In this document: piece by piece, positions 1 through 64,000 of the stretch
How the letters are laid out: every line of letters begins with the position of its first letter
Position numbering within the stretch: the stretch's first letter is position 1
Virus record (IMG/VR): IMGVR_UViG_3300031993_000007
DNA length: 64,000 bases
Direction: 5' to 3' (one strand)
From: a virus
Taxonomy: Duplodnaviria; Caudoviricetes
Notes under the pieces: generated by a model
Seen by the model: only the letters and a program-made list of their open reading frames with translations
Database searches by the model: none
Told to the model about the DNA's origin: nothing
Translations under genes and position numbers: made by a program

Positions 1-1152
1 ATTCTCGATGATACTTACCGGTATTTATACAACTAACTTGTTTTAATCGTACGTTATATTTATTAGCAATTTCTTGCTGGTTCATATTAGCACAATTTAA
101 AAGGTCGTTAGCTATAAGTCTTGCGGTACCATCGCTTAGATGAGCAAAGCATTTTTCCCTTATAGGATATTCGACACCTTTTAAGGGGGGTAGCAATCAC
201 CGTTATTTATCTTTTTAATAGTAAACGGATGACAGCTAAATTTGCTTGCTATATCTTTATAAGTAAGATTTGTATCTTTCAGTAGCTTAACAATTTCGTT
301 TATTGAATTTTCGTCAAAATTGATTTTCTTATTAAACGATTTTCTTATTGGATATTCTATTTCAGAAGATCTCCAAGTTTCTCCACAATTTATGTCACTG
401 ACAGTTTCTCTGGTGCAACCCGGAAATTTGTTAGCGATTTCTTTTATAGACAAAGAAGAATTTTTAAGTAGCTGCTGTATTTCTTCAGCTTCTTTTTCAG
501 AAAGAATCCTAGATCCTTTTGAACTTTCTTTTTGTCCGCCATATGTGGAATTGTAACCGTTATTGTAAGTATCAAATTTCTTTATATAAAATGCTTCTTT
601 TGCGTCCAGAAGATTTAATGGAATATTATCTTCAAGAATTTCCCATTTGAAATGATCCGAACCTAAGAATCGTAGCATCTTATAGAAGATTGTAAAGTAT
701 GTTGAAGCTACTTTCCAATTAGCAGATTTAAGATGTTCTTTCTTTCTTTGTTCCAAAGAACCTAATGTTTGTCCTATATAGGAACGGTTAAGAACATCAT
801 CCGTGGCTTTATAAATTAGACCTTTTCTTTTCATAATTTGAACTCCTTTGTTTGTTCAAATTACGGTTATGGTCAATTTAATCAAGCCGATTGAATCTTC
901 CTATTATACTCGTTGAACCTTCCGCTTTTGCAAACGGCTTGGCTGCTGATTATCCATTTTCTAGCGTTTAGGACGGAGAGACATCCGCTTTCATTTAACC
1001 TTGCGCCATCTATCTTATTTTTTCTACTTTCGTCGCATTCGCACTTATCTATTAAGATTATGCTGTAGCTAAGATAGCTTTAGGAACTTCCAGCATGTTA
1101 AGGAATTTAGACACATGGTTACCCATGTGAATGGGCATTAAGCTGCTAGTCT
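1..1152 (-). mobile_element. Group I intron in nrdD (3' end lies beyond the left window edge)
   Basis: NrdD frame stops just after the conserved YYGRFNQG. Exon end GGGU can pair with intron GCCC (P1 with U-G at the splice site). P-like ATGCTGGAAG, Q-like AATCAGCAGCC (~942-952) and R-like GGTTCAACGAGTA (~907-919) are present. Encodes a GIY-YIG ORF. Confidence 0.88.
181..834 (-). CDS. Intron-encoded GIY-YIG homing endonuclease with C-terminal HTH repeats; continues in the -1 frame to the window edge
   Basis: N-terminal GLIYKAT..SYIGQT, conserved R/E/N (QRKKEH, KEAFYI, GYN); repeated 'IA.KF...I..IN.G' HTH units; AT-rich. Confidence 0.85.
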   Translation of the reverse strand: MKRKGLIYKATDDVLNRSYIGQTLGSLEQRKKEHLKSANWKVASTYFTIFYKMLRFLGSDHFKWEILEDNIPLNLLDAKEAFYIKKFDTYNNGYNSTYGGQKESSKGSRILSEKEAEEIQQLLKNSSLSIKEIANKFPGCTRETVSDINCGETWRSSEIEYPIRKSFNKKINFDENSINEIVKLLKDTNLTYKDIASKFSCHPFTIKKINNGDCYPP

Positions 1153-2586
1153 ACCCTGGTTGAAACGTCCGTAATACTTAGGAACGTTGTCTTCATCGAC
1201 ATACGGAGTAAGGAAACTGCGGCATCCCATCGGAGGATAACAATGACCTTCACCATTCTTGTCGATCTTATTTTCAAGCATGATCTTTTCGGAAATGTAG
1301 TCCGGAACCATGCGCATAGCAGTACACTTGACTGCAAGTTGAGTTAGGTAGAAGTACTTACCACCACGGATATTATCTTCTTCGAGGTGATACAGAAGTT
1401 TCGGGAATGGGTTAGCATACCACTGACCCTTTTCATTCTTAACGCCCTTGATACGCTGACGGAGGATTTCTTCAATCACAAGAGCAAGATCAGCCTTTAG
1501 CTCCGGAGTCTTGGCTTCATTGAGATACAAAGCTACGGATACAAACGGAGTCTGACCATTGGTGGTCATAAGGGTAAGGATCTGGTACTGGAGAGTCTGA
1601 ACGCCATCGCGAATATTGCGGAGAGTTTCAGCCTTGATAAGCTTTTCAAAGCGTTCAAACGGAATTTCAGAGAATTCAACCTGAATTACGCCCGAGTCAA
1701 ACTTGTGCATTTTAACGACATACTTGAAGTCGTTATCAAGAACAAAGTGCTTATTCAATGGATAGATATTGTCTTCACCGAAATCTTCATACATCTTTTC
1801 GATTTCCGGCTTATTGACAAACTCTGTGGTAGAGAACAGATGTTCGCTGAAGATCTTACGAAGATACTGACGAGTCGGTTCTACAAACTTTGCAAGGTGC
1901 GTTGCGGTGATAGTCTGGCCACCATACTGGGAAGAAGCCACCTGAGCAACAATCTGTGATGCAATGTTGCAAGCGTTGTGGAAGGTGTGAGGCTTTTCAA
2001 TCATGGTCTTACTGATGACTGTACCATTCTGAAGCATATCGTCCAGATTGATAAGACAGCAGTTGTACATGTTCATCGCAAAGTAGTCCATATCATGAAA
2101 ATGGATGACACCTTTTTCATGAGCCTTCACGATATCGTCTGGGATCAAGTAGCGCTTAGAAATGTCCTTGCTGACTTCGCCAGCCATGTAGTCGCGTTGA
2201 GTGCTAAGAATAACGGGGTTTTTGTTGGCATTCTCTGCCATAATTTCAGCGTTAGAACGCTTTAAAAGAGACAGCACACTATCGTCAGTGGTGTTCTTAC
2301 GACGCTGTAAGGCTCTACGATCTCGGAAAGTAATGTATTCTTTTGCAAGACGGTATTTGCCAGATTTCATGATGGCAATTTCTACCATATCTTGAATGTC
2401 CTCTACACCGACTTTTTCCATCTTGAGGCATTCCTCTTCGATAGAAGAAGCAATACTGGTGATTTCCTCATCGGATAATCTTTCTGATTCCGTTACACAA
2501 CGATTGGCCTTTCCAATCGCCACAATGATCTTTTCCCTGTCGAAATCTACAGGCAAGCCATTACGCTTTGTGATTTGTTTTGTCAT
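1153..2586 (-). CDS. nrdD: Anaerobic (class III) ribonucleoside-triphosphate reductase, exon 1
   Basis: ATP-cone start (ITKRNG..FDREKI), IHFHDMDY, NCCLINL, QYGGQT, PMGCRSFL, GRFNQG. Confidence 0.95.
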
Positions 2587-2727
2587 AAGTTAGTCCTATC
2601 TTCTATAGTGCGCCCGTTCGGACACACCGAAAAACTCTGGTGGGTATCGTAGAGTTTTTCGGGACTGAATTAGCAAGATTTCAATGTTTACATTGGTTTG
2701 TCTTGAATTGCAAGGCAAATTTTACGC

Positions 2728-2776
2728 CGAATTTTTCCGAAAATTTTTCGAAATTTTCGCAGAATTTTTCGAAAAA
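2728..2776. repeat. Array of 4-5 imperfect GAA(A)TTTT(T)C units upstream of nrdD
   Basis: cgaatttttc-cgaaaatttttc-gaaattttc-gcagaatttttc-gaaaaat read directly from the sequence. Confidence 0.6.
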
Positions 2777-2806
2777 TGCCTTACCCATTTCGGGTAAGGC
2801 TGTGTT

Positions 2807-4054
2807 CTATTTTATGGAGAATTTCTTTGTTCTTTTGCTGTTTGAAATCTCACGGTCAAAGCGGTCAATTCCTTCTGTTTCACTTCCGAACAAGCTCGTC
2901 CAAAGCTTTGTAAGCATGATGGACGGAGACCAGTTTTCACTAGGTAGTTTGCTCAGATAGTCACGCTGGATCTTCATCGCCTTAAGTTTACCTTGGATCT
3001 CTTTCTTAGTAGCAGGATTCTTCTGCTCCTTCAAAAGATCTTCGTAATACAAGATAAGACTGTCAATTCGGGAGAGGGCCGCACCAGTGTTTGTAGTGCC
3101 ACACTTTCCAGAAGCATAAGTATAGCCGAGCAAAGAAGCACAAGTAAAGTCTGCATAGAGACGCATGAAGTTACCTGCACCTTCCTTACCAATGGCCATC
3201 ATCTTCTTTTCTTTCTGAAGACCAGTAGTTAGATCCGGGCCAAGACCATAGCTAGCCGCAAAAGCGTCTGCGAACTTGTCAACTTCGTCAAAGTTGATAC
3301 CGAAACACTTGTCAATGATGGCATCAAGAAGCTTGAACGGAAGAACGATAAGGCTGATAATGCCCAAGAAAGGCATAGCCAGAGCCGTGATACCAATGTT
3401 TATGGCGCTTGCAACGGTGTGAATAGCACCGATGATACCACTCTTGTGGCCTTGAGTTCCACGGACTTTAAGACTGGGAGCATAGTCTAGAGCCACTGCA
3501 CTGGACACCATAATCTTCTCAAGGATGCTATCGCTCTGACCAAAGGTAGCCACCATGTTGATAGCATTACGGATACCTTCTTCAGCCTTTCGACCAGTTC
3601 CCCAAGCAAAGAAGCTATAGCCAATCTCACGAACGATCAAGGCCGCAGCTTCTCTAGGACTCAAGCGATCGCCATCCAAGAAGTTAGGGGCGTATACAGA
3701 CAAGTTGCAGTTTGCCAGAGGATGCTTGAAGCGATAGGTCTTAGTAGCTTGTTCAAAGTCTTCGTTGTCAAAGTACTTTGTATCCATCTTGCCGATCGTG
3801 AACCGACCAACAGAAGTCGTAGATCCAAACCACCAAGTAGTCTTGTTTACATGAATGGAAAGGTGTTTGAAATTAAACAGCTTTTCCATGTACTCAGCCA
3901 TTTCTTCAAGAGCTTTGGCAGCTGCTCGTTCATCTTTTTTCCAAAGATGCTGAGCCTTAGCAATGAGCTTGATAACCGGGGTGATGGCTTCTTCACCCTG
4001 ATAAGCTTCGTTTGCTACTGTAAATAACGGAGTAGAAAGATCAGTTTCAGTCAT
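2807..4054 (-). CDS. Probable virion protein with degenerate zincin/M48-like motif
   Basis: EAAALIVREIGY where HEIGH is expected, plus the downstream D.FAD.FAA.YG.G.DL..GL motif. Start moved to MTETDL, which overlaps the endolysin stop. Confidence 0.5.
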   Translation of the reverse strand: MTETDLSTPLFTVANEAYQGEEAITPVIKLIAKAQHLWKKDERAAAKALEEMAEYMEKLFNFKHLSIHVNKTTWWFGSTTSVGRFTIGKMDTKYFDNEDFEQATKTYRFKHPLANCNLSVYAPNFLDGDRLSPREAAALIVREIGYSFFAWGTGRKAEEGIRNAINMVATFGQSDSILEKIMVSSAVALDYAPSLKVRGTQGHKSGIIGAIHTVASAINIGITALAMPFLGIISLIVLPFKLLDAIIDKCFGINFDEVDKFADAFAASYGLGPDLTTGLQKEKKMMAIGKEGAGNFMRLYADFTCASLLGYTYASGKCGTTNTGAALSRIDSLILYYEDLLKEQKNPATKKEIQGKLKAMKIQRDYLSKLPSENWSPSIMLTKLWTSLFGSETEGIDRFDREISNSKRTKKFSIK

Positions 4055-4595
4055 TGTATGCCTTAAAGGTTTTGCCATTGTCAAGAGAGATCAAGTAGGG
4101 ATTTCTGCTGATGGTCTTAGCTACCCTCGGAGTGAAGATAGCATCAGCATTATTAGAAACGTGGATCCAAGGATTACCCTTAGCGCTGACTTCGTAGATG
4201 ACCTGACCGAAGTTAGTTTCTCCGGCTTTATTCATAGCTACGATCAGCTTAAAGACTTCCATTGTAGAGAGCTTGCAGTTGGTAATGTTGATATCAACAG
4301 CCCCCAGAGTAGGCTTCGGAGCGGTTATAGCCCAACCACAGAAATGGTCAGAGGTCGAAGACGGATTATATCCATTAGCCTTGAGGCGGTCGTAATCATC
4401 TTTATCACGAACTCCGCTAGAAATGGTAATGGATATATTTTTGGTCTTAACCTTCTTTATATCCATAGAGTTCAGACGGTCACGAACTATCTGAAGGTTC
4501 TCAGCAAGGATCTTTAGCAGAGCCAGCTGATAGTCATTCAAGTTTTTTCCGAATTCATCCGAAGAAAAATTGGGAGAGAGTTTAACAGAAGCCAT
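4047..4595 (-). CDS. Peptidase M15A-family cell-wall hydrolase (putative endolysin)
   Basis: LSPNFS..EF, ISSGVR, SxH (SDHFCG), AVDI and WIHVS Zn-ligand motifs. Confidence 0.8.
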   Translation of the reverse strand: MASVKLSPNFSSDEFGKNLNDYQLALLKILAENLQIVRDRLNSMDIKKVKTKNISITISSGVRDKDDYDRLKANGYNPSSTSDHFCGWAITAPKPTLGAVDINITNCKLSTMEVFKLIVAMNKAGETNFGQVIYEVSAKGNPWIHVSNNADAIFTPRVAKTISRNPYLISLDNGKTFKAYND

Positions 4596-4604
4596 AAAGT
4601 CTCC

Positions 4605-4631
4605 AAAAAATAAATGGGGACAAGCCCCATT
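4605..4631 (-). terminator. Intrinsic terminator ending the Ubl operon
   Basis: aatgggg-acaag-ccccatt hairpin followed by a U-tract on the minus strand. Confidence 0.6.
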
Positions 4632-4634
4632 ATT

Positions 4635-4949
4635 TCAGTCATCTTCGTCGATGCTTTCGTCGAAGACTTCAGAGTTTTGTGGGATTTCTGAAGGCAAGCC
4701 AGGAAGATCCATAGCGTCTTCGTAGTCCCAGTTAAGATTATTTAGTTCACGACAAAGTCGCTTCGGAAGGGAATCGCGCAGATTTGCGCCAATAGTGTAC
4801 AATCCATAGAATGAGAAGAAGGATTCTTTGATAAAATCCTCCGGATCCATTTCAAGTACCTTATGACAAAGTCTGTCCGCATGAGTAACCCTGATGGAGA
4901 GAATAAAATCTCTGTTATCCAAAAAAGTTTTCCAGACTTTTTGCTTCAT
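4635..4949 (-). CDS. Hypothetical protein (last gene of the Ubl operon)
   Basis: 104-aa ORF, TAATG overlap with the upstream gene. Confidence 0.7.
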   Translation of the reverse strand: MKQKVWKTFLDNRDFILSIRVTHADRLCHKVLEMDPEDFIKESFFSFYGLYTIGANLRDSLPKRLCRELNNLNWDYEDAMDLPGLPSEIPQNSEVFDESIDEDD

Positions 4950-5791
4950 TACCCTTCCTCCGCCGCATTATGGAGTTCTTTATACTTAATCAGTTCTTCC
5001 TTCAAGATAGCGAAAAGCAATCCAGCACTCGAACTAACTTGTTTTTCTTCGTCTGTGGTTAATTTCCCGTCATCCTTAAAGATGAAACCTTCAATCAACC
5101 CAATCAGACGATCATCTCGATTTCCATAGTCTTCAAGGCATTCTTTCCAGACAGGCCTTGCCTTCTCTAGATCCGCAAGATTGAACATTGGGAGCATAGA
5201 GAAGAATCCAATATCTGTAAGAACAGCAAAGAGCTTAGCCAACGGACAATGCAATTCAACACCTTGTCTTAGCCAGTAGCCGATAATGCCAATGGCTGCG
5301 GACAAGGTGCTTTTTGCATTCCAAACTTCCGGATTGTTGTCTTCCTCTACTATTTCTTCCTCTCCGACTATACTGTCAGATCTGGAACTTTCTAGAGACA
5401 GACGTTTGCTAGCATTGACGCACAATCCTGAAGGCCCTTCATACAAAGCTCCAATCAGGAATGCGTCTGCGCCATTAGAGAAGCAATCTAACCAGTCGGC
5501 ATACGGATCGCCATCTTCGTCTTGCATTATGCGTACTAAGGAACTCTCAACAAGCTCTGTAATGGTTTGGAGCCAATCCATTCCCACCAAAGGTCTTGGT
5601 GTTTCAGGAACAACTCCTTTAACAAGCATCAGATCTTTACGAATCGGTAGTTGATACTTCTCGTATGGAGTCTCTCCGTCTACAAATGGAACAATGTGGA
5701 TATCTTCCCTTTCGCAGAGCAGCAGAGCTGGGCTTCCAGTGGATATTTCATATCCCATTGAAAACCATGCAATATCATTTTGTTCTTCCAT
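4949..5791 (-). CDS. Hypothetical acidic protein (Ubl operon)
   Basis: ORF 4949-5833; GGAG RBS precedes ATG at 5791 (MEEQND); overlaps the JAB stop. Confidence 0.7.
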   Translation of the reverse strand: MEEQNDIAWFSMGYEISTGSPALLLCEREDIHIVPFVDGETPYEKYQLPIRKDLMLVKGVVPETPRPLVGMDWLQTITELVESSLVRIMQDEDGDPYADWLDCFSNGADAFLIGALYEGPSGLCVNASKRLSLESSRSDSIVGEEEIVEEDNNPEVWNAKSTLSAAIGIIGYWLRQGVELHCPLAKLFAVLTDIGFFSMLPMFNLADLEKARPVWKECLEDYGNRDDRLIGLIEGFIFKDDGKLTTDEEKQVSSSAGLLFAILKEELIKYKELHNAAEEG

Positions 5792-6566
5792 TGGCTCCTC
5801 CGCTGTAAGTGATCCACTTCTGGGTTTCGCCAATTTCGCTCATCTCTTCTGGAGTATATCCATATTTCACAAATTTCTTTTCAAGCTCTTCTGGGGTCAT
5901 GTCAGGTTCAGTGCTAAGAATTTCTGCCTTCAAGGCTTCATATTCTTCAAGAACACGAATCTTTCTAGGTACCAAAGGCCTGAACCCACGATACGGGTGG
6001 GGATCCACCAACCCATGATTGCCGTGAAGATCCACGCCATGATGACGGTGAAGATCCAAAGGATAATCTTTTTCAAAGTCAGGATTGTCTACGAGACTGA
6101 TTGTTCCATCAGTAACGACTACGTTGCATTCCAGAGTCGTATATTCACCGACTGCTTCCATGCGGTTCATGATGCACATAGGCACACGGAAGCCCTTCAG
6201 ATAGATGAAAGAGATCTGAAAGAATCGGTTAATGTAATCAAAGTCTGTCTGTGAGAACTGTCCGAACGATCCGGGATGACGATGAACCACAGTATTAAAG
6301 CATCGTTCTCCCCACTTATTTTCATACATATCATCCGGCACTTCTAGCATACGAATACTTCCGGGGCTAACACGCTGCGGCGGAATTTCAAAGACATCAG
6401 GGTCGATAGCAGCTTCCCAACGGATCGGATCGATGTCGGCAGACAAGTACATACCATATTCATCGCCTTTTGCTACTTCTCCCATAAGCTCTAGACGAGC
6501 CAAGACCTTAGCAGGGATTCTTACTGTCCCTCTGCTGCGAAAGTTGGCGTTAACGCTTATTTCCAT
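5775..6566 (-). CDS. JAB/JAMM (MPN+) metallopeptidase, putative Ubl-processing/deconjugating enzyme
   Basis: Exact JAMM signature: E (GDEYGMYL) ... H-R-H-x7-S-x2-D (HRHPGSFGQFSQTD). Confidence 0.88.
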   Translation of the reverse strand: MEISVNANFRSRGTVRIPAKVLARLELMGEVAKGDEYGMYLSADIDPIRWEAAIDPDVFEIPPQRVSPGSIRMLEVPDDMYENKWGERCFNTVVHRHPGSFGQFSQTDFDYINRFFQISFIYLKGFRVPMCIMNRMEAVGEYTTLECNVVVTDGTISLVDNPDFEKDYPLDLHRHHGVDLHGNHGLVDPHPYRGFRPLVPRKIRVLEEYEALKAEILSTEPDMTPEELEKKFVKYGYTPEEMSEIGETQKWITYSGGANGRTK

Positions 6567-6583
6567 ATTTTCTCTACCTCTAT

Positions 6584-6612
6584 AAAAAAGACGGCTACCT
6601 TACGGTAGCCGC
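6584..6612 (-). terminator. Intrinsic terminator between the Ubl and JAB genes
   Basis: cggctacc-ttac-ggtagccg 8-bp stem followed by U6 on the minus strand. Confidence 0.75.
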
Positions 6613-6626
6613 TGATGATGATTTGG

Positions 6627-7139
6627 TCAGTTCTTTGCACCACTGATGTTCGGGCGAACCACGATGGTATCACCGTCCTTCACAGAAGCCGGATTGATCG
6701 AGGAGCCATCGGGGCCTTCAATCACCGTCTTGTCGAAGCTTTGTTCAGCAGCAAATTCCTTGATGATGTCACTCAACTGGGCAGCTGACGTAAATACAAC
6801 TTCCTTAGAGTTGACAACCTCGCCACGCTTGTTGCGAAATTGCACAGTGGCTTTCTTGCCAGCGGCGGCGGCTTTCTTTTCTTCAGCGGCTTCAGCAGAG
6901 ATCCTGGTCGTAGAAGCGACCTTAACTTCCTTCTTAGCTGCCGGAGCTTCAGCTCCTTCGAGAGCCACACCACGAGCAGAGAGCTTGTCTTCACGGGTAC
7001 AAGTCAAATACTTCTTGAGAGTGCGGCTCTTTGTTTTAGCCGTACGGATGTCGCTGATTCCACAGCGCTTCATAACTTCGCTCAAAGTGGAGCTTTTCTT
7101 GTTCCACTCGTCCACGAACTTTTGGTTTTCGGGCGTCAT
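6627..7139 (-). CDS. Ubiquitin-like (beta-grasp, ThiS/MoaD-type) protein with N-terminal extension
   Basis: C-terminus VKDGDTIVVRPNISGAKN matches the MoaD/ThiS pattern LKDGD.V...P.VSGG; lies between the E1/E2 and JAB genes. Confidence 0.75.
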   Translation of the reverse strand: MTPENQKFVDEWNKKSSTLSEVMKRCGISDIRTAKTKSRTLKKYLTCTREDKLSARGVALEGAEAPAAKKEVKVASTTRISAEAAEEKKAAAAGKKATVQFRNKRGEVVNSKEVVFTSAAQLSDIIKEFAAEQSFDKTVIEGPDGSSINPASVKDGDTIVVRPNISGAKN

Positions 7140-7153
7140 GATGATCTACCTCT

Positions 7154-8146
7154 TTATTTAAAGAAACCTTGACAGACCTTCTCAAGGTAGGAAAGGGATT
7201 CCGTATTTTCGTAAATCCCCATTTGAACAAGCAGACTGGTCTCTATCTGCCACATGCCGGATTCAACTTCCGACTTCATGAGTATCTGATCGTCTGGCTT
7301 CATTTGATTATTCTTCTGGTCTGGCATCAGAATAGTCGTGAATTTTCCACCTTCATTATCAGAATAACCCAATTGGTAATATAAAACCGAAACACTCGGG
7401 AACGGGACATCGTTCTTTTTCATGACATCAAATGCTATTTGACGGAATTTATCAAGGACTTGATTAATTCCGAAGTAGACTTGAGCCATTGAAAAGAATC
7501 TGTTTCCTTCCAGTTTTTGGCATAGCATGTACCTAGCTACATCCACGTTAGGCATCCCCTGCAACTTTCTGTAGGTTTCAGGAGCGTACGACGTCCATAT
7601 AGCTTTGGTAATTCTTTCCATAGAACTGTTCCATTCATGGTTCTTCTCAAGATTTTCCTCAAGAATCTGTCGATAAGCCCATACTGCGTAGGGCCAGAAG
7701 GTACAGAACAGATGGTTACAGTTTCTAGCTTTCCTGTGTACTTCGGGATGGCGCAACAAGAGCTGGAAGAATTCGTATCCAACATCAGCGATGAATTCCG
7801 GCACCAGACAGTTACGTCGCCACTCTGTAACGAAATCATTGTCGGATTTACACCATCCTGCATTCATGATACTGGTTCCGCCAAAGTTCCAAGTCAAATG
7901 CGAACCCATTCCGATGATCCAATTGAATTTTTCATTTATCAGAGAGTCTACAACCTCTTCTTCATTTCCGGGGCTGAGATACTCTTGAATTTCTTCCATG
8001 CGCTCTTCGTTTATTCGAGAGATAACGGGTCTGGCTCCATAGAGAACCTTCTTCATCTCTCGAATGCTTTCAAAAGTAACCATAAAGTTTCTTTCAATTT
8101 CTCGGCTAGGAACATTTTGAGCTGGATAGTAGGGCAAATTTACCAT
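7154..8146 (-). CDS. Hypothetical protein between E1 and Ubl
   Basis: 330-aa ORF overlapping the E1 stop; no family recognised. Confidence 0.75.
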   Translation of the reverse strand: MVNLPYYPAQNVPSREIERNFMVTFESIREMKKVLYGARPVISRINEERMEEIQEYLSPGNEEEVVDSLINEKFNWIIGMGSHLTWNFGGTSIMNAGWCKSDNDFVTEWRRNCLVPEFIADVGYEFFQLLLRHPEVHRKARNCNHLFCTFWPYAVWAYRQILEENLEKNHEWNSSMERITKAIWTSYAPETYRKLQGMPNVDVARYMLCQKLEGNRFFSMAQVYFGINQVLDKFRQIAFDVMKKNDVPFPSVSVLYYQLGYSDNEGGKFTTILMPDQKNNQMKPDDQILMKSEVESGMWQIETSLLVQMGIYENTESLSYLEKVCQGFFK

Positions 8147-8865
8147 GTTGCTTCTCCATCTTTAAAGATGTCGTTCAAGCTGAAAAAGTACTTGATGTTC
8201 TTCTCCATAGCTCGTCCGATCGTTGCGAACCATGCGTATGGAATGGCGTAAATCAGCCTGTAAGCATACCACACAAGCATCGTAGGCGGAGCCATAAAAC
8301 TCGGTGTTACGCTATAGGTTCTTTCGGCCACAGTTCCAGTTAGCATCACGTCTTCCTTGCCATAGTCCGGATTGAATTCGATACAGCAAGCATCGCCACC
8401 ATCGTAGGTAAGCTTGATATCAATTTCGGGGAATATAGCTTTAGGATCTGAAGTGTCTCGGGCATCCACAACTACGATACCATTTCTGTAAGCAAAAGTT
8501 GCCCACAGCTCTTGGTTATCACGGAGTTCGGGATATCCAAAGGCTTCAGCCATACACTCTAGGAAGTCTTCCGTAGTATAGACACGCTTCTTGATACCTG
8601 CTAAGATTTCCTTAGAAATGGTAGCCTTATCACGGCCTACGTAACACAACGGCAAGGGAATTCTGTTGAAGTTCGACAGTTCCATCTTGTCGTCATCAAT
8701 AGCTACCAATACTCTGAAATCGTTCATTTTTGCAAAGCCGTAAAGGAAGTTTCCTCCAATACCGCCAGCACCAATAACAATAAGATTTCTGCCGAATGTC
8801 GGAGGGCCTTTAAATTCCTCTCTTAATTCCTCTTTCTTTACATCTTCCGAGCTCATTATAACCAT
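8140..8865 (-). CDS. E1-like ThiF/MoeB adenylyltransferase
   Basis: VIGAGGIG Rossmann loop, IDDDKMELSNFNR (D.D.VE.SNL.R), VVVDARD. The ATG at 8856 (TAATG-coupled to E2) may be the true start. Confidence 0.92.
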   Translation of the reverse strand: MVIMSSEDVKKEELREEFKGPPTFGRNLIVIGAGGIGGNFLYGFAKMNDFRVLVAIDDDKMELSNFNRIPLPLCYVGRDKATISKEILAGIKKRVYTTEDFLECMAEAFGYPELRDNQELWATFAYRNGIVVVDARDTSDPKAIFPEIDIKLTYDGGDACCIEFNPDYGKEDVMLTGTVAERTYSVTPSFMAPPTMLVWYAYRLIYAIPYAWFATIGRAMEKNIKYFFSLNDIFKDGEATW

Positions 8866-9584
8866 TCCTCCACGGTTGAATGTCTTGCCATAATTGCTGT
8901 GTAATCATTGTGGACACCCTTGATGGTATTTTCAATAGTCTTGCAATCGGCGATAATGGATCTTTTTGTAGCCAGATCTACGATTGTTGGTTTGAAGTAT
9001 GACGAGTACAGTGCTTCGTTCTTTAGCATGTTTGCTAAAGATCTAACACTAAGCTCGGTCATATGTTCATGACCAGAAAATCCGCCCATACAGATGGCTC
9101 CACCTGATCCTACATTCGGATGATGAGCCTTAACGTAGCTGCTTCCGGATTTCTTAGCAAAGGCTGAGCAACCAATGGGGAATGTTTCGTTATCGTTACC
9201 AAACAGCTTGAAGACAAACAGTCCGATGGCTGGCTCGTAGTTTACACTATGATTTTCATCGTTCTTGCCCCAAGACCATTCCTTGTCTTTGGTGGCTAGA
9301 TTCATCTTCAAGTACTTCTTCGAGTGTTCGTAATACTGAAGGTTACAAGGCTCAATAGGTTCCTTTAGATATACTTCAAGAGCCGGATATCCTTCGTAAG
9401 TCGCAATTTTTACGGATTCGATCAGATCACTGTCCTTTGCCATCCTGTTTCCAATCTTGGCAATGTCTTCAGCAATCTTAAATCCACTAGTAGCAGATTT
9501 CGGCGAGCTAAAGAAGTTTATTATTCCAGACGAGGATTTCAGTTCAAGAAATCCTCGTTCATCAACTTTTCCAATTCCGTACAT
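8856..9584 (-). CDS. E2-like (UBC-fold) conjugating enzyme
   Basis: HHPNVGSGGAICMG matches the UBC HPN(I/V)xxxGxIC motif with catalytic Cys; directly upstream of E1. Confidence 0.78.
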   Translation of the reverse strand: MYGIGKVDERGFLELKSSSGIINFFSSPKSATSGFKIAEDIAKIGNRMAKDSDLIESVKIATYEGYPALEVYLKEPIEPCNLQYYEHSKKYLKMNLATKDKEWSWGKNDENHSVNYEPAIGLFVFKLFGNDNETFPIGCSAFAKKSGSSYVKAHHPNVGSGGAICMGGFSGHEHMTELSVRSLANMLKNEALYSSYFKPTIVDLATKRSIIADCKTIENTIKGVHNDYTAIMARHSTVEEWL

Positions 9585-9592
9585 AAGGTCTC

Positions 9593-10738
9593 CTATACAG
9601 GTATTGCTTCTACGTCACCGACCGGTTCCGCATCGTTAACTGGTTCTGCTGCTTCGACTGGTTCTCCGTCGGCATCTTCTGGCATACTGGTTGCTAACTC
9701 AGGATGAGCCATACGAGTTTCACGAGAATTAAGATCAGAATACTCCTGTGCACTCCATTCTGAAGAAGCCTCTGTCCAAGAAGATCCTGGGAGGAAATTT
9801 ATATCATCTTCTCTGTCTATCGTATGAATACGATGCTCTCCAGACAGAAGAGTATTGTTCCTATACCATTGACCATATTCGGACATATCGGCGATCAGCT
9901 TTTGGAAATAGGGCCAATCAAGTCCTTCAAGCTCTTTGGTCTTGAAACCTTGAAGAGCAAATTTCTTAAAGATCCCAGCAAGAAGTGATCCGTCAATCTT
10001 CATAGTATCAGAGGACAGCGGAATAGCCTTAAAGCATTCTGCTAATTCATTGCTACACAGCATGAACACGGCCTGAGTTATCACTCGGCTATCAAGAGCA
10101 AACGAAGGATCATCAAGGCTTGTCTTGCACTTAAAGCTCTTGAATTTTTCGTAAGACCCATGATCCCAAGAAATGATTTCCTTAGAGAACATCAGTCTCC
10201 CTCTGTCAGACGTAATGGTGCCGCCCTTGCAATAGAACGTATTAAGCACGATAGTCCTTGGAGAAAGGAATAATCTTAGCAGATCATCTTCTAAGTCAAT
10301 CTCCCTTGGACTACTAAAATTTGGGCCTTCAATAATTACTGCTGACTCAAATGATCCGTATCCACTAGGGCATTCATCTGGATTTGTTGCAATCTTTATG
10401 GTAGCATTCGGTCTCATAGAATCCCTGAAGCCGTTCAGGTTCTTTCCTAATGAAACGAGAGCTAGATGATCATTTGAATGGTCTATAGGCAACGATGCTG
10501 GAATTACAAAAATTTCTTCTATTCCGGCGACCATCAGTTCTCCAGCCAAAGTAACTACCAGAATACTGATATCTTTGATTACATCTTCAATCGAGTTACG
10601 GTTTTGGTATAACCTCCGGAATTCGCTAGATGACTGAATGTCTATTACAATAGCACAATTTTTCGGAATTGTGATTCCGGTACATTTCTTAGTGCGGTCG
10701 TACAATTCCGCAAGGTTGCTGACTCGTTCTTCGCTCAT
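9593..10738 (-). CDS. Hypothetical protein (first gene of the Ubl operon)
   Basis: ORF 9593-10762; AAAGGA RBS before ATG 10738 (MSEERV); acidic low-complexity tail. Confidence 0.75.
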   Translation of the reverse strand: MSEERVSNLAELYDRTKKCTGITIPKNCAIVIDIQSSSEFRRLYQNRNSIEDVIKDISILVVTLAGELMVAGIEEIFVIPASLPIDHSNDHLALVSLGKNLNGFRDSMRPNATIKIATNPDECPSGYGSFESAVIIEGPNFSSPREIDLEDDLLRLFLSPRTIVLNTFYCKGGTITSDRGRLMFSKEIISWDHGSYEKFKSFKCKTSLDDPSFALDSRVITQAVFMLCSNELAECFKAIPLSSDTMKIDGSLLAGIFKKFALQGFKTKELEGLDWPYFQKLIADMSEYGQWYRNNTLLSGEHRIHTIDREDDINFLPGSSWTEASSEWSAQEYSDLNSRETRMAHPELATSMPEDADGEPVEAAEPVNDAEPVGDVEAIPV

Positions 10739-10804
10739 AATTTTCCTTTGGGTTAAAGTCAAAATTTTATATATCCATAAAATTTTAGTCTAAAGGCCAT
10801 AGGC

Positions 10805-10816
10805 AACTGAATATTG
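10805..10816 (+). promoter_or_regulatory. Putative late (non-virion RNAP) promoter AACT-N6-TG
   Basis: AACTgaatatTG; same motif recurs upstream of more than 10 structural genes. Confidence 0.65.
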
Positions 10817-10826
10817 CAGGTAAATT

Positions 10827-12563
10827 ATGGCTTCTATTGTAGAAAAGAAATTTGAATGGTTTGAACAGCATTTAAGATCTAATCTTAAAGAGTATACTTT
10901 GGCATCGCCTTTATACCAAGGAATTCCTAATGGCGAAGATGATATGTTCTTGGTATTCTATCTGAAGATTCTTCTTGACAAACTGGATACCATGAAAGCT
11001 AACTCTATGCCTGTCGTACCAGACTCTGATCGTGCTGAACCTAGACTTGGCTATAGGACAGCGGTTCCGGTTCCAAAGGGAGGCTTATCCTCCATAAAGG
11101 TCGGCGTAGTCCCTGATCTTAACCTAGAAGAAATTATTGAAAGCACTCTCACTAAAGCCATACAAGATTATCTAGGATCCGTTGCAAATTCTGGAAATCT
11201 AACTAGAGAACTAAACCAAAATACAAATTTGGAAAACATTACAAGAACAGAATTAAAAGCTCTGGATATCCCGATGATAAAGTCCAATTCCTCTGTAAAT
11301 AAATTATTTCATATTAAGGACTACCTTAAACGTGGTCATATGAAATTTATAACTGAGAAGATCAGAAGTAATATTAATCGTCTTCACAATTATTGTATAA
11401 ATAATAGCCTTAAAAGGCTGTTTCCCGGCGAACAGGACGACTCTGATGTGGTATATGTAAATCCTCCCGATTGGATCTTTCCAAGGCTAGGTATCATACC
11501 CCTTGGCGTTTATCCTGATCTTCCAGATGATATGCCGGAACTTTTACAAATGTTTAGAGAAGGAAATGCCGCTCAGTATACTATAAAAGAATTTGCTATA
11601 GAACCTGGGCGGAGATACCTAGAAATTATTAGGGAACTTAAGGACAAATTTTACAATATCTTTAGTGATGAATCCCACATCAGGAATGATAAAGTAACTG
11701 AAGCTATTGAAATTATCAATACTCTTGCAGATCAAGAATCTATACTCGGCAAGGTATACAAGCACTCAATGCTATATGGCTCTCCTTCTAATAATCCTTT
11801 TACTGGATTTAATGGCGATGAAACAACCAACTATGGAGGGAGGCTGTACAGGTTCCAAGAAGAAATTAAAAGGTACTATTTAGGCGGCAAGTACCCCGAT
11901 GATACGGAGTACGAATCTATTTATCATTTGCTATTCGAAAAGACCTTTAATCTATTTGATGGAACGCTAAGAAGCGTAAGCAACAGATTTATTGACAATT
12001 TGATTTACGACGCTTCTGGAGAAATCGTCAATATCCGTGAAATTGTGGATGGAGAAGGAAATGTTATCCATGATGAACGAGATGATCGATTCACAGAGTA
12101 CCAAGCAGTAAAACGAACTGTCAATAGTTTGCAGCCCTTTATCGTCGATGTATCTGAAACGGTAGCAGGTACAAAGCCTGACTATAACGGACGCTACAGT
12201 GAGGATCTAAATGTCTTTTTCAGCTGCAACAATGAATGGTATAATTCATATGCGAGCCTGCAAGGATATAACAGCATACTCTCTAAAGCAGACGTTACTT
12301 CTGCGAATTTAAAGGCTTATAGAGAATTGATAGAGAATTTCTTCAATTTGACAAAACAGTGCCTAGATAAGACTCTAAAGGATTTCTTAGAACCTGTCGA
12401 TTGGTTTACTAGCTATCCTGAGTATCTAGATATAACTGTCGATACAAAGCTTATTGAAGAAAGACAAGAATCTATACTTGGCAATTTCTATGGTGTTTAT
12501 CGCATAAAAGAGTACAAGGGAACTATAATTTGTTATTTACTACCAGAATATCCAGTAAGATAA
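10827..12563 (+). CDS. Hypothetical protein, probably late/structural
   Basis: 578-aa ORF behind a late-promoter motif. Confidence 0.75.
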   Translation: MASIVEKKFEWFEQHLRSNLKEYTLASPLYQGIPNGEDDMFLVFYLKILLDKLDTMKANSMPVVPDSDRAEPRLGYRTAVPVPKGGLSSIKVGVVPDLNLEEIIESTLTKAIQDYLGSVANSGNLTRELNQNTNLENITRTELKALDIPMIKSNSSVNKLFHIKDYLKRGHMKFITEKIRSNINRLHNYCINNSLKRLFPGEQDDSDVVYVNPPDWIFPRLGIIPLGVYPDLPDDMPELLQMFREGNAAQYTIKEFAIEPGRRYLEIIRELKDKFYNIFSDESHIRNDKVTEAIEIINTLADQESILGKVYKHSMLYGSPSNNPFTGFNGDETTNYGGRLYRFQEEIKRYYLGGKYPDDTEYESIYHLLFEKTFNLFDGTLRSVSNRFIDNLIYDASGEIVNIREIVDGEGNVIHDERDDRFTEYQAVKRTVNSLQPFIVDVSETVAGTKPDYNGRYSEDLNVFFSCNNEWYNSYASLQGYNSILSKADVTSANLKAYRELIENFFNLTKQCLDKTLKDFLEPVDWFTSYPEYLDITVDTKLIEERQESILGNFYGVYRIKEYKGTIICYLLPEYPVR

Positions 12564-12575
12564 GCATCACCCACT

Positions 12576-13091
12576 ATGAAACCTAATTCCTCCATTTCTC
12601 CGACAGAGCTGAAAAAGAGGCTGATTCAGATTTTCAAATCTGAAGAAGGTTATTTCGAAGCTCTTAAAAAAGCTAGAGCGGATCTGATCTCGTACTTTGA
12701 TCGATCCAAGTTGTATCTCCTGTTCACAAAGGCTATTGACGCTTGTCCGTACATAGACTTCTCATCGGCTAGAGATAGACGAGTCAACAAACTCTCTCCT
12801 ATCTACAAGCTAAAGATTGACTACGGAAAGCTTCCAGATAATCTCCGAGCTTTGGCAAGCAGAAAGCCTAACATCAGTGATGCAAAGACTTTTATTGTCC
12901 ATACTGGTGTTCTTGGCCCTTACTTAGATACCCTCCTTAAGGTCATTCGTGAAAATGATATGACCTACCTTAAAGAGCCAGTCCCTAAGTCTGAAGACCG
13001 AAATGCTCTGGAAGACTATTTGTCTGCCATGTATATTATGGATACAAGCGACGAAGCTACCAAGCCGGTATTTGTTCGTCAGGTTATCTAG
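12576..13091 (+). CDS. Hypothetical protein
   Basis: 171-aa ORF following the previous gene. Confidence 0.7.
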   Translation: MKPNSSISPTELKKRLIQIFKSEEGYFEALKKARADLISYFDRSKLYLLFTKAIDACPYIDFSSARDRRVNKLSPIYKLKIDYGKLPDNLRALASRKPNISDAKTFIVHTGVLGPYLDTLLKVIRENDMTYLKEPVPKSEDRNALEDYLSAMYIMDTSDEATKPVFVRQVI

Positions 13092-13111
13092 TTTGCTCGC
13101 TCCAATCAATT

Positions 13112-13175
13112 GCCCTAACCTGAGTTTCTAACAGGTTAGGGCAAAATATTCCCCTATCCAAAAGGATAGGGGAAG
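13112..13175. terminator. Two hairpins between convergent genes
   Basis: gccctaacctg..caggttagggc and tcccctatcc-aaaa-ggatagggga. Confidence 0.65.
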
Positions 13176-13187
13176 TATCTGGATTTA

Positions 13188-14036
13188 TTAGCGAACAAAG
13201 CTGAGGTCAGCTTCGCTAGCTAACTTAGAAGTGTGAAGCAGTTCCAAGATATTATAGGTCACGAGGGCTTCAGTCAAGACAGCACTGTCATTGACCGGAG
13301 CTTCAGAAGCCATCTTCATAGCGGCCTCAGCGTGCATATCAAGGATCTTGCGGAAGTAAGTGTCATACTTCTTAGCTTTCTTCTCAAGAAGCTTCTCAGG
13401 GAAAGCAGCATTTTCCAGAGCATTACGCTTTTCCTCTTCAAATTGAGCCTGAAGATCACGCTCACGCTGGAGCATAACACGGCTCTTAGCCTTGAGCACA
13501 GCCGCAAGCTTTTCTTCGTAGACTTCAACAACCTTGTTGTTGTCATCCAAGAGAGCCTGATCTTCTGTAGCTTCGTTGAGAGCCACAGCGGCTTTGTGTT
13601 CAGCAATGTTCTTGAGAGAATTCAGATACAGATTCAGGTGCGGACTTTCGCTGGCCATAACCTTGGAAGTATCAATCTTTCCAGAGATAAGCAAGGCCTT
13701 GAAAACCTTAGAAACATTGTCAGAAATCTGAGTCTGCGTATTAAGGTCGGTGTCCGTAGACAGAGCTACAATGTGGGCGAGAGATCCAGACAATTCGTCA
13801 AGATACTGCGTAGCCATAGCTTCACGAACCTTAGCGTCAGCCTTACGGTTGGCGTTAACTTTGGAAGAATGCACAAAGAGGCTAGAGATTTCGGACTTTC
13901 CGTCCTTATGGGCTTCTTCAAAATCCTTGTCAGATTTGAGAAGAGCTTCACGAGCCTTTTGAGCCTTTTCAAAACGTTCCTTGCGATGCTTGGCGCTTGC
14001 AGGACGATTAGAGATTGTATAGTTCAGGTCAGTCAT
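13188..14036 (-). CDS. Putative virion protein
   Basis: 282 aa, helical, strong codon bias, several (A/L)xE|A candidate protease sites; same operon as the baseplate genes. Confidence 0.6.
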   Translation of the reverse strand: MTDLNYTISNRPASAKHRKERFEKAQKAREALLKSDKDFEEAHKDGKSEISSLFVHSSKVNANRKADAKVREAMATQYLDELSGSLAHIVALSTDTDLNTQTQISDNVSKVFKALLISGKIDTSKVMASESPHLNLYLNSLKNIAEHKAAVALNEATEDQALLDDNNKVVEVYEEKLAAVLKAKSRVMLQRERDLQAQFEEEKRNALENAAFPEKLLEKKAKKYDTYFRKILDMHAEAAMKMASEAPVNDSAVLTEALVTYNILELLHTSKLASEADLSFVR

Positions 14037-14060
14037 AATAAGATCCTTTACAATTACGAG

Positions 14061-16931
14061 TTAAAACGTATAGTGGAAAACGATTCTTACGGATTCAGGG
14101 AATTCCTGTTCATCCGGATTAATCGGCAAACCGATATTGGTATATTCAGGATACTCCTTATACGCATTAGCGTTTATAACGATAAAGCGAGGATCCTTAA
14201 TACCATTAATCTGAATGACGTTCGCAGCCGAAACTGAAGGAACAGCTCTCTCTATAGCGGTTGTAAGCTTGGTTACAGAAACCTTGCCGTTGATGATCAT
14301 GTTGTTGCTAGCTAGAGTATTAATATCCCTAAAGAAATCTTCAGTGATTTTCTTAATCTGAGCTTCAACTTCGTCATCTTGGCCATTCTCTCTTTCAAGA
14401 TCCAACCAAACTTCCAAGTCAGAAGACGGTACAACTTCCAGTTCCTCTTCTTCTTCCTCAAGAGTAGTCGTACGAATTTGTAGTCTATTGGAAGGCCCAT
14501 AGGAATTGAAGAACTTGATAGAGATGCCTGTATTATTCACAAGCTTATAGATAGAATCCTTCAAGGCATTAAGATAAGACTTGTACTCCTGAATGAATTC
14601 TTCGTAATACTTGTCATTGAATGCTACTTCGGCTCCTACCAGCGGAACCCCTCCGAGACAATTACTTGCATCAGAGAATGTTGCAGCAAAGACATCATCC
14701 ATGCTCCTAAACATCTCGATCGGCTCGCTTACTTCTGCTACAGCTTTGATACGATAGACTTCTGGATCAAAGTAGACGCTAGCCTCTTCATATACATAAG
14801 AATCTTCCTCAACAGCGCTAACGCACTTACTGAGATCAGCCTTGTACTTTTCGTCATTAAGATTTCCATACGGAGAAGAAGACAAGTTGCTGTAATCTTC
14901 TAAGATATAAATCTTTGCATGGACTTTGGATTCAAGGCGTACGGTAGCTCCAGTACCCGGCTCTGTAGCAAAGATTTCTCCGGTATCCATGTTGAACATC
15001 CAGAATTTCTGATCGCCGCTATCGCTACAAGCGTTAACGATTTCCATAGTAGGCATTTCACCTTCGTTCTGGATAAAATGATCAGCAGCCCTCATAATAC
15101 AGAGGTTGGACTTTGCCGGATTCTCGCTCATCGGAGGCTCGAACAAAATTCCAAGCTTGTTTCCAGCAATATTTTCATTGCTCAAAATTACCAAGAAGGT
15201 CTTTTTGTGCGAAATGTCCGAGATGAAGTTTGTAGCAAGTTCCAAAAAGATATGAGTATCATCAAGCTTGTTAGCCTCATTGATACTTAGCTCTTCGCTG
15301 ATACTTGTAGCAGTAATACTCCTTCTGATCTTTAGATAGTTCAAGATCGGGTTGGAATCAGAATCAGTATTAACTTCCTTGAATATAGGAGTCTTGAGCT
15401 CATTAATAGTCAGGTCGAAGTATCTCCAGCATTCGCCATTAAAGCACTGGATTACGAACGGGCTAAAGTATACATGATGATTGTTCTTAATAAGCTCATC
15501 AAGATTCTCTTCATCATCTAGGAATCTGAATTTTGTAAGGCTCTCAATTATTTTTCCAGTTTCAGGATCTGTTTCGTAATCGGGAATAATCGGATCCGAA
15601 GCGGTGATGAGACCACTGGTAACATTATTCAGATCAAATTCCAAGGCAGTGTTTGTCGGGAAAGGCCTGCCCTTAGAGTCTCCAAGAAGCAGGTAGCCCA
15701 TGAATAATCTCTTGATGATGGTGTCGGTATCCCTTCTGAATACTACCTTGCTGATTCCGTTGAATACAGAATTAGAAAGCTTTGCAAAGTAGGTATTGAG
15801 ATCTTCTTCGGTACTAAGGACTTCTACCTTCTGTCGCTTTTCGTACACAGCTTGCTTGAGCTCCTGAATGCTAGGACGGTCTTTGCCTCCAGCCGGATGA
15901 AGAATAATCGAACCGGTCATCTCGAGATTAACGTTCGGATCTTCTATGTACAGATCGCCAACAAAGTTGAAGTTGCCATTGCTACCAGTAGTAGTGCAGC
16001 TTTTCACAAGTGCAGAGCTACCATTAGCAGGTCTCCATCCAGACGATGTAAGATCGAACAAGATCTGGAAGGAGTTTTCGTCAATAAAGTTGTAAGAGCA
16101 ATACGGATCTTCAGATACAACCAAGCTTCGGCTCTGATATTTTTCAATAGGAGCATATTCACTATCTTCTTCCTTGTAGAAGACGGTGAATCCAGCTAGC
16201 TGGTCTTCAAGGTCTACTTGGAAGTTGATAGAGTTCGCAAGGTTAGACGACGCAAGATCGTGCGTTTCGTTAGATACTTCATACTGGAATACGTCAATCT
16301 TCAAGATGATGTAGCGCTTTCCATCATCAGATTCTGTATCCGGAATTTCCGTAGATTCGATATAGCTGTTCGTCAAGTACTCTTTGGAATTAGAAAGCAG
16401 CATTGGTTCTGCATCATAATGAGCACTTCTGTAGGAGAAAGCATGGCTATTATAGAAAGCGATAACACCTTCACCAGCAGTACGGATATACACACTAAAC
16501 GGCAGATGGAAGTATACTGAATCCATATTCACTACAAAAGACTCTCGATCCAGCTTCAGAAGACCAGATGGAGTAGAGTTAATAAGATTCAGCAGCTCGC
16601 TTGCTCCAAATACCAACGTAATGGTAGCCTTAGCTGGAACAGCTTCTGTAGCATCAACACCCTCGTCTGCTGCCGCAGAGTAGATCGTTTCTGGAATAGA
16701 TGCCGTATTAAGAGCGATTTCGTTGTACAGAGCATTTCGGTGATACATACTAATCTTTGTAGCATGAGCCACAATTTCATTCATATAACCGAATAGACCA
16801 AGCTTGGAATTCTCCGGAACTTCTTCCGAAGAATTGCCAGACCCAAGTCCAAAATACTGCCCAGTAAAATTTTGGAAATCTTTTAAAAGACCATACTGGT
16901 CATTTTGAATTTTAGAATTTTCGTCTGCCAT
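14061..16931 (-). CDS. Baseplate wedge protein (T4 gp6/baseplate-J-like)
   Basis: N-terminal LFGYMNE..YHRNALYNE.ALNTA..PETIY..A; TTGSNGN and AGGKDRPSIQELK..LSTEEDL motifs typical of gp6/J. Confidence 0.7.
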   Translation of the reverse strand: MADENSKIQNDQYGLLKDFQNFTGQYFGLGSGNSSEEVPENSKLGLFGYMNEIVAHATKISMYHRNALYNEIALNTASIPETIYSAAADEGVDATEAVPAKATITLVFGASELLNLINSTPSGLLKLDRESFVVNMDSVYFHLPFSVYIRTAGEGVIAFYNSHAFSYRSAHYDAEPMLLSNSKEYLTNSYIESTEIPDTESDDGKRYIILKIDVFQYEVSNETHDLASSNLANSINFQVDLEDQLAGFTVFYKEEDSEYAPIEKYQSRSLVVSEDPYCSYNFIDENSFQILFDLTSSGWRPANGSSALVKSCTTTGSNGNFNFVGDLYIEDPNVNLEMTGSIILHPAGGKDRPSIQELKQAVYEKRQKVEVLSTEEDLNTYFAKLSNSVFNGISKVVFRRDTDTIIKRLFMGYLLLGDSKGRPFPTNTALEFDLNNVTSGLITASDPIIPDYETDPETGKIIESLTKFRFLDDEENLDELIKNNHHVYFSPFVIQCFNGECWRYFDLTINELKTPIFKEVNTDSDSNPILNYLKIRRSITATSISEELSINEANKLDDTHIFLELATNFISDISHKKTFLVILSNENIAGNKLGILFEPPMSENPAKSNLCIMRAADHFIQNEGEMPTMEIVNACSDSGDQKFWMFNMDTGEIFATEPGTGATVRLESKVHAKIYILEDYSNLSSSPYGNLNDEKYKADLSKCVSAVEEDSYVYEEASVYFDPEVYRIKAVAEVSEPIEMFRSMDDVFAATFSDASNCLGGVPLVGAEVAFNDKYYEEFIQEYKSYLNALKDSIYKLVNNTGISIKFFNSYGPSNRLQIRTTTLEEEEEELEVVPSSDLEVWLDLERENGQDDEVEAQIKKITEDFFRDINTLASNNMIINGKVSVTKLTTAIERAVPSVSAANVIQINGIKDPRFIVINANAYKEYPEYTNIGLPINPDEQEFPESVRIVFHYTF

Positions 16932-16973
16932 AATTTTTCCTATGTATTAAACTATACCCGCCATATCGCAGAA

Positions 16974-19900
16974 TTATATCAGCGACATTAGGCCTCCAAG
17001 AGCTGCCTGAATAGCCTTTTGGTCATTACCGAAAGACGTTCCAGTATCAGCAGGTCTAATAAAGGCATTAACAATCTTTACACGATATTTAGAATCAATA
17101 GCTGTACGGCCACTTTCATCTCCAGCAAGCGGCTCCCAACCAACGCTTCCGATGGTCTGACCGGAGCCATATTCCTCACCAAGCTGATGACCGAGCTTAT
17201 CAAAGTAAGTGATCTTTGCACTCTTATCATAGAGGTTCGGAGGATCCAATCTTGCCACGCCGACTGTTTCAGCAACCGTGGCTTGCGTCTGGGATACTGC
17301 CGTAGCACTAATATCAGTATCAGGTGAGGAATCAAACCCAGCTGTAATTTTTGCATCAGTCTTCTTGCGAAGTCCTTCAGCAGCATCAGCAGCAGTCATG
17401 TTGCTTTCAAACTCCAAGACGAACTTGAACGGAACGCTTGAACTGAATCCCCAAGATTCACCAGCCTTAGCATTTGTGATCGGAGGGGTCATTCGTACAT
17501 AAGCTCTGTTCTCAGATCTTGTCGGGCCTCCCAAGAGATTAGCATCATTCGTAGATCGTCTTCCCTTAGAAGTATAAATAGAAGCCAGCTGGGCGTACTT
17601 CAGGTAGTCTACTGTTGCGCCAGCCTTGCCTGTATACGCCGGAAGTCGCATGATATAATTGAAGTCAAGAAGAATATTAGGATCGTTAGATTCGTGGTAT
17701 TCGCTCTTGAAGTTTACAGAGAATTCCGGGATATCGGCAGATCCGCCTTCAAGCTTTACAGAACTCCAAGGAGCCGAAGTCGGGAAGATCCCAACATACC
17801 TACCCCAATGGGCAATGGTATGGTTGTCAGGCTCCATCACGAAGTAATACATCGCTCCCAGATAGTCGATCGTACCCTTATTGTAGCTCTTGCGTTCGCA
17901 GTCGCCCTGACCTTCTTTCATTATTTCTATGTACTTCATCCATGCTGTAATAATGTTCATGAGCAGCAATTCTTTAGTATCATAGAAGGTGACAGAGAAG
18001 TCATTTCCAATGTAGCTCTTTCTGGTGGTAGTGCCAAACTGTGTACGGCCACCAAAGCTATTTTCCCATCCTTCCTTAACATCAAGGTTCAAATCAGGAA
18101 TATTTGTACTCTTGACAAGATTGGAGAAGATGTAAGAAAAATAAGGATGCGCACCCTTGTGGGTATAAACTGTATTCGGGAAGTTCTCTCCCCACGTATC
18201 AAGCAGATAATTGTTGTTGTAGTTAAGCTGCGTGATGATTTCTCCGGCAAGGGGATGGTTGTGGTATCCCATCAGAGACATAGCATTCTGAGTGAGATTC
18301 AGATCCGGCTTGACGAAGAAGAGATGGTACAAACCATTCTGGAAGTAGTCAATTTCTCCGCTAGGGATCAATTTGTTCACTCGGAACATAGAAATCAGAT
18401 TCTCTTCCCCAAAGAGTTGGCGACCATCACGAAGCCCATACCACAGCGGCTTAGGGGCAAAGTCATCAGTGGTGTTGCCCACCAGACCGCCAGTTACCTT
18501 ATCAAAGAAATTATTATTCTCGTTAAGAACTCCTTCAGAGATGCTCATAAGAGAATCAATGATGTTAGGCTGTCCTTTGCTCTTTACTTCGCTGTTAGAT
18601 AGAGTCTCATTGTTGTTGTATACCACTCCTCCGAGGAGTTGAGCATCTAGATCTTTCTGATCAAAGTAGCAAAGATGCTTGATATGCCCAATAGTGGCTC
18701 CTAGATTACTAGGAGATTTAAAGATCTGGGTATGCAGATTCTGAATCTTCTGGAGATAAGTACCATCGTCAATTTGCTCGCTCTTCTTCTGAGGATCCAT
18801 CAAGCAGGTAGCAGCCAGAAGCATATCTCCCTTTCCAATGTTGGAAGAATCCTGAGACAGCATGAATCTATTGATCAGCTGAGAGGGCTTATAAGTGTTG
18901 ATAGCTTCCATAGTCTGCTGGCCAGCAGTGGTCTGATTGAAGATGCTAGTAACCTTATCCAATACGTTGAATCTGTTTCTGGTGCTATCCATCAGCGCCA
19001 TAACTTCTTCGTCAGTCATGGGTTTACCAGTCGAGCACAAAACATCGGCAGCTGTCCAAGCCAGCGTATTAATATCCTTAGCAGCGCTCTGAAGCACTTC
19101 AGCAGCTAAATAAGTAGAAACCCCAGATTCTTTGGATACAAAGTCCGTAAGATACGTCGGGACATCTTCAAGAATTTCGCTTAGAACATCGTTGGTTCTC
19201 TCGGTATTGCTACCAGAAGACATAGGCTTAGCCAAGAACGAAGCCGAAGCTATCGATTCTTTCGGGTCTGACAGAGAGTGCGGAGTGCCTTCAACAGTTT
19301 CCACTGCGGATTTAGGATCTTCAAGAGTTTCCACCGGATCTCTCGTTTCAATTACTCTCTTGATAAGCTCTGAGAATGGAGGAGGAGTTGTTTCAAGATC
19401 CAATTCTCCAGTCTCACTTCTGCTCATTATCGGCCTTATGTTGTCGAAGTAAGTCTCTGTGATAGTAGCCATAACGCCAGTATCAAGAACTTGGTAGCTA
19501 TTTCCGGATCCTACGCTGGATCCTGCCGAGCTCGACAACGGGCCATAGGCTCCAAGGTTGGAGTTAACGCCAGCGCTCTTAGACAGTTCACCATAAGAAC
19601 CACCATTCACGCTGATTCCGGCATTCTTAGCCAACGGGCCATAAGATCCGCCGCTCATCTTTTCGGCAAGAGCTCTTTTTACCTCTTCGTTTATAACATT
19701 CTTGTAAACTTGAGCCAAACGATTCTTTGCCAAGTTATAATTACCGCCGTTGCTTAAGGCAACAGCTTCTTTAATTTCTTTTCCATAAGCGTCAGACTGA
19801 TAGAATTTAATTTCTATAGGATTCTTATCGATACCGAACACATCTTTCTTTATGAAGTCATTAAGATTTTTAGAGACTGATTCGATAGCTCCATATACAG

Positions 19901-20759
19901 TTTCCTTGACGTCGCTAACAAAGTTAGAGATAGGAGTCAAAATCGGAGAAAGAGCTTTATCTAAAGCTGCGCTCATCGCAGACATAGCAGTATTTTCTAG
20001 TCTAGCCGCTTGGTCGGCTACAGCCAATCCAACGTTAGTAACTGCTTCTCTGGCGGCTCCGAGGGCTGCTCCAGCTACGGCATCAGTTAATTCCTTTAAG
20101 AAACCTTTTCCTTTGCTCTTTAGATCTTCAGCCAGAGAAAAGGTCTTATTAAGATCTATCCAACAAGCTGCAAAAGTCTCATTTTCAGTCTTCAAGCCAG
20201 CCCAGTAAGAGTATGTCTGGCTAGTTTTGACATTAGCTAAAGGATTGCCAAAATTCCAAGACGGGCCTTTACCGACAGAAGAATTACCGAAAGTCTTGTT
20301 TCTGTTAATGTCACGAGATCTTAAAGCGTCTATGCGCTTTTTGTCTTTTTCTCGTTCTTCATTAAGTTCAGTTCTTCCAGCCTTTACTTGAATGGCATGA
20401 TACTCGTTATCTTTTTCTCCTTCTCCGCTAGTTACATTAGACTGGTCAGGAGCAAATCCGGCAGTTTGGCCGTCATTATCGTCAACATCCAGAGATGTAA
20501 TACTCTTTGGAATAATCTTAGCTTTCTCTTTGAATTCGCTGTGGCTCTTGTCGGCATTCCCAAGATCATTCTGAATGCTCTTGTCTTCACTTTTAATAGC
20601 CTTAAAAAGCGCTTCAGGAGTTTTAGCTAGCTTAGCTTTTGTGGCATCGTCGTTCTGCTTCTTGGTAGCCGAATTGACTTTATCGGCTAGAGCAGATACT
20701 GCACTAGAGGCAGCGGCGGCAGCTGCTGCAATTCCACTGGTGTCCATCATTCCTGGCAT
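16974..20759 (-). CDS. Large virion structural protein (tail/baseplate; C-terminal tube-like domain)
   Basis: 1261 aa; late promoter at 20778-20789; C-terminal FFVKPDLNL..FSVTFYDT..GIFPTS..FSVNF resembles a tail-tube fold; upstream of the wedge gene. Confidence 0.55.
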   Translation of the reverse strand: MPGMMDTSGIAAAAAAASSAVSALADKVNSATKKQNDDATKAKLAKTPEALFKAIKSEDKSIQNDLGNADKSHSEFKEKAKIIPKSITSLDVDDNDGQTAGFAPDQSNVTSGEGEKDNEYHAIQVKAGRTELNEEREKDKKRIDALRSRDINRNKTFGNSSVGKGPSWNFGNPLANVKTSQTYSYWAGLKTENETFAACWIDLNKTFSLAEDLKSKGKGFLKELTDAVAGAALGAAREAVTNVGLAVADQAARLENTAMSAMSAALDKALSPILTPISNFVSDVKETVYGAIESVSKNLNDFIKKDVFGIDKNPIEIKFYQSDAYGKEIKEAVALSNGGNYNLAKNRLAQVYKNVINEEVKRALAEKMSGGSYGPLAKNAGISVNGGSYGELSKSAGVNSNLGAYGPLSSSAGSSVGSGNSYQVLDTGVMATITETYFDNIRPIMSRSETGELDLETTPPPFSELIKRVIETRDPVETLEDPKSAVETVEGTPHSLSDPKESIASASFLAKPMSSGSNTERTNDVLSEILEDVPTYLTDFVSKESGVSTYLAAEVLQSAAKDINTLAWTAADVLCSTGKPMTDEEVMALMDSTRNRFNVLDKVTSIFNQTTAGQQTMEAINTYKPSQLINRFMLSQDSSNIGKGDMLLAATCLMDPQKKSEQIDDGTYLQKIQNLHTQIFKSPSNLGATIGHIKHLCYFDQKDLDAQLLGGVVYNNNETLSNSEVKSKGQPNIIDSLMSISEGVLNENNNFFDKVTGGLVGNTTDDFAPKPLWYGLRDGRQLFGEENLISMFRVNKLIPSGEIDYFQNGLYHLFFVKPDLNLTQNAMSLMGYHNHPLAGEIITQLNYNNNYLLDTWGENFPNTVYTHKGAHPYFSYIFSNLVKSTNIPDLNLDVKEGWENSFGGRTQFGTTTRKSYIGNDFSVTFYDTKELLLMNIITAWMKYIEIMKEGQGDCERKSYNKGTIDYLGAMYYFVMEPDNHTIAHWGRYVGIFPTSAPWSSVKLEGGSADIPEFSVNFKSEYHESNDPNILLDFNYIMRLPAYTGKAGATVDYLKYAQLASIYTSKGRRSTNDANLLGGPTRSENRAYVRMTPPITNAKAGESWGFSSSVPFKFVLEFESNMTAADAAEGLRKKTDAKITAGFDSSPDTDISATAVSQTQATVAETVGVARLDPPNLYDKSAKITYFDKLGHQLGEEYGSGQTIGSVGWEPLAGDESGRTAIDSKYRVKIVNAFIRPADTGTSFGNDQKAIQAALGGLMSLI

Positions 20760-20777
20760 ATAAAATTCCTTTGAATC

Positions 20778-20789
20778 TAATATGGAGTT
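20778..20789 (-). promoter_or_regulatory. Putative late promoter AACT-N6-TA
   Basis: AACTccatatTA on the minus strand. Confidence 0.6.
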
Positions 20790-20808
20790 TTTAATACTGA
20801 AATACCCT

Positions 20809-20816
20809 TATATTAC
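20809..20816 (+). promoter_or_regulatory. Putative early (virion RNAP) promoter TATATTAC
   Basis: Matches the phiKZ-type early motif; TATATTA recurs at 33227, 54431 (+) and 38688, 40667, 47029 (-). Confidence 0.55.
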
Positions 20817-20817
20817 T

Positions 20818-21418
20818 ATAAGCTGAATACGTGCTATATCAGCTTAGCTAATAAATTGGATCCGTCCTGAATCTTTTGCCGCCTATCCGGCGGAGCTAAC
20901 ACAAGGAGATTTTATGTATAAGACCATACCTAAATGTCTAACATCCTAGCAATTTTGGAAACCTTCCTCAAGGGTTTCTTAGATCGATAGGCACGTTGGC
21001 TTGAGATATAGTCCGTGACCCCTGACATCCATAGTGGTGGCTTGTAACTTGAGAATTTTGACTGATGGGCCGTTACTCATCCAGGACGGTCACAGATAAT
21101 TGTGCTTGGTTATAGCTACAACCGTCGGACAGCACTCTGCGAAATTTTTTAAAAGTACAGAACTGAAGCAAAGGTAGACTAGCCGTGGCCATTAACGGAT
21201 TGCTACGTTAATAGGTATCAAGAAAGTGACCGGGTGTCATCCCGGAAGATCCACATCGGTTAATCTCTCTGGAGAGGGAATTACAATGCCGGAGCTTGTG
21301 TGGCAGTTTCAGATGTACTACGATTCTGGGTACTGGCAGCTCAGAATTAGTTGTAGGATAATCAAGATTAGATTACTGTGAAAACGGGCCGGATCAACCC
21401 GGTTCCGTTCTTTTTTTA
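20818..21418 (+). ncRNA. Candidate large structured non-coding RNA (~590 nt)
   Basis: No ORF of 60 aa or more in a gene-dense genome; bounded by a promoter motif and a terminator; many hairpins and a long-range helix ccgtcctg(20862)/caggacgg(21082). Confidence 0.6.
21382..21418 (+). terminator. Intrinsic terminator
   Basis: aacgggccgg-atcaac-ccggttccgtt followed by a T-tract. Confidence 0.7.
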
Positions 21419-21470
21419 TTTAGAGTAATAGGAAACTCATTATTGTCAAAAATTTAACAAGGTTATAATC

Positions 21471-22985
21471 ATGGCTATTTCTATAATTGGCGATATCATT
21501 AAAGAAATTCGCGGTTTGATTAATGACAATTCTACCGGCGAAGCTAGAGCCACGTCCAAAGAAGTTACTAATCTTATTGCTGGACGTCAAGTCTTCCGCT
21601 TAGATGCTTCCATTGCTCGTCAAGCTCGCAGAAATACCGCAGTATTTCCAATTCTTGCGGTAGACTCAGTAGAACCTGAGCAGCTTTTTAAGCTTCAGAA
21701 ACGTCTCGAAGCTAATATCGCTTCCATGCTCCTACTATGCGTTCAGAATGGAAATGACATGATTGACATGACCACTCCTGACGGAAAGCGTCAATTCATC
21801 GATATGTACACTGGCGGTGGTCAGGGTCTGATGGAAGACGGAATTCCCGGATTGAGCGGTGTTGTAGGATCTGAAGGTTCTAATCCGCTTTTGAATCCTC
21901 GCAATTTCCAGAAAGCTGCTAAGGCTGCATTCGACGTCTTGAACAATGACTTTGAGAATGATCTGGACATGAGCCTCATCTCTTATCCGAAGCTTGGTTG
22001 GTATGATGATGCCTCCAATCTTGGATCCAATGGCGTTGGAACCGTAGCTCCGGTCTCCAGTCCAGCTCCAGCAGGTGGCGTTACCACTTGGAATCCGCAA
22101 GATGAAGAAGCTGAAGATTCCGACTCTCCGAGCGCAGATGACTTTATGGAAATCGGCTCTGAAGCCTATGGTGGTCGCCGTGCTCTGGGTAACGAAGAAC
22201 GCAAAGAGGCCGCAAATCGTAGAAAAGAAGCTCGCAGATCTACTGTCGATGATGTCGAAGAAGACAGAGAAGCCAAAGACAAAGAGAATAAAGCCAGAAG
22301 TGAAGGCTGGGAAAAGGAGATGGGCAAGATCCAAAAGAAGGGTGACGACTCTGAACCTACAGTGGTGAGTGTTGAAGTCCTTCTCAAGGATGAGCACGGC
22401 TACGCAGGCAAGACCAATATGGCCTTTGGCGTTAAGACCACTCTCCATATGTTCCAAGCTTCTGAAATGGCTGAAGCTATCAAGGACACTTACTCTGAAT
22501 CTAGCCTCTTGATCCGTTTGATTCGTTGGCGTGCTGGTGAGCTTTCTTTCATTAAGGACGTGCTCCTTAATATGAAAGAAATTAAGCAGACAGTTTCTGC
22601 CAAGCTGAACCGCCGTAATCAAACTGGCCCGAAGGCTATCTTCGCAAGTATGCGATTCAAGATTAAGAATGCCGTCATGTCTAGTGCCGCAGCAACCAAG
22701 GATGGAAAACTTCTTCCGACTGCTATCTTGTGCGTGACTATGGACGAAGTCGAAGAAGTTCGCAGAACTTGTGGTAAAGATTTCTTCAAGAAGATGAAAG
22801 ATGCTCGTGAACTGTGTGAAAAGCTCGGTTTGTTTGGTATTGTTATCGTGGAATCGGCATCTAACTCTTACTACAGCTTCTTTGATGATGGCGCAGTAAG
22901 CTACACCAAGAACACCTTGAAGAAAGAAAGCAAGAACGATGATGAAGGCATTCTCCGTGCCGTATTTGGAGCGCTGAAGCGCTAA
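21471..22985 (+). CDS. Putative virion structural protein
   Basis: 504 aa; late promoter at 21434-21445; GSE|G and GSE|A candidate cleavage sites. Confidence 0.6.
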   Translation: MAISIIGDIIKEIRGLINDNSTGEARATSKEVTNLIAGRQVFRLDASIARQARRNTAVFPILAVDSVEPEQLFKLQKRLEANIASMLLLCVQNGNDMIDMTTPDGKRQFIDMYTGGGQGLMEDGIPGLSGVVGSEGSNPLLNPRNFQKAAKAAFDVLNNDFENDLDMSLISYPKLGWYDDASNLGSNGVGTVAPVSSPAPAGGVTTWNPQDEEAEDSDSPSADDFMEIGSEAYGGRRALGNEERKEAANRRKEARRSTVDDVEEDREAKDKENKARSEGWEKEMGKIQKKGDDSEPTVVSVEVLLKDEHGYAGKTNMAFGVKTTLHMFQASEMAEAIKDTYSESSLLIRLIRWRAGELSFIKDVLLNMKEIKQTVSAKLNRRNQTGPKAIFASMRFKIKNAVMSSAAATKDGKLLPTAILCVTMDEVEEVRRTCGKDFFKKMKDARELCEKLGLFGIVIVESASNSYYSFFDDGAVSYTKNTLKKESKNDDEGILRAVFGALKR

Positions 22986-22989
22986 AGGA

Positions 22990-24012
22990 TTGAAAATGGA
23001 ACTCGGATACGATTCTGTCATTAAAAGCATTCCTTACTTCGAAAATAAGGAAATTGCTCTAGAAGCCACTAATATCTTTGGCTCTTTGATGAATGTTTGC
23101 AACAAGCTTGTTAACCGGACTGTAAAGGCTCTGGTTAAAAACAAGTCTGACAAGGTTCTCAAGGATATCTCCAAGAGTGGTGGCGACATCAAGAAGTGTT
23201 CCTTCTACAAAGACAGCAAGATTTGCATGGATGCTCTCGTTATGATGTCTCGTCGTGGCGGAGGTGGAAAGAAGTTTATTCTTGATCTGGTGGCGATCCA
23301 CGATTGGCTGATCTCTAGCTCCAAAGAGCTCAAAAACATTTGTAGCAAGCGGACTACCAATCATGTTGGAAACCAGTTCTACATCTCTATGGTCATGGCT
23401 TGGGCATACGGTGTATCGGTGGGTATCGTTACTTGTACAACGACTGGCAGCACTGGCGTGATCACTTGGGAAAAGCAGGACAAGGTTTCTAAGACTAAGT
23501 ATGGCCAGATGATCCACAAGCTGGCTACCTGCGTTCGTAACGGAAAGCTAGACGACGCTATCAAGCGTGTAGCTTCTACTAAGAATGCTAGCGAAAGCGG
23601 CTTAGCCTTTGCAGCTGTGGTTGCCGTTGGTGGCGCTCTCTTGCTTCTTTACTTTGTTCGCTACATCATCATGCGATTCTTTGAACTCCGTGGTGGAATT
23701 GCGGACTGGCTTCGTAATCAGAGCTACTTCGTGAAGCTCATCTCTGATAACAACAAAGGTATCACTGAAGAACAGCGTGCCAAGCAGCAAGAAGATGGCA
23801 AGATGCTTGAAAAGCTTGCTGAAAAGATTGACGTTGACCTTAAGGAAGAAGACGATGTTCCGGATTCTTCTGACATGTTCAATCGTGAATCCGAAGCTGT
23901 GGTAAGCGAAGCTCAGAAACCAGCTCCGAGTCAAGTAGAATCCTTTATGGGTCAGGATAATCCTCCTGAGTCCAATGGGCCTAGCGTTCCGGTATCCGGC
24001 CTAGACTTCTAG
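22990..24012 (+). CDS. Putative virion protein with one hydrophobic helix
   Basis: 340 aa; ALE|A and ASE|S sites; hydrophobic segment LAFAAVVAVGGALLLLYFV. Confidence 0.6.
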   Translation: MKMELGYDSVIKSIPYFENKEIALEATNIFGSLMNVCNKLVNRTVKALVKNKSDKVLKDISKSGGDIKKCSFYKDSKICMDALVMMSRRGGGGKKFILDLVAIHDWLISSSKELKNICSKRTTNHVGNQFYISMVMAWAYGVSVGIVTCTTTGSTGVITWEKQDKVSKTKYGQMIHKLATCVRNGKLDDAIKRVASTKNASESGLAFAAVVAVGGALLLLYFVRYIIMRFFELRGGIADWLRNQSYFVKLISDNNKGITEEQRAKQQEDGKMLEKLAEKIDVDLKEEDDVPDSSDMFNRESEAVVSEAQKPAPSQVESFMGQDNPPESNGPSVPVSGLDF

Positions 24013-24075
24013 CGTATATGCCGTAGCTTGAATGGCTACGGCATAACACTTTATTGAAATAGAAGGTATTTATCT

Positions 24076-24951
24076 ATGAAAAAAGATTTTAAATTTCTAG
24101 AAATTACGGCTGCGTCTAGTGGTCGCCAGAAGATCATTGACGAAATGCTCAGCTCTGCTAAAGAAGTAGAGAAGAGCTGGAAGATCGCTCGTGAAGGTGG
24201 CGACCTTGTAGAAGTCGAAGAACAGAATACCAAGCTTTCGAGTTCTAATGCTGTTATCATTCAGGCTATCATGCTTGACTGTGGCAAAGTATTTGGCGAA
24301 ATCGCTGAGTATCTTGAAGACAGCCTTATTCGTCTCGATGAAGGTCGTTCGATCAATGCCATTCAGACTGAAGAATCTCGCAAGAAACGTGTAGAATTCT
24401 CTATCTACCCGTGCGAACCGATCTACTATGTCTTTGAAAACATGAGCAAGATCACCAAGGATTTCTGTCAGTACTCCAATCTTCTTGGTAACGCCATCAA
24501 GAATCTTCTATCTGGATCTATGGAAAACCAGTGCGAAAAGGTTCAAGAAGCCGAATCGGCTTGCAAGGAATTCATTAGCTTTGTGAACATGGAAAAGATC
24601 TTTAAGGTCTCTCTCTATGACACAATGACTCCGTATCCTGAAGCCATGAGCAGCGGCGATGCAGTTATCTTTGCTCGCAAGCTGTCTGAAGCTCTCAGGG
24701 TCTTTATCCAAGATGGATTATCTCTCTGCGAAAAATTCAAGATTTTCTCTAAGCGTTTCTCGGCATCAGAGAATATGCCAGCCTTCCATGACATGAGCAT
24801 GGAATGCCGGAAATTGTTCTTTGTGTTGTGTCGAGCAATCAGGTCTATGACTCCTGCGTTGCTTACGATGTCTAGGAATTTTGTCAAGGCCATGCACATG
24901 GCTAACGAAAATTTCTGGTACATCAAGACCACCGTTGAAACGACAATTTAG
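24076..24951 (+). CDS. Hypothetical late protein
   Basis: 291 aa; AACActttatTG promoter at 24045-24056. Confidence 0.7.
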   Translation: MKKDFKFLEITAASSGRQKIIDEMLSSAKEVEKSWKIAREGGDLVEVEEQNTKLSSSNAVIIQAIMLDCGKVFGEIAEYLEDSLIRLDEGRSINAIQTEESRKKRVEFSIYPCEPIYYVFENMSKITKDFCQYSNLLGNAIKNLLSGSMENQCEKVQEAESACKEFISFVNMEKIFKVSLYDTMTPYPEAMSSGDAVIFARKLSEALRVFIQDGLSLCEKFKIFSKRFSASENMPAFHDMSMECRKLFFVLCRAIRSMTPALLTMSRNFVKAMHMANENFWYIKTTVETTI

Positions 24952-24988
24952 GAATAAGTCCCGTAGCCTTCGTGGCTACGGGATAATT

Positions 24989-26323
24989 TTATACTCGGAC
25001 GATACTGAATTTGGTAATGAGCTTCATGAGCTTTCCAGAATCCCGAACGTCTTCGCTAGGTTCTACAGAGATAAAGGTGTGCTTATTATTTAGTAAGCGA
25101 TATTCACCAGTGTAATCTCGGTTTACGTCGTAATCAAATTTTATCTTGATATTCTTTGCGATATCAAATAGATTCATGTCGCTGTTGTCTACGTCTATCG
25201 TGATGGCTTCTACGACTTCATTGATTTCCATAGCTACAGCGGATCCAAGATCTTCTCTGTTGATTCCACTCCAGAAGTATTTTTCCTTAGGCTTAAAGTC
25301 GCTCTTTACACCACCTCCACCGGGAATATCATTCTGACTGTTTTTGAAGTTCAGAGTAATCTTTTCGCCAAAGATCTCTTTTAGAGTGACATCCTTTATG
25401 GCTATAACTGGTCTGGATACAGTGTAAATGGTAGCTTGATCTTTGTCTATAGCTGTAGATTTAAACATTCCAGATTGAGGGCCGCTAGTACTTCCGTTCT
25501 GAAATACGATTGTAATATCAGTTACAGGATCTTCCTGGCTCTTTACTTTTTCGACTCTATCACAGATTGTCAAGGCATCAACGCTAGTAAAATAGATAGC
25601 TCCGTTCTTATAAATCCCGTAGTTGGTATCAAGATACTCGATGGCATCTTGGAAATTCATTGGAGGAATTAGGATCTGTTCATACTTCTGAGTGTTAGAA
25701 GGCTTACCAACGCAGATCCTCTTGTTTCGACTACTCTTTGAAATCAGGTATTGAAGTACGTCGCCAACTGTTGCATCCTTTGCAATAAAATTGAACAGAT
25801 TTCGGTTAGAATTAAAGCCATCTTCGTCTACCAAAGCAAATGTAACTCTGGTTATGCTGTCTGAAGTGGAAGTATTTGTCGGTTCTTTGCCAGATGCGTC
25901 TTCAGATGGAGCAGCTTTAGGAATTCCTACGATGATAAACGGCTTATCTTTCCAAATCGAAACTGGCTTTCTGTCTGTATTCCGATCGATCGATTCATAT
26001 CTGTCGATAGACAAAATGATTCTAGTATTCCTATAGTCATCTTGAAATGATCTGTATATACTAGATGAAATTCCAAGTGTCAGGTTACAAGAGCAGATGT
26101 CTGCTTTGTCATACATTTCGATCAGATCCATGCTGATGATGTAGTCGCTCAAAGGAATGCTCTCGTCATTCTTTTCCTTGAGATACTTTACCTCGGCTTT
26201 TCCGGTTATACGATAAGTATAGGCTTTAGCATTAATGCTAATTGGAGATAGATTTCGTTTTTGGGCTTTAGATAGAGACGCATTAGAGGATCCGCTATCT
26301 TTAAGACTAATGTTACCTGCCAT
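24989..26323 (-). CDS. Putative baseplate hub protein (gp27-like)
   Basis: 444 aa, beta-rich; ILIPPMNFQDAIEYL..YGIY; structural gene neighbourhood. Confidence 0.4.
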   Translation of the reverse strand: MAGNISLKDSGSSNASLSKAQKRNLSPISINAKAYTYRITGKAEVKYLKEKNDESIPLSDYIISMDLIEMYDKADICSCNLTLGISSSIYRSFQDDYRNTRIILSIDRYESIDRNTDRKPVSIWKDKPFIIVGIPKAAPSEDASGKEPTNTSTSDSITRVTFALVDEDGFNSNRNLFNFIAKDATVGDVLQYLISKSSRNKRICVGKPSNTQKYEQILIPPMNFQDAIEYLDTNYGIYKNGAIYFTSVDALTICDRVEKVKSQEDPVTDITIVFQNGSTSGPQSGMFKSTAIDKDQATIYTVSRPVIAIKDVTLKEIFGEKITLNFKNSQNDIPGGGGVKSDFKPKEKYFWSGINREDLGSAVAMEINEVVEAITIDVDNSDMNLFDIAKNIKIKFDYDVNRDYTGEYRLLNNKHTFISVEPSEDVRDSGKLMKLITKFSIVRV

Positions 26324-27293
26324 AATTAGGATCGCCTATTAAAAGGTTTTCGATATCAATGGGGAATATAGAGAACCATTCTCTATTTATTTTCTTGAGA
26401 CTTTCAATATCGTGCAAGTCTGTAAGCTGACTTAAAATCTCTGCCTTGTAGCTTGGAGTAATAGTACTAAGTCTGAATCTGTTAAAGTCAAAGTCATTGA
26501 AATTCTTCTGATAAATATCTAGACCTTCTTGACCAAACTTTTCGAGTACAGCTTCTTCTACGGATTTTCCGTTTAAAGATTTAAGGAATTTTCCAGCCTT
26601 GGCCATTCGCATAGAACCTACACCCGGATAATCGGGGCGACATCCAGACAGAGCCATCAACTCTTCAGGTCTGTTGGCTCCAGCCATAGCATCGCTATAA
26701 GACTCTCTAGTGACAACTCCAGTTCCACGTTTGCCATTCAAGAATACGCCGTATCTAGCTTCAGATCCTCTGCATAGCAACAGCGGAATATCCTCACTAG
26801 CAATTCCAAAGACCAGATTGCACTCATCCTTAAACGTGATGCAGCTCAGAAGTGTCATGATGCTGAATCTGGATCCTACACCCTTCGTATCTACAAAGTA
26901 GGTTCCGGGTAGGTACTTGGTTATCATCTTGAGGAAATTGATTTCGCTTTCAATGTATCCAGCTGAAATCTTTGTCTCTTCATTCTTTCCAAAAGATGAA
27001 ATCTCATCAGAACTTGCGCAGAAGAATATGCTAGGAACCTTACCAAACTTCCAGAAGAAATGTCTGTAATAGCTTGCAAAACTCAATACTCCGGACACAA
27101 ACTCCATAGTCTGAAACTCATGGTGCTTGCTGTGCAAAACCATCTCGTAGAATTTCCTCATATCCAAGAAGATATGGGTCTTGAGATTCCAGTTGAAGTT
27201 AACTGCGTTGAAAGCGTCATAAAGCAATTCAAATTTTGCTTTTCTAAAGTCGAATAAGTCTCTAAGACTCGTGAATATTTCAGGTTTCATCAT
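26313..27293 (-). CDS. 5'-3' exonuclease/FEN-like protein, possibly degenerate
   Basis: N-terminal HIFLD, H3TH-like MALSGC..DYPGVGSM.MAKA.KFL; several catalytic acidic residues are not obvious. Confidence 0.45.
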   Translation of the reverse strand: MMKPEIFTSLRDLFDFRKAKFELLYDAFNAVNFNWNLKTHIFLDMRKFYEMVLHSKHHEFQTMEFVSGVLSFASYYRHFFWKFGKVPSIFFCASSDEISSFGKNEETKISAGYIESEINFLKMITKYLPGTYFVDTKGVGSRFSIMTLLSCITFKDECNLVFGIASEDIPLLLCRGSEARYGVFLNGKRGTGVVTRESYSDAMAGANRPEELMALSGCRPDYPGVGSMRMAKAGKFLKSLNGKSVEEAVLEKFGQEGLDIYQKNFNDFDFNRFRLSTITPSYKAEILSQLTDLHDIESLKKINREWFSIFPIDIENLLIGDPNYGR

Positions 27294-27352
27294 AGCAATT
27301 CAACGTTCCAGCGGAGAAAAGATCCCAGAGCCCGTCTGGCTCTGGGAGGTGC

Positions 27353-28093
27353 TTAAGCCTTGTCGGGGTTTTCGGACTTCAGCAATTCCGCTAGGTCTTC
27401 ATAATTTTTGTCCAAGACCTTAACATATTTAAGCTTTCGCCTAGCTACTTCGTGATCTTTAGCATTCTCAATGTCCAAATCACGTTTGCGATAATGCTTG
27501 TTATCTTCACTCTTAATCTCTACAACGAGTTTAAGACTTTCGATATAAGCATCAGGAATGTAGAAATGCTTCGTTCTGTCTCTTGGAGAGATATAGTCGA
27601 TCACAAATGGACACGGCATGAAGATATCTTTAGGATCCCAGTCCATCTGAAGATCCATAAATCTGATGAAGTCTAGCTCATAACTTCCAGTATATTCAAA
27701 GCTGCGTTTAGGATCCGAACTCCACTGGTATTTTCCGCTGATCTTTCGTCCAGCAAGCATCTTCTTTTGAACTTCAGGATCTTTAAGTAAAGTTTCCTTG
27801 CCATAAGTCTTCATCATGCGCTGAACGAATATCCTACGAAATTCTAGTCTTTCAGCATCATCACGGAGTCTTTCGTATCTTCCGGCTTGTTCATTCCAAG
27901 CTGTAGGCTTTCCACTTAGAATACTCTTTCCAAATTTGTTATTCTGAGGAAGACCATTTCTAATGTTAAACAACCATTGTTTAGTGGTTACACCTTTAGG
28001 AACACAACCAGGATGCTTATCTTCAATATGGTCTATTACCGAATCTAAGGTAACGTATGTTTTAGGACATATAGGGCATTTAAATTTTTTCAT
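27353..28093 (-). CDS. C2H2 Zn-finger plus PD-(D/E)xK (TnsA/T4 gp4-like) nuclease
   Basis: CPIC..HIEDKH; YTGSYE..F, YIPDAY..VVEIK; late promoter at 28124-28135 supports ATG 28093. Confidence 0.7.
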   Translation of the reverse strand: MKKFKCPICPKTYVTLDSVIDHIEDKHPGCVPKGVTTKQWLFNIRNGLPQNNKFGKSILSGKPTAWNEQAGRYERLRDDAERLEFRRIFVQRMMKTYGKETLLKDPEVQKKMLAGRKISGKYQWSSDPKRSFEYTGSYELDFIRFMDLQMDWDPKDIFMPCPFVIDYISPRDRTKHFYIPDAYIESLKLVVEIKSEDNKHYRKRDLDIENAKDHEVARRKLKYVKVLDKNYEDLAELLKSENPDKA

Positions 28094-28191
28094 AATAGAT
28101 CCGGTTTTAATCCTTTTATATTTCAATCTATAGTTTTTCTATAAGAACTATGAAAATTTTGTTATCCAACTCTATAATACAAGGTATAATT

Positions 28192-28608
28192 ATGGCAGTA
28201 GAAGCTACATTTCAAATTAATGCAAAAAACAAGAATATCGTGATAGACGATATTCGAGCTATTGCTATCAGACTTAACAATCTTATAGCAAGCAAGAGTA
28301 ATGGACTTCCGAACAACAGCGAAATCAACGCTGGAGTCCATAGTTACCAAATGGAAGAAGCTAATAGCACTAACTTAGCCTTAATTCGTGAGTCCATAAA
28401 TGACGCTATCAGCAAGTACATAAAGGAAGGCTCTCCTTCTGTAAATGTCGCTTATGTTGATCCGCCAGAAGGATCTCTAGAACTCAGAAAGATGCTTCAA
28501 GTCAAAGTGACAGTAGCCAATACCGGGGCTACCGGATACAGCACCATTGTAATGAATTTAAGCCAAAGCTCTGGTCGTTTAGTAATGAACGACATTAACG
28601 TGGTATAA
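28192..28608 (+). CDS. gp25-like baseplate wedge/sheath initiator
   Basis: RLNNLI....GLP....GV..Y.ME...IRESI..AI.KY pattern; size fits; promoter at 28168-28179 and AAGG RBS support ATG 28192. Confidence 0.55.
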   Translation: MAVEATFQINAKNKNIVIDDIRAIAIRLNNLIASKSNGLPNNSEINAGVHSYQMEEANSTNLALIRESINDAISKYIKEGSPSVNVAYVDPPEGSLELRKMLQVKVTVANTGATGYSTIVMNLSQSSGRLVMNDINVV

Positions 28609-28659
28609 ACAGTCTCATCAAACATTCTAATTGAATTAGCACCTAACCAAGGATAATCA

Positions 28660-30429
28660 ATGTCAACTAGCGAAAAACTCACCATTCGCCGCAGAACAGC
28701 AGCTCCTAAGCCTGCTCCAGCTGCGGCCAAACCCGCAGTAGCTCCGCAAGCTCCTGCCGAAACTACTCCCCAAGCTCCCATTGCAGAAGCTGAAGCTGTT
28801 AAGGAAACTCCTAAGGAAGTAAAGCCTAAGGCTAAGTTGGCTACTCCGATGACTCCTGAACAGCTTGCACAGGCTGCACAAGATGAAGCAGATAAGCAAG
28901 AGATTGCTCTGCCGTCCTTTATGCAACCGGGCGCTCAGATTCGTCAAGTGGATCTCCGTGAGTATAAGAATTACAAACCGGAGCCTATCCGTGCAGCCAT
29001 CGTGCTCAACAATCCTAACTTCAAGGAAGATGCTAAGCCTACTGAACCTGAAGTCACAGAGCTTCCTCCTGAAGCTTCTTATGTACCTCCGGAAGAATTA
29101 CCGCTCTCTCCGTTTACAGGTGCTCCGCATCCTATCAAGGAAGCTCCGCCTGAAGAAGCCGCCCAACTGACTGAAGAAGTTCCGGTTACTCCGACTGAAG
29201 AGCATAATAAGGAACGTTCCGCTTTCGGTGAACGTGTAAACGTCCAGAAACTTGACCAAGGTCTTGCTGACTCTTTGGCTAGTAAGCGTCCGGGCCAGAG
29301 GAAGATCAACGAAAAGCAGTTCTTCGCTGAAGGCCATAAGGAATCTGTTATCAAGAATAACGATTTCGTGGAAAACAACCAGACTTCTAAGACTGTCTTT
29401 GAAATTCAAGATAACACTGCCTTCTTGGATCTTATCAACAAGGGCGAAAAGGCTGTTGAAGTTATTGAAGGCGATCCTGAATACGCACAGGCCGCAAGCC
29501 GTTCTGTGATTGCTGCGATTTCTTCTTACTACTCTGTAGTGCTGCTGCATTCTGGCTATCAGGCTAACTTCACTGGGTTGAAGTATCTTGGTAAGAGCCG
29601 CTTGCTGACCTCCGCAGAAAGTTTGTATCTTGATCGTCGTCGTCTGTACGAAACCATCTACAACCAGATCGAAAGTATGACTGGTGGTAAGCCCAGCTTT
29701 GAAAAGTGGCTGAAGATGACCAGCTTCCACGATACTGGCTCTCTCTTGTTCGGTGTCTATGCAGCCACCTTCCCGACCACTCAAAACTTTGAGGTTACTT
29801 GCCCGAAGTGCGGTAACAAGATGCAGGTTCCGACAGATCCGGAATCTATCGTTGCCGTGTATGACAAGGATGCTTACGAACGTGTTCGTGACGTGGTCAA
29901 CTCTAACCCGTCTTCTGCCGACATCATCAAGAAATCTGCCTTGTCTAGAATTGAAGTGGTGCCTCTGGAACTGCGTCAGTCTGTCTTCTATATCAAGGAA
30001 CCGTCCATTCAGGACTTCCTCGATGTGCTTGCAATCGCTACTCGTGAGCCTGAAATCTACACCAAGTACGAAGATACCTTCGAAAAGACGATGTATATCG
30101 ATCACATCATGATTCCTGACACTGCTCACTATCAGCGTGAAGGCAAGGTTCGCTTTGTCAAGATCACTGAAAAGAAGCTGATTGTCAGGTTCATCGCTAA
30201 CCTCGAAGATGATGAAGGTAACAAGATTGATTCTGTCATTGACAATCTCAACAATGCTTACGATGTCCGTTACGAAATTCCGGAATTCACTTGCAATGGC
30301 TTGCTGAAAGACGATAACGACAACTGGACTAGTGAGCCTTGTAAGCGCAAGATTGAGGCCATGACTCTGGATATGGAAAAGATCCTTTTTCATTACCTCC
30401 AGAGGAAAGCGGCCAAGCCGACGGAGTAA
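28660..30429 (+). CDS. Baseplate hub/tail assembly chaperone (T4 gp26/gp51-like) with Pro/Ala-rich N-terminus
   Basis: TCPKCG and FTC..C Zn-ribbon motifs, D..SLLFG..AATF, KEPSI; probable -1 frameshift extension. Confidence 0.6.
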   Translation: MSTSEKLTIRRRTAAPKPAPAAAKPAVAPQAPAETTPQAPIAEAEAVKETPKEVKPKAKLATPMTPEQLAQAAQDEADKQEIALPSFMQPGAQIRQVDLREYKNYKPEPIRAAIVLNNPNFKEDAKPTEPEVTELPPEASYVPPEELPLSPFTGAPHPIKEAPPEEAAQLTEEVPVTPTEEHNKERSAFGERVNVQKLDQGLADSLASKRPGQRKINEKQFFAEGHKESVIKNNDFVENNQTSKTVFEIQDNTAFLDLINKGEKAVEVIEGDPEYAQAASRSVIAAISSYYSVVLLHSGYQANFTGLKYLGKSRLLTSAESLYLDRRRLYETIYNQIESMTGGKPSFEKWLKMTSFHDTGSLLFGVYAATFPTTQNFEVTCPKCGNKMQVPTDPESIVAVYDKDAYERVRDVVNSNPSSADIIKKSALSRIEVVPLELRQSVFYIKEPSIQDFLDVLAIATREPEIYTKYEDTFEKTMYIDHIMIPDTAHYQREGKVRFVKITEKKLIVRFIANLEDDEGNKIDSVIDNLNNAYDVRYEIPEFTCNGLLKDDNDNWTSEPCKRKIEAMTLDMEKILFHYLQRKAAKPTE

Positions 30430-30665
30430 AACATAAACGCAAGACTCTGGCAGAGAAAAGATCTGACATCTTCCGGAAAGAAAACGACACTATCGTTAAT
30501 ATTCTTGAAAGATTTGATGGAAAGATCTCTCTGACAGAGATTCTGTCTATGGACATGAATAGGCTTTATGGTCTACTTGAAGCTAAAAACAGGTATGATG
30601 AAGCCAAGGCCAAGGCCGAAGCCAAAATAGAACAATCTTTAAATTCAAACAAAACATCCACCTAA
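30357..30665 (+). CDS. Start-less -1 frame ORF, probable frameshift extension of the chaperone
   Basis: Open from 30357 to TAA at 30663-30665; encodes ISLTEILSMDMNRLYGLLE; fills the gap exactly up to the GroEL RBS. Confidence 0.6.
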   Translation, partial: GHDSGYGKDPFSLPPEESGQADGVKHKRKTLAEKRSDIFRKENDTIVNILERFDGKISLTEILSMDMNRLYGLLEAKNRYDEAKAKAEAKIEQSLNSNKTST

Positions 30666-30674
30666 AGGAACCTT

Positions 30675-32417
30675 ATGGCAGAAGAAAAGGATAAGGACTT
30701 TTGGGAAGGTCTTCGTGGCGAAGATTCTTCTTACAAGCCTCAATTCAACGTATATAAGAATTTCCACAAATTCGAAATCCTTGAAAAAATTTCTGAAATC
30801 CTCTCCAAGACTTTTGGCCCTCATGGTAGTACGACTATCATTGAAGACCGTCAGATGCACCATGTTGCCACTAAAGATGGCTACACCCTTCTGAAGTATC
30901 TCACTAGTTCTAATGACCTTGAACGAGTGATCTTGGAATTCATCAAGCGAGCCAGTATGCGATTGGTTCGTGTGGTTGGCGACGGTAGTACTTCTGCCGT
31001 GATTGTCAGCGCAGAAATCGCAAGGAGTCTTAAGAAGTTTATGGAAGATCACCCGGAAATCTATACTGGTGATCTCATGAGCGCCTTGAGCACTATCAGT
31101 GAGCAGATTCAGGAACGTGTGATGAAGCACGCTGTTCAGATTACTGAAGACAATATGGAAAAGCTCTATGATGTCGTGCGAATCTCTACCAACAACAATC
31201 ATGAAACCGCCCGTCTGATTACTGATGTCTACCGTAAGATCGGTAAGTATGGCGTGGTTCATGTGCAGCCCGGTGACTCTTACAAGACTTCCGTAGAATA
31301 TAAGGATGGCTTCCAGATGTATCGTGGCTATTCAGATCCGATTTTTGCTAACCACAAGAAGGACGATCGTGAATACTGCGAACTCCAAAACGTCAATGTC
31401 GTTATGGTTGAAGGTGCCGTGACTGGCCGAGACATCGAAACTCTTAGCAAGATTATGACCTACATCTTCCAGAACAATCTTGGTTCGTTTGTCTTGATTG
31501 CCAATGATTACTCTCCGGACGTGATTGACTTTGCTCGTCAGAACATCATTCGTTCTAAGAATTCGATGCCTATCTGTTTCTGCGAACATGGTGTAAAGAG
31601 TAAGGAAGGCCGTAACCATTTTAGCGACATCGCAGTCTATAACAACTGTAAGGTTGTCCAGTACTTGTCTTTGGCTGAAAATCTTGACAAGGCTTTCTTG
31701 GATGCTAACGGCAACGTAGATGCTGGCATGTTTGAATATCGTGCCGGATTCTGCCGTCGTGCTGTGATTAAGGATCTTGAAGCTACATTCTTTGAAGGCA
31801 AGGGTCTTCAGACAGATGAGTACAAAATCCTTAAGGCTGATCTTCAGCGCCAGATTGCTGAACTCGGTAACAGCGAAACGAAGTATGACTTTGACCAACA
31901 GATTGCGGCCCTCAAGGTTCGTTATGGTCGTCTCTGTGCTTCTAGCGCTATTATCAGTGTTGGCGGCAAGAGCAAAGCTGAAATTGAAACCAATACATTC
32001 TTGGCTGAAGATGCCGTGCTGTCTGCCCGAAGCGCTCTTGAAAATGGCGTAATTCCGGCAGGTAACATCATGGCAGCTATGGTAACTCATCCTGAAGAAG
32101 TTCGTAATGAGATTGCTAATATAGTCGGCGGTACTGGATACATTACCACCGAAAATGCGCAGGATCTTGTCACGATGATTCATGACGCCTTTGTTCGTGT
32201 CTTCATGATCGTTTCCAAACTCAGCTTTGAAGACGTAGAAGGTCTCCTTGATCAGAAGGTTATCTTCAATGTGCGTACCCGCAAGACAGAACCTATCGAT
32301 AACACCGTGGTGCTTAACAGCGCCCGTACCGATAAGGAAATCATTCAGGGCGCACTCAGCGTGGTTGGTCTGATTAGTACCTCTAACCAGTTCATCTTCG
32401 CTCCTAAACAGTTCTAA
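30675..32417 (+). CDS. groEL: Phage GroEL-like chaperonin
   Basis: TFGPHG, TKDGYT, VGDGSTSA, EDAVLSARSALENGVIPAG. Confidence 0.92.
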   Translation: MAEEKDKDFWEGLRGEDSSYKPQFNVYKNFHKFEILEKISEILSKTFGPHGSTTIIEDRQMHHVATKDGYTLLKYLTSSNDLERVILEFIKRASMRLVRVVGDGSTSAVIVSAEIARSLKKFMEDHPEIYTGDLMSALSTISEQIQERVMKHAVQITEDNMEKLYDVVRISTNNNHETARLITDVYRKIGKYGVVHVQPGDSYKTSVEYKDGFQMYRGYSDPIFANHKKDDREYCELQNVNVVMVEGAVTGRDIETLSKIMTYIFQNNLGSFVLIANDYSPDVIDFARQNIIRSKNSMPICFCEHGVKSKEGRNHFSDIAVYNNCKVVQYLSLAENLDKAFLDANGNVDAGMFEYRAGFCRRAVIKDLEATFFEGKGLQTDEYKILKADLQRQIAELGNSETKYDFDQQIAALKVRYGRLCASSAIISVGGKSKAEIETNTFLAEDAVLSARSALENGVIPAGNIMAAMVTHPEEVRNEIANIVGGTGYITTENAQDLVTMIHDAFVRVFMIVSKLSFEDVEGLLDQKVIFNVRTRKTEPIDNTVVLNSARTDKEIIQGALSVVGLISTSNQFIFAPKQF

Positions 32418-32475
32418 ATCCTTAACAGGTCGGGAAGGTCTCCGGGCCTTCCCGCCTTTTTATTGTAGGTAAAGT

Positions 32476-33222
32476 ATGAATTTCCATCAGTGGGCTACAA
32501 ACCCAGTAGGCAAAGGTAGCGCCCAAGTTGCTAATCGTGGTGTTATCATCTTGGATCTTAGAAGACGTGCAGAAGGACGTGAAAGCTCTAAGGGTATCAA
32601 CCTTGAAGTCTATAAGAAAGGACAGTCATATTTGTTATATTTTAAACTGCTGTCTGAGCATTGGAAAGATCTTTGGTATGACGTCGTGTTTACGCTGACT
32701 CCTCCGGAAGGAGTTGATGTGTCGCATGATCGCACTATTGCCAATTACGAAATGAAGATCATTTCTAATATGCCGTCTTTTGCTTACACTTACGCTTATG
32801 TAGCTAATGCTAAGGGCGAAGTCGTGGAATTCTTGAAGAGCAAATTCCCTAAGATCTTCTGGGAAGAGAAGCCTAAAGTCCGCAACCCAAGAGAAGAAAT
32901 GGGTTTTGAAAAGAGTATTCTCTTGTGTGTATTTTACCTGACTTTAAAGAAGTTTCAGTATATAGACACCTTGGATAGGTTATCTAAGGGCGTTCCTAAT
33001 CTTCCTGTTCTGTACAAGAAGTTTATGTCTTTTACTGACAAAATGAAAGACTATGATGCTAAGAAGAAAGCTCACCAAGCGGCTGTTCGAAAGAGTGGCG
33101 TACACATGACAAAGCATGGCGTAAAGCGACTCAGACAGAAACCGCTAGAGCCTCTGAAGTCTTCATCTTCCAAGGCTCCGAAGATGGCCTCTAGGCGCAC
33201 ATTGCCGCAGAGAGCAAGATAG
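32476..33222 (+). CDS. Conserved-type jumbo phage hypothetical protein with basic C-terminus
   Basis: 248-aa ORF between the chaperonin and the sigma-like gene. Confidence 0.7.
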   Translation: MNFHQWATNPVGKGSAQVANRGVIILDLRRRAEGRESSKGINLEVYKKGQSYLLYFKLLSEHWKDLWYDVVFTLTPPEGVDVSHDRTIANYEMKIISNMPSFAYTYAYVANAKGEVVEFLKSKFPKIFWEEKPKVRNPREEMGFEKSILLCVFYLTLKKFQYIDTLDRLSKGVPNLPVLYKKFMSFTDKMKDYDAKKKAHQAAVRKSGVHMTKHGVKRLRQKPLEPLKSSSSKAPKMASRRTLPQRAR

Positions 33223-33259
33223 TCTTTATATTATAAAGCGAACCCACCATGAGGTAATA

Positions 33260-34834
33260 ATGGAACAAACCGAAAACACAGAAGAAATCAATGTCATGAT
33301 GGAAGCCAAACCGGTGTTCGTGAAGATGAATCTTCATGAAATCAGCGGCCTTGGTGACCAATCTATCGATACAATGTCCTTCGGAAAGAAGCGTATCTAT
33401 TCCGGAGTCTCTGGATCGATGGTTAATGACTGGAGTGATCTGGTTCTTGGGTATTATGAAACTTTCAACGTCAAGGATGAAAACGGTAACGATGTTATCG
33501 ACCCGAAGACGGGAAAGCCTAAGACATACCAAAAGCTGATTATTCCTGGATTTGGAATTGATGCCTTGCTAGATTTGGCCAGCTTCAGATTGAAGAGCCA
33601 GTCCCAAGAAATCAAGAATCTGGAAGATCTCATATCCGAGATTGATTTTGTATTGAAAAGAAGCTTTGAATTCAGCTATCGTGTGTCGGATAGCGCTTAC
33701 AAGATCAATATCGTGTACAATACGGACAATGAAGAATTGTGCTTTAAGCGTGAGCACGTTATAGCCATTCTGGCTTGTTCAAAGGTGTTTAGAATCAGTC
33801 TGCCGCTGCTCCTCAGCTTTATGGTAGACAATCCGGAATTTCCTGAAGATATCAACACGGTCATTTTGGAATACTTCCTTCATGCAATGGAGGAGATTCA
33901 GAAGTTCATCGGCAGACCTGTGAATCTTCACAATAAACTCCGTCGTTTGGTTGAAAGTCGTGTCTATGGAACAGAATACTCTGACACAGTGATCTGGGGT
34001 TATCTCCGTAACCTTGGAACCAACTCTGTTGAAGTTGTGCAGCCGTTGCTTCGCAAGCTTATCACGGATATCACTCCGAAGCTGACGATCAATGAGAATG
34101 TGATTAACTTGTATCACGTCGTTGTAAAGAAGCAGCTTCACTTCATGTTCCATGCTAATATTCCGCTTGAATATGAAAATGTAAACTCTGCCCTTGAGCC
34201 GGATGAAGCCAGTGTGTTTGATACCACTGTAGCCAAGTTCGCTCAGAATGAAATCTATCCGCCGCTGGTGGATCTTGCTTATAAGGACTTTGTTCGTAAG
34301 CTCCTGAAGGGTGTGGCCTCCGGAATTGAGGTTACAGATGATGAAGTCGAAGAGTACACCAAGGTCTTTATACCCAGCAAAGAAAAGAACTACATCTTCT
34401 TTGCTCTATACAGCAAGTATATCGAGGATCATGAAATCCTTTTCGCTCTCAATGAACGTCGCTACACTTATCTGACGTTACTGCTTCACAGGATCCTCTT
34501 GAAGTACAATATGCCTAATCTGGCTAAGATCATCATGAGCAATACGGATGATGAAAACACTGCAAAACTCAGCACGTCCAAGCTCAAGTTGACTAGGAAG
34601 TTTATGCAGAGTATTCGTGAGAGTCATGGGTATCAGGAACTCCAGAAGAATTGTTTCAAGTATATTTCGGAGAAATTCCAGCACAATAATACCCTGCTTG
34701 GCATTCTGGAAAATATTGCCAAGAACTCTAGACACTCTGTCTTCCCGAATGCCATTGGCGAGTACGAACAAATTACCATTGATGACGAGTCTTTGGCTAG
34801 CGAACTTCTTCAGTTGGCTAAGATCATTGTATGA
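33260..34834 (+). CDS. Putative non-virion RNAP promoter-specificity (sigma-like) subunit, AR9 gp226/phiKZ gp68-like
   Basis: 524-aa helical protein two genes from the chaperonin (as recalled for AR9 g226/g228), next to primase, with an early promoter. Synteny-based call. Confidence 0.45.
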   Translation: MEQTENTEEINVMMEAKPVFVKMNLHEISGLGDQSIDTMSFGKKRIYSGVSGSMVNDWSDLVLGYYETFNVKDENGNDVIDPKTGKPKTYQKLIIPGFGIDALLDLASFRLKSQSQEIKNLEDLISEIDFVLKRSFEFSYRVSDSAYKINIVYNTDNEELCFKREHVIAILACSKVFRISLPLLLSFMVDNPEFPEDINTVILEYFLHAMEEIQKFIGRPVNLHNKLRRLVESRVYGTEYSDTVIWGYLRNLGTNSVEVVQPLLRKLITDITPKLTINENVINLYHVVVKKQLHFMFHANIPLEYENVNSALEPDEASVFDTTVAKFAQNEIYPPLVDLAYKDFVRKLLKGVASGIEVTDDEVEEYTKVFIPSKEKNYIFFALYSKYIEDHEILFALNERRYTYLTLLLHRILLKYNMPNLAKIIMSNTDDENTAKLSTSKLKLTRKFMQSIRESHGYQELQKNCFKYISEKFQHNNTLLGILENIAKNSRHSVFPNAIGEYEQITIDDESLASELLQLAKIIV

Positions 34835-35880
34835 TAAAGGATGCTGGCCAATATCTAGACGATCTCATAATGTCGGTGTATACTGGGGCCACCAGCATCG
34901 ACTATAATCGGACTCAGCGAATCATCAGATGCTTTGATTGCGGTGACTCTGACAAACAGGATCACGCTCATCTTGGCATTTCTCTGGTTCCTCCGTTTCT
35001 GTATCACTGCCATAGGTGCGGATTCGGAGGAGCCGTAAATGAAGAATTCTTGTCTAGACTCGGAATAAAAATAGACAAGAAGCTTCATGATATTCTGGCA
35101 GAGAACCGCAAGATCGTCATGACGGCGGCAAAGACTAAACAGCGCTCTGGATCTACTCTTGTTAATAGGATCTTGAATGGAGCGTTTGCAAGTCGAAAAC
35201 TTCATCTTCCAAACTACACTGACGCCGATCGACAACGACCTAATTTCAGGTATCTTTGCGATCGATTTGGTGTAGAATGGACTCTAGAGGATGCGAAAGC
35301 TTTTAAATTAATTCCGTCCTTGAAGAGGTTTGGAAGGGCTAACTTCCTCCAAGAGTGGCCTGAAAAACCAGAGGTTTTAGATGTCCTTCATACAGACTAT
35401 GCTGGATTTCTGGACTACGCCGGACAAGAAATTATCTTTCGAAGGATCGTTGAAAGTGAAAGCTCAAGATACTACGAGATAAAATTCTCTAAGGCTCCGT
35501 TCAGATTATACACTATCAGCAGGCAAGTTCCAGTAGCTACATCAAGGCTTCAGCTCATTTTGGCCGAAGGAATTTTTGATGTGATAGGTCTGTATAACAA
35601 GTTTCCTGAATTCCGTAATAATGCTGTCTTTGCAGCGATGCTAGGAAAGTATCCGGATAGCATTATGGACTTCTTCTTTAGACTTGGATTCTTTGCTCAA
35701 GACGTTATGATCTTTAAAGATAATGACGTGAATGACTGGAAATACATCAATGGAATAAAGAGATTGAATTATCCAAAAAAGCTTGGATTTACTGTCAAGG
35801 TTCTGCACAACGAAACAGGGCATGACTTTGGAATTCCGGCTAATGAGATCCGTCTGGATTCTGCTAGACGAATTTTATAA
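34831..35880 (+). CDS. DNA primase (Zn-finger + TOPRIM)
   Basis: RCFDCGDS..H..YHCHRCG; LAEGIFD; FKDND. Confidence 0.8.
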   Translation: MIKDAGQYLDDLIMSVYTGATSIDYNRTQRIIRCFDCGDSDKQDHAHLGISLVPPFLYHCHRCGFGGAVNEEFLSRLGIKIDKKLHDILAENRKIVMTAAKTKQRSGSTLVNRILNGAFASRKLHLPNYTDADRQRPNFRYLCDRFGVEWTLEDAKAFKLIPSLKRFGRANFLQEWPEKPEVLDVLHTDYAGFLDYAGQEIIFRRIVESESSRYYEIKFSKAPFRLYTISRQVPVATSRLQLILAEGIFDVIGLYNKFPEFRNNAVFAAMLGKYPDSIMDFFFRLGFFAQDVMIFKDNDVNDWKYINGIKRLNYPKKLGFTVKVLHNETGHDFGIPANEIRLDSARRIL

Positions 35881-35959
35881 AAGAAAGGGACGTCTCACGA
35901 TGTCCCGTTTTCTTTTTTGGAACATAGAAAAAAGAAGCGAGCCATGTAGGCTCGCTAAA

Positions 35960-38662
35960 TTATACTACCAATCCGTCATTAACTTCAGCATTCGCTAAGT
36001 CATCAATTGTACGGAAGTCTCTAACGCTATCTTGGCCTGACTCTCGAATGAAATTCAGAATATCAGTCATTATAGGATAGAATATTGGATGCTTTTCTAT
36101 TACTGGTGCTAGAACCTTGTAGTACTCTGCTCTAGAGTGCTCGCTGGATTCTGCTACTTTCTTGCCTACGATTTCTAGGACTGCGCCCTTAAATCTACTC
36201 ATTGGAATATTACTATTGTAGCGCAATGGAGCTTTCGGTGATATCATTTTATAGACTTTCAACAGCGATCGCATCTGGAGATCAAAGAACTTCTTGTCAA
36301 CTTCTGTTGGCAAGAAAGTATTTTGGAATCCTTCTGTGATCGCACGTTCCAGATTATCCTCAAATTTCTTCAGCCGAGATATTTCATCTTCCCAGTCAAG
36401 TTTCTTCCAGTCTTTGTATCTGATGTAATCTAAGACATTTTTATTCCACGGAACACTGTGGACTATTTTATAGACTGGTCTGTATTTGTCATATCCATCC
36501 TTCAAGAAGTACATTAATCGACCCCAAATTCGCTTTGGATCGATGTATTCGCCACTATCCCAGTACCCCGGAAGTGGAATATGCTGAGCCGAGAAGGTGT
36601 CTTTATACGACAAGGCTACCAGCAAAGCATTAACTTCCGCTGTTCTACGATCATTAAGGAACCTTGTGAATCTTGAGTATCCTAAAATCTTTATCATGAA
36701 TTCAACTGGAACGGCTATACAATGAACGTCGTTAGTTATATTCAGCATAAAGTCTTTAGATCCCGGATCTAATTCCTCCACAAATGGGAAGAACGTATTT
36801 AGCAATTGCAAAGTCTTAAGGCTCCGAAGGGATTTGGATCTAATATTGATCGTAAAATGGAAATCTTCCGTCATGGTCTTAATATAGGCACCGGACTGTC
36901 TGCATTCCGAGAAACTGAATAACGGACTCAAGGTTTTGATCAATGCGTACACTTCAGAGATCGGATACTCTGTAACACAGTTGAATTTGGCCTCAAACCC
37001 AGTTAATAGAGATGTGCAGTTTTCCTTGTTAAACTTTTGGAATGGTCTGATCATCTCTGTCTCTAGGAATCTATACAGCTGATTACGATCATTGATAGGC
37101 TTCAGGTATTTGGTAAAACTCTGCTCCTGTGTAACCTTGAAGCTAACGGATAAAGCTTCGGCAGTTTCATCAGATGAGTAGAATTTAATAAACGCATTTA
37201 TAACTGGAGAGTCTAAGAATTTCTTGTAATCAATTATCGAAGAATGGCTGTATTCCAATTTGTCTGATATAATTTCCTTGATCTTCTGAGATAACGCCTC
37301 ATAAACTCTGGGACGGAGCGGGTCTGTACCTTTGCTCTCACGTATCAAAGCTTTAAAGATTCTAGTACAATCTTCTCTGGTGTACTTCTCTTTTAAGGCG
37401 TCATTCCCGATAATAATACTCCATAACAAGTATTCTGTCATTGGCAAGCGGACTTCGACATAGCTAGTATTGTAGTACAGTTGAACGAACATCTTTTCTT
37501 TCAATTCTAAGTACCGATCCGTCAGTGCTGATCTGTTGTCATTCAGAGTTCCACAAAGATTTACGGCGTAGCTCTTAATCCGCTCGCAAATGTCCTTTAC
37601 GATAGTATCTGCTATTTCGTGCTTGCGATTAACTAGATCCAGATAATCTACAAGCATTTTACCAACATCTTCCTCTTCTTCTTCGCTATAGTTATCCCTG
37701 TTTTGTTTTTCTTTCCAGGCTTTAGCCATTGTAAAGAATAATGAAGAAGCATCAGAAATTTCTGTTACGATGTGTTTCTTGTTTTCTGAAGTAAGTCCAG
37801 ATCCCATCGATTCTACAACATCTTTCAGGTTACGGAGTTTGGACAACAGCTTTTCGGATTCTTTAAGGATCGGAATTACCAAATCCGGATAAGCCGTAGC
37901 TTTATCGTATGATGTTATTTTTTCTGTGGTCTCGGCTACAATGCGGCTAGATGTTAAGATGTACTCAATAATCGTTTTGCTGGTAATCCGATCTGGCGAC
38001 TTCAGATACTCATCAAAAGCTATCTTTTTCTGATCCATAGAATATGTAGCCTTATCCACCACCGTCGAATAAGAATTCAGATCGCCAATATCTACCAGCT
38101 GACCGTTGATAGAGTATCTGTAACTACTAGAGGATGACAGAGTAGAATCAGTCGTTTCATTAAGTACGGTAGCAGTCGTAGGTGTGATAGGTACAGTAGC
38201 TGTGCTGACCCATTGCCCGGTAGATACATCGCTCCAGCGCCCAGTTCTTTCGGCATGGCGTCTTTCAATCTCTTCAAGACGACGGGAGATTTCTTCTCGT
38301 GTTGCACGAGAATCTACCATGCCTATCAATTGCCTAGCAGCTTCGTTCATTTCGGATCGAGCGGCTACGTACTCTTCACGGAGTCGATAGGATCTATCAA
38401 GACGTCTGGCAGCTCTTTCAAGTCGGCTACCGTATGTTGTTTCTCGGTCTTGAGTGACCGGAGGGATCGTACTGTCGGCTTCAGTAATCTCATGTGGCTG
38501 GTCATTTGGCACAGTTGCTATATTGCTTAATACTTCATTAGCTACCGATTCATCGTTAGGGCTTACCGGCTCTTCAGGAAGGTTATCGTAAGTATCTTGC
38601 TCAATATTTGGAACATCTGCGTCCGAATAAATTTGTTGAAAAGTTTGTTCTTGGGTGCTCAT
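35960..38662 (-). CDS. Large hypothetical protein (early)
   Basis: 900-aa ORF; TATATTAT at 38688-38695. Confidence 0.8.
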   Translation of the reverse strand: MSTQEQTFQQIYSDADVPNIEQDTYDNLPEEPVSPNDESVANEVLSNIATVPNDQPHEITEADSTIPPVTQDRETTYGSRLERAARRLDRSYRLREEYVAARSEMNEAARQLIGMVDSRATREEISRRLEEIERRHAERTGRWSDVSTGQWVSTATVPITPTTATVLNETTDSTLSSSSSYRYSINGQLVDIGDLNSYSTVVDKATYSMDQKKIAFDEYLKSPDRITSKTIIEYILTSSRIVAETTEKITSYDKATAYPDLVIPILKESEKLLSKLRNLKDVVESMGSGLTSENKKHIVTEISDASSLFFTMAKAWKEKQNRDNYSEEEEEDVGKMLVDYLDLVNRKHEIADTIVKDICERIKSYAVNLCGTLNDNRSALTDRYLELKEKMFVQLYYNTSYVEVRLPMTEYLLWSIIIGNDALKEKYTREDCTRIFKALIRESKGTDPLRPRVYEALSQKIKEIISDKLEYSHSSIIDYKKFLDSPVINAFIKFYSSDETAEALSVSFKVTQEQSFTKYLKPINDRNQLYRFLETEMIRPFQKFNKENCTSLLTGFEAKFNCVTEYPISEVYALIKTLSPLFSFSECRQSGAYIKTMTEDFHFTINIRSKSLRSLKTLQLLNTFFPFVEELDPGSKDFMLNITNDVHCIAVPVEFMIKILGYSRFTRFLNDRRTAEVNALLVALSYKDTFSAQHIPLPGYWDSGEYIDPKRIWGRLMYFLKDGYDKYRPVYKIVHSVPWNKNVLDYIRYKDWKKLDWEDEISRLKKFEDNLERAITEGFQNTFLPTEVDKKFFDLQMRSLLKVYKMISPKAPLRYNSNIPMSRFKGAVLEIVGKKVAESSEHSRAEYYKVLAPVIEKHPIFYPIMTDILNFIRESGQDSVRDFRTIDDLANAEVNDGLVV

Positions 38663-38733
38663 AATTTCCTCGAAATATTTTCATAAAATAATATAATGAG
38701 AAGCCCGAAGGCTTCCCACATAGGTAATAAAGA

Positions 38734-39534
38734 TTACGCCTTAGAATAAAAGGCTAATTTAGCCTTTGAGATTCTATCATATCGACGAGCTTGGACTTCT
38801 TTGTCGCTCATTAGATATTCTCCAGATGCAAAAATATCTCGACCATATTTTTTCAATTCGCTGTATATACGGTCATAAACACTTCTTTCATCTGGAGATA
38901 GCTCGTTCTTATTAGTCTTACCAATGCTCTCTAGATATTTAAGACAAGGTTCAGAAACACCTTTAGCATTGCGTTGTCGTTCTTTTTTAAATTTCTCAAG
39001 TGCCGCAGCATCCTTATACATTCCGTTTTCGAAGATATTTATATGGTACTTGCGATTAAAGTATTCTATACGCTTGTATGCTAATGTTTCTTCGTGAGTA
39101 AGATCTTTAAGTTTCTTACCTATAAAGATAAGATATTGGGCTGCTGGCTTATCTTTCTTGCGATTGCTATCTGATAATCGTTCTATTCTAGTGCCATAAT
39201 TAACATTATACTTTCTATCGCACCATTCAAGATTAGTGTAATGGTTATTAGCTTTATTTTCATCTTTGTGATTTATTTCGTTAAAATGTTCCGGATCTGG
39301 ATTTGGGATGAAAGCTTCGGCTACTAGCCTATGAACACGCAAGGTGCAACCAAGTACAGTTACTACTTTATACCCATTCCAGGTAGTTCTTTCTGGCAAT
39401 TGCACATAGTCGCCAATATGAAAATTGGTACCTTTGTATTGCCTTGAAACTTTAGTAAAGATTCGACCGTCTGGATATACTTCTATATCTTTACTTTTAT
39501 TTCCTAATACTATAGAAAGAATAACACTATTCAT
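38734..39534 (-). CDS. Free-standing HNH homing endonuclease
   Basis: VHRLVAEAFIPNP..INHKDENKANN..NLEWC; AAGGAG RBS precedes ATG 39534. Confidence 0.85.
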   Translation of the reverse strand: MNSVILSIVLGNKSKDIEVYPDGRIFTKVSRQYKGTNFHIGDYVQLPERTTWNGYKVVTVLGCTLRVHRLVAEAFIPNPDPEHFNEINHKDENKANNHYTNLEWCDRKYNVNYGTRIERLSDSNRKKDKPAAQYLIFIGKKLKDLTHEETLAYKRIEYFNRKYHINIFENGMYKDAAALEKFKKERQRNAKGVSEPCLKYLESIGKTNKNELSPDERSVYDRIYSELKKYGRDIFASGEYLMSDKEVQARRYDRISKAKLAFYSKA

Positions 39535-39540
39535 AAGAAT

Positions 39541-39570
39541 CTCCTTATTGGTAATTTCCAATAAGGAGTT
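39541..39570 (-). promoter_or_regulatory. RBS-sequestering hairpin overlapped by a late promoter
   Basis: Perfect 11-bp stem ctccttattgg/ccaataaggag; AACTccttatTG at 39559-39570. Confidence 0.7.
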
Positions 39571-39593
39571 ATTTCACGAACTATCTTTTACGT

Positions 39594-40316
39594 CTATTGA
39601 CACCAGATCTTTCTCCTATTAACTGACAAATGTTGGAAGCTCCTTATCTTCTCAAGTAACTCATTGCGTTCGCTTTCAGCTTGCTCAAAAGTTCCCATCG
39701 AAAGTTCGAGGTCTGCCATACTAGTATTAATATTGGTAAAGACTGTCCTCAATCCAAGAATATCGAGCTTTACATCGCAACGAGCCAGCTTGAAAATGGT
39801 TTCACGAAGACCCGGATGAAATTCTGTAAAGTCAGAATGGGCCACTTTCAGCTTCAGAGCGATCTTGTTCTCATTGGTAGACGGAGGAATCGGGGTGATT
39901 CGTATCTTATTAGGAGGTACGAGCTCTGCGCTATACGGGATTGTAGTATAGCCGGACACTTCAGCCTGAAGCCACGCCAACACAAATTCATGTGGGCAGA
40001 TCTGGAAGCTACGATCATAGAAGTCGTAGGCCCCGGACTGGCCAAGGGTAGACATACTTAGAATGAGCTCTGCGCCTATCAGCTGTGTTGGAGTATTGAT
40101 GTAGAACAGACCACGCTGGTTATCGACCATATCCTGCTGAGTATCTACAATATAACCAATAGTCTTAGGGAAATAGATAGACAGTGTAGGTAGAGTTTCG
40201 TCTTTTAGGATCTTGGCAATAGCGTCATTGTCCAATTCCAAACCACGAACAGATGCCCCAAGACGAGCCTTAACGTGATTGATAATCTTTGAAGTGGTAA
40301 ACCATAAATCTTGCAT
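39594..40316 (-). CDS. Neck/head-completion protein (T4 gp13-like)
   Basis: IINHVKARLGA..LELD..I resembles the gp13 N-terminus; late promoter at 40329-40340 supports ATG 40316. Confidence 0.55.
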   Translation of the reverse strand: MQDLWFTTSKIINHVKARLGASVRGLELDNDAIAKILKDETLPTLSIYFPKTIGYIVDTQQDMVDNQRGLFYINTPTQLIGAELILSMSTLGQSGAYDFYDRSFQICPHEFVLAWLQAEVSGYTTIPYSAELVPPNKIRITPIPPSTNENKIALKLKVAHSDFTEFHPGLRETIFKLARCDVKLDILGLRTVFTNINTSMADLELSMGTFEQAESERNELLEKIRSFQHLSVNRRKIWCQ

Positions 40317-40388
40317 AATAACCTCTTTCAACGTAGAGTTTTGAACAAAAAAAGAAAGCGCTCTTTTGGAGCGCAATCCTTTTTGATA

Positions 40389-40637
40389 CTAGACCTCTTG
40401 GATGTAAGGAGTAAAAAGGATCCTCAAGAATTCCTTGTGGTCGTAGAAATTGATAAATCCACCGGACTTGTCAAAGCTAGCAGACATCTTTTCCAACGTG
40501 TCGGCTCGGCACTGAAGCCCCTCATCATCTTTGTGCTGATCAGCTTCGTACTTTGCCTGAGAAACAGCTTCTTTTACTTGCTTCTGTAGCCACTCGGTGT
40601 ACATTACCGCTTTCTGCGGCATTTCGATATTAGGCAT
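40389..40637 (-). CDS. Small hypothetical early protein
   Basis: 82 aa; GGAGG RBS; TATATTAA at 40667-40674. Confidence 0.7.
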   Translation of the reverse strand: MPNIEMPQKAVMYTEWLQKQVKEAVSQAKYEADQHKDDEGLQCRADTLEKMSASFDKSGGFINFYDHKEFLRILFTPYIQEV

Positions 40638-40741
40638 CTTGTACCTCCATTGTTAAGTGCCATAACTTAATATATCTGGACACCATGAAATTCTACGGGG
40701 TTAAGGACTAAGCTTTCGCTTAGTCCGTTAAAAATCTTTTG

Positions 40742-41185
40742 CTAGCCTTTAAACTTCTCTTTCTGCATTTCGTTCATCTGACTGATAATCATGTCTAGCT
40801 TGGTGTTCATGATGCCATCGTTCTTAGCTCTTTCAGTTTCGGCTTTAGATAACGATTCCTTAATAGCATCAAGCTTTTCAGGAAGCTGTTCCAACTTCAA
40901 AACTCGTTCTTCGAATCTGGCGAGCCTTACACCATATTCTTGAACAGCTACGGAGTTCTTGTCGACGGCTTTGTTTTTCTCTTCGAGAGCGGTAATCCGG
41001 CTCTCGAAGGCTAGTGCTTTTTCTATGCTTTGCCCTTGGGATTTCACGGTGGCCTCCTGCGAAGAAACTTTGCGATCAGCAAGTAATCCTTTCACAGCAC
41101 CAATCAATCCAGCCAACCCAGTGAAAATTGCTGCTATGATTAAAGCTATCGCAGGGCCATTCAAGCTACCTTCTGCACCTGTCAT
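40742..41185 (-). CDS. Membrane-anchored coiled-coil protein (holin-like?)
   Basis: N-terminal TM segment IALIIAAIFTGLAGLIGAV, then heptad repeats. Confidence 0.45.
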   Translation of the reverse strand: MTGAEGSLNGPAIALIIAAIFTGLAGLIGAVKGLLADRKVSSQEATVKSQGQSIEKALAFESRITALEEKNKAVDKNSVAVQEYGVRLARFEERVLKLEQLPEKLDAIKESLSKAETERAKNDGIMNTKLDMIISQMNEMQKEKFKG

Positions 41186-41979
41186 CGCAACACCTCTCTT
41201 AAAATGGATTCTGTGAAAGCACGGCGGGTTTTAAATCCGATTACCGAAGGCCCCTTGCGAGCAATAATGCCGCCAGGAGTTACGGAAACGCTATCTGGAG
41301 TACCTTCAAGGAGGTCTTCTACCATTGCAAAGCTGTTTCCACCTTCAGAAGCTAGGGCTTGTTCGATATCACGACGATCAACCTTGACTTCAACATCTTC
41401 GCCATCTACCTTGGAATTCAAGATGCTCTTGATGAAGTCAGTTCCTTCGTTTGCATTGACCATAGTGGCACCGTAGTTAGAAGGATACGGCACCCAGTCG
41501 TAAGTGAATATCTTGAGATTCTTTACAACAAAATGCCTGTTTACACGTTCAAGATGGTGGATACCACGCATAGAGAACGAGAGGATCTTGTCTTGATCAA
41601 CACAGCCTTTCATAAAGTGGCCGGGTTCATTACGAGAGGAAAGAATCTCACCATAGAAATTATTAGCCTTACGTTCGACACTGCAAATGCTATGAGAGAC
41701 CCTGCTGGTATCCAGCCAAAGTTGGCGCTCAATTTTAGGAGCTAGAGGATGGTTAGCTTCCCCAAACCAAGTACCAGTACGAAGTTGTGTCTGAATATGT
41801 TCTTCCTTCAGAGCTGCTTCAATCACCGCACTAGGATAGATCTTCTTATTGCGGTTGAGAATGTCACCTTCTTGCAAGCAAGCTTTAAACAGAACATCTT
41901 GGTCTGTTTCCTTGATGATAGAAGGTTTCGAACTCGTAGAAGCGCTCTGGGACAAATAAATCGGAGTCTCAGAGGCCAT
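41182..41979 (-). CDS. Prohead (capsid maturation) protease
   Basis: LQE.D.LNRNKKIYP, GEANHP, RVSH, FSMRG, TYDWV..PS (T4 gp21-like); late promoter at 42001-42012. Confidence 0.88.
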   Translation of the reverse strand: MASETPIYLSQSASTSSKPSIIKETDQDVLFKACLQEGDILNRNKKIYPSAVIEAALKEEHIQTQLRTGTWFGEANHPLAPKIERQLWLDTSRVSHSICSVERKANNFYGEILSSRNEPGHFMKGCVDQDKILSFSMRGIHHLERVNRHFVVKNLKIFTYDWVPYPSNYGATMVNANEGTDFIKSILNSKVDGEDVEVKVDRRDIEQALASEGGNSFAMVEDLLEGTPDSVSVTPGGIIARKGPSVIGFKTRRAFTESILREVLR

Positions 41980-42042
41980 AAATAATCCTTGAAAAAATTT
42001 CAATAAGAAGTTTTTGCAAAGATCTATAAAAAAGAAAGACAC

Positions 42043-42501
42043 CTATGCGATGTCTTTCATGTATCTTTTATTTGCGTGCGATTGTCTTTGAAGTTCTGGA
42101 GGAACAGGTTCTCCAGCTTCTTCTAGCTTTTTTCTTTCTTTAAATCTCATCAACTTTTCGGCATTTTCTTCGTTAATTCTGTGTCTTCCACATTTTTTAA
42201 CCTGTAACTCTGGAGGGAGTTCCAGTCCGGCAGCTTTGAAGCGTTTTCTCCAATAAAAGCGATACAGAGAGTTCTCTAATGCCTTGGCGGGATCGTATTT
42301 GCCGATCTTTGCTATTGAAAGCGGAGACGGAACCCTTGGAGGTTTAACAGGTTCAACAGCCTTCTGCTGTTGATTCTTGAATTTGTCGGGATTTGCTTTC
42401 TTATAGGTTTCTTCGAAGACACGTTTAAACTGCTCTTCTTGTTTTGCAAGAAGAGCAGCACGTTCGTCAGACAGTTTTGCTTTCGCTAACTTCCTTTCCA
42501 T
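42043..42501 (-). CDS. Hypothetical basic protein
   Basis: 152-aa ORF with two AG..(L/V)PPELQ repeats. Confidence 0.65.
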   Translation of the reverse strand: MERKLAKAKLSDERAALLAKQEEQFKRVFEETYKKANPDKFKNQQQKAVEPVKPPRVPSPLSIAKIGKYDPAKALENSLYRFYWRKRFKAAGLELPPELQVKKCGRHRINEENAEKLMRFKERKKLEEAGEPVPPELQRQSHANKRYMKDIA

Positions 42502-42988
42502 CTTTGATTATGTCCTTGAATTCTTGTTCGTTTAGTACACGAATAATTCCGGCGGCCTTAATACGGCGATACCCCATCAAGAAGATCTTTTTGAGAGAAT
42601 CCGTAAATGGACTTTCCGGAGTGAATTCCAATCTGAATCCGGTTTCCTCATTCTCGTCTACATAACCAGCAAGATTGATCTTCTGAGTGCGAGTATGATC
42701 AGGATCGTTCAGCGGCATAAACAAGACTTTGAATTCAAAGTGATCTTGGAAGATGCCCTTCTCAAGATTTTTGCTTTCAACAGCCGGATTAATAATCAGA
42801 AATTCAGCAAAGTTTTTAAGGGCCTCTTCGCTTACATTGATCTTGTCAGGCGGGAAGCTCTGAATGTAGCTAATTCCAGCCGGAATTCCGGCAGCAGGAT
42901 CTGCCTTCTGAATGGTCTTCCTGACAAAGCTTCCATTTGGAAGCTCGTACAATGTAGTTTCGATGAAGTCATTAATTGTCTCGTTCAT
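42467..42988 (-). CDS. Hypothetical protein
   Basis: 173-aa ORF in the operon. Confidence 0.7.
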   Translation of the reverse strand: MNETINDFIETTLYELPNGSFVRKTIQKADPAAGIPAGISYIQSFPPDKINVSEEALKNFAEFLIINPAVESKNLEKGIFQDHFEFKVLFMPLNDPDHTRTQKINLAGYVDENEETGFRLEFTPESPFTDSLKKIFLMGYRRIKAAGIIRVLNEQEFKDIIKDGKEVSESKTV

Positions 42989-43178
42989 CTATAGCTCCAT
43001 AGAAATCATAGTAAAACTTTTCAGCAAAGTAGCACAGCCGACGTATGCTTCTTCCTGCAAAAGTCTTTTCAAGGTGGGTGACTACAACTAAGAAGTAGAA
43101 AATCATAACCACTAATAGCATAACTATATAGATCGGCAGAAGTATGATTCCTGCTAATTTCTTAATGTCTGATCTCAT
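42972..43178 (-). CDS. Small membrane protein
   Basis: 68 aa with a long hydrophobic helix. Confidence 0.55.
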   Translation of the reverse strand: MRSDIKKLAGIILLPIYIVMLLVVMIFYFLVVVTHLEKTFAGRSIRRLCYFAEKFYYDFYGAIDERDN

Positions 43179-43181
43179 AAT

Positions 43182-43649
43182 TTACTCCGTAGGGAGTTCG
43201 AGCTTGCCTTCAGGTGGCTCAGCAAACTGCTTGTTGGCTTCCACGAATTCATGACGCCCAAGGCGACAATGCTTGAAGTATTCGGGGAATGTTTCATCAA
43301 GAAGTTTACACTCCTCTTCAGAACATTTCCACTTGGCTCCGATAATGTATTCAGTTCCATCAGGATTCGACGTCACCAGATCCATTGCGATCCAGCAAAG
43401 TTCCTTGCCATCCAGGCTGTTAACGGACACAATATGGCATCCGCCCTTGATCTTAAGACAGGACAGATCAATTCCAAATTCTTTCGTAGAGTCGTAAGTT
43501 GCAAGTTCGTTGCAATCTTTATCAACAACACGGCTGATCTTTAAACCGTTAGCAAAGATCTGACCGCCGTTAGTCTTTTCCAATACAATATTCTGGGTAT
43601 CGTTAGGATGGAATTCAACTAAAAAGAAAGGCTTTGTTGTAAGTTTCAT
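43182..43649 (-). CDS. Hypothetical protein
   Basis: AAGGA RBS before ATG 43649 (MKLTTK). Confidence 0.7.
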   Translation of the reverse strand: MKLTTKPFFLVEFHPNDTQNIVLEKTNGGQIFANGLKISRVVDKDCNELATYDSTKEFGIDLSCLKIKGGCHIVSVNSLDGKELCWIAMDLVTSNPDGTEYIIGAKWKCSEEECKLLDETFPEYFKHCRLGRHEFVEANKQFAEPPEGKLELPTE

Positions 43650-43730
43650 GATGTTCCTTGGATTAAAAAGAAACCGGGAGTCGCACAGCAGCAACGACTC
43701 CCGGCAATAATAGGTTAAGAAGCTCTGAGC

Positions 43731-46700
43731 TTAGTGCTTATTTTCGTTGTCTGACGGTTCAAGCTTTAATCCGAGGACAGTAAAGTAAGCTTTCAGAAGC
43801 TCCTTGACCGTGGAGTAAGATCCCTTCTTGACTTCAAGATTATGACCGGGTTCCTTCTGAAGAAGTTCGCTGATAAGCTGTTCTCGATCTGCCTTGTTAC
43901 TGCTGTGGAAGTCCAGCATTTCGAAAACGCTCTTGTTGTCATTAATCAAAGCCAAGTTTGCAAGTTCCTGCTCACCAAGGCGGACAGGAGTATTGCTGTA
44001 TGGGCTTAGCCTATTGCGATAGTTACGATTAGCCTTGTTCGGAACACCCTTCTGGTTAATCTGGCCACAAGAACGGACACTCATCTTAGAGCTCGGTTCA
44101 TGACGCAGTTTGATGAAGTACATATAACCAAAAGTCATCGGTGTTTCAATGCCCTTGAACTTGGTCGTAGTGATGCCAAGGGCTTCACGAACATCCATGA
44201 GCTCTTCGAACTCAATGTTTCCAAAGAAAGGAGGCATGTGAACCGGAACACCCTTCTTATAGAAGTCATCTACAATTGCATCACGGCTGTCTTCATTTTC
44301 TTCGATGAATTTGCAGATACTTTCATACATATCGAAGCCCATGTTCATCAAAAGTTCCTTGAGCTTTTCAAGCTTGGTCTCGCTATCGGAGTTGCGCCAT
44401 CTGTCAAGCCACTGCTTGACGATAGCTGTGATCTCTAATTCGTAGAGACACCCAGGGTTAATTCTATTAAGAACACCCAGAGGGTTCAAGCATACTTCGG
44501 CTCTTTCGCCATCTTCGGTTTCCGGCATTTCAACATCAGGTACAATCTTAACCGGAACAAATCCTTCCTTAGAGTCTTTTTCAGGAACGATCGTACTAAT
44601 TACCATTTATCTTTAAAAGGTTCGCAACACCTTTCCTCTATTTCTAGAGCTTTGTATTTCTACAAAGATGAGACTATATCTTCACCCTTTCGGGGCCATC
44701 CATTTCGAGCTTGCATATGCTTCAAGCCCTACTCCCTTTCGGGATAGTCGTTGAACGTTGAGCTTCTAATTTCAATTCCTTTCGGATCTTTCGTACATAT
44801 CCGTTAGTAACGAAAAATCCCGCAGTCTTTGCTATGACCTGGACTTGCATTCCAGATTTAAGCATTTCTGCAATGGTATTTCGCTGTTCCTCTGTATACA
44901 TTATACGTCTCTTATACATACTATGAGCGTGTTCTACATTTTCTTTTGCAGTGCACCACTCAAGATTTGATAAGTAGGAATGCGTTTTTACACCATCTTT
45001 ATGGTTGACATAATTCTTTCCTTCTTCTTTTTCAAGGAAATATTCTGCCACCAGTCTATGGATAAAGAAGTCTTTTTGTTTATCATTAACCATAAGCTTG
45101 ACTTTTAGATAGCCATCAAGACCTTCACGAGTAATCATGATTCGGCCTTTTGTATCGTTTCGTACTCTTCCGTATTGACTTATGGAGTAATCTGTTCCAA
45201 TTATCTTTTTCTAGATTTCTCCAATCTCATCTTTATCGAAATATTGTACTTCTCGTTTCTTTAAACCCATGCGAACAACTTTGTGCTCGATAGATCTAAT
45301 TCCACGATTAAGAGCTACAGACAGCTCTTTATTAGTCATTTTCTTAAAGTTGCTGATTAAGAATTTTTCGTCTTCTTTTGTCCAAGACTCTCTCATTAGA
45401 AGCTCCTTCGCTGCGGATTGTCCAATACTCAATGCTCTTACCTTACCTCCATCTTTCTTGGAGGACTCTGTAATTAAACAGTCGGTGTTTGAGTCTTAAG
45501 GAGTTTCCCGCAATTAGAATGGTTACATTTAAATGTTTCCATTTAAAGGAGCATTAATTTCTACCCTTTCCACCATCATTTATGTTCAGGTTAAGTCGTT
45601 AATTTAACCCCGTGGATTAAACCACTGCTCTAACTATTATGCTAGAGATCAGACTATATCTTTCTCCGTTTAAACGGAGACCTTCCATTTCCGCTAACTT
45701 TAGCGTACTCTACTAGATTCCTCACTTTGGAGGTCGTTCGATAGTCGTTGAGCCTTCGTCTATTAGGTATAGACGCTTGGTTGCTGATTAACTGGATTTA
45801 TATTCCAGCATCCCAGCAGTTAAGAAGGTTTTCATTAGATATTACTATCTAATGCGGCAATTATTTACCGATTGGTGATTTTGGATCCGATCATAGCTGG
45901 ACGCTCATCAACAACTGTGACCTCGATAACCATGTTGTCAAAGCTGTTTTCAGAGAGCCACTTCTTCTTGGAGCTATCGTCTGTATCGATACTATCCTTG
46001 GCTCTGGTATACGCAAAGGAAGCGTCAGCCGTCAACAATCCTTGTTCACGATACGGAGCCAGAGTCTTCACAAGTTCTTCATCATAGGCCTCTTGCCTGA
46101 AGATAAGATCCCTGAGCTGTTCGTATACCGGATCGTTCAAATCTTCTGCATCACGGTTGCAATAGACAAAGATATCGTCCACTACACCATGACCGTAGTA
46201 AATTGAGTCTGTGCTTGCGATCTTACACAGAGCCTCATCGTTCAACTGGTTAGCCATCGTCATGTTAACCATACGACGACGACCACAGAGAATGCCACCC
46301 TTAATTTCTTCGCCGATCTTTGGCAATCCCTGATAAGTCTCCTTATCTCCATACAAATTTAGGAGAAGGTCGTTGCTGTTCACCGGGATTTGATACTTAG
46401 AAACCGTGGCATGAGACAACTTCTTAGCAGCCGTCTCAGATAGCACAATACTATCTTCAAAAGTCATACCAGCATTGGCATAGTACACAGTCTTCAAGTT
46501 TACTCCATACTTGAGATTCATGCACTCGTCATACGCTGTAGAGTTGGACAGGATCGTGCCTTTATTAATTTCTGTGATATTTTCCCAGTTTTCAAGGTCT
46601 GGGATTTCATTCTTGTATCCATAGTCTTCTGTCAAGTTGGTGGCAGTGGACAGCTGGATTACATCTACCTTTTTAGATTCTTTGTACTGTACAATCACCG

Positions 46701-46968
46701 AATAACGCCTAGCGTTTCGTGCGATTACCTTCAAGACGGTACAGTCTTCCTTCATCCTAACATAGGATGAAGATACTTCGCCAATCTGATTTTCAAACCT
46801 TGTAAAGACTTTCGGAATTTCTCCATGCGTCAATACAACGGCCTGATTAATGTGGTTTGTAAACATCTGAATTCTTTGGGTGTCATTCTTGTCGGCATTG
46901 GGTACCAACAGCACTTCACCTAAGAAGTCATGGGTTTCCGGTTCTCCGGTTATTGCTCTAGCTGGCAA
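43731..46968 (-). CDS. rpoB: Multisubunit RNA polymerase beta subunit, C-terminal half; three exons 46968-45867, 45576-45563, 44603-43731 (662 aa spliced)
   Basis: R.QM..NH..QAV, FEDSIVLS, spliced GSKITNRYGGKGVIS, LNPLGVLNRIN.G, YFIKLRH, RLGEQE. Confidence 0.9.
44604..45562 (-). mobile_element. Group I intron 2 of RNAP beta (959 nt) with an HNH ORF
   Basis: 5' exon ends in U, intron ends ATAAATG (omega-G); P ATTGCGGGAA, Q AATCCGCAG, R GTTCAACGACTAT, S AAGATATAGTCT. Confidence 0.9.
44722..45396 (-). pseudogene. Intron HNH endonuclease (Myb-like HTH + NUMOD4 + HNH) broken by an in-frame TAG
   Basis: 45211-45432 and 44722-45138 are in the same frame; reads EI*KKIIGTDYSISQYGRVRN, with the stop at the NUMOD4 Trp; HRLVA..NHKDG.K...SNLEW. 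Confidence 0.8.
45577..45866 (-). mobile_element. Group I intron 1 of RNAP beta (290 nt, no ORF)
   Basis: Exon CGGU pairs with intron GCCG (P1); P CTGCTGGGA, Q AATCAGCAACC, R GCTCAACGACTAT, S AAGATATAGTCT; ends ATAAATG. Confidence 0.9.
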
Positions 46969-47028
46969 TTTAACTCCTTTCTTGCTGCTGTGAAATCCTT
47001 GGTAGATCTAAGGCAGATCTACCAAGTT

Positions 47029-47036
47029 GTAATATA
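47029..47036 (-). promoter_or_regulatory. Putative early promoter TATATTAC for RNAP beta-C
   Basis: Exact motif in the intergenic gap. Confidence 0.55.
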
Positions 47037-47041
47037 AGATT

Positions 47042-48658
47042 CTAGGCGGCACCACTTAATGTGCGACGAGACTTACGGATCGGTTTGCTAGATCCAACTT
47101 CCTGAGCTGGCTTTCTAGATTCTAGACCATCGCCCCAACTACGCTTGACTCTACTGATCTGCGAAGTGAGGTTTTGTTCCAAACGGATTGTACCATTCTC
47201 GTAAGGCAATGCCAAGTAAGTGCCTTCACAATCGACTTTGTATCGACTCTTGAGTTTGAGGAATTGAAGATATTTTACTCCGTCTTCATCTTCTCTCGGA
47301 ATCAATATCGCACAATAGTCTGTATTCTGATAAATTTCAAACGAGTCGCCAATGACTGCTGCACTCAATTCATCTTCAAGCTTCTTTCCACGTTGGTGGG
47401 CTTCCTGAATCTTCTTTACAGCTTCACGGTTTACCTGCATTACTGTGGCAAACGGAACCTGAAGACGAGTGGCGAGAGCCTTTTCTTCATTGACAACAGT
47501 ACCGTAGTCGGTATACGGATCACCGATTTCGACAGAAGCACGAATTCTCTTGATGTAATCGTGGAGAATCAATACCACTTCGTATCCGGCTCTCTTCAAC
47601 TTGTCGCAGTAGTTAGAAAGATCCTTTGTGCTCCATTCACGACTTTCCTTGTATACACGAGCAAATCGAATATTCCAACCATTTGCCTGGTACAATTCCG
47701 GAATTTCTTCAGGATCACGATCTTCAAATTTCTTCTGACAAGAAACCGAGCTAGGCAGACCGACGCTATACTGACGTTCGTTACTTTCCTTCAAAGAGTT
47801 TTCTTGAGTTACGTACAGAATCAACGGAATCAAAGACGGATTCTTCGGACGAAGTCTCAAGTTGCAGCAAGATGCCCAACAGAGAATGTTCTCAAGGAAT
47901 ACGCTCTTACCTGTTCCCGGTGCGCCCAAGAAAGTATAATGACGTTCTGCTTCCAGACCACCACCAAGCATTTCGTTCAATTCACGAATACCAGTGGCAA
48001 TCTTATTGGACGGGCGACGATATTCTTCGATAGTTGTACGAATATTCTCAAGATAGCTATCTTCGCCAAAGATGTATTCAGATCTTGCAGTTCTACGAAG
48101 TTCGTTACGATTGATTTCGCTGACAGCCTGATCCGCAAATCCTTTAAATCTTGTAGCTGCTTCTGCAATATCAAGAACTTCGCCAGAATTCATCTTCTCA
48201 GAAATGTAATCAATATCATCCCTGTACTTGTAGAAGATAGCATAGTCATACAAAGTCTTGATACGTTCATCAATGTAATCCAGAACGTTTTCACCAAGAA
48301 AGTCCGGATCATTGTTGTAAAGAGTATCTAGCTCATTGAGCATTTCTGCGACACTATCACCCAGATTCTGCATTGCATCACGGACAATCAACGCATCCGT
48401 GTTGTGCTTGACCATAATCATGTCCAAGCCAACCTGGATCATAGAAACTAGAGTCTTTCGATCTTCAAAGACCTCGCTCAAACTCAAGTCAACAGTATCA
48501 AAGAGCTTATCAATCTTTTCAAGCATTTCAATGTCGAGATCCTGCGAATACAGAATATACGACAAAATACGCTCCAACAGCTCTCTGCTCAAAGGTGCTT
48601 TAAGCTTACGTTCGTGTTTTCTATTTGTAGTCTGTGTTAAGGTCTTACGTCTTTCCAT
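47042..48658 (-). CDS. dnaB: DnaB-like replicative helicase
   Basis: TGIRELNEMLGGG, GAPGTGKS, YVTQE, HDYI, QVNR. Confidence 0.88.
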   Translation of the reverse strand: MERRKTLTQTTNRKHERKLKAPLSRELLERILSYILYSQDLDIEMLEKIDKLFDTVDLSLSEVFEDRKTLVSMIQVGLDMIMVKHNTDALIVRDAMQNLGDSVAEMLNELDTLYNNDPDFLGENVLDYIDERIKTLYDYAIFYKYRDDIDYISEKMNSGEVLDIAEAATRFKGFADQAVSEINRNELRRTARSEYIFGEDSYLENIRTTIEEYRRPSNKIATGIRELNEMLGGGLEAERHYTFLGAPGTGKSVFLENILCWASCCNLRLRPKNPSLIPLILYVTQENSLKESNERQYSVGLPSSVSCQKKFEDRDPEEIPELYQANGWNIRFARVYKESREWSTKDLSNYCDKLKRAGYEVVLILHDYIKRIRASVEIGDPYTDYGTVVNEEKALATRLQVPFATVMQVNREAVKKIQEAHQRGKKLEDELSAAVIGDSFEIYQNTDYCAILIPREDEDGVKYLQFLKLKSRYKVDCEGTYLALPYENGTIRLEQNLTSQISRVKRSWGDGLESRKPAQEVGSSKPIRKSRRTLSGAA

Positions 48659-48673
48659 TTTTTCCTCGATTTC

Positions 48674-49867
48674 CTAGTCGGCAATTGCCAACTGTACATC
48701 TTCTAGTTTGACATCTTCGTTCATACGGAGTTTGGCAAACTTGACAATCTTGGAAGGATAATCTAGGGCTGGGTCTGCAAGGAAAGCCAATTCATTTTCA
48801 GGCTCCGAACCTTCAGCAACTTCTTCAGCGCTGCTTTCAGTCTTAGATTCAGAGGCCAAAGTCTTGTCTGTTCCGAACATTGTGGAAATGTGTTTCTTTC
48901 CGGATACAAAATCCATCAAGATATGCTTCAATTCTGGATTCTTGCGAGCAAATCCGTTCGGAACGAAAAGCCTAAATGTGATGCTCTCGTCTTCAACCGT
49001 GCTAGAGATTTCCTTCATGGCAAGCTCAATGTTGCCAGAGTAGTCTGCAAAGATTCGTTCGACATCAATGGTCTTAAAGATCGGAGCCTTTTCGTTCTCA
49101 ATGAAATTAACTTCAGTGTCTCCAGTACTCTGGTCATACTGATAGTAATTGAATCCCTTAGCTTGGGGTTCACCCTGACCTTGGCGAGAGAACGATCCGT
49201 GGTAGTAGATCTTCTTTTTATAATCGCAAGCAGTGTGAATGTGGCCACCTGTAGCGATACCCTTGGTAATCCTTATAATGTCGTCGCTCTTGAATATCGG
49301 AGCCGACTCGATGGGCATTTCGCTTTCATACATTTGAGACTGGAAAGCTTGGAAGTCAAAAGTCCCGTGGAAGAATACCATATCGTAGGCTTTGTCAGGA
49401 GCATTGTAAATTGTCTCTGCGTAGAAATCCTTTTGCGATGCAGGATATTCTTCAGGGATGTAAAGGACTTTAAAGTCCGGAAACACTTCTTCAGTTGTGG
49501 CTGTAGTTACAGTCTTGAAGTGAGGCTTATCCATAAACATCACGCTAATGGTTTCAATCTGGCTACGGTCATGGGTAGCTGTACCTTTCATCAGACGAAG
49601 CTGAATGTTAAATCTTTCGCAGATATCAACGGTGCGGCTCAGACAGCCAAGCATGATTCTTGCAGATTCAGAGCTGAATCTCAATTCTTTATGAATGAGG
49701 TCTCCGGAGATTACAATCATGTCGATAGCTTCGCCGTTAGCTTCAATAAAGCCATTGAAGTATTCTTCATAAGCTTGGCCTAAAGCTACGTCATCACTTG
49801 CACCGAAGTGGAAGTCTCCAGCGTCAACGATGACATAATTAGAGTCGTCAAATTTCTTTGCGTTCAT
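48674..49867 (-). CDS. sbcD: SbcD/Mre11-like nuclease
   Basis: DFHFG, SGDL, GTATHD, FHG, GGHIH, YHGS metallophosphoesterase motifs. Confidence 0.88.
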   Translation of the reverse strand: MNAKKFDDSNYVIVDAGDFHFGASDDVALGQAYEEYFNGFIEANGEAIDMIVISGDLIHKELRFSSESARIMLGCLSRTVDICERFNIQLRLMKGTATHDRSQIETISVMFMDKPHFKTVTTATTEEVFPDFKVLYIPEEYPASQKDFYAETIYNAPDKAYDMVFFHGTFDFQAFQSQMYESEMPIESAPIFKSDDIIRITKGIATGGHIHTACDYKKKIYYHGSFSRQGQGEPQAKGFNYYQYDQSTGDTEVNFIENEKAPIFKTIDVERIFADYSGNIELAMKEISSTVEDESITFRLFVPNGFARKNPELKHILMDFVSGKKHISTMFGTDKTLASESKTESSAEEVAEGSEPENELAFLADPALDYPSKIVKFAKLRMNEDVKLEDVQLAIAD

Positions 49868-50039
49868 AGTGGGTTTCCTTTTGGTAATGCAAATTGATGT
49901 TGAAGCTGTCTGTTCTTTGCACGTTTGCCCGCGCTTTATAAAGATTTTTTAAGTATACAAAAGTATAGTAATAAATAAAAATAAATTATTTTTATAAAAG
50001 ATTTATGATTTTAAACATAATATTGAACCGGATAAACTT

Positions 50040-50975
50040 ATGAGAAAACTTTCAGAAATTTCAGCTTTAAATAAAGATACCCTAAAGGATATCGGAGCCG
50101 CCTTAAGCAATGTTAAGCTTCAAGATTGCATGGTGAAGATTTCTCAGATGGAAGATTCTGTAAGAGCTATCACTAAGAAAGAAAATCGTCCGCTGAAAAA
50201 TCGTGTTATCAACGATCTTAAAGATGGATTGATTATCCCGGTCTTTGATCCGACTGGTCTATCGAGTATTCCTGTCTTCATTCCGTTCTGGATTTCAAGC
50301 TATAACGGAAAGGTTGTGTGCGTCGTGAACCTTACTCAACGAGGCAGACAAGATAAAAAGACTGGTGAAATCGTAGTCCATCCTAAAACACTTTTTAGTT
50401 TGTTGATGTGCGGCACAGTAATTCGTCAGATGACGGTTAATGAGCACAACATCATGGGAAGCACTAAACTGCTTACCTCTTTATCCAAAATTTATTCTAG
50501 GATTTTTACAAAGATCCTTGATAAAAATTTCGCAATCTCTGCGAATGATCTGTATCTAGATCAGATCCGTTATCTAACTGCAAAATTCTTCCTTGTCTCT
50601 ATAGTCGGCAAGCCTAATACGCCGTCTATCAGCGATATAGCAGCTAAGAGTATCGGAACATCTAGTATTCAAGGTGTTCGACAGGTTGATGCGATGATGC
50701 CAACAGAAGCTTATACTAATCTAGTGACCTTCACTATGGCTCTAGGTGATGTATTTAAGCGTATGGCTCGCCTAAACACGAGACTCCTTTTAGGGGATAC
50801 CGTGAAGACGTACTCGGCGGTTTCGTTTCTTATCCTCGAGTATTGTCCTTACTTTGTAGCTAATATTCTTCTGGCCCAGACGTCCGCCGGAATCAACAAC
50901 GAATTTAGCTACGATGCGGTGCTGGATAAAGATGGGTTAGCAGTCTACTCCGAGATGGCTCGGCTTATTCAGTAA
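50040..50975 (+). CDS. Hypothetical late (probably virion) protein
   Basis: 311 aa; AACAtaatatTG at 50014-50025. Confidence 0.7.
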   Translation: MRKLSEISALNKDTLKDIGAALSNVKLQDCMVKISQMEDSVRAITKKENRPLKNRVINDLKDGLIIPVFDPTGLSSIPVFIPFWISSYNGKVVCVVNLTQRGRQDKKTGEIVVHPKTLFSLLMCGTVIRQMTVNEHNIMGSTKLLTSLSKIYSRIFTKILDKNFAISANDLYLDQIRYLTAKFFLVSIVGKPNTPSISDIAAKSIGTSSIQGVRQVDAMMPTEAYTNLVTFTMALGDVFKRMARLNTRLLLGDTVKTYSAVSFLILEYCPYFVANILLAQTSAGINNEFSYDAVLDKDGLAVYSEMARLIQ

Positions 50976-51068
50976 TTTCCCCTGGCCCTTACGATGCGTC
51001 GTAAGGGCCTTTCCTTTGCAAGTCCAGAACATTCGAACAGACTATTGTAAATAAGGAACCCACCACCT

Positions 51069-51638
51069 ATGAAACGCACCATTGTTGTCTTCGACATGTT
51101 ATACCTTCTTGCTTTCAGCAGGGAGTCAGACTTTGACAAAATTCTTACAGGTTTAGCCCAAGCTAAGGCTAAGCCTATTTATTCGCCGTTTCAAGCTTTG
51201 AATGAATACAGCGGAACGGAACAGATTGTAAGCATAGATGCCTACTTTGATTATCAGCCTGACTACACGGGAGAAGTCGTCGAAAAATTCTCTTGGCTGA
51301 ATCTTGTCTTAGGCACAGTCGCATGGACTTATCCGTGGGATATATTACCTAAAGATGCAATCGAGAAATGGTCTATGGATAGGAACGTTAAAGATGGCGG
51401 CAAAGTGCGATGTATCCGCAAGAGCTATCCGTCTCAAGACTTGCTAAATTCAAGTAATGTCTTCATAGAATTTAGTAAGTACACCTATAACAGATTGCCA
51501 AGGCCAGCTAAGGATTATATCCGAAGCGAGGGCTTGATCCCTATCAACGCCGATCGTCTTGAGCCAATGCAATTTGACTCTGATAAAGACTTTGGACAAG
51601 AAATTTTTAACCCTTATTCCTACTTCAGCAAGGTATAA
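51069..51638 (+). CDS. Hypothetical protein
   Basis: 189 aa; AACAgactatTG at 51036-51047. Confidence 0.7.
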   Translation: MKRTIVVFDMLYLLAFSRESDFDKILTGLAQAKAKPIYSPFQALNEYSGTEQIVSIDAYFDYQPDYTGEVVEKFSWLNLVLGTVAWTYPWDILPKDAIEKWSMDRNVKDGGKVRCIRKSYPSQDLLNSSNVFIEFSKYTYNRLPRPAKDYIRSEGLIPINADRLEPMQFDSDKDFGQEIFNPYSYFSKV

Positions 51639-51640
51639 CC

Positions 51641-54427
51641 ATGAAAATCACCCACGCAAGATTTGAAAACTTTGCAGGTTTCTTGACCGGAATGAACCTC
51701 AAGGTTTTGGAATTGGACTTTGAAAACAATGCAGGCCCTAATTCTATCAACATGATCTTCGGTCGTAATTATAGCGGCAAGAGCTGTTTGGTATCTGTCT
51801 TACAACCGTTTCCGGGAACTAATGACAACCGTAAAAACATCATCGTAGACAAGACTGACGGACGTAAGACTATCGAATTCCTCCGTGAAGATGGAAAGAG
51901 ATTCAAGATTGATATCCGCTATCTATACGATGCCAAGGAAAATGAGCATAAAGAAAAGTGCCATTTCTATGCTCAAGAAGGCGAGAACTGGAAAAATCTC
52001 AATCCGTCTGGCAGAATCACCTCGTATACCGATCTGGTAGAAGAACATCTTAGGGTCACAAAAGACTACTTCACAGTAGGTCGCATCGGTGGTGTAAGCA
52101 ATTTTATCGATCTGTCTAAGAGCAATCGTAAGAAATACATCGCTAACTTCCTGCCGGATATAGATCCGTATCTGAAGATCCACAAGACAGCTGGAGAAAA
52201 GTATACTGCTCTTAAAAAGAGTATGACTACCTTTAGCGATGAGCTTATTAAGCTTCAACCTGCTGAAATTTGTGCAGCTTCTATCATAGACACCGAGTCT
52301 AAGCTTGAAGAAAAGAATGCAGCGCTTGGAAAGGAACAGACTAAGTATGGATCTCACAAGGGCGTTATTGACCATATTCTTTCTGAGACTGATGCCACTA
52401 TTCCAGAACTCCGTGACTTTGCCAGAACTGGTGTTAATCCTTTCGAAAAGCAACACAAGGAATTGTCTGAAAAAGTTGCCCTGATGGAGAGCGCTCTTCC
52501 CGACAATTTTAATGAGGTCACTAATGCCGCTGAATTGGCTTCTTTGAAATCTGAACTTGAAAGCAATAAAATCGCTCTGTCTAGAGCCGAAGCTAACGAA
52601 GTCAATGCTAAGAGCGCTCTCGTTGGAGCAGAAGACAACCTAAATAGCATTAAGGCTGACTTGGCTGCTATTGAGAACCAGAATCGGGAATATCAGAACC
52701 AGAAAGAGACCGTAGAACGTCTTAAGTCTGAAGTAGAAGAAGACAAGAAGAGTATCCGTAAGGAATTCTCCTCTCCGAAGTTTAACAGATTCTCCAACTA
52801 CGGAATTCGTGAGATTGAAACTCTCAAGAGAGAAACTACCGAAGCTCGTCGTCTGATTAACGATATTCGCCGATCCGCCGAAGATGCTGGTATTAATGGC
52901 ATTGATTACTTTAACAAGGCAGAAATTGATAAGGCCTTGTTTGACAGCCGTAACGTCATTAAGGCCCATGAAAAGGTTGCTGAAAGGGTTGCTGAGTATC
53001 AGGCTAGAATTCCGGATCTTCAGAAGGCTATCAAGCTTGAAGAAGTCTTGGATAAGCGTCCAGCTAGCTGCCGAAATGATGAATGCCCGTTTATTGCAGC
53101 TGCTCTGAATTCAAAGGGTAGTAAGGCCGAACTGAGCCGTATCAAAATCTTCCTTGAGAGTGATGACGTTCGTAACCACGATGCCAATGAAGCTCAAGTA
53201 GAGATTGAGCGTCGTAAGTTTGCATTTCTTGAAAGCTTTGGCAAGATTTACGAAGACTTCCGTGCGTCTTGTAAGAAGATGCTCAGTCTCCGTCTTGTGA
53301 CCAAAATCCAGGAAATCATTGATATCCCTGAACGATTTGTGGAAATAGTTAATAGCTCCGAATTCGATTTGAAGGATGCCTTTGATATCTCTGATATTGA
53401 CGCTTTTGTCACTAGCCAAGTGAATTACCAAGAGAAGTCCAGACTTCTGAGCGAAGCTGTTAAGGTTCTGAACGGCATGAAGAGTGTTGAAACCTTTGTG
53501 GCTTCTAACACTGATAAGAAGACTCAGGCCGAAACTGAACTAAAGAAGGCCGCAGAAAAGCTCAACGAAGCTACAGGACAGGTGGTCATCCTTCGTGATA
53601 CTATTGCTGAGATCCTGAGCAAGATTTCTAAGCTGGAACTAGCCGAAACTGCCTTCAAGCGTATCGCAGAAAAGAAAGATGAGCTTGAAAAACTTCAGAC
53701 TAAGATTCAGCTCATGACCGGATATGTCAGCCAGATTGAGACTAACCGTAATGCGATGCTAGAGTCTAACAAGGCTTTGTCTGTCTTGAGGGATGAAATT
53801 CGTGACCTTGAAAAGATCCGTGACGAATGGAATATCCAGATCAACAAGCGCAAAGAGCTTGAAGAAAAGATCGCAAAGATTGAAGCGGAATTCAGGACTG
53901 TCGATATTGTCAAGAGAGCTACGGACACCGTCAAGGGAATTCCTATCTATCTAATTGATACATACCTTGAAGACATTCGCATTCGGGCTAATCACCTTTT
54001 GGATCTTACTTTCCACGGTGGATTTAGGCTCGACAAGTTTGTCATTGACGAAAAAGAATTCGCCATTCCAGTTATCAAGGGTGATGGAAGCCGTCTTAAA
54101 GACTGTCTGGAAGGCTCCGGCGCAGAACAGTCTTTCATCAAGGAAGCTATCTCGTTTGCGATCATTGAAAAGGCTATCAAGGGTTACAACATCATAAGTC
54201 TTGACGAAGTTGACGGAGTTCTTGATGCCAACAACCGCATGGGATTCATCAAGATGCTCAAGCAGCAGATTGAGGAGCTTGGAGTCGAGCAGGTTTTCAT
54301 TATCAGCCATGTTCGTGAATTCCTGAATGATGATTTGAACCTCATCTTGCTCCGAGACCACGGAATTGAAACTGACGACGAAGTCTTTATGTCCAATAAG
54401 CACGTTGTTTTCAATTTCTATGCGTAA
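51641..54427 (+). CDS. sbcC: SbcC/Rad50-like SMC ATPase
   Basis: GRNYSGKS Walker A, coiled coils with central CRNDEC hook, SGAE signature, SLDEVD Walker B, IISH. Confidence 0.9.
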   Translation: MKITHARFENFAGFLTGMNLKVLELDFENNAGPNSINMIFGRNYSGKSCLVSVLQPFPGTNDNRKNIIVDKTDGRKTIEFLREDGKRFKIDIRYLYDAKENEHKEKCHFYAQEGENWKNLNPSGRITSYTDLVEEHLRVTKDYFTVGRIGGVSNFIDLSKSNRKKYIANFLPDIDPYLKIHKTAGEKYTALKKSMTTFSDELIKLQPAEICAASIIDTESKLEEKNAALGKEQTKYGSHKGVIDHILSETDATIPELRDFARTGVNPFEKQHKELSEKVALMESALPDNFNEVTNAAELASLKSELESNKIALSRAEANEVNAKSALVGAEDNLNSIKADLAAIENQNREYQNQKETVERLKSEVEEDKKSIRKEFSSPKFNRFSNYGIREIETLKRETTEARRLINDIRRSAEDAGINGIDYFNKAEIDKALFDSRNVIKAHEKVAERVAEYQARIPDLQKAIKLEEVLDKRPASCRNDECPFIAAALNSKGSKAELSRIKIFLESDDVRNHDANEAQVEIERRKFAFLESFGKIYEDFRASCKKMLSLRLVTKIQEIIDIPERFVEIVNSSEFDLKDAFDISDIDAFVTSQVNYQEKSRLLSEAVKVLNGMKSVETFVASNTDKKTQAETELKKAAEKLNEATGQVVILRDTIAEILSKISKLELAETAFKRIAEKKDELEKLQTKIQLMTGYVSQIETNRNAMLESNKALSVLRDEIRDLEKIRDEWNIQINKRKELEEKIAKIEAEFRTVDIVKRATDTVKGIPIYLIDTYLEDIRIRANHLLDLTFHGGFRLDKFVIDEKEFAIPVIKGDGSRLKDCLEGSGAEQSFIKEAISFAIIEKAIKGYNIISLDEVDGVLDANNRMGFIKMLKQQIEELGVEQVFIISHVREFLNDDLNLILLRDHGIETDDEVFMSNKHVVFNFYA

Positions 54428-54462
54428 GCTTATATTAAGCTATGTATCCCAAAGAGGTAAAA

Positions 54463-56298
54463 ATGGAAAAATTCCTGTTAGAAATAACAACAGATGGCAT
54501 AAATGATGGAACCCAGAATCTAGACGAGATCCTGAAAAGGGTTATGGACTACATTCTGGTTCCTGATCATGTTTCAGAACACAAAGCTTGTACTTGTACA
54601 ATTGACGGTACTGAAATGCGATTGGGAAAGCTTGTTCCGAACTTGTTCTTCCTGAGAATATTGCAAAAGTATGGTATTCCCATTGAAGCTTCGGACTTCT
54701 TCGATTTCGTTGAGGCCAAGCAGCTTGAGAATTACATTAACAAGATTTCTGAGAAAGCAGAAGTTTACAAGGACAACATTGACCTTGAAACTCTGAAGGC
54801 CGAGCTCACAAAGTCTATTGTAGAGCTGTCCGACTTCACTGTAAAGGTTAACACCCTTGTTGGCATCACAGTGAATTTGTCTTCCCTTGGTCAACTGGCA
54901 GCTAGAAACCCGAAGATCAAGGAACTGCTGAACTTCACCATTCCGGAAGGTTTGGAGCTTAACGATATTGAAAAAACTGTTGACGAACATGTTAAGGCTA
55001 TTAACGAAATTCTGAAGAAAGAGGAAAGTGTCTACAGGCCGCTTCTGCTCGGAGGTGCTGTTAATGCCCGTCAGCTTGGTCAGACGTTTGTAAATGTCGG
55101 CTTGAAGCCGGATATTGAAGGAAATGTTATCCCTGAACCAGTTAACACCAGTTTCATCCGTGGTCTCAGGGGTAGGCAGGACTTCAAGACATGTGCAATC
55201 GGAGCTAGAAAGGCTCTGGTTATCTCTCATAAGCAGGTGCGAAACAGTGGTTATCTTTCTAGAAAGCTGCTTCTGCTTGCTGGGGAAACACAGCTGGATA
55301 CAACTTGTGAATGCTGTAACACTAAGCACTTCTTGCCAGTGGACTTCAAGACTGAAGATGTCTATAAGAGATTCGTTGGCAGGTATACCTCGGACGGCAC
55401 TCTGATTACCGAGGATCCTGAACAGATGAAGTCCTTTATAGGACGGACAGTCGAAATGCGTTCTCCGATTACTTGCGCATCTCCAACTGGAATTTGTAAG
55501 AAGTGCTATGGCGACCTATGGAAATTCAATGTCGAATACAATATCGGCATTATCTCCGTGCTGTTGCTAACTAATCAGCTTACACAGATGTTGTTGTCCT
55601 CTAAGCATCTTCTCATGGCTAAAACAGAGAAGATTGAATGGAGTCCTGAATTTGAAAGGGCATTCTCGATCGACAAGAACGAGGTATACCCGAACTTGGA
55701 AACTACGAAGATCGCAATCGCTGTATCAGATGTCTATGAAGACGATGAAGGTGACTTGTTTACCAACCGCTTCTCTGCTAAGGTTGCTAACAAGAAAGTC
55801 GTCATTACCACACCGAAAAAGATGTTCCTTAATAAGGAAGATGCGAAAAAGTTTGAGACCGAGCCTAAGGAAGTGCAGCTTTATGTAGATAACAATGAAA
55901 GCTGCTTCTTCATGAAGACAAGGAATATCGAGCTTGGAAGCACCTTGGCAGCATTGATCGACCTTCTCCAGAAGCCCAGCCACGGCGGATTTGATAATGA
56001 TTGGGTAGGCATAGCTAACAGCTTTATCGACAAAGTTTCGGAAAGCAAGTTGACACTTATGGCCGTCCATGCAGAAGTCATTCTCCGGTGTCTGGTGAAG
56101 TCCATAGAGACAGAACGATTCCCAGATTGGTCTCAGGATGAAGCTCCGGCGGTGTTCGTGGATTATGTGTCTAACGCAATCATGAACTCTGAAGAGCTTT
56201 CGACATCGTTGAGCTTCGAACAAATCAAGAAGCAGCTTAACAATGTCAAGACATATGAGAAAACAAAGGCGGGTATCTATGATCCGCTGTTCGTTTAA
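54463..56298 (+). CDS. rpoC: RNA polymerase beta' subunit, C-terminal part
   Basis: SFIRGL..GARKAL..SGYLSRKL (bridge helix), MRSPITC..GICKKCYG, LTQ.LLSSKH (trigger loop); GAGG RBS before ATG 54463; TATATTAA at 54431. Confidence 0.9.
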   Translation: MEKFLLEITTDGINDGTQNLDEILKRVMDYILVPDHVSEHKACTCTIDGTEMRLGKLVPNLFFLRILQKYGIPIEASDFFDFVEAKQLENYINKISEKAEVYKDNIDLETLKAELTKSIVELSDFTVKVNTLVGITVNLSSLGQLAARNPKIKELLNFTIPEGLELNDIEKTVDEHVKAINEILKKEESVYRPLLLGGAVNARQLGQTFVNVGLKPDIEGNVIPEPVNTSFIRGLRGRQDFKTCAIGARKALVISHKQVRNSGYLSRKLLLLAGETQLDTTCECCNTKHFLPVDFKTEDVYKRFVGRYTSDGTLITEDPEQMKSFIGRTVEMRSPITCASPTGICKKCYGDLWKFNVEYNIGIISVLLLTNQLTQMLLSSKHLLMAKTEKIEWSPEFERAFSIDKNEVYPNLETTKIAIAVSDVYEDDEGDLFTNRFSAKVANKKVVITTPKKMFLNKEDAKKFETEPKEVQLYVDNNESCFFMKTRNIELGSTLAALIDLLQKPSHGGFDNDWVGIANSFIDKVSESKLTLMAVHAEVILRCLVKSIETERFPDWSQDEAPAVFVDYVSNAIMNSEELSTSLSFEQIKKQLNNVKTYEKTKAGIYDPLFV

Positions 56299-56486
56299 TG
56301 GAGACAACAATGGCTAAAAGTAATCTTAAGAAGCATTACAAGAAACAGGAAGAAGTCCTTGGCAAAGCCATCGATAATACTGCAAGTAGCCTTACAAGCG
56401 TTGCTAGTGGTCTGATTGGAGGCTTGCTCTCAGCGGCTGCTGAGACTGTAAAGGAAAGCTTGTTCAAGAATGACGAAGAAGATTAG
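56298..56486 (+). CDS. Small hypothetical protein
   Basis: 62-aa ORF coupled to beta'. Confidence 0.55.
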   Translation: METTMAKSNLKKHYKKQEEVLGKAIDNTASSLTSVASGLIGGLLSAAAETVKESLFKNDEED

Positions 56487-56556
56487 AACCTAAGCAGGGT
56501 TGTCATGGCTAGAAATAGCTGTGGCAATCTTTATTTTTTAACACGAGGATAAATCA

Positions 56557-56676
56557 ATGAGTAACAAAGAAGATTTCACCGTTGCAAATGAAGATGTGAA
56601 GCTCTCTCAAGAACTTCCCAAGGAAATCAAAAAAGAAATTGCTGCCGAAAAGTCCAAGAAGGATAATGATAAGTAA
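56557..56676 (+). CDS. Small charged hypothetical protein (39 aa)
   Basis: GAGG RBS, MSNKEDFTV..KKDNDK*; overlaps the helicase start. Confidence 0.5.
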   Translation: MSNKEDFTVANEDVKLSQELPKEIKKEIAAEKSKKDNDK

Positions 56677-58174
56677 TCCTATTGGGGCTCAAGCAGCCCC
56701 TTCTTTAGGCAAACAGGTAGTAGTTCGCAATACCAGAATTGATCTGGTAAATGTTTCACGGTCTGATGTGGCAGCAATCAGTAAGTATCTGACCGTCTAT
56801 GACAGCTACTCCAAATGGCCAAGAGTACTCTGGAGAGCCGTAACGGAACGCCAAGATGACAAGAACAACTATGTGGCATCTGTTCCAAGATACATTCCTA
56901 AGCGTATATTTTCAGAGTGCATTAACAATGGCTTTGAACTGGTCAGAGACACTTCCGATGCTATAGATCCAGGCCAAAATCTTGAAATTAACTTTTCTGG
57001 AACCCCTAAGGGCGATCTTCAAAATCGAGCTATCTCGTATATGTTCGACAATGATTGGAAATTCAGAGAACCTACACGAATTCTTGATCTTCCGGTCGGA
57101 GAAGGAAAGACCTTCTTGGCTTTATATGCTATGTCTATCTTAAAGAGAAAGCCTTTGATCATCGTCCACAAGGTTCCGATGATAGACACTCCTTGGAAGA
57201 AAGACATCCAGAAATTTACCGATATCAGAGCCGAAGAAATCGGTATCATCCAAGGTGAAGACTCCTTTGCAAAGCTATTGAAGCATCCAGAGAAATACAA
57301 GGCTTTCATAGCGGTTCATCGCACGATTGAAAATTTCCTAAACCGAAACGGGGCTTATGAAGCCTTCCGTGAGCTTATCAGTAAACTCAGAATAGGATTT
57401 ACGATCATCGATGAAGCTCACAAAGAACTGCTTAGCTCTTTCTTCATTTCCATGTATAATCCCTGCCCATTTAGTCTGTACATTACAGCAACACTGGGCC
57501 GAACCGATTATCAAGAAGCTAAAGTGTTCAATGTGCTCTTGCCTATCGATCATAGCTTTGCATCTAACAATTACGTCTCTACACGAAAGTTTGTAACCTA
57601 CTGTCCACGTCCATTTTCTAGTCATCCTTCAGAGAAATGGATCAAGACAATGGCTAATGCTACTGGAGTGAAGATGAATTTGTATTGCAACTATCTCTGC
57701 GAAGATGAGGAAGCAATTACTAATCTTTACAACGGGATCACTACTGCCATTAAGGATACTCTCAAGGCAGATCCAACTGCTAAGATCGCAATCTTGCTTG
57801 GAACCTTGGAGCTTGTACAACTGATCCGTGACGGTCTGGTAGAAGACTTTGGTGACGGCGCTATCGGAAACTTTACGAGCTTAATTCCTGTCAAACAGCG
57901 AGTAAAGGAACTTGAGAAGCAGATTATCGTGTCTACTGAAAAGAGTATGGATTCCGCTCTTGATACCGAAGTCAGTTCGATTATCATGTGTGTTCCGGTA
58001 ACTAGCGAAGTTCAGCTCACTCAGATCATTGGCCGAATCCGCTACAAGGAAGACAAGCCTAATCGTAAGTATCTGGTATACGACGTGTTTGATACCTCCT
58101 TTAAAAAGACGCTTAACAATTTCAAGCAGCGTTCTAAGGTTATCAAACGAGACATCAGTGTCGAAGTAGCTTAA
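56666..58174 (+). CDS. Superfamily 2 (UvsW-like) helicase
   Basis: LPVGEGKT, IIDEAH, ITAT, QIIGRIR. Confidence 0.88.
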   Translation: MISNPIGAQAAPSLGKQVVVRNTRIDLVNVSRSDVAAISKYLTVYDSYSKWPRVLWRAVTERQDDKNNYVASVPRYIPKRIFSECINNGFELVRDTSDAIDPGQNLEINFSGTPKGDLQNRAISYMFDNDWKFREPTRILDLPVGEGKTFLALYAMSILKRKPLIIVHKVPMIDTPWKKDIQKFTDIRAEEIGIIQGEDSFAKLLKHPEKYKAFIAVHRTIENFLNRNGAYEAFRELISKLRIGFTIIDEAHKELLSSFFISMYNPCPFSLYITATLGRTDYQEAKVFNVLLPIDHSFASNNYVSTRKFVTYCPRPFSSHPSEKWIKTMANATGVKMNLYCNYLCEDEEAITNLYNGITTAIKDTLKADPTAKIAILLGTLELVQLIRDGLVEDFGDGAIGNFTSLIPVKQRVKELEKQIIVSTEKSMDSALDTEVSSIIMCVPVTSEVQLTQIIGRIRYKEDKPNRKYLVYDVFDTSFKKTLNNFKQRSKVIKRDISVEVA

Positions 58175-58235
58175 ATCTCGGGAAGCATATGCTTCCCGAT
58201 TTTCAACACTTTATTGAATAAATCCAAGGTAGATT

Positions 58236-59240
58236 ATGTTTTTAGATATTAAAGCCCCTTTGTCTTTTGAAGAAAAGATGATTCAATTCAAATCTGGTTT
58301 AAGCATATCAACGTTCCTTAGCAACGTATGCGACAGACTCAACAGTAACGGATCCGATATCATTCCTCCTCAGCAACCGATCGGTAATGGTCAGCCTGCT
58401 CCAGAGAATACCGCTAGAGAGAAACTTGAAAAGCACTGGAGAGAAGTCATCCGTAATGCTTCCGATCTATTGGCAGAAAACCAAGATCTAAAGGAAAAGT
58501 TCCAGAAGACTGCGGTTGACGACCAGATGAAGAAGGCACAATCCGACCAAGAATTCATCAAGGAAAACTCTGAAGCTATTACTGATATTGACCAGCAAGT
58601 GCCGGATGGTGCTATTGCTCATATTGATCCGTACATTTTGCAGATCAAGGGTCAAAAGATGGACTTCAGCCGAGTCTTGTCTTCGTTTATGTCGGAATAC
58701 CTACTTCCTAAGTTTACCTTGATTTCTAGTGGAAGGGTTAAAGAAGCAGGTCTGGAAGACTGGGAAGCTGCCTTTTGGAAGGCTGCATCCAATTCTGGGC
58801 AGAAACCCGATACTTCTGAAACGGATCTTCCGATTGACGCTGATCTTTGGAATTCCTGTCGAGAGCTGTTTGGCCTTGAAGGCGCTACAGAAATTCGTCG
58901 TACTGTAGATCCTCTTGAAGGTTTCAATGAGAAGGTTCACAAGTACGCCAATGCAGCTATCAGTAAGCTTACCATGACTCTGGTCGATGTTACATCGGCA
59001 GAGCCGAAGGCTAAGCCTGGGTCGCTTGAAGTTCAAGGAAACAATCTTAAGCGCTACATAGAACTTTCTACAGAAATCAGTCAGGCTTATCAGCTGCTTC
59101 TGAAGCTTTGTACCGACAAGTATAATGTAGCCAGTAGTGTTGTTCGCAGTGTGACGTTGTATTACCAACAGATACAGAACAACAGCAATGCCAAGACTAA
59201 AGAAGAAGTAGCTTCTGAAATGGCTGCACTACAATTTTAA
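58236..59240 (+). CDS. Putative virion/head protein
   Basis: 334 aa; AACActttatTG at 58205-58216; starts MFLDI. Confidence 0.6.
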   Translation: MFLDIKAPLSFEEKMIQFKSGLSISTFLSNVCDRLNSNGSDIIPPQQPIGNGQPAPENTAREKLEKHWREVIRNASDLLAENQDLKEKFQKTAVDDQMKKAQSDQEFIKENSEAITDIDQQVPDGAIAHIDPYILQIKGQKMDFSRVLSSFMSEYLLPKFTLISSGRVKEAGLEDWEAAFWKAASNSGQKPDTSETDLPIDADLWNSCRELFGLEGATEIRRTVDPLEGFNEKVHKYANAAISKLTMTLVDVTSAEPKAKPGSLEVQGNNLKRYIELSTEISQAYQLLLKLCTDKYNVASSVVRSVTLYYQQIQNNSNAKTKEEVASEMAALQF

Positions 59241-59276
59241 AATATCCCGATATCCTTATGGATATCGGGTAAATTT

Positions 59277-60581
59277 TTAGAAGTCAAAGATGTGAGAGAA
59301 GTCCTGGACATTATCAGAAGTCTGCTGAGTATTGTTTGCAGGAGCTTCGTTGTTCTGCTGGGCGTTTGCATCCGGCGGAACCTGTTCTCTCGGAGCATTT
59401 GCTGCTTCAGGATTGAGCTTATAACAATCCATGACTTCTTTAACAAGACGGATAACGTTCGATGTACACCTCTGAGCAGCGGTGTCAACACGAACAATCA
59501 TCTTGATATAGATCGTATAGACTTTGCGGCATTCGGACATCGCAGTACGAATGGCTTGAACCTTTCCGGAGTCCTTAGCAGCGTATGCCCCGTTGAATCC
59601 AGAAGAAAGCAGACGACCAGTAGTGTCAATTCCTCTCTTAGAACGGTCAATAGCGCTGATAACGGCATTAGCCTGCTTTTCAATATTGCCATTCGTAACG
59701 GTCTTAAGCATATTCCAAGCAGTGTTCAAGTCAGGAACAGTACTGTACTTCTTTGTCTCGCCGATAGCTCTCGCTGCATCTTCAAGCTTTTCCATATTTT
59801 CACGGAATTGCTGATCCTCGTTCATGAAGTCTTCGACGGTGTAGATCTTGCCTTCTTCAGTTTTGGCGTTAGCAAGACTTTCAGTTTTTTGACCGGATGC
59901 AGCGGCAGCTTGTGCGCCAGCAGCCTTACCAGCTTCATGTCTTGCTCCAGTAACTTGACCAGCTTTTGCTGCAAGACTTGCTCGAACCGATTTATCGAAC
60001 CTTTCACGGAAGCCAGTTCCCAAAGCGTTGGTAATAGCTGTAATCAGCTTCATGAAAAGCGTCTTAGCACCACCGACCGCCTTCTTGTTTTGGGCATCCT
60101 GCGTTTCTTGAACAGTATTTGCACCACAAAGGATTTCATCGAAATTCATGGGGCCAAATTCAATTTCTTTAAAAGCCTTTTCCTTTTCAGGATCTAGAGT
60201 CTGACGACCTTGGGTCTCCGTCATATTCTTAAGCTTGGATTCAAGACCCACCTTTGCAGCCCAGTTAGAAACACGGAGTACAAAGTTGTGAATACGACCC
60301 GGCACAGTCTGAATATAAGCCGTAATCTTAGAAGCAACGGCCTTGAGAATTTCCATCAGCTTGCGAATAACAGCCTGGATCTTGCTCCAGAAAGAAGCAT
60401 CTTCGGCTTCCATACCAAGATGGTAGTTACGGAATTCGATGGCCAAGAGTTCCGAATCAGCATTAGTTTCTGCTTCACGCAAGGAAATGATAGATTCCAG
60501 GCATTCAGCATACGTAGCACTCTTAAAGTCAGAGCCAGTAGCCAGCGAGAGAACTTTCGAAGGAATATTATCTAGATACAT
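59277..60581 (-). CDS. Internal head protein, paralog 1
   Basis: MYLDNI..Y.E..LGMEA..FWSKIQA; late promoter at 60600-60611. Confidence 0.7.
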   Translation of the reverse strand: MYLDNIPSKVLSLATGSDFKSATYAECLESIISLREAETNADSELLAIEFRNYHLGMEAEDASFWSKIQAVIRKLMEILKAVASKITAYIQTVPGRIHNFVLRVSNWAAKVGLESKLKNMTETQGRQTLDPEKEKAFKEIEFGPMNFDEILCGANTVQETQDAQNKKAVGGAKTLFMKLITAITNALGTGFRERFDKSVRASLAAKAGQVTGARHEAGKAAGAQAAAASGQKTESLANAKTEEGKIYTVEDFMNEDQQFRENMEKLEDAARAIGETKKYSTVPDLNTAWNMLKTVTNGNIEKQANAVISAIDRSKRGIDTTGRLLSSGFNGAYAAKDSGKVQAIRTAMSECRKVYTIYIKMIVRVDTAAQRCTSNVIRLVKEVMDCYKLNPEAANAPREQVPPDANAQQNNEAPANNTQQTSDNVQDFSHIFDF

Positions 60582-60650
60582 ATAATACCTTTGGTTAAAC
60601 AATAAAAAGTTGCATATGCCATAAGACATATGCAACTTTGTTTGTAAAGA

Positions 60651-61955
60651 TTACATTCGGAGGAAAGCAGCAAAATCTGGATCCTTAGAAACAGATTGCA
60701 TATCTTCTTCCATTTGACGGATGCGTTCGTCTACTTCCTTGCGGTGTTCGACATCGGCAGCACTCAGATTAGAATTGCTAACAGGTTTTCCTTTCCCATT
60801 AGGCTTCTGCTGTTTGCTTTCCTTAGAGTTGATTTTCTCATTGGAAATATTCGTCTTTCCCGGCTTGTTGTCGTCAGAATCCTTGCCAGAGACATAGCAC
60901 TTGATGGCTTCATTGAGCATCTTTGCAATGTTCAAGGCACAGGAAGCGTAAAGCTTAGCAAAGAACCCGTCGGCAATAATGATACCAACGGTGAGCTTGT
61001 TCATAGCCTTAAGCTCGGCAATCAAAGCCTTGATACCATCTTCATCATCATTCTTGTAAAGAGTGTCGAAGGTCTTGCTAGCATTTTTATGCTTGCGATC
61101 AAGGTATTCAATGACACGAGTGAAACGGACAGAAAGCTTCTCGTACTTTTTGGCAATTTCGTTGTTCTTTACGCAAGAGAACCATTCCATGATCTTCGCT
61201 TCAGAAACTTCGTTTTCTTTAGAACGGTCACGATCCATTGTATCAGAAATTGCATTCTGAACAATGGACATAACGGATTCCTTGAAAGCTTCCTTCGGAT
61301 CGAAAGCCGCATCCTTATCGACATCAGCATAGGAATCAGCCAAGTGCTTGACGAAACTATCTGCAATGGTAGTGTCAAATGTAGACAGACCAAACAATCC
61401 GGAAAGGAAAGCCTTAGCCTTCTCACGAGTAGTGCCAAAATTGCTAGTCATCTCATTGATGAACTTAGCAGCTTTTGGATCGCTATCCAGAGCTTTGTAA
61501 GCAGCATCAACAGCTTCTTCGATGATGTTCGGATTCTGAATGCCCCAATCAGACTGTTTGAAAGATTCCGCAGCATCCTTATCAAGGTGAACGATCTTTT
61601 TTGCCAGATTGGTCTTAAGGTTTTTGACACGACCTTCAACGCCACGCTTTACCCACATGGTATAGATCTTCTTGCAAAGAGTAATGATCCTAACCGGAAG
61701 AGAAGCCATCCAAGCGGCCATCTTAGTGATAATGCGCTTGAGGTTTTCCCAAATTTTATGGAAGAAAGCTTTGATCTTCGGCCACCAATCAGAAACGGCT
61801 TCAGAACCAAGAGTACGCTTTGCAAACTCGGAAGAGATGGCAAAAGCCTCAGAAGCGTAGATAGCTTCGCTAGTTTCAATGCAGTCCATCAAGATCTCAG
61901 AATAGGAGACATTGGTGTCTGCGGGTTTAGAAATCAAAATGTTGTCAAGATACAT
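60651..61955 (-). CDS. Internal head protein, paralog 2
   Basis: MYLDNI..YSEI..LGSEA..WWPKIKA. Confidence 0.7.
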   Translation of the reverse strand: MYLDNILISKPADTNVSYSEILMDCIETSEAIYASEAFAISSEFAKRTLGSEAVSDWWPKIKAFFHKIWENLKRIITKMAAWMASLPVRIITLCKKIYTMWVKRGVEGRVKNLKTNLAKKIVHLDKDAAESFKQSDWGIQNPNIIEEAVDAAYKALDSDPKAAKFINEMTSNFGTTREKAKAFLSGLFGLSTFDTTIADSFVKHLADSYADVDKDAAFDPKEAFKESVMSIVQNAISDTMDRDRSKENEVSEAKIMEWFSCVKNNEIAKKYEKLSVRFTRVIEYLDRKHKNASKTFDTLYKNDDEDGIKALIAELKAMNKLTVGIIIADGFFAKLYASCALNIAKMLNEAIKCYVSGKDSDDNKPGKTNISNEKINSKESKQQKPNGKGKPVSNSNLSAADVEHRKEVDERIRQMEEDMQSVSKDPDFAAFLRM

Positions 61956-62029
61956 GATAAACCTCTAAAAAGACCCAGACAGACGAATCTGTCTGGGTTT
62001 TAGACTAAAACGGTTTTGCAGTAGCCTTA

Positions 62030-63061
62030 TTACTTGTTGCCTTCTTTGGCCTTGGCGCCCTTCTTCTTGAGAGCAGCCAAACCGGCAGCAGCGATGCGTG
62101 TAGCAAGAAGAACATCATGGGAGAGCCAACGAGTCTTCCTTGCAACAGAAGCAGCGTTTTCAGCGGTAATGGCACGAAGATCCTTAGCTGCCTTCAAGCA
62201 ATTCTTGACGGCTTCTTCGTCTTCAGCCTTAACGGCAGCTTCGTACTTGGACATTGCCTTACGATAAGTAGACGCAGCTTCACGAATATTCTTCTCATTT
62301 TCCTGAGCGATCGCCTTAGCGCTGGTAGAGTACTTCTTGTTCTTGAAGTAGGCCACCAGATTCTGGGCAAGACCAAGAATGGAAGCTTCAGAGTTGTATT
62401 CTTGTTCGAAAGGCTTGTACGGACTTTCCTTCAGAGAACGTTCGGCATCGGCGACATCGTTCTTAGCGGAGATGACCTTTTCCTTTTCAGTCTGAACCTT
62501 TTCTTCATAGTCCGAAGACTTAGAATCAAGGCCAGCGATAGCGCTGCTAGCGTTCTTGATGGCAGCATCGAGGGCTTCGATCTTACCAACAAGTTCTTTG
62601 CCCTTGCCAGACTTGACGTCATAGACGCCTTCAACGCCGAACATGAACCATTCGAATTCACGCTTCTTGAGTTCTTCAAAAGTCTTGCTGTTGACTTCAA
62701 CTTCAGATGCCGAGCCAAGAGCCTTGACCTTGTTTTCGAGGCCAGCACCAACGACCTTCGTGGCAATGCGGTTGCAGAGCGCAGCGATACGATCCGGGAT
62801 GGTCTTGATGAAGGCAAACACCTTCGAAATGAGGTTCTTCAGCATTTCGAAAATCTTGCGAGCGACAGCCTTGATCTTAGACCACCATTCAGCAGGAGCT
62901 TCGGAACCAAGAATCTGCTTGGTAGCTTCAGCCTTGAGGAGGGCAAGTTCGCCAGCACCTTCAACTTCAACCATGCGAAGAGTATCTTCCATGATTTCAG
63001 AGTAGGTAATCTCCGGCACGGGTGCAGCCTGAGAAGACTTGATAATGTTATCCAGATACAT
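62030..63061 (-). CDS. Internal head protein, paralog 3
   Basis: MYLDNI..YSEI..LGSEA..WWSKIKA; late promoter at 63118-63129. Confidence 0.7.
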   Translation of the reverse strand: MYLDNIIKSSQAAPVPEITYSEIMEDTLRMVEVEGAGELALLKAEATKQILGSEAPAEWWSKIKAVARKIFEMLKNLISKVFAFIKTIPDRIAALCNRIATKVVGAGLENKVKALGSASEVEVNSKTFEELKKREFEWFMFGVEGVYDVKSGKGKELVGKIEALDAAIKNASSAIAGLDSKSSDYEEKVQTEKEKVISAKNDVADAERSLKESPYKPFEQEYNSEASILGLAQNLVAYFKNKKYSTSAKAIAQENEKNIREAASTYRKAMSKYEAAVKAEDEEAVKNCLKAAKDLRAITAENAASVARKTRWLSHDVLLATRIAAAGLAALKKKGAKAKEGNK

Positions 63062-63207
63062 TTTTTTTTACCTTTGGTTTGAGTTTGATAATCTTAGGCT
63101 TAAAGCCTTACGGAAAGCAATTAATAGTTATCAGGAGTATTGCAAATCATCGATACGGCACAAGGACAGTGGCATCGAACTCAAATTTGGTATACGAGAG
63201 GTCACAA

Positions 63208-63861
63208 ATGGAACTTTTTGATCAAATTGAGGAAGAACTTCTAACAATTCCTAAAACAGGAATCAGCATATCTTTATTGGTACGAACGTATGATCCTAAG
63301 ACAGAGCAAGGAGTCTTCTTAGAATTTACGAAGGCAGATGGAGGTAAAAAGTTACTTCTGAATAGTAGCGATTACTTGATGTTTAAGTTTAATAGTCGAG
63401 TAAATCGTGATTTGCATGAAACTGTAGCGGTATCATACCTGTGTATGGATACACTCAAGAGAGGAATGGCTGAAGCAGAAGAATTTATGTATGCGGCGTT
63501 CTTCGAAAATGAAAATGGAACGATTGTAGTGGATCCAGGTAAGATGAGTGGTATTAAAATCTCTGGGATGATAAAAAATAAGAGCCTGCTGTTCATGCCG
63601 GGAGTTAGCTTCAATGCAGAAGCTCAAACTCAGCAAGCAACTATTACGATGGTATTAAATGATAGCGAGTGCAGCGGAACAATGCCATACGAGACATTTC
63701 AACAGCTTTCTGAATTTTTAAAGCATTTTGATTTGTATACAAGTAGCAAGTTGTTGTTGAATACTCTAATAAATTATTGTAATTGCGGGCCATCCAGCTC
63801 TACAAAAAAGATTAATGAACCGGTGTATCAGCCGAAGCCTATTCCTCGCAGAGGACCATAG
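63208..63861 (+). CDS. Hypothetical protein
   Basis: GAGG RBS before ATG 63208 (MELFDQ). Confidence 0.7.
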   Translation: MELFDQIEEELLTIPKTGISISLLVRTYDPKTEQGVFLEFTKADGGKKLLLNSSDYLMFKFNSRVNRDLHETVAVSYLCMDTLKRGMAEAEEFMYAAFFENENGTIVVDPGKMSGIKISGMIKNKSLLFMPGVSFNAEAQTQQATITMVLNDSECSGTMPYETFQQLSEFLKHFDLYTSSKLLLNTLINYCNCGPSSSTKKINEPVYQPKPIPRRGP

Positions 63862-63874
63862 ATTTCCTCCTCGA

Positions 63875-63915
63875 TACCAAAAAAAAACAAAGGAAGCAAA
63901 CGCTTCCTTTGTTTA
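63875..63915. terminator. Bidirectional terminator
   Basis: A-tract, acaaaggaagc-aaac-gcttcctttgt, T-rich tail. Confidence 0.65.
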
Positions 63916-63923
63916 TTCTTGTT

Positions 63924-64000
63924 TTATTCTTGTCTTGTCGTAATATACACCGAGCGACCAATGGTATCCGTATCTATATTGTAGCCATTGTCGATCACTT
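63924..64000 (-). CDS. 3' end of a gene running in from the right edge
   Basis: Open frame ..VIDNGYNIDTDTIGRSVYITTRQE* ending just before the terminator. Confidence 0.4.
   Translation of the reverse strand, partial: VIDNGYNIDTDTIGRSVYITTRQE

What the first reader, a model, noticed from the sequence alone, without database searches (positions are those of the whole stretch)
4635..10738. Jumbo-phage-encoded complete ubiquitin-like conjugation operon (ORF-E2-E1-ORF-Ubl-JAB-ORF-ORF)
Seen: eight co-oriented, mostly overlapping or coupled genes. They include a UBC-type E2 (HPNVGSGGAIC), a ThiF/E1 (GAGGIG, DDDKMELSNFNR), a beta-grasp Ubl (KDGDTIVVRPNISG) and an intact JAMM peptidase (E..HRHx7SxxD). 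Known: bacterial E1-E2-Ubl-JAB sets (Bil, CBASS Cap2/Cap3, PRTRC-type) conjugate proteins and are characterised mainly as host defence or ICE loci. An E2 plus JAB, with no thiS/thiG/moaE/sulfurtransferase genes, argues against cofactor sulfur transfer. Inference: this phage carries its own protein-tagging pathway among core lytic genes, possibly to modify host defence or transcription proteins, counter host Bil/CBASS conjugation, or tag its own proteins. I know of no characterised example in a lytic phage.
Basis: partly seen in the sequence, partly recalled or inferred. Interest (0 to 1): 0.96.

Follow-up and report, generated by a model that had tools for sequence, protein, structure and literature searches.

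The report
Jumbo-phage ubiquitin-like protein-tagging gene cluster
An uncultured 259-kb cattle-gut phage carries a conserved gene cluster for a ubiquitin-like tag, its activating enzyme, a eukaryote-style conjugating enzyme and a trimming protease, a kit so far characterised only as a bacterial defence against phages.

Summary
Eight co-oriented minus-strand genes (window 4635-10738) lie in a 259,448-bp virus record with terminal repeats. Its RNA polymerase is distantly related to that of Bacillus phages AR9 and PBS1.

- **E1:** passes Pfam's ThiF cut-off and keeps the adenylation residues.
- **E2:** carries HPNVGxxGxIC, identical to human UBE2S around the catalytic Cys. Its best fold matches are UBC enzymes, but only at Z 5-6.
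- **Tag:** its C-terminal domain folds like SUMO or ubiquitin (Foldseek E 3e-4).
- **Protease:** has the full JAMM motif.

All eight genes keep their order in three other full metagenomic loci at 28-85% protein identity. A second, more distant group of large phage contigs carries a tag-like gene, E2, E1 and JAB in that order.

New here:
- The cluster is two transcription units, split by a conserved terminator after the tag gene.
- A conserved early-type promoter motif lies inside the upstream gene and would give a tag-only transcript.
- The tag carries an N-terminal helical, HTH-like domain.
- The minimal E1 has no Cys shared by both phage groups, only an invariant Tyr.

Most likely this is a working, early-expressed, virus-owned conjugation pathway. 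Its targets are unknown and nothing has been shown biochemically. I found no paper describing such a system. This scan has noted phage Ubl-E2-E1-JAB cassettes before, on other DNA.

The parts
10760..10773 (-). P1: promoter-like motif TATATAA-N5-TG, 21 nt upstream of the ORF-A ATG. It is a one-mismatch variant of the genome's early-type motif.
   Evidence: The same variant lies upstream of ORF-A in L002 (position 3852). Function is inferred.
9593..10738 (-). ORF-A, 381 aa, no known family, fast-evolving (30-39% identity among relatives), acidic C-terminal tail.
   Evidence: No family in Pfam, NCBIfam, PHROGs or PADLOC.
8856..9584 (-). E2-like protein, 242 aa, with invariant H155-P-N-V-x3-G-x-I-C165.
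   Evidence: motif aligned to the UBE2S HPNVG..G.IC; best VIA hits are UBC E2s, Z 5.0-5.9. ESM Atlas neighbours carry Prok-E2_D. PF14460 sub-threshold.
8140..8865 (-). Minimal E1 / ThiF-family adenylating enzyme, 241 aa. It has GAGGIGG, D57/D59, N65/R68, K80 and D134/D137, plus invariant Tyr184 in TYSVTPSF.
   Evidence: PF00899, 31 bits against a cut-off of 28.1; best PDB matches are UBA3 and UBA2, E 3e-4; alignment with E. coli MoeB; profile link to clade II E1.
7154..8146 (-). ORF-B, 330 aa, no known family. Its start overlaps the end of the E1 gene. It has a conserved H137-x5-C143-x-H145-xx-C148 motif.
   Evidence: (only 8 relatives, all from this phage group).
7370..7383 (-). P2: exact early-type motif TATATTA-N5-TG inside ORF-B, about 230 nt upstream of the Ubl ATG.
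   Evidence: conserved at the same place in L002, L003 and L004; the motif codons are kept, while only 25% of invariant degenerate residues in ORF-B keep identical codons.
6627..7139 (-). Ubl, 170 aa: N-terminal helical HTH-like domain (3-55), Lys/Ala/Glu linker, C-terminal beta-grasp domain (95-166), ending ...RPNISGA-KN.
   Evidence: SUMO2, E 2.9e-4, prob 1.00. Smt3, Z 7.8; weak ThiS and SAMP2 matches.
6591..6612 (-). Intrinsic terminator hairpin plus U-run between the Ubl and JAB genes.
   Evidence: -17.4 kcal/mol, z -6.6. Present after the Ubl gene in L002, L003 and L004 with different stem sequences.
5775..6566 (-). JAB/MPN+ (JAMM) metallopeptidase, 263 aa: E36, H95, H97, S105, D108. The C-terminal helical region ends in a GGANG motif.
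   Evidence: the ESM Atlas model matches JAB clusters, TM 0.40-0.59; profile link to clade II JABs, which score 19.6-24.6 bits on Prok-JAB.
4949..5791 (-). ORF-C, 280 aa, no known family, fast-evolving (28-48% identity).
4635..4949 (-). ORF-D, 104 aa, no known family, well conserved (59-83%), acidic tail.
4613..4631 (-). Terminator-like hairpin plus U-run after ORF-D, marking the end of the second unit.
   Evidence: Same position in L003 and L002. Weak on its own (z -1.95).

Best explanation
This is a virus-owned ubiquitin-like conjugation pathway.

Proposed mechanism:
1. The JAB peptidase trims the short variable tail of the Ubl precursor, after Gly167 or, as I think more likely, after Ala168.
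2. The minimal E1 adenylates the new C-terminus with ATP.
3. The Ubl passes to Cys165 of the UBC-type E2, either directly or through an E1 intermediate. Invariant Tyr184 is the candidate for that intermediate, by analogy with the Bub E1.
4. The E2 attaches the Ubl to lysines of target proteins. The fast-evolving ORF-A and ORF-C, and ORF-B and ORF-D, are candidate specificity factors or substrates.
5. The JAB can also reverse the mark.

The tag carries an N-terminal HTH-like domain, so conjugation would fasten a probable nucleic-acid-binding module onto its targets.

Expression is probably early, from virion-RNA-polymerase-type promoters. An extra promoter inside ORF-B, together with a terminator right after the Ubl gene, would make the tag in excess over the enzymes. 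Early timing points to host takeover or counter-defence rather than virion assembly.

Shown: gene content, motifs, folds, synteny and the regulatory motifs. Inferred: every chemical step, the timing and the targets.
For: - **E1:** Pfam ThiF above its cut-off. GxGGxG, D57/D59, N65/R68, K80 and D134/D137 are invariant, also against E. coli MoeB. The best PDB matches are the catalytic subunits of the NEDD8 and SUMO E1s.
- **E2:** HPNVGxxGxIC is identical to UBE2S with the Cys aligned and is invariant in 6 clade I and 3 clade II proteins. UBC enzymes are the top fold matches over residues 28-221. 66 of the 100 nearest ESM Atlas clusters carry Prok-E2_D. PF14460 is the only Pfam family matched by more than one of the six homologues, below cut-off.
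- **Ubl:** beta-grasp domain with pLDDT about 80. It matches SUMO2, ISG15, NEDD8 and archaeal ubiquitin and the Bil Ubl 8tyz_B (Z 6.7). It is the most conserved protein of the cluster (75-85% identity). Its SGA end is invariant and followed by a variable tail.
- **JAB:** complete JAMM motif, invariant.
- **Synteny:** the same eight genes in L002, L003 and L004. A tag-like gene, E2, E1 and JAB also occur in that order in a second group of phage contigs. The E1 and JAB profiles link the two groups at 98% probability.
- **Regulation:** TATATTA-N5-TG is the most enriched upstream 7-mer in the genome (26 of 135 upstream regions, 1.7 expected). It precedes an RNA polymerase subunit gene and resembles the AR9 early promoter (PMC5312081). 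A copy inside ORF-B is conserved in all four loci. The terminator after the Ubl gene is conserved in structure with changed stems.
Against: - No biochemical or expression data exist for any component, and no RNA sequencing run holding this DNA was listed.
- The E2 fold evidence is modest. The model has pLDDT 69, the best Z is 5.9, and Foldseek found nothing significant in PDB, BFVD or the Atlas. No curated E2 family model is passed.
- The window's own JAB passes no Pfam model.
- The E1 has no Cys conserved in both phage groups, so the transfer chemistry is open.
- The Ubl does not end in Gly, and the clade II tag-like proteins end in KAA with no Gly at all.
- No E3 and no target is identifiable.
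- The promoter upstream of ORF-A deviates from the consensus at one position. In AR9, one such deviation inactivated a predicted early promoter (PMC5312081).
Confidence: 0.6

Rival explanations
1. The chemistry is the same, but the role is competition between phages. The cluster would be a Bil-like exclusion system carried by the phage. It would tag structural proteins of co-infecting or superinfecting phages and spoil their assembly.
For: The only characterised systems with Ubl, E2, E1 and JAB as separate proteins (Bil) work this way (10.1101/2023.09.04.556158; PMC11601596). ORF-A, ORF-C and the E2 evolve much faster (34-50% identity) than the flanking core genes (75-91%), as expected in an arms race.
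Against: The cluster sits at a fixed place among core genes in every relative, not in a variable island. PADLOC's defence models give only weak matches, limited to the E1 nucleotide-binding loop. The E1 lacks the Bil IAD-AAD-CYS build.
Confidence: 0.15
2. The cluster serves virion or particle maturation. The Ubl and JAB would act as in the lambda-type tail assembly pair (TAPI with a ubiquitin-like domain, TAPK with a JAB domain), or the Ubl would be ligated to the phage's own structural proteins.
For: Ubl plus JAB pairs are known in phage tail assembly clusters (PMC1779556). Large virion-type genes lie within 10 kb.
Against: The promoter motifs found here are of the early type, not the late type AAC[AT]-N6-TG. 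No late motif lies in the intergenic regions of the cluster. Lambda-type systems have no E1 or E2. No structural-protein family matched any of the eight genes.
Confidence: 0.08
3. No protein conjugation takes place. The E1 and Ubl would act as a ThiS/MoaD-like acyl-adenylate or sulfur carrier, for example in nucleotide, tRNA or DNA base modification in a phage related to uracil-DNA phages. The E2-like protein would be a non-catalytic scaffold.
For: The ancestral role of ThiF with a beta-grasp protein is sulfur transfer. The L002 Ubl gives a weak ThiS match (E 0.017). The E1 has no conserved Cys.
Against: There is no rhodanese, cysteine desulfurase, ThiG, MoaE or similar gene in the cluster. 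The E2 keeps the full HPN-x7-Cys catalytic signature under purifying selection in two distant phage groups. The best fold matches of the Ubl are SUMO, ISG15 and ubiquitin rather than ThiS or MoaD. A pro-form tail together with a JAB fits a conjugation cycle.
Confidence: 0.07

Closest known systems
Bil (BilABCD; operon type 6d of Iyer et al. 2006), a bacterial ISG15-like anti-phage system
   Same: It has separate Ubl, E2, JAB and E1 genes and no E3. Some of its Ubls carry a short tail after the conserved C-terminal residue, and a JAB is present. The solved Bil E2 and Ubl (8tyz chains C and B) are among the fold matches (Z 4.8 and 6.7).
   Different: The cluster is in a phage genome at a fixed core position. 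The E1 is a 241-aa single adenylation domain, not IAD-AAD-CYS (PMC11601596). The E2 keeps the classical eukaryotic HPN His, which the 6d E2s lack (PMC1779556). The Ubl has one beta-grasp domain plus an HTH-like domain and ends SGA+tail rather than in Gly. Four extra conserved genes are present. No Bil model in PADLOC or NCBIfam is passed.
Bub (6E/DUF6527) bacterial ubiquitination-like operons (Ye et al. 2024, PMC11601596)
   Same: The E1 is minimal and ThiF-like, lacks a crossover-loop Cys and has an invariant Tyr as the candidate nucleophile. The Ubls carry varied N-terminal domains. A JAB processes the Ubl in type I.
   Different: The Bub E2 uses Ser-His and has no Cys, whereas here the E2 has the canonical HPN...Cys. 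No DUF6527 serine protease is present. The genes are not fused.
Eukaryotic UBC E2s (e.g. UBE2S) with the NEDD8 and SUMO E1 catalytic subunits
   Same: The E2 active-site stretch HPNVG-xx-G-x-IC is letter-identical to UBE2S. The E1 nucleotide-binding half scores best against UBA3 and UBA2. The best fold matches of the Ubl are SUMO2 and Smt3.
   Different: There is no significant overall sequence similarity. The E2 is 242 aa, with insertions and an N-terminal extension. The E1 has no Cys domain, no ubiquitin-fold domain and no second subunit.
Type II CBASS Cap2/Cap3
   Same: It combines E1/E2 chemistry with a JAB that trims or reverses. Its conjugated C-terminus is not restricted to Gly (from my own knowledge, not checked here).
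   Different: Here there is no CD-NTase, no E1-E2 fusion and a dedicated Ubl. The PADLOC E1-E2 models match only the nucleotide-binding loop.
Phage Ubl-E2-E1-JAB cassettes noted earlier in this scan on other phage genomes (e1-3685341, e1-5409318, e1-3259496)
   Same: The same four functions are carried by uncultured phages. The ESM Atlas likewise holds mostly viral clusters with Prok-E2_D and Prok-JAB.
   Different: No sequence look-alike of this stretch is recorded in the scan. This family is very narrow: 2 representative clusters among 1.84 billion. It also has the four extra genes and the HTH-Ubl build. I did not examine those earlier cassettes myself.

Membership tests
ThiF/MoeB/E1 adenylating enzymes (PF00899) | Score above Pfam's gathering cut-off | tested here: met
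   31 bits against 28.1. The L004 homologue scores 40.4 bits.
ThiF/MoeB/E1 adenylating enzymes (PF00899) | ATP-binding and adenylation residues (GxGxxG, ribose Asp, SNxxR Arg, Lys, Mg Asp) | tested here: met
   G32/G34/G35/G37, D57/D59, N65/R68, K80 and D134/D137 are invariant across both phage clades and E. coli MoeB.
Canonical thioester-forming E1 | Conserved catalytic Cys in or inserted into the crossover loop | tested here: not met
   C104, C160 and C161 are invariant only within clade I. No Cys is shared with the clade II E1s. Invariant Tyr184 lies just before the FMAPP helix. Its equivalence to the MoeB Cys position rests on manual motif anchoring only, and MAFFT did not align it that way.
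UBC/E2 superfamily | HPN motif and catalytic Cys eight residues after the Asn | tested here: met
   H155-P-N157...C165 is invariant in 6 homologues. It aligns letter for letter with UBE2S HPNVG..G.IC. The same motif is in the clade II proteins.
UBC/E2 superfamily | UBC alpha/beta fold | tested here: inconclusive
   The AF2 model has pLDDT 69 and pTM 0.68. The top VIA matches are E2s and UEV/RWD domains (3bzh Z 5.9, rmsd 4.5, 129 aligned), but all are under Z 8. Foldseek found nothing significant in PDB, BFVD or the Atlas.
Prok-E2_D (PF14460) | Score above Pfam's gathering cut-off | tested here: not met
   12.6 bits against 25 (E 0.11). The best homologue has E 0.019. Neighbours by ESM Atlas features carry PF14460, which is a lead only.
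JAB/MPN+ (JAMM) metallopeptidases | Catalytic motif E...HxH-x7-S-xx-D | tested here: met
   E36, H95, H97, S105 and D108 are invariant in 4 clade I proteins, and the equivalent residues in 3 clade II proteins.
JAB/MPN+ (JAMM) metallopeptidases | Curated family model (PF14464 or PF01398) passed | tested here: not met
   The window protein has no hit. Clade II relatives score 19.6-24.6 bits against 25 and are linked to the window protein by hhalign at 98.5% probability. The ESM Atlas model matches JAB clusters at TM 0.40-0.59.
Ubiquitin-like beta-grasp modifiers | Beta-grasp (ubiquitin) fold | tested here: met
   Residues 95-166 have a beta-beta-alpha-beta-beta order and pLDDT about 80. Foldseek matches SUMO2 at E 2.9e-4, prob 1.00, TM by target 0.53. 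VIA matches Smt3 at Z 7.8, rmsd 2.8, 71 aligned.
Ubiquitin-like beta-grasp modifiers | Exposed or exposable C-terminal Gly for adenylation | tested here: inconclusive
   S166-G167-A168 is invariant and followed by KN, C or V. Clade II tag-like proteins end RHNKAA with no Gly. The cleavage site is not determined.
Bil (BilABCD) | E1 with IAD-AAD-CYS architecture, and matches to Bil models | tested here: not met
   The E1 is 241 aa with one adenylation domain. No PADLOC or NCBIfam Bil model is passed.
Bub (6E/DUF6527) | DUF6527 serine protease and a Ser-His E2 without Cys | tested here: not met
   No DUF6527 match in any of the eight proteins. The E2 has HPN...Cys.
PRTRC system | NCBIfam PRTRC protein A-F models | tested here: not met
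   No PRTRC model is among the NCBIfam matches of any of the eight proteins at E up to 0.1.

The most novel reading that the evidence does not exclude
Large phages run their own ubiquitination early in infection, with a hybrid chemistry not yet described. A Cys-less minimal E1 would use Tyr184 as an oxyester intermediate, or would hand the adenylate straight to a eukaryote-type HPN-Cys E2. The tag is a DNA-binding HTH fused to a SUMO-like domain, so the phage would covalently fasten a DNA-binding module onto host or phage proteins to take over the cell or disarm defences. ORF-A to ORF-D would be a new kind of specificity apparatus.
Probability: 0.25. Interest if true: 0.92.

Novelty: new variant of a known kind. 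Interest (0 to 1): 0.8.

Why it matters
Ubiquitin-like conjugation in bacteria is currently understood as host immunity against phages (Bil, type II CBASS, probably Bub). If a virus has its own complete pathway, kept at a fixed place among core genes and apparently expressed early, then the same chemistry is used on the viral side of the conflict, as in eukaryotic viruses.

The system is small (E1 241 aa, E2 242 aa, Ubl 170 aa, JAB 263 aa) and could be reconstituted directly. It joins a Cys-less E1 to a canonical Cys E2. That makes it a natural test case for how the E1-to-E2 hand-off evolved between the oxyester (Bub) and thioester (eukaryotic) routes. The E2 active-site stretch, letter-identical to a human E2, also bears on where the eukaryotic UBC signature came from.

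Tried and rejected
- **Close relatives in public phages:** megablast of the cluster and tblastn of E2 and E1 against 50,697 GenBank phage records gave nothing.
- **IMG/VR scans:** scans with the E1 protein and with its alignment gave no confirmed relative.
- **Exhaustive profile search with the E2 alignment:** only its own family turned up, 2 representative clusters.
- **Profile searches of PDB sequences:** the E2, JAB and Ubl alignments gave nothing significant.
- **E2 model:** Foldseek against PDB and BFVD and the Atlas shape search gave nothing significant.
- **Complex prediction of E1 with Ubl 93-167:** no verdict, score 0.00. This is evidence neither for nor against binding.
- **Expression:** no RNA holder was listed among public runs, so expression could not be examined. 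The DNA holders are bovine gut metagenomes.
- **ORF-A to ORF-D:** no family in Pfam, NCBIfam, PHROGs or PADLOC, even at E up to 10.
- **Fusion test:** hhalign of ORF-A and ORF-B against the extra regions of the 640-670-aa clade II E2 proteins showed no relationship.
- **Ubl between clades:** hhalign of the clade I Ubl against the clade II tag-like domain showed no detectable relationship. Their equivalence rests on position and architecture only.
- **MoeB alignment:** MAFFT did not settle whether Tyr184 occupies the Cys187 position.
- **Rejected as memberships:** PRTRC, CBASS Cap2/Cap3 and sulfur-carrier readings (see the membership tests and rivals).

Full report
**1. Where the window lies**

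The window is the reverse strand of bases 49,680-113,679 of a 259,448-bp IMG/VR virus record with direct terminal repeats, estimated complete. It encodes split multisubunit RNA polymerase subunits, a GroEL, a DnaB-type helicase, an SbcC-like protein and virion proteins. The RNA polymerase beta-prime-like subunit is about 35% identical to those of Bacillus phages AR9 and PBS1, followed by Yersinia phage phiR1-37 and Staphylococcus jumbo phages. So this is an uncultured, distant relative of the AR9 group. The DNA is held by bovine gut metagenomes, and no RNA run was listed.

**2. The observation**

Eight minus-strand ORFs fill window 4635-10738 with overlaps or very short gaps.

The same eight genes, in the same order, occur on a 55-kb JGI contig (L002) and on two Logan contigs (L003, L004). 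Fragments occur in L005 and L006. Identity to the window's proteins across these three full loci:

| Protein | Identity |
|---|---|
| ORF-A | 30-39% |
| E2 | 45-69% |
| E1 | 71-84% |
| ORF-B | 51-74% |
| Ubl | 75-85% |
| JAB | 56-74% |
| ORF-C | 28-48% |
| ORF-D | 59-83% |

The flanking core genes of L002 are 75-91% identical (one is 39%). The cluster is therefore inherited with the genome at a fixed place, but several of its members evolve faster than the neighbourhood. The tag is the most conserved member of the cluster, as ubiquitin is among eukaryotes.

**3. The four recognisable proteins**

*E1 (241 aa).*
- It passes Pfam ThiF (31 bits against 28.1).
- A profile of three homologues finds the catalytic subunits of the NEDD8 and SUMO E1s as its best solved relatives (E 3e-4).
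- Aligned with clade II homologues and E. coli MoeB, the glycine loop, D57/D59, N65/R68, K80 and D134/D137 are invariant. The adenylation site therefore looks intact.

*E2 (242 aa).*
- No curated model is passed.
- An exhaustive profile search of 1.84 billion representatives finds only its own family.
- The stretch HHPNVGSGGAIC aligns without gaps to HPNVGANGEIC of human UBE2S. This places Cys165 on what I recall, from established knowledge, to be the catalytic Cys95.
- H155, P156, N157, G162, I164 and C165 are invariant in six homologues.
- An AlphaFold2 model (pLDDT 69, pTM 0.68) has UBC E2s as its best matches in a Foldseek-independent search: 3bzh Z 5.9, 2h2y 5.7, UbcH5c 5.7, and also the Bil E2 8tyz_C at 4.8. 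These Z values fall in the range the tool calls common. Foldseek found nothing significant.
- In ESM Atlas feature space, 66 of the 100 nearest clusters carry Prok-E2_D, and the listed clusters are mostly viral. PF14460 is the only Pfam family matched by more than one of the six homologues, below cut-off (E 0.11 and 0.019).
- I take the E2 assignment as likely but not proven.

*Ubl (170 aa).*
- The model has a helical N-terminal domain (3-55), a disordered Lys/Ala/Glu linker, and a beta-beta-alpha-beta-beta domain (95-163) at pLDDT about 80.
- That domain matches SUMO2, SUMO1, ISG15, NEDD8 and Caldiarchaeum ubiquitin (Foldseek E from 2.9e-4, prob 1.00). It also matches Smt3 (Z 7.8) and the Bil Ubl (Z 6.7).
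- S166-G167-A168 is invariant and followed by KN, C or V.

*JAB (263 aa).*
- E36, H95, H97, S105 and D108 form the exact JAMM spacing and are invariant.
- The ESM Atlas's own model matches Prok-JAB, JAB and CSN5 clusters at TM 0.40-0.59.
- Clade II relatives reach 24.6 bits on Prok-JAB against a cut-off of 25.

**4. A second phage group**

A profile search with the JAB alignment found weaker relatives on 18-149-kb contigs. These contigs carry gyrase, topoisomerase IV, SbcCD and unsplit RNA polymerase genes (L007-L010). Their gene order is:

1. A 197-258-aa protein with one or two domains that give weak winged-helix matches, a basic linker and a C-terminal domain ending RHNKAA.
2. A 640-670-aa protein with a central HPNVSGGxVCMG.
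3. A 242-263-aa ThiF protein.
4. The JAB.

Profile-profile comparison links the two groups as follows:

| Protein | hhalign result |
|---|---|
| E1 | 98.3% probability, E 1.5e-14, 186 columns |
| JAB | 98.5% probability, E 2e-15 |
| E2 | active-site stretch only (73%, E 3e-5) |
| Tag | not detected |

The module therefore exists in at least two distant lineages of large phages. Together with the mostly viral Atlas clusters, and with earlier notes of this scan on other phage genomes (not examined by me), it seems to be one of several phage-borne versions of this chemistry.

**5. New points of anatomy**

(a) *Two transcription units.* A strong hairpin with a U-run lies 15 nt after the Ubl stop codon (6612-6591; -17.4 kcal/mol, z -6.6). 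It recurs after the Ubl gene in L002, L003 and L004 with different stem sequences. Weaker terminator-like hairpins follow ORF-D and the 425-aa gene downstream, at conserved places.

(b) *Promoters.*
- The most enriched 7-mer upstream of genes in this genome is TATATTA (26 of 135 upstream regions, 1.7 expected). It is usually followed by N5-TG.
- This resembles the AR9 early (virion RNA polymerase) promoter AAATATATATTAT-N6-G (PMC5312081).
- It precedes, among others, the 524-aa RNA-polymerase-family gene at 33260-34834.
- A late-type motif, AAC[AT]-N6-TG, is also enriched.
- A one-mismatch early-type motif lies 21 nt before the ORF-A start, in the window and in L002.
- An exact copy lies inside ORF-B, about 230 nt before the Ubl start, in all four loci. 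It is written in the codons of a conserved Leu-Tyr-Tyr-x-Leu. The Tyr TAT and Leu TTG codons are identical in all four, whereas only 29 of 118 invariant degenerate residues in ORF-B keep identical codons.
These are sequence inferences only.

(c) *The E1 nucleophile.* Cys104, Cys160 and Cys161 are conserved only within clade I. No Cys is shared with clade II, but Tyr184 in (T/G)Y(S/A)VTPSF is invariant in both. The Bub E1 also lacks a crossover-loop Cys and uses its only invariant loop residue, a Tyr, as an oxyester intermediate (PMC11601596). By manual anchoring on FMAPP against the GVMAP of MoeB, Tyr184 sits within a residue of the MoeB Cys position. MAFFT did not reproduce this, so it remains a hypothesis.

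(d) *The mature end of the tag.* Clade II tag-like proteins end in KAA with no tail, and Ala168 is invariant before the variable tail. The cut may therefore follow Ala168 rather than Gly167.

**6. Mechanism and rivals**

The best-supported reading is a working conjugation cycle: JAB trimming, E1 adenylation, an E2 thioester on Cys165, transfer to targets, and JAB reversal. It would be expressed early and so be directed at host takeover or counter-defence.

The fast-evolving ORF-A and ORF-C, and ORF-B with its conserved His/Cys cluster, are candidate specificity factors. They have no detectable relatives outside this phage group.

Three rivals remain: a Bil-like exclusion system aimed at competing phages, a role in particle maturation, and a non-conjugating sulfur-carrier role. 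They are weighed in their own sections.

**7. Comparison and novelty**

The gene content is that of Bil, but defining features of Bil, Bub, CBASS and PRTRC were tested and not met (see the membership tests). Works like: Bil or eukaryotic Ubl conjugation, with a Bub-like minimal E1. Member of: none of the named systems.

Two broad jumbo-phage reviews do not mention Ubl conjugation (PMC7824862, PMC13282480). Neither the Bil papers nor the 2006 survey mention phage-encoded complete sets. My full-text searches found nothing either. The library lacks most subscription journals, so absence from it is not proof.

I rate this a new variant of a known kind, of high interest because it is directly testable.

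Noticed in passing
window 5775-5810 (C-terminus of the JAB protein): The JAB protein ends in a conserved W-x4-GGANG (GG-RG in L004) followed by a variable 2-3-residue tail, which resembles a second 'conserved Gly motif plus disposable tail'. Clade II JABs lack it. I cannot say whether the JAB is itself processed or conjugated.
   Followed up: no
whole genome G000; examples in window at 46969-47040, 38663-38700 and 34835-34870: Two classes of upstream motif are enriched genome-wide: TATATTA-N5-TG (like the AR9 early promoter) and AAC[AT]-N6-TG (like the AR9 late promoter). Fifteen of the 35 exact early-type motifs lie inside my rough ORF calls, so some may be internal promoters.
   Followed up: partly
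window 4047-4595 and 2807-4084, minus strand: The two genes downstream of the cluster (182 aa and 425 aa) are conserved next to it in L002 and L003 at 80-91% identity. They form a third unit that ends at a strong hairpin (2778-2800). The 182-aa protein has only a weak DUF5715 match, and the 425-aa protein matches phrog_2767 of unknown function.
   Followed up: partly
window 7705-7740 (ORF-B residues 137-148): ORF-B has an invariant H-x5-C-N-H-L-F-C cluster plus invariant C99 and C325. This could be a metal site or a catalytic Cys/His pair. No family matched.
   Followed up: no
L009:16196-16723 and L010:8829-9365: Clade II contigs carry a second, short (175-178 aa) gene with a weak ThiF match, about 6 kb downstream of the E1-JAB pair and beyond SbcCD.
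   Followed up: no
L007:1128-3692: The topoisomerase IV/gyrase A-like gene of a clade II contig carries intein and LAGLIDADG domains. In L009 the gyrase B gene is split around an inserted DUF7487 gene.
   Followed up: no
L002:5702-6664: The L002 E1 has an extra N-terminal extension of about 80 residues, acidic and Ala/Glu-rich, that the window, L003 and L004 lack.
   Followed up: no

Follow-up and report, generated by a model that had tools for sequence, protein, structure and literature searches.

Does the minus-strand gene at 6627..7139 of the window (the whole stretch of phage DNA that was analysed, 64,000 nucleotides long) encode the pro-form of a ubiquitin-like protein (Ubl) and, if so, where would the mature protein end, and what would its extra N-terminal domain bring to a target? 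The question was raised by an initial annotation, made from the sequence, which described a beta-grasp domain ending in PNISG-AKN, an Ala/Lys/Glu linker and a basic, HTH-looking domain of about 50 residues in front of it. The same annotation proposed that a nearby JAB peptidase cuts after Gly167 and removes the last three residues. The virus record from which the window comes is 259,448 bp long and carries direct terminal repeats. The relatives of a 956-aa protein encoded nearby are confined to AR9-like Bacillus jumbo phages and Staphylococcus jumbo phages, at 25-30% identity, and the stretch is contained in sequencing runs of bovine gut metagenomes. No RNA runs containing it were found.

The open reading frame was borne out by translation of the minus strand. 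The gene starts with an ATG at 7139-7137 and stops with a TGA at 6629-6627, and thus encodes 170 aa plus the stop, with a C-terminal reading of ...RPNISGAKN*; a GAGG ribosome-binding site is found at 7149-7152, 9 nt before the ATG. The protein is built of three parts and a tail. From the N-terminus, these are a basic three-helix head (residues 1-50, encoded at 6990..7139), a linker (residues 51-93, 6861..6989), a beta-grasp domain ending in Ser166-Gly167-Ala168 (residues 94-168, 6636..6860) and the unconserved Lys169-Asn170 (6630..6635), a candidate pro-peptide. The linker is Ala/Lys/Glu-rich in composition, as described, and is mostly predicted to be disordered: in the AlphaFold2 (AF2) model, built on 13 aligned homologs, pLDDT falls below 50 at residues 48-81 and 84-87, and a short helix is predicted at 82-93. 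Its length and composition vary among homologs, and its dN is the highest of the three parts.

The C-terminal domain has the beta-grasp superfamily fold by AF2, Foldseek and VIA-align, in agreement with its annotation as a Ubl. In the AF2 model (block-mean pLDDT 73-83), strands are placed at residues 95-102, 108-116, 138-141 and 157-163 and a helix at 119-132. Foldseek matched the domain to SUMO-2/3, ISG15 and the Caldiarchaeum ubiquitin (best E 3.6e-4, prob 1.0), and the VIA-align matches were nearly all beta-grasp proteins (best Z 7.6, rmsd 2.8, 68 aligned residues), including 8tyz_B, the Ubl of a bacterial E1-E2-Ubl complex (Z 6.5, rmsd 3.3, 71 aligned). An ESM Atlas search with the full Ubl model returned weak beta-grasp matches alone, with TM not above 0.46 by query. 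At the sequence level, a beta-grasp profile made from ten proteins matched the MoaD of P. furiosus (1vjk) with E 0.0016, and PF1061/SAMP2 (1rws, 5lda) with E 0.023-0.03; the final match position of the profile, corresponding to Ala168, was aligned on the terminal Gly of both MoaD and SAMP2. One of the ten family members matched Pfam ThiS (PF02597) with E 0.0074, and the Ubl of the window gave no match. Since the family profile reaches MoaD and the Pfam ThiS threshold is not attained, the family is best regarded as a distant relative, not a member by the curated rule.

Close relatives of the Ubl are few. A word-indexed search found 12 homologs, all metagenomic, with 69-92% identity, and when 1.84 billion representatives were searched exhaustively with a profile, a single genuine Ubl cluster came up, which indicates that the family is narrow at the sequence level. 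Seven other profile matches, to proteins of 1148-1920 aa, were aligned over the linker only, were read as low-complexity and were discarded. No match to the Ubl was found in Pfam, PADLOC, PHROGs or NCBIfam; in 50,697 deposited phage genomes, tblastn with the Ubl and with the E1 found none, and megablast of the region was likewise without a match.

Related loci were sought in IMG/VR as well. Searches with the Ubl alignment, or with an alignment of close-homolog E1 sequences, found nothing, and the distant syntenic loci were recovered by using E1 and JAB anchors, for which alignments including distant E1 or JAB sequences were needed. The loci lie on contigs from uncultured phages and metagenomes, and three of the records they come from measure 235-268 kb. 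The Ubls that they encode form eight sequence lineages and, where distant, share 21-27% identity with the Ubl of the window and have the same three-part build, a recurrence in eight lineages of syntenic loci that goes far beyond chance. Purifying selection acts on the Ubl gene: when the window is compared with two relatives, dS is saturated, whereas dN is 0.12-0.34 as quoted for the gene. When calculated by part in the same comparisons, dN is 0.12-0.18 for the head, 0.19-0.34 for the beta-grasp and 0.26-0.42 for the linker, which makes the head the most constrained part of the protein.

The company kept by the gene was then considered. On the minus strand the order is a 389-aa protein of unknown function, an E2-like protein, an E1, a 330-aa gene, the Ubl, a terminator-like hairpin, a JAMM peptidase and further unknowns; the synteny of E2, E1, 330-aa-type gene, Ubl and JAB holds in every locus recovered. 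The JAB gene expected near the Ubl is therefore present as a gene with a JAMM motif, and E2-like and E1-like genes stand alongside.

The E2-like protein (8856..9584, 242 aa) is recognised by invariant motifs, HHPNV and G-x-I-C-M-G-G, the latter holding Cys165 of the HPN...Cys arrangement, and by weak family matches. It resembles UBE2S weakly over the HPN-Cys segment, and two of three members matched Prok-E2_D with E 0.019-0.11, below the curated threshold. In the ESM Atlas it shares 218 features, for a score of 0.96, with viral clusters whose members carry Prok-E2_D in 19-39% of cases; its profile gave chance-level matches only against the PDB.

The E1-like protein (8140..8865, 241 aa) is a minimal adenylating enzyme, which matches Pfam ThiF with E 1.9e-7, above the cut-off. 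It consists of a single adenylation domain carrying the ThiF adenylation motifs; its best PDB matches are the SUMO E1 UBA2 and the NEDD8 E1 UBA3, at about E 1e-3, and its PADLOC matches are to generic or Cap2-type E1-E2 models only, at 8.8e-6 or weaker. Across the distant homologs no invariant Cys was found in it, so that it may lack the thioester step of a canonical E1; the relay might begin with the E2, or involve the 330-aa neighbour, which is conserved. The gene for this neighbour (7154..8146), recognised by synteny, always lies between E1 and Ubl, and its position is occupied in every syntenic locus by a gene of 219-336 aa; no family match to it was found in Pfam, PADLOC, PHROGs or NCBIfam.

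The JAMM/JAB-type peptidase gene (5775..6566, minus strand, 263 aa), a candidate for both trimming and de-tagging, was identified by its motif and by the ESM Atlas. It carries the zinc-site motif E...HxHx7SxxD on an MPN fold, as JAMM/MPN+ enzymes do: Glu36, His95-x-His97, Ser105 and Asp108 are invariant in six sequences, down to 28-31% identity. Its ESM Atlas neighbours, both by features (scores of 0.93-0.94) and by structure, include JAB/MPN and Prok-JAB families; one viral cluster, with a feature score of 0.93, has 183 shared features, and 33% of its members carry Prok-JAB. No match was found in Pfam, PADLOC or NCBIfam, and searches of the PDB with the single sequence and with the profile gave chance matches only. 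A complex prediction of the JAB with Ubl residues 88-170 and Zn scored 0.00 and was run with no controls, so it has no weight on either side of the question of binding.

Between the Ubl stop and the ribosome-binding site of the JAB gene, at 6581..6612 on the minus strand, or 6591-6612 by a narrower delimitation, lies a hairpin resembling an intrinsic terminator, with a 9-bp stem, including 6 GC pairs, and a T-run. A hairpin followed by a U-run, of unrelated sequence, occupies the same place in all of the seven other loci that were folded (z -2.4 to -5.2). The Ubl would thus end a transcription unit, and the JAB would be expressed by read-through or separately.

The position of the mature end was analysed on the C-termini of the homologs. 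Ser166-Gly167-Ala168 is invariant in all 13 close sequences, while the 1-10 residues that follow vary both in length and in sequence; the aligned DNA loses its similarity directly after the Ala codon, and the codons for Gly and Ala show synonymous variation. Counted from the invariant Gly-Asp at the start of the last strand, the eight lineages align to the end with no gap. Five of them close on SGA or a similar triplet followed by a tail: SGA with 1-10 residues in the clade of the window, SGA with V in L005, AGA with AL in L013, SGA with AC in L015 and GGA with SV in L028. L026 ends in FGA with no tail, the L009 clade in FNA, with no tail in four distinct sequences and AV in L021, and L010 in YAG followed by FAAL. 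Two lineages therefore terminate at the Ala itself (...FNA* and ...FGA*), one member of the former adding a two-residue tail. In every lineage the last conserved residue is that at the position of Ala168, which is Ala in seven lineages and Gly in the eighth, and tails range from 0 to 10 residues across homologs.

The domain therefore has the C-terminus of a conjugatable Ubl, with a small residue at a fixed distance past the last strand, either free or masked by a tail. The proposal of a pro-form stands on this evidence: the residues past SGA are free of constraint, which is supported by the 13 close homologs and is the signature expected of a removable pro-peptide. The cut proposed after Gly167 (SG|AKN) fared less well, because conservation ends after Ala168 and two lineages stop there. 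Conservation through Ala168, taken with the alignment of Gly167-Ala168 on the Gly-Gly of MoaD and SAMP2, makes SGA|KN the likelier cut, so the mature end is probably Ala168 and not Gly167, and we conclude that Gly-Ala would stand in this tag for the usual Gly-Gly. An Ala in this place has a parallel in Type II CBASS, whose CD-NTases have a conserved C-terminal Gly or Ala, and in which a G432A mutant still conjugates.

The strongest competing explanation keeps Gly167 as the reactive residue, the JAB cutting between Gly167 and Ala168 to remove Ala-Lys-Asn, with Ala168 as merely the residue after the cut. Its main precedent is Type II Bil: BilC cuts the BilA of E. aridi, which also has Gly-Ala, between Gly97 and Ala98 (Chambers et al., bioRxiv 10.1101/2023.09.26.559546), and Ala98 blocks ATP binding in the E1. 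This precedent keeps the Gly167 cut among the candidates. The check on Gly conservation, set beforehand, was passed in part: Gly is present at the position in six of the eight lineages, and the lineage with GGA and SV would give a canonical Gly-Gly end, but the other two lineages, with Asn and Ala respectively, would have to activate these residues. Moreover, every lineage conserves one further residue beyond the Gly, which in BilA is itself the last conserved residue, and in the lineages ending in ...FNA* and ...FGA* the pro-peptide would be a single, invariant residue. Peptidases acting on bonds to lysine side chains would not be expected to require a particular residue on the far side of the cut. 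Since the MoaD/SAMP2 alignment also places the Gly second-last, the cut after Gly167 is judged unlikely, with a real share of the probability still left to it. The GGA lineage, it may be observed, reads equally well as GG|ASV.

With the mature end placed at Ala168, the protease responsible for exposing it has to be considered. The neighbouring JAB could be a de-tagging isopeptidase only, the tail being cut by a host or other phage protease or tolerated by the E1. The JAB is kept in lineages whose Ubl has no tail, so that trimming cannot be its sole job, and the terminator which separates the two genes in all lineages uncouples their expression; both facts suit this explanation. An E1, on the other hand, cannot adenylate an internal residue, which counts against a tolerated tail. 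Peptidases of the BilC, Cap3 and HvJAMM1 types, moreover, do both jobs (for HvJAMM1, PMC4443979). A JAB without a role in trimming is accordingly considered improbable, and the adjacent JAMM peptidase is the preferred candidate for the removal of Lys169-Asn170.

The weakest alternative, in which there is no covalent protein tag at all and the protein acts as a MoaD/ThiS-type sulfur carrier, or as a DNA-binding regulator docking non-covalently, with a tail devoid of role, agrees with the nearest sequence-level relatives (MoaD and the dual-function SAMP2), with the minimal ThiF-like E1 lacking a conserved Cys and with the resemblance of the head to the DNA-binding domain of a transcription factor, but is very improbable in view of the E2-like HPN...Cys gene and the intact-site JAMM that accompany the Ubl in every lineage, of the lack of rhodanese, MoaE, ThiG or other sulfur-acceptor families among the operon proteins scanned, and of a C-terminal dipeptide of two small residues whose spacing from the last strand is constant and beyond which the sequence varies freely, as is the pattern in activated Ubls.

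What a covalent tag of this type would carry to its targets depends on the head. The AF2 model places helices at residues 3-12, 19-26 and 31-48, with block-mean pLDDT of 75-84 over residues 1-40, and residues 1-60 modelled alone also give three helices, with a mean pLDDT of 73. The head of the window protein has a pI of 9.9, with 14 K+R in 58 aa; it is basic in all eight lineages (pI 9.2-10.1), most of which have an acidic beta-grasp. The basic, helical character attributed to this domain was thus confirmed, and the assignment to an HTH or winged-helix type received weak scores.

By Foldseek, no match to the head was found at E not above 0.001; the best E was 1.7, the top matches being the DNA-binding domains of Fur/Nur, Lrp/AsnC and LexA. 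The VIA-align matches were nearly all winged-helix or HTH domains, the best one weak (Z 5.2, rmsd 2.2, 50 aligned), and included the protein-binding winged helices of RPA32 and Stn1. In the ESM Atlas, TM values of 0.57-0.65 over about 50 residues were obtained for LexA_DNA_bind, HTH_7 and MarR clusters. Against Pfam, single members gave scattered matches, to HTH_23 (0.043) and HTH_24 (0.13) along with weak unrelated ones. The structural scores are within what chance gives for short helical domains, so the head can be called HTH-like only, and we infer, in place of observing, that it binds DNA. Its basic charge, kept in all lineages, counts in favour of such a nucleic-acid-binding role.

Some further observations concern the head. 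It also matches a viral cluster of 181-aa proteins in the ESM Atlas. A SAP/HeH domain was considered by eye as an alternative, and the tools used cannot separate SAP/HeH from HTH. WD40 repeats, which emerged when the head profile was compared with the PDB, were rejected as an artefact arising from the sum of tiny matches to a ...K(L/E)WN word.

The module was compared with known systems. Type II Bil is the closest in mode of operation. In both, a single beta-grasp Ubl is accompanied by individual genes for an E1, an E2 and a JAB; a conserved C-terminal residue is followed in both by an unconserved tail; and some BilA proteins have extra N-terminal domains. In Type II BilA, the conserved reactive residue is followed by up to 9 unconserved residues, which are removed by the JAB BilC (10.1101/2023.09.26.559546). 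The differences are as many. The phage module is owned by a jumbo phage of lytic type and Bil by a bacterial defence island; the phage E1 lacks the inactive adenylation domain, the Cys domain and the four-Cys zinc site of BilD; no PADLOC model matches the phage Ubl, E2 or JAB; conservation runs through the Ala in the phage and stops at the Gly in BilA; and the phage gene order includes the conserved 330-aa-type gene and the terminator. The phage system would therefore work most like Type II Bil, but by the models and by the build of its E1 it falls outside Bil.

The closest sequence relatives of the phage beta-grasp are MoaD/ThiS and SAMP1/SAMP2, the latter working with UbaA and HvJAMM1. The C-terminal pattern DGD...P.(I/V)SG(G/A) is common to both sides, as are the partners, a JAMM peptidase and an E1 of minimal, ThiF-like build; unlike the phage module, SAMP systems have no E2, and SAMPs lack a head at the N-terminus and have a Gly-Gly end. 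Type II CBASS offers a precedent in that Ala can be the reactive residue conserved at the C-terminus of a bacterial E1/E2 substrate, and its JAB, Cap3, cuts right after the last residue of the substrate. There, in contrast, the conjugated protein is the CD-NTase enzyme with no beta-grasp Ubl, E2 and E1 are fused (Cap2), and the setting is bacterial defence.

The PRTRC operons and those described by Iyer, Burroughs and Aravind in 2006 (PMC1779556) are likewise mobile sets of E1, E2, JAB and Ubl, with which the phage proteins share a resemblance to Prok-E2_D and Prok-JAB, but all matches lie under the curated thresholds, that to the PRTRC ThiF (TIGR03736) having E 0.12. In the same paper phages are reported only with a tail-assembly pair of Ubl and JAB, with no full E1/E2 set. 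SUMO-2/3, finally, are the best structural matches; they too have pro-forms with a short C-terminal tail, and by eye the last strand and tail align with no gaps. They differ in having no detectable sequence homology with the phage protein, a Gly-Gly end, processing by SENP cysteine proteases and a eukaryotic origin.

The reading that we prefer, and hold to be somewhat more probable than its denial, is that of a Ubl module owned by the phage, with an end at Ala168, a disposable Lys169-Asn170, trimming by the JAMM peptidase, conjugation through E1 and E2 and a tethered head. The tail would be removed after Ala168, most likely by the adjacent JAMM peptidase; the carboxylate of Ala168 would then be adenylated by the minimal E1, and the Ubl handed on to Cys165 of the E2-like protein and attached to amino groups of target proteins, from which the same JAMM peptidase could remove it again. 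A tagged protein would in this way gain a tethered basic head, probably binding nucleic acid or a partner protein. Trimming by the JAB, conjugation and DNA binding by the head are all steps that we infer.

The head is more conserved than the ubiquitin fold, which suggests that it is the payload of the modification. Varied N-terminal domains are already known on bacterial single-beta-grasp Ubls, among them N/G-rich tails, coiled coils and DUF1508, so that the idea of a tag with a head is not new.

Bacterial ubiquitin-like conjugation has been characterised as anti-phage defence, in Bil and type II CBASS, or in the stress-response operons named Bub. The tagging module described here is kept in at least eight sequence lineages of uncultured phages. 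In a limited library, no paper was found on a complete phage-encoded E1/E2/Ubl/JAB kit, and ubiquitin receives no more than a passing mention in a survey, dated 2021, of 224 jumbo phages.

At the bench, the revised cut site has a practical side, since constructs ending at Gly167 might be inactive, and a Gly-Ala end bears on the way in which E1 enzymes and JAMM peptidases read the C-terminus of their substrates. More broadly, it is conceivable, though doubtful, that jumbo phages own a lineage-specific tagging system in which an Ala-ended tag with a nucleic-acid-binding head fastens host or phage proteins to DNA or RNA. If so, its uses could include the loading of proteins on the genome, the sequestration of host factors and the disarming of defence, and machinery which in prokaryotes has so far been known for defence against phages would here serve the virus on the offensive. 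A conserved kit of this type, owned by viruses, would show that protein tagging is used by phages too.

The minimal E1 (window 8140-8865, minus strand) was aligned with homologs that include distant ones (alignment A8), and no cysteine is common to all the distant E1s. The Asp-Ala-Cys-Cys pair found in E1s of the window clade is replaced in other E1s of the alignment by Asn-Ile-Phe-Val, Asn-Ile-Met-Cys or Ser-Ser-Val-Ser. Because no cysteine is kept across distant homologs, a canonical E1 thioester seems unlikely. In one sub-clade, represented by the syntenic loci L002 (5702-6664) and L003 (30-983), E1 is extended at its N-terminus by about 80 aa of acidic, low-complexity sequence, which the window E1 lacks.

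The interval between E1 and Ubl, occupied in the window by a minus-strand gene of unknown type (7154-8146), always holds a gene of 219-336 aa (window, L002, L004, L005, L007, L009, L010, L013 and L015), which usually overlaps the end of E1. No family match was found for this gene, the product of which could be an E3 or adaptor, a partner subunit of E1, or a substrate.

A GC-rich hairpin with a U-run after it separates the stop codon of Ubl from the ribosome-binding site of JAB (window 6581-6612, minus strand). GC-rich hairpins with a U-run are found at the corresponding place in all the other loci examined (L002:8173-8242, L004:4112-4189, L005:4268-4336, L009:7237-7310, L010:7179-7247, L013:2425-2484 and L015:2432-2505); their position is constant and their sequences are unrelated. 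The remaining genes of the block, in contrast, overlap or abut. This arrangement suggests that Ubl is produced in excess over JAB, or with different timing.

Within Ubl, Lys137 of the beta-grasp (window about 6729-6731) is almost invariant, and Asn13 and Arg49 of the head are invariant, across lineages otherwise sharing only 21-27% identity; the three residues are candidates for contacts or chain building. Two Ubl homologs, P0008 and P0012 (L004:3587-4114), end in tails of 9-10 residues (SYEVVVVRPS and YEITVVRPS) that look as if part of the last beta-strand (IVVRPNIS) had been copied, perhaps through a small duplication.

JAB homologs range from 221 to 411 aa in total length. The region past the catalytic domain (residues about 160-263 of the JAB encoded at window 5775-6566) is long and very variable among them, being His-rich, Lys-rich or rich in Tyr-Gly repeats (compared in L013:2480-3715, L015:2501-3631 and L010:7243-8322).

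The divergently transcribed gene adjoining the block (window 10827-12563, plus strand) is also kept beside it in distant lineages (L009:2591-3475 and L010:1588-2460, both minus strand), and a gene of roughly 166 aa, lying past it, is likewise conserved there. Since both genes are retained alongside, the conserved neighbourhood may extend past the Ubl module.
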